From positions 1 to 36,903 of the forward strand of contig JWZX01002771.1 in the NCBI GenBank assembly GCA_001275005.1: a stretch of DNA of 36,903 bases. The letters run 5' to 3'. The translations under genes and the position numbers were made by a program. Positions within the stretch are counted from its first letter, which is position 1. Each line of letters begins with the position of its first letter. Positions 1 to 36,903 of this stretch are shown here, one piece after another. Under the pieces are notes generated by a model, which was given only the letters and a program-made list of their open reading frames with translations, was not told where the DNA came from and searched no databases. The stretch is from Chrysochromulina tobinii. Lineage: Eukaryota.

Positions 1-365
1 CACAAAACCCTACCGGTCCCTACCGTACGTTACTGAAACGACATCGGGCCGTGCGATACTCTACACACACTAGTGCCGCGTTCGGACGATTTCACACACA
101 CTTGAAAGCTGTTCCTCAGGTTCCGCTAACACTGCTCCGCTTGATCTGGTACGCTTGTGTGCGGAGCTCCTTTTTGTTTTCCTTTTTGCAGATCCCCTGT
201 CTCCAATATGCTTCCTCTTGTGCTTCCTCTTGTGCTGTAGACTGCCTCTGGCTGGATCCTTGTATTTTCCTCTGTTGCTCCTTGTGTTCGTGGCGCTCTG
301 CGCCATGCTACTTGTGTTGGTCCCTGTTGCTCCTTGGCTCCTGAACCATCACGTTCCACACTCCC

Positions 366-2521
366 TCAAGCTCTCTCCAAGTGCCAACGGGAGAGGTTTC
401 CCTTGGCCTTCCGGAGCGACTCCTCCATCCGCGCGCGTGCCAGAGAGAATGATCTCTGAGCCTCTCGCTCCACCCGTGCGGCTCGCTCCGCGGCCTCTTT
501 CTCTGACACCTCGGCGCGCTCCAAGGCCGACGACTGCCACGCCATCGGGTCAGCGAGCTCGAGAGCACTCGCAATGTCATATGGGAACGGCGCTTGGGCT
601 TGCCTTACTTGGAGCGGCTCGTCGAGACTCTCGTCGTCAAGATGGGTACGCTCCCACTGGTGCAGCTGCTCCTGCTGCTCCTGCGGATGCTGCTGCTGCT
701 GCTGTAGATTGAGATTGTGATTGAGATTGTGCTGCTGCAGGCCGGCCCAGTAGAGGACGCTCCGCTTCGTCGACTTGCTCGCTAGCAGCATCTGGACCTT
801 AGCGGCGAGCTTCGCCTTCTCCTCGGTCAGCTGCTCGATCTCGGCGTCCTTCTCGCGCCGCAGCTGCCTAATTTGGGCCTTGAACACAGTCTCGAGGTGC
901 ACTAATTTGGATGTCTTGGTATTCGACTCGAGGGAGAGGCCACTCGTCTCGATGACGTATTTCATCCCGAGCTCATCCAGCTTGGTGGTGAGTGCCGCCT
1001 CAATGGCCTCTCTCTCAATGGCCTCTCGCGCCACGCTGACGGCAAGCCGCCGACGCGCCTTGACACCGTCGGTACGTCGCCCCTCTGTCATGTCGGCCAG
1101 CTGGGCGCGCACTCGCTCGCACTCGGCCGACGCCCGTTGGTATGCCGCCTCGCTTCCCTGCGGCTCACGTGTGAATCGATGCATGTGCGCGTCAGCGGTA
1201 CTCAGTGGCACTCAGTGTACACTCAGTGGCACTCAGAAGCGCTCAGTGGCACTCAGCGTCACTCAGTGGCGCTCAGCGGCGCTCAGCGGCACTCAGCGGC
1301 ACACTGCGGCACACTGCGGCACTCTGCGGCACTCACCCGCAGCTCTTCCGCGAGCAAATGCAGATGCAGCGTCAGCAAGGCGGTCTCTTTGTCCCGCTTC
1401 AAGCTGATGTTCAAAATCTCCAAGCGCAGCTTCGCCATCTCGGCCGCGATCTCCGCCTGGCTCGCTTCTTGCACGAATAGCTTGGAGCGGAGCTCAACCA
1501 CTGTCATCTGACATGCGAACTCGAGACGGATGTCAGAGGCAACTATTGGCACTCGGAGGCACTCAGAGGCACCCAGTAGCACTCCGTGGCATTCCACCTG
1601 CAGCTTGCGGATTGAGTCTTCACCCTCTAGAGTACCCGTCTCCGCCCGGCTGAGCTCGCCCAGCGAGATTGAGAGCCACGCGTCCTTTTCCGCCACGAGC
1701 CGCGCGGCAAGGCTGCACAGACTCGCGCTGTGCGTGCTCTGCGCGGCGGCGGCGGCGGCCTCGAGCGCGGCCGCTGACTTCATGAGCCGTTGCACCTCCT
1801 TGCTTGTTCGCAGCATGTGGGCGCGCGCCGCCTCGCGGACGTGACGCTCCGCGTTCGGATCCTTGAATTGCATGCATGCATCCATCAGCCTGGCCTCGGA
1901 CTCGCTCTCGGCCGCTGCGGCGTGTTCCCGCGCGGAAGCGCTGCCCGATACGGCGTCGGCCACCAGACGAGCGTGCGCCGCCACGCCCTGGTCGAGAAGC
2001 TCTCGCAACGCGTCTCCGAGCCAAATGTCGTGCGGTCCGTTCGGAAGGTGCTTAAAGATCCGCTTCTGCTCTTTCGTCCAGGGCTGGCTCGACTGGGACG
2101 CCGCCGTGAGCGCAACTCGCAAGGCTGTATGTCGGCCAGCGAGCACCAGCTCTGCGAGGAGTCGCGCCTCGTCGTGCTTCATCACGCCAGTATGGTTGGG
2201 TGAGCTCTCTCCATTCGGAAATGCGCTCGCGCTCGGACTTCTAGTGAGCGCCTCCAAAGGTGGCGATGGCGCCCGCGGGCCCGATGGAGGCGATGGCGCG
2301 ACGCGGTGACGTCCTGAGGGCGACGACCTGACGGCCGTCAGGAAGGTCGCCGCCATGCTGCGAGTTGCCGGCGGAGATGTGGCTCGAGCTTGGGCCTCGG
2401 CTGCTTGCACACGGGTGGGGAATTTGGTGCACACGGAGCACTCGCGCTGCTTGTGCTTCCAGACCCCGCAGCTCGGACAGCGCTCCTTGGTGTGCGGGTC
2501 GCCAAAAGGAGCCGGCTGCAT
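366..2521 (-). CDS. Hypothetical coiled-coil protein with an N-terminal CxxC...CxxC (Zn-ribbon-like) motif; probably 3 exons (2521-1598, 1507-1337, 1157-366)
   Basis: ORFs 1283..2587(-) and 366..1211(-) join in phase 0 through a GT-AG intron at 1336..1158 (LAEELR|GSEAAY). The first ATG is at 2521 (MQPAPFGDPHTKERCPSCG...ECSVC). The rest is E/A/R/K-rich heptads and a poly-Q patch. The true start may lie further upstream. Confidence 0.6.
1158..1336 (-). other. Intron filled with about 14 copies of a 10-nt repeat (CTGAGTGCCR on the sense strand)
   Basis: Donor GTGAGT at 1336, branch-like GCTGAC, acceptor CCGCAG ending at 1158. Removing it restores the frame. Confidence 0.8.
1508..1597 (-). other. 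Probable 90-nt, stop-free, in-frame intron with degenerate CTGAGTGCCT repeats
   Basis: CAG|GTGGAA donor, CTCTGAC branch-like site, TGTCAG acceptor. It carries the same repeat unit as neighbouring introns and interrupts a coiled coil (RKLQ|MTVVEL). Confidence 0.55.
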
Positions 2522-3142
2522 CAAGGGCGCGGGCTCCTCAGGGAGGGACTCCCACAGGGGTGAGTCCACAGTAACAGAGAGGTTCAAAAATGAGGATTTC
2601 TAGAAGTTGATTTAAAATGGATCTAATTTAGTAATTATGGATCTATTATAATAGTATATGGATCACCTATTATAGTCCTTGTATAGTCGTGACTACTAAA
2701 CAACGCGACTCCAGGGAGAGCGCTGGATGGCGAAACACGATACTCCTTGACGATGCGTATCCTGATTAATCCCAACGGGTATGTACAATTCTACACTATC
2801 AGTACACGTGGCAGATTGTGTGCATCTCGGCACCTCTCTCCTCCGCACCTCGTGGGGGAGATTCGAAGCGCATGGTGCGCGCGCATGATTGATGTCGAGC
2901 TCTCCGAAGCGAGAGCTAAGTGGTCCCGCCGCTCCGCCCACCCTCCGCTACATGTATGTATGCCTGGCCTAGGCGGTAGGCGCCTACATGTAGCTTTAGC
3001 AGGGACCGGGTTTTACCGCGCTCATCAGGCTGCTTCTGTATACATGTAACTTTGATGAGCCGCAATTCAAGTTTCAACACACGACAAGGTTTTCTGCGAC
3101 ATATTCACAGCTTTTCGAGTGAACAAAAATCGGCGAATTCAC

Positions 3143-4859
3143 ATGCAGTCAGCCTGTGCGCGAGCGAGGGGCGATTGGCGCTCGTCGCTCGGTTGCGATG
3201 CGGTTTCACACAATTTTGGTGCACACTTTCGCCCTGCACGCGAGAACGACTCGCTCTGTCTGGCCAACCTCGTCGGCCATTGGTGGTTTGGAAGCCAAAG
3301 GCACGCGCGCCCAGGGTCGCCGATGAGCTCCAAGGTCGACATGATCAACGCGCTGGGGCAGGCCGAAGTGGCACGCAAGAAGGCGCAGCGGTCCGCCTAC
3401 GTGCCCGATCTCTTTCTGCTCGAGCGGCTCAACTTCTTCACTCAGATCCCGAAGCAGTGCCCGCAGAGCCAAGCTTGCTTTGGCTCCTTCCTCGCTCGGC
3501 AGCTCGACAGCGGTGTGAGCTCGCTCGGAGCGAAGCTCCCGAAGCTCGAGGAGTACTGGCTCAAGGCGGCGGCGGTCTTGGAGCTCGAGAAGGGCTTGAC
3601 GGCCGCGCCGCTCTACTTCACTCGCATCCTGCGGGACGTGCTCCCGCTGCTCGGGCCCGACCTCCGAGAAGCGTACCAAGCGTACCAAAGGTACGCGGCG
3701 CGGGCCGACCCAAGCTCGGCGGCGGCTGCGCTGCCTCCGCTGCTGAGCGGCGCCGTGCTGGGCAGCTCGGACGGCGGCACGCCTGCGGGCGGCGACTCGC
3801 GATCAGCTGGTGGCACTGGCTTGCTGCGCCGGCACTGCGTGGTGCACTATCGCGTGGGCGACATGCTCTCGTTGCACGTGAACGGCGGCATGATCATCAA
3901 CCCAGCCGCCGTGGCAGCCGCAGCGGCAAGCTTCGCCCCGGCGCCCACGAGCGTCGAGATCCTCGATGGCGGCGTGGGCTGGGGCGTCGATGGCGCTGTC
4001 AACTCCGATGATGACCCGTCCTCTGTCATCTCGCGCTCGCTTGGGGTGCGACTGATGGCATCTGATTGCATCCCTCATCTCCGTCCTCCGTCATCTCGCG
4101 CTCGCTTGGGGTGCGACTGATGGCATCTGATTGCATCCCTCATCTCCGTCCTCTGTCATCTCGCGCTCGCTTGGGGTGCGACTGATGGCATCTGATGGCA
4201 TCTGATTGCATCCCTCATCTCGCGCTCGGGATGCTCTTCAATCTGAGTGCCTCTGAGTACGACTGATGGCATCTGATTGCATCCCTCCTCAGGTGCTCTT
4301 CAATCTGAGCCGCGCCCTGCAGGCGGCCCTGCCGAGCTCCCGAATCCTACCCTCGACGCTGCGCGCGGCAGATGGCGACTTCTTCGCGCTGACAGAGGCT
4401 GACTATGTCGTGGTGGCTGGGGGCTCGTTTGGGCTCCTTGGGGCCACGGCCGGCAAGCCCGGGCAGCAAGTGCGCTCGCCTGCATGTGATCATCACCTGG
4501 ACGTCGCCGGCTCGCGTCGCGCGCCCAGCGCGAAACCACTTCGCAAGGGCTGGCTCGAGTACCCTTACGATCTCGTCCGGACGCGCGCGGCTCACGAGCC
4601 ACTGCTCGAGCGTGCGCCGCAGCCGGTGTGGCGGCTGGGCAGTGCGCCGGACGATGCTCAGGACGACGCCGAGCGCCATACCGGGCGCGACGGCGCTCGG
4701 CCCCCCTCGCTGCAGTACGTCCTCGATGGCCGCGGAGATGACCTCGGAGATTCGCCGTGGGACGAGAAGCGCACTTTGCTTCCACACGGCGTCGAGCCCT
4801 GGCTGGAGACGTGGCAAGCGTGGGAGCGGTGGCACAAGATCAGGACAGGGGACACCTGA
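3143..4859 (+). CDS. Glycosyltransferase, GT11/NodZ-like (alpha-fucosyltransferase-like); exons 3143-4045 and 4293-4859
   Basis: HCVVHYRVGD resembles the HxRxGD GDP-fucose-binding motif. DFFALTEADYVVVAGGSFG resembles the C-terminal GT11 motif. ORFs 3119..4120 and 4266..4859 join in phase 0 (SRSLG|VLFNLS). Start codon uncertain. Confidence 0.6.
4016..4292 (+). repeat. Three tandem 65-bp copies of exon end plus intron start; intron at 4046-4292
   Basis: The unit CCGTCCTCTGTCATCTCGCGCTCGCTTGGGGTGCGACTGATGGCATCTGATTGCATCCCTCATCT starts at 4016, 4081 and 4146. The intron ends TGATTGCATCCCTCCTCAG at 4292. Confidence 0.9.
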
Positions 4860-4908
4860 TACCTTTAATAGATCGGGGGCCCAGGCCGTGCGAGTGTGTC
4901 GTGTCAAA

Positions 4909-4998
4909 ACATTGGGCCCCTCTCACCCACTATGAGCGCTACCCTCTCGCCGGTAGCGCCGATGGCGCCCATCGCGAGTTCCACTGAGTGCGACTGAT
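4909..4998 (+). repeat. Inverted copy (about 90 bp) of 6777-6864, the P2X exon1/intron1 junction
   Basis: 4909-4998 matches the reverse complement of 6777-6864 with about 2 substitutions and a small indel. Both translate to THYERYPLAGSADG. Confidence 0.92.
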
Positions 4999-5044
4999 AC
5001 GTCCCTCTCGCGTGGAGATGCTCGCGTCTCGCTTCGAATGTCGC

Positions 5045-7816
5045 CTATCCTGGTGGAGGTCCTGCGAGCCCAGGCGGTGGCGCTGACAGCTCTTCATTCT
5101 TGGCAGCAGAAGTAGCCACATTTTGGGCTGGGGCTGGGGCCGGCGCCGGCGCGGCTGTCGCGACCGCCTGCGCGACCGGCGCGGCCGGCGTGGCAGGCGC
5201 GGCCACCGTATGCTGCGCCGCGGCCAAAAGCGACGCCTCCTTCCACCCGCCTCCCGCCTCCTTGTGATACTCCTTCCACCCGAGCTTCCGCGCATCGTCG
5301 AGGCGATTCTGGGCAATGTAGTGCTTGATCCACGCGGTGCGTCGCTCCACATCCTTTGGATCCAATACCGCGGCCGTCCCCTTGACGAAATCGGGCAACG
5401 TGATCGCCTTGGGCTCCTCGCCGGCCGGTAGCCAGCCGAGCTTGCGAGCTTCGCGCATCTGGCCGGCGGCAAGCGAGCTCACGACGAGCTGCGAGGACCA
5501 GCCGAGCTTGATGGCCTCCGGGAGCTCGCCCGAGCTCAGATAATGACGAATCCACGCCGCGCGCCGCTCGTCGTCGGCGGTGAGGGGCGCATGCATGTCG
5601 TCCCCGTTCGGGCTCGTACGCCAGCCGAGCGCCTCTGCTTCGTCATACTGGCCCGTCGCGAGGTAATGCAGCAGCAGGTCGCGACGCGCCCTCTCCTCCG
5701 CGCGCGTCGCATTGGGCGCCGGCGCCGTCGCGGGCGGAAGCGTCGGATTGGCCGGGGTCGGCTGCGAATGTGAAGATGCAGCAGATGAAGCGGCGGGCGC
5801 ACCCGCCGCCGTGTCCTCCGCCGTGCCGAGCGCCGCCGCGCTGTCTCTTTCCGCGGCTTCGGCGCGGCGGCGCTCGGCGAACTTGCGCATCTCGGCCTGC
5901 GCATGGGCAAACGCCTGCTGGCAATACTGGCGCTGCGGGTCGGCAGCCTTACCATCACGATGTGTGCCCTCCGACGCTTGGGCCTTGGCGACAAGCTCGA
6001 GGGCCTTGTAGACGGACTCGAAGTTGCCTCCCTCACGTGCCACCATGAACTCGTCAAAGTTGATGCTCAGCTGCTCTGCCGCCGCGCCGGCCCCTGCCAT
6101 GGCCGCAGCCGTGGCCGCATCCGGCTTCTCCTCCACCTCCACGGGTGCCGTCTGCTTGCCCTTCGCCTTGCGCCTCGTCGTCTCGGACCCCTTCTTGCCC
6201 TTCGCGGCGGCCTTGTCGGCCGCGACGCGCCGATCTTCTGTGGCCGCGCGCATCACCAGGTTCGCCATCGCAAGGGCCTGTTCAAAGCTGACGCCGCCCA
6301 CCCCCGCAAACGCGCGCACCAGGTCGTCCACCTGCAGCAGCCCATCGCCGTCGTCGTCCAGGCTCTGGAACTGCGCGCTCGCCAGGACCGCCTTCATCCC
6401 AATCTCTGCGAACCTGTCCTCTGCGTTCAAGTTCTCGCGCGTCCGGTTGCATGCTCAGCTGATGAGGGACGCAATCAGAGCGCCTCAGAGGCCATCAGAG
6501 CACGCACCTGCGTTGAAGTTCTCGCGCGTCCGGTTGTCGATCATCTCAGCGCGCCCGTTGGGGGCAAACTTGAGCGCCCAAAAGGTGGCGATCTGCTTGG
6601 CGAGCCCGAGCAGCACTAGGCCCTCGATCAGCTTGCCGATGAGCAGGCCCCAATCCCACTGCCAGAGCAGGCCAGACGTGCGGAGTCGGAAGATGACGCC
6701 CTGCCGCCACCGGTGAACCTTGTCGAACTCGCGATAGTCACCTGATTAGGGACGCAATCATTTGCCATCAGTCGCCATCAGTCGCACTCAGTGGCACTCG
6801 CGATGGTCGCCATCGGCGCTACCGGCGAGAGGGTAGCGCTCATAGTGGGTGATGGGCCCAATGTCCCCCCACGTCGACGTGGTCGCCTTCGCGTCGACCC
6901 GTGCGAACACGGTCTGCTCATCGTACCCCGGCCGACCAGTCGTCGGGTCGATGTTCGAGTAGCGCACATCGATCTCGATCGCGAGGCCCGACGAGCGGAA
7001 GCTCGGGTACACATGGGCGCGGCCGGGCCGGTAGTCGGGCGACAGGTTGGTGTTCGCATCATTCAGCCGGAAGCCCTCCTCCGTCGCCAGCTGCACCCAC
7101 TCGCCCACGGTCAACCGGATGGCGCCGCCGCTCCGCACCGTGTGCCTGCCGCCCGTCTCGTTCTGAAAGTGGATGGTCGTGTCGACGGCGCCCGGGGTGC
7201 CGGCGGGCGCCGTGCTGCTGCCACTGCGTCCGGCGAACCGCATCGCGCCTTCAAAGCCGTGCTCGATGGCCATGTCCATCAGCTCCACGCCTACAGGGTA
7301 CACGGTTCGCTTGGAGGAGCAAACGCACTGCATGCCGCCCTCGAGCGTGGCGTCGACCGTGCCGTTGCGCAGCACGCACGCACTCCGCTGGCTCGCATTG
7401 TGTGCGGCGGCGCACGCCCAGCCGACCTCGCGGTACTCGACGAACGCCGTCGTGAAGTGCACCGCGTCACCCCCTTTGGCACTCACCTCGTACGGGCTGA
7501 CAATCTGACACTGCGGATCGTCCATCACAGTGTTCGGGTCGTATGCGTACGAAAACGCCGCCGGGTTGCAATAGGACAGCTCGCTGAGGTCGGCGTAGCC
7601 TGTGTGCTCAGTGTAGCGGCCCGCCTCAGGCCACCCGTTCACCGCACCGACGGGCGCCTCTGAGAAGGCCCACGCATCGGCAGCGTAGAGGTTGTAGGCC
7701 ACGTAGAAGACGACGAGTAGCTGCAGGAAAAGGTGCACGAGGCCCACCTCCCACACCTCGATGGTCACGCGCCGATCCATGACGAAGGTGAACGTCTTAT
7801 TCCAGTCGCGCGCCAT
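5045..7816 (-). CDS. P2X-receptor-like channel with a C-terminal EF-hand pair and repeats; exons 7816-~6823/6811, 6741-6508 and 6420-5045
   Basis: The N-terminus and TM1 (FTFVMDRRVTIEVWEVGLVHLFLQLLVVFYV) resemble P2X. A Cys-containing ectodomain follows with RSSGLAIEIDVRYSN. Exon 2 encodes GVIFRLRTSGLLWQWDWGLLIGKLIEGLVLLGLAKQIATFWALK, matching the P2X pre-TM2/TM2 pattern. The tail has the EF-hand loop DDDGDGLLQVDD and INFDEFM. Confidence 0.8.
6421..6507 (-). other. Intron 2 of the P2X-like gene (87 nt), ending in a copy of the upstream exon end
   Basis: GCAG|GTGCGT donor, then CTGATGGCCT/CTGATTGCGTCCCTCATCAG, then a 29-nt duplicate CAACCGGACGCGCGAGAACTT(G/C)AACGCAG that supplies the in-frame acceptor. 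Confidence 0.75.
6742..6822 (-). other. Intron 1 of the P2X-like gene (donor is GT at 6822 or GC at 6810)
   Basis: Contains CTGAGTGCGA/CTGATGGCGA repeats and ends TGATTGCGTCCCTAATCAG at 6742. Either donor keeps the frame into GDYREFDK. Confidence 0.7.
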
Positions 7817-8028
7817 GAAGATGGACGGGGTGGCAGTCGCGGCAGTTCACGATTTTCTCGCCGAAGTGCGGGGGGCGGGTACCGGGTAGGAAGGCGGCGG
7901 ATAACAGCCCGCCCGCGCAGGCGCAGCGCACGCGGGGCTCTTCGGTGGCCAGCAGCCACGTCACATGTTTCGTGCAAAACGCCGTTTCGAACGCGATTCG
8001 CGGACTCCGGGTGATTGCGTTCGGGGCC

Positions 8029-8823
8029 ATGCAAAGGCTGTACGACGGCGACGCCGACGGCGCCCTGGCGGTCGCATCAGGTTCCTCATCGGCCGAGGCG
8101 GGTGACGTCCTGGCTCCGCTTCCCCATGACGGCGGATACGAACTCAAGAGGTTCACGTTCGAGGAAGGCCCACTCGGCATGAAATTCGGCGGCACGTTGG
8201 AGCACACAACAGCTGGTGTCGAGGTTGCAATCGTGACGGTGTCGGAGTTGTTGCGCGACTCCCAGGCAGCGAAGCTCGGCGTCCCCGTGGGCTCGATCCT
8301 GAAGCTCATTGGCCAGACGAACATCACCCAGGTGAAGACGATGGCGGAGGTCCTCGATGTGCTCAGTGCGGCGCCACGGCCCGTTGAAATCGCGATGACC
8401 GTGCCGCGGCCCAAGAGGGATGACGAGTATGACGATGATGACATTGGGGCGATCATGATGGAGAAGCAGGTCACGCCTGGCACGGATATGGCGATCATGA
8501 TGGCCGAGCAGATGAAGGCCGAGTTTGCGGCGGACTATGCGGCGGCGGCAGCTGCGGAAGCGGCGGTCCAGGCAGAGCAGAAGAACGCGGAGGCCATGGG
8601 CAACTTCGTGATTGTCACCGAGAAGGGCACTGGGTTCTTCCACTTCGAGTTCTTTGCCGACGAGCTCAACGCACGCCGTGCGGCGGCGAAGCTGTGGTGC
8701 TGCTGGGTGCTCTTTTGCAGGCAAGGGGGAGCGCTCAACGAGGTGACGTCCGGCGGCCTTGGGTTCGCCTGTATGTCGATTCGGAATCATGTGTTGATGC
8801 AAATCAGCGGGGTTGGTAGCTGA
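8029..8823 (+). CDS. PDZ-like domain protein with an uncharacterised C-terminal domain
   Basis: FTFEEGPLGMKF...SQAAKLGVPVGSILKLIGQTNI...AEVLDVLSAAPRPVEIAM is a PDZ pattern. ATG at 8029, divergent from the P2X gene. Confidence 0.7.
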   Translation: MQRLYDGDADGALAVASGSSSAEAGDVLAPLPHDGGYELKRFTFEEGPLGMKFGGTLEHTTAGVEVAIVTVSELLRDSQAAKLGVPVGSILKLIGQTNITQVKTMAEVLDVLSAAPRPVEIAMTVPRPKRDDEYDDDDIGAIMMEKQVTPGTDMAIMMAEQMKAEFAADYAAAAAAEAAVQAEQKNAEAMGNFVIVTEKGTGFFHFEFFADELNARRAAAKLWCCWVLFCRQGGALNEVTSGGLGFACMSIRNHVLMQISGVGS

Positions 8824-8922
8824 AGTTTTATGTTGAGCCGGCGCTCATCTTGGCGCGCCACGTGTTCGGACGCAAACGAAGTCTTCTGCACCTTTCGTGG
8901 CGGTGCGACAATTGTGTCTGGC

Positions 8923-11773
<2,851 letters not shown>

Positions 11774-13029
11774 GGGACGCGCCGTGGCGGGCGCGACCGG
11801 TACGGCGCGCGGGCCGTTGCGGGAGTGGCCCATCGGGCCAGACAGCTCGCATCTGGCCACGATGAGTATGTGTGTTGGCGCATGGGCGTGCGGCGTGTAG
11901 CGGCGAGGAGCGGCGGCGGGGGTGGGGGGTGAGAGTGGAGCGGCGATGCTGAGGCCACACGGCCCCCGCTTGTCGTTATGGCCCCATGTCCATGTGTGTG
12001 CCACGTGGTGGCAGGACCGGTGCTGGGCCCGGTGGGGCCTGGGCGTCTGAGCAGCGCCAGGGCGGGCCGACCAGGCTGCGGGGTGGCGTGTGCGTTGACA
12101 CAGCAAGGCCACATTTTTCTGATTTCAATATAGATATATTCAAACGTTTTCCGCTCGAGACGCGCCCCGAACCCCCGATGGGGACGCGCCCGCACGGCAC
12201 GTGCGTGCTGAATTCGCGTTCCCGCCTAGTTCCCGCCCGTCACTCCAGCAGTACTGTTTGCTCAATTTTACCTTTTAACCATTTAAGAGGTACGCATGGA
12301 GGTACGGGGACGTTTCCTTTCTGGATTCACGCACACTATCCACACCTCCTGAGTTACTTTGACGAACTGCTTGTCCTATTAATCTAGTATATAGGTCTAT
12401 TGACTATTGTTATCATGATAGCCATTGTACGGTTCCCGGGGGTTCGTCGGTTCCGCTGGTCCTGCGCGGCTGTACGCGTGTGGTCGGTCTTTCGGGTCCG
12501 GTCGGGGCTACGGGGCACCTGGTGGTTGCGTATCGTTTTACGCAGAACCGTACCTGTGTTTGCATGTTTGCAAGAGTAGACGGGGTGCCTGCTACACGCG
12601 ACGCACACGCTGCGTATTCTCACCCACGCTCGCGTGAACGCACGCCTACCTGCGTTGTAACGCATCCTTTGTGGTGTGTAGACCCGCACGCGGCACGGTG
12701 CGTACATGCATTTCATGCACCCCACTGCCGCGTCTTTGCGTCCATGTGCGCAAGCGCGGCGTGGCGCGTGCGATGCGTACATACGCACCCACCTGCGTGT
12801 ATGCACCCGACACTGAGTACTCGCCGGGAACCGACGGAATGTCATGCTCTCTAAAACTATAAGCGAGCGGTACGGTAGCGGGTACGGGGTAGCGGTACGG
12901 GGGATTGCTCGCAGGGCGGGCGCGGGGCGGCGGGGATCGCGGTCCCAGCCCTGGGGCGGTGGGAGGAATTGCGGCCGCGCCCCGCGCCCCGCAGCTCACC
13001 GACTCCACATCGTTCATTAATTGTTCATC

Positions 13030-14914
13030 TCAGATACGCAGCTTAAACCCAGCCTTTCCTTGCATTGCCTTCCGAATCAAGGCCTCCCCTTCCTCGCCAA
13101 TGCAAGGGTCGCACTGGAGGTTGCACTCGGTCAATGCGCCGTTAGCAGCGATTGCCGGAGCGAGAGCTGCTGCACCCGCTGGGCCGAGCCTGTTGCCGCT
13201 AAGACTGCACGGCACAAAGGGGGCCATGTATATTCAGTCGTGCTGCAAAGCCAGGTCAGAAAGCAGGTCAGGGGGGTTCGAAATTTTGGCAAACTTACTC
13301 AATTTTGGTCAGCGCGCCTGTGACAACGGCCTGTGACAGGTCCGACGCCAGCAGGATCGCATCAGGCGGCTTGAGTCCCTTGAAGGAGAAGTTAGCGGTG
13401 GTCTGGTCGCGCTGGATGCCGCAGAGCGAGATGCCCTTCTGCTTGGCGACTTCAGCGAGCATCTTGGCGGACTTCATATCAAGCTGATTGCCCAGGAGGT
13501 TGGTCACCGTCAGCGCGCCATTAACGCGCAAAGCGTCGGCAATCGCTGTGATGCCCTCTGCAGTATAAGTTCCTTCGCCACATTCATTGACGCCGCACAG
13601 CTGGTTGCCTGAGAGGTCCAGCTGCAATACAAATCAAAGCAAGGCAAGGGTTAGAGAACAGAAAAGAGAAAAGGCTAATCTAGGGGGTCAGAAAGCGAGC
13701 ACCTGTGTCAGCGCGCCATTGATGCGCAGAGCGTTGGCAATCGCTGTGATGCCCTCTGCAGTGTAGGTGCCGCCGAAGTCGTACACTCCGCAGAGTGCGT
13801 TGTTGGAGAGGTCCAGGCTCGTCAGCCCGCCCATGACAGGCACGAGGTACGCAAGAAGCATGCCACCTTCGACGCCGATATTTCTCTCTTGCAGGTCGAG
13901 CTCAGAGACGGAGTCGTCGCGCATCATCTGCACCGGAATGCCGCAAATCTCGCCAGAGCCGGCGCAGGCGACAGCTGCAAGCAGGAGCTCGAGCGGCGGC
14001 TCGCCCTCTCCCTCGATGCAGCTGAGGAGAGCGGTTTCGGCAGGGCCTCCAAGGAACGGACTCTCGTCCTCGTACTTGTACTCGTCCTCTTCATCCCTCT
14101 CGTCCAGATCCACCTCGCGGACCGCGGCCACATTCACCTCGAAGCCCTCCCAGCGCAGTCGGGCCAGGCTGGGCAGCATCCTCCCCGCCGCCGCCGCCTC
14201 CCATGGCCGGCCCGCGTCGACGAGGACCTTGATGTTGAGATCGGTGATCTCAGCCAGCTGAGTCGGCGCGGGCTGCCCCTCGCAGCGGCTGAGGCGGGAG
14301 CAGAGCACGCGCCGCGCGAGCGCCGACCACGATCGGTTCACGCCCTTGAGCTCGGCCAGCGTGACCACGTCGACCATGCCCAGCCCCACCTCTTTGGCAT
14401 CGTCTGTGACTGCCATCCACAACGTAAGCTGCGGCTGCAGCGCGGGTGCTCCCCCCGCAGAGCCCACCATGGCTTCTGACAGCTGTCCCTCCGGCGAGAA
14501 CGCCGGCTCGGCGAGTGCCGCCACACGTTCCTCCGCACTGCCAAAGCCATCCGTTGCGCCGAGCAGCTCTGTCAGCTCATCGGCACGTTTGCCGTTGAGG
14601 CGCGAGGCGAGGGCGCGCTGCGCGTGATTGAGCGCCCCGGGGGCGTCGAGGAAGCTGGCGCATTCGACGAGCCTGAAGAGCTCCGAATTCGAGCACTGCT
14701 CGAGTCTCGCCGGCATGGAGTCGGCCTCGCACATCTCCCGGAGCACTGCCAGCTCTGCCGCCGCAATCGTCGGCACCGGGTAGACGCCATCTTCGGTTGG
14801 AGCGTCGTCCATCATGTCTTTGAGCGTGCCTGCTCGCTGGGCCACCCGGCGCGTCCACTCGACAGCCTCGCCCTCGCGCGCCCGCAAGCGCACGCGCTCC
14901 TCGCCGTAGGACAT
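13030..14914 (-). CDS. Skp1-like + F-box-like + RI-type LRR (NLRC3-like) protein; exons 14914-13703, 13621-13299 and 13204-13030
   Basis: The N-terminus follows Skp1 (VRLRAREGEAVEW...GTLKDMMDD...PVPTI...LFRLVECASFLDAPGAL...LASRLNGKRADELTELLG). An F-box-like stretch follows (VTDDAKEVGLGMVDVVTLAELKGVNRSWSALAR), then LRRs (LDLQERNIG, LDLSNNAL, LDLSGNQL, DLSGNRLG). GT-AG introns at 13702-13622 (phase 0) and 13298-13205 (phase 2) join the ORFs in frame. Confidence 0.8.
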
Positions 14915-15313
14915 TACCGTAAAATTTTGTCCGCTTCACGTCAACAGTTCTGCCGTGTGCAGGCAGTGCGCCTGCGCGCCGGCATGCGCCCGAGGTGCGC
15001 CCTGAAGCGTGAAGACGTGGGTGTGAATTCACAGACGAAAAACCGAGAGAACTGAGCATCAGAGACCGACATCCTACGGCTGCATTCGGGGCCCGGGTGC
15101 ATGAGCACGACGCATGAGAGAGACACATCTCTTGCACAATCTGTAGAAGCCACTGGTGTGCAGGCCATGTCACGACTTGCGCGTGCAGATCGAACCGCGC
15201 AACCGGCGGATGTCAGTATAGCGGTCCGGGACCGTGGGACCGTGACCTTTTCGGTCGCCGGTGTTCTAGGTCGAGTTGGGCGGCGCCTTTGGCGGCCACT
15301 CCCATCGACCCTC

Positions 15314-15990
15314 TCAGAAGAAGACACTTGAGCCCTGGTTACGCTTGCGGATGGCAGCCGCCTGGTTGTCCGCCTCTTGGTCGGGGCGCATGTTGCCAGA
15401 CGCGGCTGCACGCGCCAGACCCGCCTCCATCTCCTCTCGCGCAGCCGACTTCATGGCCGCCGTCTGCTTGTGCTGGCCAAGCTGGGACTTGCCCCAGCCG
15501 TCACCTCCGAGAATACCGTTGGCGTGCGACTGGGCCTCGAGCGTACGCTGATAGGCCTCGACCTTGTCCGCGCGAGACTGCTGCTGCGAGGTGGCATACT
15601 GCTGCTGCGCAAATGCCTCGCGCCTCGCGACGAGCGCCTCACGGGCACGCTGCGCAGCGATCTCGGCCTCGGCCTGCTGGCGGAAGACTGCGGCCTCACG
15701 CTCGACACGAAGATCATCCTGGCGGTTCGCTTGGATGTCCTGCTGCTTCTTGAGCTGCGCCTGCGCCTTGCGTGCGCTGACCTGCTCTGCAAGGCCATCC
15801 ACGTAGGCGGTGCGGTTCTGTGCAGAAGCGTTCTCGGCGTCCATCCACGGAAACTGCAGGCACGAAGGTCGATGCGAGCAGTTAGCAAAAGAGAGAGAGT
15901 TGGGGAGCAGAGAGAGGGGGACCAGCGGGAAGCACGCGCGCGGCGCCGTCCGCGCCGCGCCCGCGCCGCGGTTTTACACACCATCGACAT
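15314..15990 (-). CDS. Small Q/A/E/R-rich coiled-coil protein; probable micro-exon 15990-15982 (MSM), intron 15981-15854, exon 15853-15314
   Basis: A 176-aa ORF with coding-like codon use. The ATG|GTGTGT donor, pyrimidine-rich tract and CTGCAG acceptor keep the frame (MSM|FPWMDAEN). Confidence 0.6.
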
Positions 15991-16259
15991 AATCTTTTTT
16001 TGAATGGAGACGGGTTTTTCCTAATTAGGCCCGACGTTCACGTTCACGTTCACGTTAAATTGCCATCTCGGCAAGACGCACGACCACCGGTCCCGTGGAG
16101 ATACACCGTGGAGGGCGCAGACGAATTAGGCCCGACTGCTCTCTGGGGCCGACTTCACGCACATCAAGTCCAAAAGTTCAAGTTCCTTAGGTTGTCTGTT
16201 GTTTATGTAGTAACTTGAACTTGACTTCACGCCCATCCCATCACGCGCCGCCCATCCCA

Positions 16260-19200
16260 TCAATCCAGGTCGGTCGCAGCGGGCCGCGATTTGAGGGAAG
16301 TCCTCACGGGCTGCGGCTTTTCGTCGTCGTAGGCAAGCATTTTCACGGCCTGCGGCCCCACCAAAGGCTTCGGCTTGGTCACGGCCTCTCCCACAGCTGG
16401 AGCTGCGGCAGGCTGCGCGGTGCCTGGCGCCTTGGGCGACGCGCCGGCGACGGCGGCGGCGAGCCCGGGCTCCGCAGCGGCGGCGAGCTCGCGAAGGGGC
16501 GTCGAGACGGTTGCGGCAGCGGCGACGAGCACGGCGATGATGCCCTGCCAGCCGCACGCTGCCTGCGCCGCACCGACGTCGCCGCGCACGACGGCGGCCA
16601 GGGTGAGGGCGAGCACCGTGCGACCGTCGGCCTCGGTGCAGCCGAGGAGCGCCGTGCCGAGCGCCGCCGCGCCGCCCGCCTCGAGGGCCGCGCCTCGCGC
16701 CTCGGGCCAACTCTCAAGCATCGCGCCCAACGCGGCCGCGAGGGGCACCGCCGCGTTCGGCTCGCTCGCGCTCATGTGTACGATGAGCAGGGGCACCGCG
16801 CCGGCCTGCGCAAGCGCACCTGCGAGCTTGGGATTGGTGGCGAGCTGCCGAGTCGCGTGAAGCCCTTCAGCTGCGTACTCGGTACCGACGTACTTTCGCG
16901 ACGCAGCACAGCCGAGGAGGAGGACGATCGAGTATGCCGTGCCGAGTGCAAAGGTGCCGTCGGCCACCAGGGCCTCGTCGCTCGTGCACGCGCCAAGCGT
17001 GTGCGCCACGAAGCGCACTGCCGTTGGGTCCGCGCCGAGCGCCTCACGCGCCGCGCCCTGTCGAGCGAGCAGCGCGGCGGTACCCTGCGCGCTCGCTTTG
17101 TGTAGCGCTTCACTGCGAGGATTCGAGCCCAGAAACGCTTCGAGCATCCCCTTCTGCGCGGCGGCGGCCTTGGCGGCGACGTGCACGTTGAGGACCGCGA
17201 GGACGGCAGGCCAGCCGCATGCGGCGTAGATGGCGTCCCAATCGCCACGGACGACCGCAGCGAGGGTGAGCGCGAGGACGAGCCGGCCGTCGGCCTCGGT
17301 GCAGCCGAGGAGCGCCGTGCCGAGCGCCGCCGCGCCGCCCGCCTCGAGGGCCGCGCCTCGCGCCTCGGGCCGACTCTCAAGCATCGCGCCCAACGCGGCC
17401 GCGAGGGGCACCGCCGCGTTCGGCTCACTCGAGCCGATGAGAAACACGACGGACGTGATGGCGCCCGGCACCTCGACGAACGCGCCCGCGAGAGCGCGAT
17501 CGCCGCTCAGCTTGAGGAGAGTGGCCAAGGATTGCTCGACGACGTGGTGGTCGTTGTGCGAGAGGAGCGCATGCACAGCTCGGGGCGTGCCCGCCGCGAG
17601 CAGCGCGGGCGCCACCGTCTCGGCGAACCCGACCAGGTTGCTCAAAGCGGTGAGCGCCATGGTGAGCACCGCAGCGTCCTGTTCGAAGAGGAGCCGACCG
17701 AGCGTCGCGAGCACGCCCGGCACGGCGCTCAGCGCCGTCGGGTCGACGTACGAAAAGTTGGCCAGGGCCGAGAGCGCCATCGCGCGCGTGCGCGCGTCCA
17801 GCTGCGTCGAGGCGCTCAGCTGCTGAGCGAGCGGCGGGAGCGCGCCCCATGACGCGAGCTGCAGACGAAAGGTATCATCCGCCGCAAAGTGCGAGAGCGC
17901 GTGCGTCGCGTGGCGCGCTCCCTCGCCCCCCTCGCTAATGGCCATCGAAAGGGCGGGCGGCAGGTTGAGCAGCACGAGCTCGCGCCGGCACAGTCGGTCC
18001 TCGGACACCTTGGCCAGCAGACCGAGCGCCGCCGTGCGCGCCTCGGTCTGGGCGCCGCCGTGGGCTCGTCCCTTGGTGGCCATGATCACGCCCGCGAGAG
18101 CGCTCTGAAAGGGCAGCGAGCGCAACGGCTCGAGGCTGAGCGCGCCGAGCGACGAGAGGTTCGCCAGGGTCGTGAGCGCTGCGGCTTTGGCCGTCTCTGT
18201 GGGCGGCGCCACGATGATGTTCACGTACGTTGCGAGGGCTCTCGGGTACTCGGCGATGGCGACCGCCGAGGTGGGCGCGGCGGAGAGGGTGGCGAGCGCC
18301 TGCATCGCCTGTAGGTGCGTCGCCTCGGCGGCCGAGGTGGACACGAGCGTCTCGCAGAGCAGTGTAATCCCGCCGCTGTTCTCAAGCACGGTCAGCTGTG
18401 CCTTGTCAGTTGGGTCGAGCAGGGCTAAGATGGTGGCCGCCGCCTTGTGCACCTCCTCCTGACGGCACGCCAGCAACGCCACCAGGGCAGGCAGCGCCGA
18501 CGCCTGGCGCACCGCATGACGAACCGCCTCGACACCGGAGTCGCCGATGGCACCAAAGGCGGCCAGCACCGAGAGAGCCTGCCCGGCGTCCTTGGACGCC
18601 TCTGCGGCGGCGCGTGAGTCCACGGCGTCGGCGCTGCCCGTCCTGCCCGTCCAGTTGGCGATCATGGCCGCTCGCATCATCTCCCTGATGACAGGGACGG
18701 CGGCGCCCGCGGCCAGCAGCGCAGGCGCGCCGTTATGGGCACATATCCTCGAGATGAGGTGCAGTGCACACGAGCGCGTCTGGGCCACATTTGGCAACTC
18801 GCGCTCCGGGAGCGAGATCAGCGCGAGCAGCGGACGTACGCCGTCGGCCGCAACGAGCTGCTGGCAGGCTGTCTCGGTCGTGATGACCGTGATGAGCAGC
18901 AGCGTAACCTCCTGCTGCACGGTGGGGTCTGACGAGCTGAGCAGCGCGCCTGCGATGGACGCGCAGCGGTGGGCGGCGAGCCGTGAGCTAGGTGGGCGTG
19001 TGCAACGCGAAGGGAGAGAGGGAGAGAGAGAGAGACAGACAGAGACAGAGGGGGAGAGGGGGAGAGGGGGAGAGAGAGAGAGAGAGAAAGAGAGGCGCTC
19101 GGGGCGGCGCGCTCGGGGCAGGGCAGGCAGGCTGGAGTCCGCGGGAACTCGCACCGAGGTACAGGATGCCTCCGCCACCGGCTAGGGCGTCCTTGACTCG

Positions 19201-20010
19201 ATCCTCTACGGCGAGGAGCCAGATGGCGTGGCAGAGCGCCGCCTGCACGGGCGGCTCCGACACGGCGCCGAGGACGTCCACGAGGCGCAGCGCGAGGCTG
19301 CCATCCTTGATCGAGTCGGCTGCCGGCTCGGCGGTCGCGCCGACCTCGCGGGCCACCCGCTGCACAAGCGTCGAGATTGCTTTGGCCGCGTCCACACGCT
19401 TCGGGACGGGCAGCGTCGCGTCGATCATGATCACCAGCAACGTGTCTACATCCGCCGCCGCGGCCTCCTCGCGCGACGTGCCAAAGAGGTGGACATGCTC
19501 GGGCATGGCGGCGGCCGCCACCGCTGCGCCTCTGTTCGAAGCTTCCACCTCCGCCAGCTTCTTTTTTGGGAAGAGGTGGAGGCCGCCGAGTTTGGACATG
19601 ACGCCCTTCTTCTTCTTCTGCGCGCCGGGCTCGGACTCGGGCTCGGTGCCGGCGTGCGGCAATCGCGCTGCGATCTCGTTCAGGTCCCACGAGCGAGGCG
19701 TGGCTTCAGCGTTCAGCGGCGCCTCCTGGTTGCGTGGGCGTGTATATGAGTTCATCCGCGTGATGGAGTTGAAGTAATACTTGCGCCCGGTGCCGGGCTC
19801 GAAACGCTCCTCCCAGCCCGGCGGCAATGGCGCAGAGCCACGCTGGATTGATGCCATCCGAGCGATGGGCTGCACCACGTGAACAGGCTCCTCCGCTCGC
19901 GAGGAATCCGTGCGTAGGGCCTGGAGGACCTCCGCGCGTGGCACGCCCGCTGCGATCAGCCCGGCTGCATCCGGGTTGCTTGCGAGCAACTCGTCGTCCG
20001 TGAGGGGCAT
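16260..20010 (-). CDS. WW-domain plus armadillo-repeat protein; exons 20010-19155 and 18949-16260
   Basis: PLPPGWEERFEPGTGRKYYFNSITRMNSYTRP is a WW domain with the second Trp replaced by Tyr. Many ARM-like repeats follow (GVRPLLALI, GALPPLAQQL, GAVPLLIVHM). A phase-1 GT-AG intron at 19154-18950 contains a CT microsatellite. Confidence 0.82.
16624..17426. repeat. Near-identical 140-bp direct repeat within the ARM gene (16624-16763 and 17287-17426)
   Basis: The copies are 663 bp apart and I see only one mismatch (Arg/Trp). Both encode EPNAAVPLAAALGAMLES(R/W)PEARGAALEAGGAAALGTALLGCTEADG. Confidence 0.92.
19011..19094. repeat. GA/GACA-rich microsatellite inside the WW-ARM intron
   Basis: agggagagagggagagagagagacagacagagacagag... 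is directly visible. Confidence 0.9.
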
Positions 20011-20262
20011 ATTTGTCCGTGAGGTAGCTCGGAAGTATTTCCGTCAAGCTGCCACCGCGTCGGGAAGGAGAAGGAATCGTGCTTCGGCTCGGAACGAAAC
20101 TTTAGGCGCTCGTGCTGTTTTCGCCACCAAAGCGTGCTCACAGTGAGACTGTTGAGCCCTCCTTTTTTCTCAGATCTTGACAAACTTGTGGGCTTTTGGA
20201 CACAAACTGGCAAACTTCTTTTCGCCAATCGTGTGCGCATCGCCGACGCCGGGGCAGACAAC

Positions 20263-23082
20263 ATGGCGGACGCCGAACGCCGATTGTCAGAAGACTCAAC
20301 GGAGAAGGCTGAGCCAGAAGGTGGAGAGCCTAGCCCTCCGCCACCCCCCGAGCCCTCGCCACCTGAGCCATCTCCGCCTCCGCCCTCTCCATCCCCAAAC
20401 CCGCCAGAGCCATCTCCACCGCCTCCCTCTCCCGAGCCATCGCCACCACCGCCCTCTCCGCTACCGCCCGAGCCATCACCACCACCGCCCTCCCCGGGTC
20501 TGCCGCCCTCGCCGCCGCCGCCCTCTCCGCACCCATTGCCGCCGCCCTCTCTGCCGCCGCCGCCGCCCTCTCTGCCGCCAAACCATTTCATGCTGTTTGC
20601 CACGCACGTTGTGAGCCACTGGACCGAGTACTTGGTGCCCATCATCTGCGCGATCATCGTGCTCCTCGGCCTCTGCTTGCTGATTTTCATCACCTGCTAC
20701 CGCTGCAGCAAGAGCAAGAGTACACAAGGCTATCAGCAGCTCAAGGACAAACAAAAGAGTAGGGCTGAGGCGTTGGCCGAGACTGAGCGGCAGCGGAAGT
20801 TGGCGGCTCAGCGCGAGAAAGCGGAGCGGGCGGCGATTGACATGAAGCTCAACGCCGCGCGCGAGGGGCGCGACAAGCAGCGCGAGAGAGCGAAGCAGGC
20901 GGCGGCAGCAAGGGAGGGAGCAAAGGCGGCGGCGGCAGCGGCGCGGGCGAGCCGCTCGCTGAGCGCCGCCGAGTTGAAGAAGCTGGACGAGGAGGCGGCC
21001 GCGGCCGAAGCGGCGTACAAGATCGAGATGGCGCGCCAGGCCGAGATGGTGGCCAAGGCAGAGGCGATCAAGGAAGAGGCGATCGAGGCTTATCGGCGCG
21101 CCGCGGTCGTCCGGATTCAGCGACAGTGCAAGGCGAGGCGCGAGAGAGAGGACTATTTTCACGAGCTGGAGGAGGGCAGCATCGGCACGAACCACAGCCC
21201 GGTCAAGCCGCCCATCCCCCCTTTCAAGGCACTGAAGGCGGGTCCTGACGGGGTGCTCCGCGTCATGACGCCCGGCATGGCGCCCGGTGGCTCCCCGCGG
21301 CTGCACTCGCCCATGAAGGAGAAATCGGCCTTCGGTGACGACGCTCCGCCGCCCCCGCCGCCGAAGGCCGAGGGGATGTCGAATGCGTACGGTGTGTACG
21401 GAGTCGCCAAGGCGCCCAGGCTGCCCACGGTCAACACCCCTGGTGCGAACCCGTCCCCGAGCAAATCACCGTCCCCGACGGAGCGGCATAAGGTGGGCAC
21501 GTGGTTGCAGCAACGCCTGCCGTCGCCCATGCGTGCTGGCGCGGCGATCACAAACATCTTCGGCGGCTTTTCGGGCAGGCCGGAGCTCCAGCCTGGGCCG
21601 GCCAAGGCGCACGCGGACGCGCTGCTCGCCGCAGAGACCGAAGGTATGCCCATGCCGCGCTTCCCCGGCCAGGCGCGCGCCTTCAAGATCTCGGAGCGCA
21701 TCGAAGTGAAAGCCGCGGAGGTCGCCGCCGCCGCAGCGGTAATTGAGTCGAAAAAGGGCTCGCCCAAGGCCATCCGGGCGCCCAAGATGACCACGAGCAA
21801 GTGGCGAGGTGATGGCAAGGAGCCCGCCCCCAGCTCGCCGGCGCCGGCTCCGGCAGATCACGAGGCACCTCCGACGCCATATGGGGAACTGTTCAAGGGC
21901 ATGGAACGGAAGAGTGCCGAATCGCTCCCCGACTTCATCCGTCGAGCTCTTGTCGAGAAGCAGATCGAGCTCATCGAGCTCATGCGCAGCCTCGACACCG
22001 ACGGCTCGGGCCACATCACTGCCTTCGAGTTCATCCATGTCGTGAGCAATGCCGGTCTCACCGTACCGCCTCGTGAGGTGGGCAACGTGTTCCGTGCGCT
22101 CGATACTGATGCCTCCGGCTCGCTGAGCTACGAGGAGCTCAGCCGTCTACTCGGCCGGAGCCTCATCGTCGCGCCGAGCATTTCGGGGGGCAGAGCGTCG
22201 AACGCAGTCCCGCTGAGGAAGGTCGACTCCGTCGTCAAGTCAGAGGCCAACATCTTCGGCGGATTCAAAGTCACTGTAGGTGAGGGCGCCGAGCCAGTGC
22301 CCAACCAGATCCGCACCGCCCTCAACGAGCGTCACGCTCGCGTCGTCGACCTGTTCAAGCAGATGGACGATGATGGCTCGGGGCATATCTCGTGCGCCGA
22401 GTTCATCAAGGCGTTGGAGGAGTTCGGGCTGCAGGCGCCGTACGAGACGATGAGCGCCGTCTTCGCCTCCTTCGACATTGATGGCTCCGGGTCGATCGAG
22501 TACAAGGAGCTCGAGCAGCTCCTCATTAAGAGTTTCGTCAAGGCACCGACGCTCGCGCCCATGCCGATCCAGGCGCACAACAAGTACATGCTGCGCACGG
22601 GCAAGGTCAAGCGACAGGATCATCAGATCTTCCGCGGTTTTGTCTTCGAGTCTGGGCCGGACGCGGACTCGATCCCCACACAGCTACGCCAGGCGATCGA
22701 GGATCGTCACGCGCGCATCATCGACCTCTTCCATCAGATCGACGCCGATGGCAGCGGCGCGATCGATGCCGTCGAGTTCACCACCGGCATGGAGCAGTTT
22801 GGCCTCAAGGACGTGCCCGCAAACCACCTGAGTGCCGTCTTCCAGTCCCTCGACCTCGACGGCAGCGGGTCGATCGAGCTGAATGAACTCGAGAGAGCGA
22901 TCAAGAGGTCGAAGCTGGAGCAGCCGACCATCGAGACGCTCAACTGGCGCGAGCACAACGCAGTGCAGGCTGGTGCGGCGCTGGTGTCGAAGGCCAAGGA
23001 CTTACCTGCGCCGAAGTCCGGTGCCATCGTGAAGGCCAAGGACTCGGCTACGAGGAAGGAGTCGCCAAGGAAAAAAGGCTAG
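20263..23082 (+). CDS. Single-pass membrane protein: Pro-rich N-terminus, TM helix, coiled coil, IQ-like motif and three EF-hand pairs
   Basis: (EPSPPPPSP)n at about 20326-20580; hydrophobic LVPIICAIIVLLGLCLLIFITCY; AAVVRIQRQCKARRER; EF loops DTDGSGHITAFE, DTDASGSLSYEE, DDDGSGHISCAE, DIDGSGSIEYKE, DADGSGAIDAVE and DLDGSGSIELNE. First ATG at 20263. Confidence 0.85.
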   Translation: MADAERRLSEDSTEKAEPEGGEPSPPPPPEPSPPEPSPPPPSPSPNPPEPSPPPPSPEPSPPPPSPLPPEPSPPPPSPGLPPSPPPPSPHPLPPPSLPPPPPSLPPNHFMLFATHVVSHWTEYLVPIICAIIVLLGLCLLIFITCYRCSKSKSTQGYQQLKDKQKSRAEALAETERQRKLAAQREKAERAAIDMKLNAAREGRDKQRERAKQAAAAREGAKAAAAAARASRSLSAAELKKLDEEAAAAEAAYKIEMARQAEMVAKAEAIKEEAIEAYRRAAVVRIQRQCKARREREDYFHELEEGSIGTNHSPVKPPIPPFKALKAGPDGVLRVMTPGMAPGGSPRLHSPMKEKSAFGDDAPPPPPPKAEGMSNAYGVYGVAKAPRLPTVNTPGANPSPSKSPSPTERHKVGTWLQQRLPSPMRAGAAITNIFGGFSGRPELQPGPAKAHADALLAAETEGMPMPRFPGQARAFKISERIEVKAAEVAAAAAVIESKKGSPKAIRAPKMTTSKWRGDGKEPAPSSPAPAPADHEAPPTPYGELFKGMERKSAESLPDFIRRALVEKQIELIELMRSLDTDGSGHITAFEFIHVVSNAGLTVPPREVGNVFRALDTDASGSLSYEELSRLLGRSLIVAPSISGGRASNAVPLRKVDSVVKSEANIFGGFKVTVGEGAEPVPNQIRTALNERHARVVDLFKQMDDDGSGHISCAEFIKALEEFGLQAPYETMSAVFASFDIDGSGSIEYKELEQLLIKSFVKAPTLAPMPIQAHNKYMLRTGKVKRQDHQIFRGFVFESGPDADSIPTQLRQAIEDRHARIIDLFHQIDADGSGAIDAVEFTTGMEQFGLKDVPANHLSAVFQSLDLDGSGSIELNELERAIKRSKLEQPTIETLNWREHNAVQAGAALVSKAKDLPAPKSGAIVKAKDSATRKESPRKKG

Positions 23083-24135
23083 CCGCCGCCGGCAAAGAAG
23101 CAATGAGGGAGGCGGCGGTAAGACGAGCTGCCATGGTGGCCTGCCCTGTTGGTGCACGGGCATCTCAGACCCATGCGCGCGAAGAGCGGCGTGGCGTCTG
23201 TGCGGTTGACGTGCAATAGTGATTTGGAGGATGTGTTCTCGTGATCAGTGCGTGCAACGTGGGACACACGATGCGATCGTGCATGTTGGGCCGTATATGT
23301 GGGTTGGGCCGTATGTGCGTCCGGTCTTAGTTGCGCCGGTTTCATTCACGGTGCTTGTGCCGCGTGTGCGGGCGCGCGGCCGGTCTGAAAGGCGCGAGCC
23401 TGTGTGCGACTGTGCGTGCGAACGACGTGACGCCCGGGTCGCCGTCGGCGGTATACCGTATAACCTAATACCTATACCGTCGTAAGCGCAAGCCGCAACG
23501 GGCGGCAACGACGCGTTACACGTTACACGCGCCATGGCGAGCTCCCGCGGCATTCCGTAAATAACTACATTCCCCGTTCTCCTTCAATCGTCTCCGAATC
23601 CCTTATTACGCGAGACCGGTCACCGGAAGACGCGTGCGAAACTTTGAGCGTTGAGCGTTCGGGGGTTCGGTGTCGTTTCCGCCGCGTCGGTTCGCGTAGA
23701 CTCAAGACGCTGGCTTACTTCGAGGCTGACTGCTTTTCGTTTTCGTTATACTTTTTCTGTTATCGGTTGTGCAGGATGCGAGTCGACAGTCGCCCCGTAG
23801 CCCCTACGCCCTGGCTTTCGACGCGTTAGTACGTCGGTCGCCGATTACGCAGGCACGGCATTCGCAGGTCGCAGCGGCCCCAGCGCGCCCCGGGGCGGGT
23901 CGGCGGGAGCGAAGCGGAGAACGCAAGCGAATCGCCATCCGATCCGATCCACGAACGAGAAGCGTCTTCTCGCTCGAGGTCCTCTCGGCACGGCAGTTGG
24001 CACGGCGGCATGTGCACTGCGAACTGCGATGCGATGATCATGCATCATGATGCGAATGTATCGGCGCGCTCGCGCCGGTCGAGTCGGGGGGGGCGCGGTC
24101 CGACCGCGTCAAGGTTGGAACTCCATGTGGAACAC

Positions 24136-25014
24136 TCACTCATGCAAATATTGCATCAACACGAGGCTAGGGGCGCGCCTACCGGTGCGCTTGTTACGTT
24201 GGTTCAGCCACTGGGCATGGTACACAGACCATTGTCCCTGCGGCAGCGCCGCCGCGTGCTCCAGCACCACTGCTTCCTCCTCCATGCCCTCAGTGTGGCC
24301 TGGGTACAGCGTGACGCTCACGGCTCCGCCGACAGTGACCACACGCTGCGCCGCCTCAAGCGCAGGAATCGTGGTCGCTGTCGTGGTGACGATGGCCTTA
24401 TCTCCACCGGGCAGGTAGCCCAAGTTGAACACGACCAACCTCGCGCATCGCCCGCTCATCGCATCGAGCAGCTGGGCATGGCATCCGCGCTGCCACCGCA
24501 CAGCGAGGTTGCTGCTGCTGCTCGCGTGGTAAGCGTCCCACGCAGGGTAGCTGCTGCTGCCCCCAGACGACTCACACGCGTTCCCTTCGCCTTCGGCAAC
24601 CACCAACTTCCAGCCTTCAGACTCGAGGTGCTCCCGCATCCGCGCTTGTGCCCTCTCAATCGCCAAGTGCTGCACATCGAGGCAGATCAAGGTACCGCCT
24701 CCGACGCGCCCCAGAGCGCTTGCGAGAAAAGTGGCGTCGTGGCCATTGCCAAGCGTAGCGTCCACGACGGTATCGCCTGCTACGAGCGCAGCGGCCCAAT
24801 AGCGGTGGCCAAGGTCATTATGTGGGTGCATGAGGAATGCCTCCGCCGGCACTGGATGGCCGTCAAAGGTTCTATCAGCTGCGATCGGATGCTCCAAGAG
24901 CATATGCGGCAAACCTGATCGCCTTGACCACGTGCGTATCAGCCGGCCCAGTCGCCGCGCCGCGACGGTGCCGAGAAGCAACAGGAAGAGGCTGACTCGC
25001 ACCTTCGCCAACAT
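24136..25014 (-). CDS. Class I SAM-dependent methyltransferase of the YtqB/MnmM ('putative rRNA methylase') family, with an N-terminal targeting-like peptide
   Basis: VVDATLGNGHDATFLA, LDVQHLAI, VVFNLGYLPGGDKAIVT and LYPGHTEGMEE are family hallmarks. The N-terminus is hydrophobic and then Arg-rich. Confidence 0.85.
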   Translation of the reverse strand: MLAKVRVSLFLLLLGTVAARRLGRLIRTWSRRSGLPHMLLEHPIAADRTFDGHPVPAEAFLMHPHNDLGHRYWAAALVAGDTVVDATLGNGHDATFLASALGRVGGGTLICLDVQHLAIERAQARMREHLESEGWKLVVAEGEGNACESSGGSSSYPAWDAYHASSSSNLAVRWQRGCHAQLLDAMSGRCARLVVFNLGYLPGGDKAIVTTTATTIPALEAAQRVVTVGGAVSVTLYPGHTEGMEEEAVVLEHAAALPQGQWSVYHAQWLNQRNKRTGRRAPSLVLMQYLHE

Positions 25015-25774
25015 TTCTGTTCAACTCACTTGTGGGCTCAAAAAGAAAGACATGGAAAGAGTGTGAACGTTAACACGACAGACGCGACAGCCGGTGCTAC
25101 CGGTACGGCACTGCGTTTAAGAAATATGTGAAGACAAATTAATGTAAAGCAAGTCAAATCCAATCTGCGATCGGGAGGGCAGAACCCGGCACCGCTGGGC
25201 GCCCCGACGGTGTCACTACCCCCACCCTCCTAGCCTCCGTATGCCCGACGCACGGGCGCCGGGCCTCCCGGGACCCCGCGACCGGTGGCGACATGCATGG
25301 TCCCGCGCCGCGCCGTGTGGCGAGACACCAAGCGATGACAGCACTTCGCGGAGCCCGCACCCCACACAGTCACAGCCAGCGCGCAGCGCGTCGCCTGACT
25401 CACAGAGTCAACAGACATGAGACAACCCGACAATCGCAAGCCCGAGTCACGATGACACGATCTCGGAATATGCGGACGTGGGGCACATACACAGGATTCG
25501 GGCGTCGACCTTTTGAGGAATCCAATTCCTTGGCCTCCTTGCAACCTTGGCCTGCGTGTCACGGCCCGCCTCGTGCACGGCACCGTACATGTACTCATGT
25601 AGGGTCCCTGCCGTGTCGCCGCCAAACCGAACCGAACTGGGAACTGGGTCGGCTCAACCACCATGCTCTACCATGCTCCATGCTTCCATGCTGAGAGACC
25701 CCCCAAACCTATCGCCGACGCCCGGCCCGTGCCGCGAGAGGTTGAGGGCCACCGAGAAGAGCCTCTCAATCTCT

Positions 25775-25828
25775 ACCCTAACCCCAACCCCAAACCCCCA
25801 GACCCCAACCCCGAACCCGAACCCGAAC
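25775..25828 (+). repeat. Degenerate telomere-like hexamer tract (CCCTAA/CCCCAA/CCCGAA)
   Basis: accctaaccccaaccccaaacccccagaccccaaccccgaacccgaacccgaac is directly visible. Confidence 0.7.
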
Positions 25829-25902
25829 GCCGCTCTCATCCAAGCTCTGATAGGCCGCCCGTGCCACCTTGGATGGAGCGCCATGTTTGCAGGCATGCAC
25901 GC

Positions 25903-27139
25903 CTACAGTGGCTTGCGGCCGATGACCACGTACATTGGGGTGAAAGTACCCATCTCGCCGCCGGCGACGAGCCCAAGCTGTGCCTGTCGGAGCATCTCGC
26001 GAACCTTGCCCGAACCCCTGGGCGCAATGCCCACGAATTCCATGAAGTTGAGGACGATGTTCATCATGAAGGTGCCCCAATAGGTGAACTGCAGACGGAA
26101 GAGGCCCTCGCGTGACGCGAGGTTGTAGCTCGCGGTGAGGATCTTGTACCACGGCTCGCCGCCAGGGTTGGGGTCCAGCGCAGCGTCGCGGCTCTCAATG
26201 ATCTCGAATCCCGCGCGCTTCAGAGCCGCGTCGCAGCTCGTCGTCAGGGTGAGGCCGGGCAAGCCGTCGCCTTCCTCAATCTTCTTCTTGGACCAGACGT
26301 GGCGCTCGTTGAGAGGGTCGTGCTTCTCCGTCAGGCACCACTCGTACGAAGCAAAGTAACCGCCCGGTTTGAGCACGCGGAAGACCTCTGAGTACACATC
26401 CACCCGGTCGGGCGAGTGGCAGCAAGCCTCGATCGAGTAGCAGCTGTTGAAGGTGGCCTCAGCGAATGGCAGCTTGTGGAAGTCGGCTTGCACGAGCCGA
26501 CACCTATCGTCCAGGTGCGCCTCCTGGCACAGGCGGTTGCCGCGGTCAACCTGGTACTGGTTGAGCGTCACGCCGGTGACCTTTGCGCTGGTGAAGCGGC
26601 CGATGTTGCGCAGCGGGCCGCCGATGCCGCAGCCGCAGTCGAGCACGTGATCGGACGGCTTGATGCCCAAGCGCATCGCGAGGTAGTACTCGTGGCGCGC
26701 AATCGACATTCCGAAGTCCTCGCCCTGCAGTCGCTCGGCAAAGTGGAAACTCTGGCCCCAGCCCCACTCGTAGAAGTCTGTTGCGAGGTTGTAGTATGAG
26801 TTGACCAGGTCGACATATGCCGCGTTGCGTCCCTCAACACTCGTCTTCTTGTCATCGTGCAGCGCATTGTACTTGTCAATGTCGTGGCTGCCCTTGCCCG
26901 AGACCTGTCCGCTCTTGCCGCTCGTCCAACTGTCTAAGATCTGCGAGACGCGCCCGGAGAACGTCTGACGCACCGCCCTGCAGAGAGATTTGGTGGAGGC
27001 GGTGTCGGCGAGCGTGTCAGAGACAATGCGGGTCCAACGGTGCGTGATGCTGCACGTCGTCGAGCGCGCGCGCGCGCGGGGCGGGGCAGAAGGCTCTGCA
27101 CACATAGATGCCGAGTGTCGAGATCTTCGGGTTACGCAT
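25903..27139 (-). CDS. SMT1: Sterol 24-C-methyltransferase (ERG6/SMT1 family); 5' exon uncertain
   Basis: VNSYYNLATDFYEWGWGQSFHFA (SMT region I), VLDCGCGIGGP, YSIEACCH, VLKPGGYFASYEW and FTPMYVVIGRKP. A possible first exon starts at ATG 27139 and splices to the CTCTGCAG acceptor near 26978. Confidence 0.92.
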
Positions 27140-27349
27140 CTGGACGTCCGCTTCCGGTAAAGATTCTCGTCCGGAAATTGCACCCGCGTTTGGGGTGGAC
27201 ACCGCGTTCCAGTGCTCCGAAATGTTTACCTCAAAGCAAACTGCGGTTGGGGCGTCCAAACACACGAGTGACGCACACGAGAAACCTCAGTGCATCAGAC
27301 GCACGCACATACGTGATACGTCTCCTCAGACGCGGGTCACTTCACCTGT

Positions 27350-28237
27350 TCACAGGTAGCCGAGGCCTGCCGCACTTCGCAACCGTTCATAGAGAGGGAA
27401 GGTGATGACGAAATGCGGCCCGAGGCGCAGGAATGTGGCAAACGCGCCGCGCCAGAGCGAAAACACGCCTTCCCTTCCACAGGTCTTGGCCAAACAGTCG
27501 TACACACCTGCGTACGCGCCGACGCGGTCGCCCATGACGCGAGTCTTGAGCATGTCGGCGGGCGCCGTGACGAGCGTCGCGCACACTGCCGATACTTGGG
27601 AGCAGAAGATGTGCAACCCAAGCCCGTCGGGTACTGGTAGCTGATCACGTAGCAGATGCTTGCTGTGATCGTACGAGGCTAGCTGCGAGGCGGCCATCAG
27701 CATGCCTCGCGCCACACTCGGCGTCGCGCCTCGCATAGCGATTCCCTCGGCGGCCACAGCACGCAGCCCGGCGACAGTGCTGGGCCACGTCGGCGGATGG
27801 CCGGCACGCAGCCCGGTTGTGTATCGCCCGTCCGCTCCGACTGCTCCAGCCTCTGCCATGAAGCTAACCTTGACCACATCAATCGGATTGCTGATGACAG
27901 ACCCGAGACCACCCGTGACCGCACCGGCGATGATCTTGCCGCCCAGGCCGTTATCGACTCCCAAAACTTGCTTGATGTAAGGGTATAGCCCCATGCGAGT
28001 CGTGGAGTATAAGGCCTCTCGCAACAGCGTGGCAGCCAGCGCTGTCGTCCAAAGTGAAGCGATGCCCTGCTCTGCGCTGATCTTCCGTGCACAGTCGCCG
28101 ACGCCGCGATAAAGTGCCGCACCGCCCGGCGATTGAAGGCGCAGTTTGACTACATCGGACGGATTGAGCAGCGCGGTGCTCAGGCCATTGGCCACGCCCG
28201 CGCACCCCATGTCGAGGACAATGTTGCCGATACCCAT
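27350..28237 (-). CDS. Mitochondrial carrier (SLC25), UCP/dicarboxylate/oxoglutarate-carrier-like
   Basis: Three Px[D/E]xxK motifs (PSDVVKLRLQ, PIDVVKVSF, PADMLKTRVM), plus YSTTRMGLY, ASQLASYDHSK and FLRLGPHFVITF. Confidence 0.92.
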   Translation of the reverse strand: MGIGNIVLDMGCAGVANGLSTALLNPSDVVKLRLQSPGGAALYRGVGDCARKISAEQGIASLWTTALAATLLREALYSTTRMGLYPYIKQVLGVDNGLGGKIIAGAVTGGLGSVISNPIDVVKVSFMAEAGAVGADGRYTTGLRAGHPPTWPSTVAGLRAVAAEGIAMRGATPSVARGMLMAASQLASYDHSKHLLRDQLPVPDGLGLHIFCSQVSAVCATLVTAPADMLKTRVMGDRVGAYAGVYDCLAKTCGREGVFSLWRGAFATFLRLGPHFVITFPLYERLRSAAGLGYL

Positions 28238-28695
28238 TCGCTGCTCAGTACCGTGCACTCCAGTCAGTCAGTCAGTCAGTTATGTCGCGGCCACACCCGC
28301 GCTCACCACACCTGCTTACTCCCCCAATGCGCATCGGACTCATGCCTCGGCCCTGTGGTGCTGCTGCCCAAGAGTTCGAGGAAAAAGAGCTCGAAACGGC
28401 GCCCTAACAGAATCGAAGCCGTCAATCCGTCGGGGAGTTGGGTAGGAGGGATAAGGTTGGTGTAGGTCCTAGATTCATGTACAGCTTTGTAAAATGTCGG
28501 ACGCGATGTGAACGAGATATTCACCGAGAATAATCGAGAATCCGAGATACCGTTACAGTTGAGATATGGGAGATTCAAACGAGTAATTGTTCTATCCGGC
28601 TTTGTAAACTGTCGGTAGGAGACTGCAGACTGCAGTGGTTAACTTGCAAGTTTCTTAGCTGTGAACATGGCTGTGAATCGAATCTCGCTTACCCG

Positions 28696-28727
28696 AAGTC
28701 AAGTCAAGTCGTGACTTGACTTGACTT
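28696..28727. repeat. Perfect hairpin (AAGTC)3-GT-(GACTT)3
   Basis: 15-bp inverted arms at 28696-28710 and 28713-28727. Confidence 0.9.
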
Positions 28728-28939
28728 GAGGCATGCTGTCACATGCCGCAAGGCATTAGCAAGGCAAAGTTCTGAGCGCAAATTTGGCCAGGCTCTTATT
28801 CGCACTTATGGTATAGCGCGATAAGAGCCTCTGGGTGTGTTGCCATCTGTGTTGCGTGAAGTACAACAAACGCACAAACCACCACATGCGGTGAGGGGGT
28901 CATGGTCGCACAACTGTGGTCGCATCGCATGGTCCTTTG

Positions 28940-29422
28940 TCAGCCCATCCCCACCATTTCCGTCAGCCCAGCCCCACCGCCCGGGACACGAGCACCGTTG
29001 CTTCTCACCTCGAGACTCGCCGCCAGACCCCGACGCTCGGGGCTTGCCCATCGGTCACGCCTCTGCTCGCCGCGCGAGGCCTCACTCTGCGTCTCCGTCC
29101 ACGCCTCACTCCTTGGCACCGGAGTCGTGCCACTGCTGCCGCCGCCTGACGCCCTCGCCCTCGCCGCCAGTCCCCGCAGCGGCGGGCTAGCCCAACGCTC
29201 AGCGCTCGGGACGGCGCCCCGTTGTGTCGGTGGGCTGACCGCCCTCGTCGTCATCGCCGTCACTCTCGTCGGCGGCGGTGGTGTCGGCTGCCGCTGCGAA
29301 ACACCACGTTGCGCCGTCATCCGCTCCGCACTCCTCGTTGGCTTGGATGCCGTCGGCGGCGGCGCCGTAGGTACACTGTCTTGCACCGAGATGCGGTTTA
29401 GATTCCCGGCGCTGCTTGGCCT

Positions 29423-29454
<32 letters not shown>

Positions 29455-30610
29455 GCCGCCGCAGCGGCCACTGATGCGGCTGCGACGGCGCCGCCGCTGC
29501 CGTGCTGCGGCTCCCTTTGCTCGGCGACGTCCCGCCATCCTCGTCGTCGTGCCCTTCTGACTCCTTCTCGTCCTCCTTCTTGTCCGCCCAAGAGGCCACC
29601 GTGTCTTGAGAAAAGTCCCCGTCCTTCGTCTTTTGTTCGAAGGGGTCTCTGCTCGATGGAGAAAGTGTGTCGAGGAACGTTGTGTCGTCAGCGGTGCCAC
29701 CACGAAGAATCGGGCTTGCCGATGGGAGTGACTCACCGCCGCCGCTACCATGCGGCGCTGACCTCGTCCAGGACTCCCCCTTCGAAGCCCGCTCACTTGC
29801 CACGCCGCCGCTCATCACGTCGCCCATCGCGTCTCCGCCAACTCCTCCGCCAACTCCTCCGCCTCCTCCGCCTCCTCCGCCTCCTCCTCCACTGCTTCCG
29901 CCTCCGCCGCCTCCGCCGCCTCCGCCGCCTCCGTCGCCTCTGCAGCCTCCGCCGCTTCCACCGCCTCCACCGCCTCCGCTGCCCTGCGTTGCGGATGTGG
30001 GGACCGGCGTTGGCGGCGGCTTCAATGGCACGGGTGTGGCGCCCGGCGTTGGCGGCGGCCTTAAAGGCAGCAATCCGCTCGCTTGCAAGCGATGGATGGT
30101 CTTTGCAACCATGTCCTGCAGCTGGGCGATATCGCGCGTCGTCTGCCTGGTCTCCTCGTCGAGAAGGCGCGTGGCCGTGCGCAGGCGCTCGTGAGCCACC
30201 GCGCCATCACTCGTGTGCCACGATGAGCACACCTTCGGGGTCGTGAGCCGAATGCGCTCGTGTAGTATCTGGGCTGCCGCTCTGTGCTCCTCCGCAATCT
30301 GGTTGCGCACCGCCAGAGTGTTACGCTCGAGAGCGGCGCGCCACTCACGGTGCGTCGCGTCATGTTCGGCATCGTGCTGCGAGCTGCGAGCGACGGCGAG
30401 CGCCATCCACGTATTCCGATCACCACTCTGTACATCATCGCCAGGAAGTATCAATGGCGAACGAGCGATACTAGCTCGGCTGAGCCGCCGACTAGAGCTT
30501 CTCTCTACAAATCTACGGGCCACTAAGCTGGGCGAGGAAGCTTTGCCGCCCGGACTGCGCGGCGATGAACCGCACTTGGGAGGACTCATTGTCGTCGGCG
30601 TGTCGGGCAT
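28940..30610 (-). CDS. Hypothetical low-complexity protein (short coiled coil, poly-Gly, poly-Gln, Ser/Pro-rich)
   Basis: A 556-aa ATG-initiated ORF with no recognisable domain. Trinucleotide tracts lie at about 29424-29452 and 29835-29980. Confidence 0.5.
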
Positions 30611-30851
30611 GTGGTTCGGCTACATGTACCGAACACCAGCACGGCTCGGGATTGCTGTGAATGAAGGTATCTTCGCTACTTCGATGCGCGGGCTTTGCTT
30701 TCGCCAACATGAGGTCCTTTTCTCGTCTAGTGTTGGTGTGGATGACATTTGGTGTGATGTGAATGAACGTGAATTTCTCTTCTTTTTTTGGCAGTTTCTC
30801 TGCTCTCCGTCTGCATGTGGTCTTCGCAGCATCTCGCTCCTGCTGTGAATC

Positions 30852-32096
30852 ATGGCTGAATTCATAATGATTGATCCACTTTCACAGCTCTTCAAGAACA
30901 TGCTGGGCGATCTGCACACGCCTTGGTCGCACCTCGCCCGCCGATTGCGCACGGATGCCTCCTTTACAACGCTGGTACTCGCCTCGACTCCATTCTCCTC
31001 CATGCCAACCGAGGTGCTGCAAGCACTCTCAGAGAGCGAACACGTCCACACCATACACTTCCAACTGATGGGCATGGTCGACACTGACTGCCGAATTGTC
31101 GCAAAGTTTGGGCTGCCCTTGCGGACTCTGACGACGCTCAAGCTCTCGCGCAATAGTATCAGCGCAGCAGGCATACCCGCCATCGCGTCAGCCGCACTGT
31201 TGCCAACTACATCTGCGCTCACGAGTCTGGATCTGAGCGCCAACCCTCTGGGCAGTGACCTCGCAGAATTGGGCCGCGCCGTCGCACGGAGCCGGGTGCG
31301 GATACTCAACCTGAGCAGCACTCAATGTGCCGAGGGCCTGACTGAGATGGTGACCGAGATGGCGAAGGCGCTGCGTGACGAGGGCTTGGACCGGCCTGGC
31401 ATGCTCCAGACATTGCAATTGCAGAATAACGCTATCGATGACGAGGTCGCGGCCAGCTTGGTGGCGCCACTCGCCGCTGCAGGCGTCTGTGAGCTTTTTC
31501 TAGGCAAGAACCGCATCGGAGACACTGGGGGGTCGGCACTGGCGCAAGGCTGTGCCGAGACCGACTGCCATGGCACTCTCACAAGCCCGTTGCGCAAGCT
31601 GAGCCTCATCGAGAATCGATTGGGCAACGCGGCGGCTTGCTCCTTTGCGAGTGCGCTCAGTGCGAGCTGCCCGTTGCTGGCGCTCAACTTGAGCCACAAC
31701 TCCATCGGCGACGAGGGCGTTGTTGCGCTCGCGGCCAGCGTGCAGCACAATGCACGGATCACCAGCCTCGACGTAGGCATCAATGTGGCGTCCAAACAGG
31801 CAACTTCAGATGTTGCGGCACACATGACGCGTGAGGCCCAGACCCGTCGTCGCCACGCGCAGTTCCGCCACGCTGCCCGCCACCTGCTCCTCTCCAACCG
31901 CTTCCCGCGCGGAGGCGAAGGAGAGATGCTGCTAGCCAAAGTTCCCCACGCCGTACTGCTCGCCATCTTAGAGCTCTCGAAGCCTGACGGCTTCAGTTTT
32001 GAGGCCACGCACGTGGCTGCGCACGCCGGTGCTCCGTCTCTTGCACAAACGTCTGTCGTTTTGCTTTCCGAGCTTAATCAGCCCGGAACGCGGTAA
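30852..32096 (+). CDS. Ribonuclease-inhibitor-type LRR protein, single exon, with a possible C-terminal F-box-like motif
   Basis: Repeats include LTTLKLSRNSI, LTSLDLSANPLG, LQTLQLQNNAID, ELFLGKNRIGD, LRKLSLIENRLG and LNLSHNSIGDEGVVALA. The C-terminus has LLAKVPHAVLLAILELS. Confidence 0.85.
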   Translation: MAEFIMIDPLSQLFKNMLGDLHTPWSHLARRLRTDASFTTLVLASTPFSSMPTEVLQALSESEHVHTIHFQLMGMVDTDCRIVAKFGLPLRTLTTLKLSRNSISAAGIPAIASAALLPTTSALTSLDLSANPLGSDLAELGRAVARSRVRILNLSSTQCAEGLTEMVTEMAKALRDEGLDRPGMLQTLQLQNNAIDDEVAASLVAPLAAAGVCELFLGKNRIGDTGGSALAQGCAETDCHGTLTSPLRKLSLIENRLGNAAACSFASALSASCPLLALNLSHNSIGDEGVVALAASVQHNARITSLDVGINVASKQATSDVAAHMTREAQTRRRHAQFRHAARHLLLSNRFPRGGEGEMLLAKVPHAVLLAILELSKPDGFSFEATHVAAHAGAPSLAQTSVVLLSELNQPGTR

Positions 32097-32614
32097 CGGC
32101 GTCCGATCGGATTGTGCCGGATCGGCGGATGGAAAGCGAATCAGCGCAAAACGGCTTCGCGACACTACGTGCCTCGCCTCGTAGCCGGCACGAAGCCCTA
32201 AGCCGGTCGAGACCGTACAATCTACAAAGACCGTACCCTCCCGAACCCAAGAACAACCCATGGGCGCCTCACACCCGCACACCACGCAATCCACCATACG
32301 TGTACCGGGTACACATACACGTCTGACGTCACAGCACAAGACGTCGGACACCCCTGCGACCTTTCACGTCGCACACAGGCTTCATCCGCTCATCACCAGG
32401 CCGCCACATCCGAATGGTCAATGCACACGGTACACGCGACGCTGAGACCCCGCCCGACCCGCGAGCCCGACCCTGCCCCCCATCACAGTCACTGTTACTC
32501 ACAGTAATGCCCGTATACAGGACCTAAGGTGCTTGCAACTTCAGCTTCCCCAGAAGCAACTTAGAGCGTTCTGGGCTGAAAGCAGATCAAAGACCTAAGG
32601 TAATGAAGAGTTGA

Positions 32615-34900
32615 TCATATGATGGAGAGTCGTGACACAGAGCCCTTTGCTAGTCCATCGACCCTCATCATTGTAGGTCGCTCAAAGGCGTTCAATGTGT
32701 GCGCTTTGGACGCGGTAGTCTGTGCCCTTCCTTTGACAGACGGTGGCAGCGCGCGGATTCCGTTAACGCCGATGCTCGCGAGCGGAGCACGGCCCGGCTT
32801 GACTTGGGCGAGCGAGGCGAGCGAGGCGGACTTGGGCAAGCCTGTGGGAAAGGTCGAGTGTGCCCGTGCGCGAGCATGTGGCACGCTTTGTTGTGCCTCT
32901 GGCTGAAGAGTGGCGATGGAGTGGCTCAAGTCACGCAGTAGGCCCTTCATCACCTCCGCCACCCCCGCCGTTGGGACTTCCTCCCTCGTCAGCGTGCCAA
33001 CCTCGCCCTCGGTACCTTCGAGGGGCATCTTTTCTTGATCGGCCTCGATCTCGGCCCTGAGCTCGGCCTCGATCTCGGCCCTGAGCTCGGCCTCATCGTC
33101 TTCAATGACCGGCTGCTCATCCCAACCAGGCGCGAAGGCCGGCTTGCCGCCCGGCAGTGTGAACTTGCCCCGGCGCTCGGGCACGGAGCCCGCCTCGATT
33201 GATAGCGAGACACCCACCTTGCGCTTTGTCCTCTTCGTCTCAACAGGGTCGCTACTAGCCTCCCCCGGGGCCTCCGAGGGCGCCGGAGGCTCCTCGTTAG
33301 GCTCCTCGAGTCGAAACGCGATCGCCTCCGGCCCCGCCGGCTCTAGCTGCCCAATTCCGACCTCCGGCACCCTCGCATGCCCCACTGGCTCCTGCTGTCG
33401 CGCTCTGGTTTCCCCGACCGTCGTCGGCTCGGAGGAGGCCGCGGACGGCGAGCGCGTCGGCGCCGGTGAGCGCTGTAGCGAGCGCGTCGGCGTGGCACCC
33501 GTCGGTGTGGAGATGGCGCGGGCAAGGTGGAGGCGGAGGAGGCCGCTCACTGCGTTCAGCGAGCCTCCCACCGCGTCCGCGGCCCATGCGGCAGCAGCGG
33601 CCAGCGGGCTTTGGACCAGCGGGCTTTGGGCTTTCGCCGAAGGTGACGACGAGAGCACTCGGCCTGGGCTAGCCTTGAGGTGGCCGATGGCGCGGGTGAG
33701 CAGGGATGGCGTTGGCGCCACAAGGGTTGGCTCCTCAAATGTGTGTGAGTCAGGCTTGGCTCCAAATCTCGGCGATGTGGGCAGCGAGCATGACGGTGGC
33801 AAGGACGGCTGGGTGCGGCCAGTGGTGCCCTGCGCACGTGATCGGCCCTTGGCAGCAAGCTCGTGCAGCGCCCTCTGTGCTTCTTCGAGTGCATGTATTG
33901 CCGCCGCACGCTCGCGCTTCGCTTCTTGTTCTGCGAGCAGCTTCGTATGCTGCGCGTCCCTCACGACGCCGCCTGCTCGTTCGGCCGCCAACCAGCGCTG
34001 CTTCGCGTCCTGCCAGCGCCAGCCGATCGAAACCAGCGCGCTCGACGGCCGTGGTCGCAGCTTACCAGAATGTGGCGACACGACGAGCGTAAGGGCGGCC
34101 GGCATGGGCTGAGCCACCGCAGCGGAAGCGGCGGCGGCTCCCTGGCCGACGCCTTCCATCTCCTCGTCGCCATCTGCAGCCCGCCTCGCGCGAACCAGAA
34201 GCTCATTCAGCTGGTGGAACGCTTGGCGTGGCGCACGCGCCATCGGAAGGCTCAGGGGGTCGTCGGCGAGGAGTTCAAGGGAGCGCCCTTTCGCCGCCGC
34301 CGCTCGCGCCAGGACGAGCTTCGAGAGCGGTTTGAAGGTAGACAAGCCGAGCTCGTCCACTTGGCGCAGCTGGCGCTGCAATAGCAACATCTCCTCGAGT
34401 GCCTCGCGTAACCCCTGCGTGTGCTGCGCCCGGCTCCGGCTTGCTGTAGCTGATGGTGTCTTGGGCCGGAAGCTCTCCAGCTGCCGACGAATGCCCTTGA
34501 TTCGTCGGATGAGAGGGGCTGTCAGCCCGTCGAGCAGCGCGATTGCCTCATCGAGCAGCTTCCCACGTTCAGTCATGATGAAGCGCAGGTGCTGAACCAT
34601 CGCACATCTCATGGCAAGGAGTTGGAAGCGTAGTTTGGAGTTGCCTGCCCCACGGCGAAGACCTACTGCTAAGATCAGTGCCGCCTCCTTCGATGCGGCT
34701 CGTTTACCCCGGCACTTGGCATCGTCAACCAGCCGCGCATCGAGGCGAACGAGCTCCGCTAGGGCTGAAAACCCCGAGCGTGGAGGTTCACTGCGAGAGA
34801 CAAGCTTGCGATTCGCGATGATGACACGATCTGCGCATGTCGCTTCGCGATAAAGGACTTCCTCGACGTCCTCTCGTGACATCCTTTGGGAGTCCACCAT
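32615..34900 (-). CDS. Hypothetical 761-aa protein (helical N-terminal half, disordered S/P/E-rich C-terminal half)
   Basis: A long uninterrupted ATG ORF flanked by AT-richer intergenic DNA. A 24-bp tandem duplication at about 33040-33094 encodes EAELRAEI twice. Confidence 0.6.
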   Translation of the reverse strand: MVDSQRMSREDVEEVLYREATCADRVIIANRKLVSRSEPPRSGFSALAELVRLDARLVDDAKCRGKRAASKEAALILAVGLRRGAGNSKLRFQLLAMRCAMVQHLRFIMTERGKLLDEAIALLDGLTAPLIRRIKGIRRQLESFRPKTPSATASRSRAQHTQGLREALEEMLLLQRQLRQVDELGLSTFKPLSKLVLARAAAAKGRSLELLADDPLSLPMARAPRQAFHQLNELLVRARRAADGDEEMEGVGQGAAAASAAVAQPMPAALTLVVSPHSGKLRPRPSSALVSIGWRWQDAKQRWLAAERAGGVVRDAQHTKLLAEQEAKRERAAAIHALEEAQRALHELAAKGRSRAQGTTGRTQPSLPPSCSLPTSPRFGAKPDSHTFEEPTLVAPTPSLLTRAIGHLKASPGRVLSSSPSAKAQSPLVQSPLAAAAAWAADAVGGSLNAVSGLLRLHLARAISTPTGATPTRSLQRSPAPTRSPSAASSEPTTVGETRARQQEPVGHARVPEVGIGQLEPAGPEAIAFRLEEPNEEPPAPSEAPGEASSDPVETKRTKRKVGVSLSIEAGSVPERRGKFTLPGGKPAFAPGWDEQPVIEDDEAELRAEIEAELRAEIEADQEKMPLEGTEGEVGTLTREEVPTAGVAEVMKGLLRDLSHSIATLQPEAQQSVPHARARAHSTFPTGLPKSASLASLAQVKPGRAPLASIGVNGIRALPPSVKGRAQTTASKAHTLNAFERPTMMRVDGLAKGSVSRLSII

Positions 34901-35208
34901 GGCTCATTCAAAACGGGGAGTGTGAATGATCACCTTTGTCTGTGAAGTACCGTCTCCTTTCAAGACGACCAGCCAATTATGTACCAGGTATGGTTTGTTC
35001 GTTTGGAGCGCTCAAGCTCAGTGAACTAGACTATTGTCATGTGAAATGTACATTATCATCATCTTACTAAATGCTATAGGAATTACATGAGGGCTCAATT
35101 TCTGCCTGGCATGACAAGCGTCGTTTCGGCGCGTTTCGTACGGCCGAGACAACTTGGCGAAGTTGCTCCCCTCGCGCGAGCACATCTTTGGAATCCGGCT
35201 TGGTCAGT

Positions 35209-35796
35209 ATGCCCGTCGGCATCTCGCAGACGGGCACGCGCCTGATGCTGCACCTGATGAAATCGAGCGTCCCCAATGGGCCGCTGCTTCTGTGCCAGAC
35301 CGACCAGCAGCTCATTCAGCTCGCAGTGAACCATGGAGTCCCGATACCCATGGAACTCATGATGCAATTTGCCTCCTCAACTCCGGAAATGATTCTGCTA
35401 CCGGTCCGGCCCGTCGGGCTACCGCCTTCGCCGCCCCCAGTCGAGCTAGCGTCTCCCGAGAGCTATCCGTCGTCGCCACCCGACAGTCCACCGAAAAAGA
35501 CCCCCGCGCGGCACGTTGCGGAAAAGCTGGAAGCAGCTTCAGCAGCAGCTGACAGTGACATACCATCCGCTCGCAAGCCCAAGAAGCCCAAGAAGGTCAA
35601 AGGGTCCAAGAAGGCCAAGGCGGGCGCGACGGGAGCGGACGCCGCAGAAGAGGGTGATTACAGCATCGATCGGCCACCACAGAGGCCCAAGCGCGTTCGT
35701 CCTGCGAAGAAGCGAGCCGTTCAGAAAGAGCTGGAAGCTGCCGAGGACGAGGAGATGTGGAGACACACTCCCAGGACTACTGCGGCGCTCATGTGA
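35209..35796 (+). CDS. Hypothetical Pro/Lys-rich protein with NLS-like basic clusters
   Basis: ORF from ATG 35209 with RKPKKPKKVKGSKKAK and RPKRVRPAKKR; GC3-biased codons. Confidence 0.5.
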   Translation: MPVGISQTGTRLMLHLMKSSVPNGPLLLCQTDQQLIQLAVNHGVPIPMELMMQFASSTPEMILLPVRPVGLPPSPPPVELASPESYPSSPPDSPPKKTPARHVAEKLEAASAAADSDIPSARKPKKPKKVKGSKKAKAGATGADAAEEGDYSIDRPPQRPKRVRPAKKRAVQKELEAAEDEEMWRHTPRTTAALM

Positions 35797-36321
35797 GCGC
35801 GCCCGCCCATGCTACGGTGTAGATACCATTGATGCCGTGCTTCGCGTGGTATGGTGCGTCGTATCGAGCGAAATACTGTTCTGTCAGCCTGCGACGCGCA
35901 TTGGCTTAGAGGTGCCTGCGCGCGCAGTGCATGCGGGTTCTGGTCACGAGTAGCCTCAGAAGGTCCCTTAGAGAGAAGAGGGCGAGTAGCCTGCATAAGT
36001 AGCAAACCGGGTAGCAATTTTATACATAGTATTTTTCCGGAGACGATTTGCAGTTTGAATTTCTTACTGAATTTCCGGGGCCTATAATTATCTACTTAAA
36101 GATGTCGTGCGTACGTCGTGAAGCCTCCTGTGACACTCCCGACGCTGACTCAATTCTCACACGTAACTCACAGGAATCAACTTTCATCCGCATCCACGGT
36201 TTCACGTCGAAAGTTGGGTTTTGGAGATTTGGACCAAAACCGTTGCTTCCACAGCGCGACGCCGCCAACTGACGAGCGTTCCACGATCCTCTCGATCCAC
36301 TCCCGAACTCTCTCTTACAAA

Positions 36322-36903
<582 letters not shown>

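Follow-up and report, generated by a model that had tools for sequence, protein, structure and literature searches.

Repeat-filled introns that carry copies of their own exon edges in the haptophyte Chrysochromulina tobinii, and their possible origin in break repair

Introduction

Introners, which are described as the sole mechanism able to explain bursts of intron gain (available passages of PMC12130899), include haptophyte families in Emiliania, Prymnesium, Phaeocystis, and Haptolina (Gozashti et al. 2022; part of PMC9860276). The same source states that the main Introner survey dropped families rich in short repeats. Neointrons of Daphnia pulex have been attributed to the repair of staggered double-strand breaks; internal repeats are present in 61% of these new introns, and parallel gains at one site are frequent (Li et al. 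2014; sections available from PMC4202315).

Here, we describe a family of repeat-filled introns in a stretch of 36,903 nucleotides from Chrysochromulina tobinii (contig JWZX01002771.1), which we refer to as the window. Eight introns in four genes on both strands had been picked out in an original prediction as containing related short repeats, for which synthesis on a short template was proposed. The haptophyte Introners went unmentioned there.

Results

Gene structures and splicing

All eight segments begin with GT and end with AG on the strands predicted, and their excision yields uninterrupted frames in four genes. Two additional introns of the SEC23 gene, 10424–10507 and 10649–10749, were overlooked by the original prediction; with these included, the GT...AG count is 10/10 (Table 1). 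Analysis of RNA contigs revealed that the five SEC23 introns, including 9811, 10083, and 11134, are spliced exactly. Position 11130 is joined directly to 11258 across intron 5, and the numbers of unaligned letters between contig pieces (328 in X15 and 516 in X17) are exactly those predicted when all SEC23 introns are spliced. Contigs of X16 end at the predicted exon edges of 6421–6507 (at 6508) and 6742–6822 (at 6739 and 6821/6823), with unaligned letters beyond. RNA coverage over 1158–1597 and 4046–4292 is missing or thin, which says nothing either way about splicing. The predicted intron 1508–1597 is the least certain of the set because it is 90 nt in length and contains no stop when retained. 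The repeat-filled segments are U2-type spliceosomal introns, a statement that is exact at the RNA level for the five SEC23 introns, indirect for two others, and predicted for the remainder.

Table 1 Introns and associated features in the window
Feature	Position	Strand	Description
Predicted intron, phase 0	1158..1336	-	~14 CTGAG-type 10-nt units; first unit forms the GT donor, in register
Predicted intron, phase 0	1508..1597	-	~4–5 degenerate CTGAG-type units; no exon copy; frame open if retained
Predicted intron, phase 0	4046..4292	+	65-nt tandem, junction copy, then 50-nt core with shared acceptor
Inverted ectopic copy	4909..4998	+	94% over 90 nt to exon end and intron start at 6777–6864
Intron, phase 1	6421..6507	-	49-nt GT...shared end, then upstream-exon-end copy supplying AG
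Intron, phase 1	6742..6822	-	Repeat core ending in shared acceptor
SEC23 gene	8923..11773	+	759 aa, six exons, five phase-0 introns after residues 296, 352, 414, 461, 589
SEC23 intron 1	9811..9914	+	~8 units, then perfect 23-nt exon copy
SEC23 intron 2	10083..10237	+	Downstream-exon copy, 13-nt units, second exon copy, shared acceptor 10219–10237
SEC23 intron 3	10424..10507	+	Second family, CTCACCACGGCGCC motif, 33-nt internal duplication; spliced length fits RNA
SEC23 intron 4	10649..10749	+	Second family; spliced length fits RNA
SEC23 intron 5	11134..11260	+	~9–10 CTGAT-type units; direct RNA join

A sense-oriented repeat family with a shared 3' end

The motif CTGAKKGC matches the window 37 times compared with 8.8 +/- 3.2 times in 100 shuffled sequences, none of which reaches 37. 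Inside the eight introns (1070 nt) there are 31 sense and 0 antisense matches, counts that are biased in that these introns were chosen for their repeats; the remaining 35,833 nt of the window contain 6. Because copies within one array are not independent, we also scored strand per intron, and 8/8 introns carry the motif on the sense strand (binomial p 0.008). The claim that the repeats always lie in sense is borne out by these counts, and the repeats are distributed equally neither between the strands nor between introns and other DNA. TRF identified 10-nt arrays of ~2–14 copies in 7/8 segments and, at 10107–10153, 3.6 copies of a 13-nt unit, in agreement with the proposed 10-nt units, the 13-nt variant in 10083–10237, and a copy number of about 3–14. 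The 10-nt register runs unbroken up to the acceptor. By analogy with the other introns of the window, the CTGA unit used as branch point is predicted to lie ~27 nt before the AG.

A 19-nt end, said to be shared by four introns at or near the acceptor, was found four times in the window and 0 times in 100 shuffles. It forms the acceptor of introns 4046, 6742, and 10083, is found inside intron 6421, 38 nt before the acceptor, and is absent from 4/8 introns. Between two unrelated genes, a 50-nt 3' core is identical at 40/50 positions. The unit types follow an order from 5' to 3' in which CTGAG-type units precede CTGAT-type units and often the ~20-nt end with its acceptor; the 5' ends of the repeat introns are unrelated to one another. 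Global pairwise identity is 0.28–0.56 (of the longer intron), and terminal inverted repeats (TIRs) are absent from 8/8 introns (local scores of 3–6 when the first 25 nt are compared with the reverse-complemented last 25), so the original view of these introns as free of TIRs and unlike near-identical Introners holds. Folding of seven introns revealed no structure beyond that of shuffled sequences (z -1.0 to +3.7). SEC23 introns 10424–10507 and 10649–10749 belong to a second sequence family that contains the CTCACCACGGCGCC motif.

The strict strand bias, the register maintained up to the acceptor, and the variable copy number are features expected of a telomerase-like enzyme that deposits units and acceptor at breaks by reiterative synthesis on one short RNA template, as originally suggested. 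However, units resemble one another more within introns (7.7/10 nt) than between introns (6.3/10 nt) and form an ordered series of types in which the 13-nt variant is included, no Rfam family was matched in the window, and the units are altered in a close relative. A fixed telomerase-like template is unlikely because the units differ between introns and have been turned over in that relative; the order of types and the 40/50 core argue in the same direction, and we consider this mechanism highly improbable. Templated break repair, the other half of the original idea, fits well.

A classic DNA-transposon Introner, with a fixed short target-site duplication (TSD) and TIRs or none, later degraded as its repeats expanded, would have a precedent in Chrysochromulina sp., whose Introners are reported with 4-bp TSDs and no TIRs (part of PMC9860276). 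The exact boundary repeats here range from 2 to 23 nt (up to 32 nt when mismatches are tolerated), so there is no constant TSD of 3–9 bp; together with the lack of TIRs and of end-to-end similarity, this leaves such an origin with very little likelihood. Replitrons were set aside as mobilizers, given that no terminal direct repeats or hairpin are seen here (compare the available text of PMC10288648).

Introns contain copies of their own exon edges

Near-perfect copies of an intron's own exon edges, 23–48 nt in length, are present in 4/10 introns, and decayed copies are present in more. The junction-anchored copies in introns 6421, 9811, 10083, and 10649 exceed all 150 null sites (28–54 versus null maxima of 18–20). 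At p<0.05, exon-edge copies were detected in 6/10 introns compared with 0/4 repeat-free introns of the window, which were themselves predicted by eye; this contrast is not significant (Fisher p 0.085). Boundary repeats of 5–6 nt were excluded as evidence because 26% of conserved Drosophila introns bear them (part of PMC3296678). The exon-edge copies, which the original prediction overlooked, are the most informative feature of these introns.

The copies occur on either side of the intron and vary in length, unlike the products of a fixed transposase cut. In intron 6421, positions 6421–6449 match 6508–6536 at 28/29 nt. The last 23 nt of SEC23 intron 1 (9892–9914) duplicate the upstream exon end at 9788–9810 perfectly and supply its AG. 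SEC23 intron 2 opens with a 29-nt copy of the start of the downstream exon, which supplies its GT, and contains a second exon copy of 48 nt at 10167–10214; a tandem of 71-nt units spans 10151–10285. The first 10 nt of SEC23 intron 4 equal the start of the downstream exon, with a match that reaches ~24 nt. All five SEC23 introns are preceded by an exonic AG, and four are followed by GT. Intron 4046 is overlain by a 65-nt tandem at 4016–4202 (2.9 copies) whose unit joins exon end to intron start; it also includes a copy of the uninterrupted exon–exon junction at 4215–4247 and additional internal exon copies of 30 and 16 nt. Weaker matches, whose p values were drawn from 20 tests, link the last 39 nt of 1158–1336 to the last 40 nt of its upstream exon (a decayed copy, p 0.013) and the end of SEC23 intron 5 to its upstream exon end (a weak, decayed match, p 0.046). 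A short internal match between intron 6742 and the start of its downstream exon is borderline. Two convergent genes have their stops on either side of the inverted copy at 4909–4998, which shows that local copying has also taken place in noncoding DNA.

Exon copies can also postdate an intron, through a duplication that spans a splice site or through repair templated by cDNA or by an allele that lacks the intron, and the 65-nt and 71-nt tandems are most simply explained as later events of that kind.

Age of the SEC23 introns and turnover of their arrays

Each of the five SEC23 intron sites is contiguous and intron-free in 6/6 haptophyte DNA loci that cover it. The sites are likewise uninterrupted in long-contig ORFs from three clusters (P0005/P0148; P0007/P0152–P0154; P0125/P0127/P0129/P0133) of the window's own clade, a rough placement based on a quick tree. 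Because these introns are absent from every covering haptophyte DNA locus, most of the five are likely to be recent gains. Sites 352 and 589 may be old and possibly occupied in other lineages: in one locus (P0009), the match to SEC23 breaks off precisely at site 352, and 13/120 matches to the last SEC23 exon, distant eukaryotes among them, begin within residues 580–595. For SEC23, these intron positions may be lineage-specific with respect to the covering haptophyte loci. The original prediction named ancient positions common to distant lineages as evidence against itself, and this applies in part: two of the five sites may be occupied elsewhere. No intron at a position corresponding to sites 296, 414, or 461 was found in any locus examined. 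The closest relatives (L007 and L008; 90–91%) are transcript-like and cannot date the gains. No presence/absence polymorphism was detected against one second assembly, which apparently derives from the same organism and is identical across the ten introns.

A close relative (P0188) contains a homologous intron at the site of SEC23 intron 5 in which the array is longer and its units are altered; the arrays have turned over after their origin. This turnover, and the similarity of units within introns, would also be expected if no intron had been created, that is, if old introns had been filled later by a slippage minisatellite, the 3' core had spread by ectopic gene conversion, and the exon copies had been added by duplication. 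Such a reading gains from the possible sharing of sites 352 and 589, the restriction of the shared end to half of the introns, and the presence of unrelated 11–13-nt repeats in other haptophytes' own SEC23 introns (L010 and P0006); E. huxleyi is among the species with 25–50% repetitive intron content (available portion of bioRxiv 10.1101/283549). On the other hand, it demands many parallel losses to account for the absence of all five introns from the covering orthologous DNA loci and the three same-clade clusters, it must contend with three sites that have no counterpart, and the downstream-exon copy that opens intron 10083 would not result from simple duplication of an existing intron. We judge secondary filling to be rather unlikely; if true, the locus would be a clean though unremarkable example of minisatellites turning over within introns.

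Repeats beyond the window

In DNA contigs, the repeats and the shared end are present at many other loci. In DNA run X12, the summed contig depth over the 9811 array is 8137 compared with ~40–50 in unique bins, and 40 contigs carry the end at 10219 behind different upstream sequence, which indicates that donor arrays are abundant. In RNA runs, repeat depth is 111–385 against a background of ~10. A template RNA was considered on this account and rejected: the ratio to background is lower than in DNA, and the libraries may contain DNA.

Of four pattern scans of viral contigs, three found nothing and one gave a single match (L093), in unrelated sequence. The 19-nt end had 12 single matches in prokaryote genomes compared with ~17 expected by chance. 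Among 93 loci (698 kb), tandem motif pairs were confined to the second assembly (L018) and L093. When the peptide encoded by reading through the repeats was used as a protein query, it recovered only itself among 86 candidates.

Another candidate is a non-autonomous Introner in which a short core RNA with a conserved 3' end is mobilized in trans by a LINE-type reverse transcriptase (RT), which would leave variable 5' lengths and target duplications. The conserved 3' end, variable 5' extent, and polarity of the 50-nt core match this expectation, as do direct repeats of variable length, and non-LTR retrotransposons account for ~5% of classified Introners (part of PMC12130899). Against this model, the shared end is missing from half of the introns and internal in 6421, some introns have their exon copy at the 5' end and others at the 3' end, and repeats are no more enriched over background in RNA than in DNA. 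Moreover, RT or transposase Pfam domains were found in none of the 18 window ORFs or exons scanned. Target copies of 23–48 nt also exceed the usual length for LINE-type retro-mobilization. In our assessment, retro-mobilization is unlikely.

Discussion

We tentatively favor a model, short of an even chance, in which most of these introns arose recently when the repair of staggered breaks duplicated exon sequence and copied in repeats from a different intron of this family. A broken exon end would anneal through a few bases to one of many genomic arrays; CTGA, GAGT, or CTCCC-like matches, noted by eye, are present at several junctions. Synthesis, presumed to proceed from array into gene, would then copy part of the ordered core (CTGAG-type and CTGAT-type units, often with the 20-nt end and acceptor). 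Rejoining of the end to its own locus out of register would generate a direct repeat of ~10–48 nt, and the splice site missing from the insert would be supplied by the exon copy. In coding sequence, only sense-oriented and cleanly spliced inserts would survive, such that selection may underlie the strand bias. Slippage would later alter unit number and spread unit variants within each array. The break-repair model requires neither a transposase nor a reverse transcriptase.

It is tempting to speculate that the 10-nt core, with its branch-point-like units and acceptor, serves as a preferred ectopic template in a transposase-free, self-propagating system that has seeded hundreds of introns and left long, variable exon duplications, although we regard this extension as doubtful. 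A family of this type would be invisible to Introner searches because it has only one shared end and is of low complexity. If correct, the repair of breaks by copying from a common repeat core would constitute a second, transposase-free route to intron bursts, one excluded by design from the main Introner survey (as described in part of PMC9860276), and would tie the abundance of repeats in haptophyte introns to the origin of introns. The alga is grown in mixed culture, and sequencing runs of both DNA and RNA are publicly available. With those runs and five such introns in one conserved gene, the claim is directly testable.

Several features of the family have counterparts in described systems. 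The introns resemble Daphnia neointrons in that the edge of the adjacent exon recurs as a direct repeat at the intron's opposite end; the Daphnia repeats are 4–12 bp compared with 23–48 nt here, and the available sections describe no genome-wide common repeat family or acceptor core among the inserts (PMC4202315). In tandem genomic duplication, a duplicated exon segment gives GT or AG at an AG|GT site, as in 10083, 10649, 9811, and 6421, whereas here the copies are separated by foreign repeat DNA common to other loci (Yenerall et al. 2011; part of PMC3296678).

Tandem units composed of an exon edge plus a splice signal are known from the "mirage" minisatellites of amphioxus, which resemble the 65-nt and 71-nt units. 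That model covers the secondary tandems only, not the 10-nt family or its absence in orthologues. The introns of Emiliania huxleyi, also a haptophyte, reportedly contain 10–11-bp tandem repeats, which Read et al. (2013) are said to have described as repeat accumulation; their length of about one helical turn is similar, a likeness of description rather than of unit sequence. Those repeats are not known to have been connected with the birth of introns, with duplicated exon sequence, or with a common acceptor.

The family is not described in the intron and repeat passages of two haptophyte papers (PMC2784329 and PMC4580454) or of PMC12480563, PMC8775090, PMC4028052, or PMC10290126. The combination of repeat introns with long exon copies was not found in the literature searched; published Introner sequences may bear on novelty. 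The occurrence of similar introns in genes unrelated to one another, at positions that may be specific to the lineage, is shared with Introners (parts of PMC9860276; bioRxiv 10.1101/2020.10.14.339549, Roy et al.; PMC12130899), which also occur in haptophytes and carry one splice site while taking the other from the duplicated target. Introner families are required to be similar at both ends and have TSDs of 3–9 bp that are fixed per class (PMC9860276, in part); here, 3/8 introns share the acceptor end, 5' ends are unrelated, and the duplications are long and variable. Dominated by 10–13-nt tandem units, these introns fail the low-complexity filter applied to Introners. Haptophyte Introners, haptophyte repeat-rich introns, and break-repair introns of Daphnia are already known; what appears new, within the literature searched, is the presence of exon-edge copies in introns built on a shared repeat core.

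Repeat introns in four neighbouring genes

All eight segments predicted to be introns begin with GT and end with AG on the predicted strands, and their removal gives four genes open reading frames. By TRF, every segment holds a tandem array, with a 10-nt period in seven and a 13-nt period in one, in agreement with the original prediction. The motif CTGAKKGC matches 37 times in the window versus 8.8 ± 3.2 times in shuffled sequences; the eight introns hold 31 sense and 0 antisense matches, and the other 35.8 kb holds 6. Because the introns were picked for their repeats, the fair strand count is made per intron, and all eight are in sense orientation (p = 0.008). Such repeats are missing from four control introns, at 13.6, 15.9, 19.0, and 27.0 kb, whose prediction was made by eye. 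The repeat-intron feature is real.

Features of the window and of related sequences (L, related DNA locus; P, related protein)
Feature	Position	Strand	Remarks
Host gene	2521-366	minus	open frame after intron removal; no Pfam match at curated cut-off; repeat introns 1158-1336, 1508-1597
Host gene	3323-4859	plus	open frame after intron removal; no Pfam match at curated cut-off; repeat intron 4046-4292
Host gene	7816-5045	minus	open frame after intron removal; no Pfam match at curated cut-off; repeat introns 6421-6507, 6742-6822
SEC23	8923-11773	plus	open frame after intron removal; repeat introns 9811-9914, 10083-10237, 11134-11260
Second-family introns (SEC23)	10424-10507, 10649-10749	plus	
Duplication in armadillo-repeat gene	16560-16770, 17220-17430		~200-nt near-identical internal duplication
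Sterol C24-methyltransferase-like gene	25903-26978		Pfam Sterol_MT_C; neighbours: mitochondrial carrier and rRNA methylase-like gene
SEC23 protein clusters continuous through all five sites			P0005/P0148; P0007/P0152-P0154; P0125/P0127/P0129/P0133
Haptophyte SEC23 intron	L010:1687-1961		GC-AG; 12-nt unit begins at donor
Haptophyte SEC23 intron	after residue 406		P0006/P0186
Haptophyte SEC23 intron	after residue 325		P0009

The 19-nt end shared by some repeat introns occurs four times in the window and never in 100 shuffles. It had been placed at or near the acceptor in four introns; it forms the acceptor in 4046, 6742, and 10083, but the copy in 6421 lies 38 nt inside. Units run from CTGAG-type to CTGAT-type to the 20-nt end. 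Aligned without gaps, introns 4046 and 6742 agree at 40 of their final 50 positions, and whole-intron identity among the repeat introns is 0.28-0.56. Terminal inverted repeats are absent, as originally noted.

The eight repeat introns lie within positions 1-11300, and none of the four introns predicted in the remaining 25 kb (11800-36903) is of this kind. This clustering (8/10 versus 0/4, Fisher p = 0.015, post hoc) may reflect local copying or a chromatin effect. A second assembly (L018) is identical to the first 14 kb of the window but for 2 bases, shows 23 differences in 13985-14915, and is unrelated beyond 14915; a multi-copy gene family, a structural variant, or an assembly difference are the alternatives.

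Two further SEC23 introns, 10424 and 10649, were overlooked originally and have in common a 14-nt motif distinct from the CTGA repeats. CTCACCACGGCGCC is common to both, about 30 nt from the acceptor.

Splicing and genomic spread

The SEC23 stretch is present in 20 of 23 listed runs, six of these RNA; for splicing and depth, every contig of one DNA run and three of the RNA runs was used. A direct junction between 11130 and 11258 in RNA contigs corresponds to excision of 11134-11260. The letters between aligned RNA pieces, 328 in run X15 and 516 in X17, match exactly the prediction with all SEC23 introns removed. In RNA run X16, contigs break off at 6508, 6739, and 6821. Within a 2-nt ambiguity these positions coincide with the exon edges as predicted, which indirectly supports splicing of 6421 and 6742. 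Among the RNA alignments listed, none attests splicing of the predicted introns 1158, 1508, and 4046, and the reading frame stays open if 1508 is retained.

In the DNA run (X12), summed contig depth reaches 8137 in the bin of the 9811 array, 340-750 in bins holding 1158, 4046, 10083, and 11134, and 1001 in the second-family bin, versus about 40-50 in unique bins. At 10219, where the shared end starts, 40 contigs depart from the window on the upstream side, and 12 plus 17 contigs carry different sequence beyond 10239-10240. Because summed depth, which is not a copy number, is high and flanks differ among contigs, both intron families are dispersed across the genome.

Age of the SEC23 introns

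The closest named SEC23 is that of Calcidiscus leptoporus (70%). Related stretches were taken as the best 80 of 290. A quick tree places the window SEC23 among haptophyte sequences, adjoining loci L007 and L008, with a Phaeocystis cordata protein in a neighbouring cluster. The five introns of the window SEC23 follow residues 296, 352, 414, 461, and 589. The proposal that such introns are newly created held up against haptophyte DNA, where every site is uninterrupted in all six loci that cover it (seven compared: L002, L010, and L021 clearly genomic, L015 probably, L011, L012, and L016 possibly transcripts), but less well elsewhere, where 352 and 589 are possibly shared. Three clusters of long-contig proteins within the window's clade are continuous through all five sites; some members read into other introns, which suggests that these proteins were called without splicing, although this is not proven for each. 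Introns in SEC23 of distant loci sit elsewhere, at about 143, 278, 327, 408, and 439.

P0009 diverges from SEC23 exactly at site 352. Thirteen of 120 last-exon matches start at residues 580-595, including an Ixodes model, a Cymbomonas model, and haptophyte-like P0190; the query begins there too, and some may be ordinary start codons. Still, site 589 may be old. Both 352 and 589 are CAG/GT, and parallel gain at such sites is documented (PMC4202315, PMC3488318). Intron gain is likely at 296, 414, and 461 and uncertain at 352 and 589.

Other haptophytes have SEC23 introns of their own at different sites, several of them filled with tandem repeats that are C-rich or have 11-13-nt units and bear no relation to the CTGA family. 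The intron near residue 143 in a distant alga (L027/L029/L031) holds a 15-nt unit five times.

Array turnover

Protein P0188 is 99% identical to the last SEC23 exon and continues across the homologous intron, where 61 residues show a 10-residue period and the 3' end is unchanged. The array behind this peptide would be longer, with many of the CTGA units turned into CGGA. Arrays therefore alter fast once an intron exists, and branch-point selection does not maintain most CTGA units. Units are also more alike within introns (7.7 of 10 nt) than between them (6.3 of 10; permutation p = 0.0002, units of one array not being independent). This intron specificity, the ordering by type, and the altered P0188 array disfavour the telomerase-like reiterative synthesis originally proposed, and deposition of units from a fixed template is highly improbable.

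Old introns that acquired their repeats later would account for array turnover and for the doubtful sites 352 and 589. This history would, however, require many losses and would hardly yield an intron that opens with downstream exon sequence, and we consider it unlikely.

Exon-edge copies and intron origin

Copies of exon edges within the introns had also been overlooked. Intron 9811 closes with 23 nt identical to the end of its upstream exon, and 6421 closes with a 28/29 copy that reaches about 40 nt with small gaps. The 5' end of 10083 matches the downstream exon at 28/29, a second exon copy, 48 nt long, lies inside it, and 10649 opens with 10 bases identical to the downstream exon. Intron 4046 holds two extra copies of a 30-nt exon end and one of the uninterrupted exon-exon junction. 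A copy placed at the 3' end supplies the AG; one at the 5' end supplies the GT. Copies anchored at the junctions were tested against a null of 150 matched coding sites. Scores exceeded every null in 6421, 9811, 10083, and 10649, and reached p = 0.013 in 1158 and p = 0.046 in 11134; the test gave no signal in 1508, 4046, 6742, and 10424 or in any of the four controls (6/10 versus 0/4, Fisher p = 0.085).

The simplest account, which we favour tentatively at somewhat below an even chance, begins with a staggered break in an exon, the repair of which would copy from another intron of the repeat family. Rejoining of the broken end out of register would generate a long direct repeat, selection would retain sense inserts that splice cleanly, and slippage would remodel the array. 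On this account the exon copy would date from intron birth, though a copy made later may look the same in sequence. Templated break repair, an alternative in the original prediction, covers the exon copies, the shared core of ordered units plus end, and the sense bias. A short, retro-mobilised RNA that inserts the introns would fit the conserved 3' end and duplications of variable length; exon copies on either side and the lack of the shared end in half of the introns make this quite unlikely.

The 90 nt at 4909-4998 repeat, in inverted orientation, an exon end with its adjoining intron start (6777-6864) and lie directly 3' of the gene holding that segment. A long 3' UTR might base-pair with the splice donor of the same transcript, or the copy may itself be a 3' UTR intron of the plus-strand gene.

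Comparison with known systems

Read et al. are said to have described, in 2013, E. huxleyi intron repeats with a 10-11-bp period. The study bioRxiv 10.1101/283549 describes E. huxleyi introns as rich in repeats, and PMC9860276 records Introners, a known class of intron-creating element, from Chrysochromulina, Emiliania, Prymnesium, Phaeocystis, and Haptolina. This family and feature combination was not found in the accessible full-text literature or transposon-intron review PMC11282704, with subscription literature thinly covered; either may nevertheless have been described in print. It is possible, though on the doubtful side, that the introns form a system that propagates introns without a transposase, with a minisatellite core as its seed.

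Break-repair neointrons of Daphnia work similarly, but their exon repeats measure 4-12 bp (PMC4202315). Introners have in common with these introns that one splice site is carried and the other borrowed (PMC9860276 and bioRxiv 10.1101/2020.10.14.339549), and short-repeat families were filtered out of the PMC9860276 survey. Compared with published Introners by description only, the repeat introns fall outside the class as PMC9860276 defines it, and a classic DNA Introner is a very improbable source. As originally anticipated, they differ from known Introners: similarity does not span the introns from end to end, and the duplications are long and variable.
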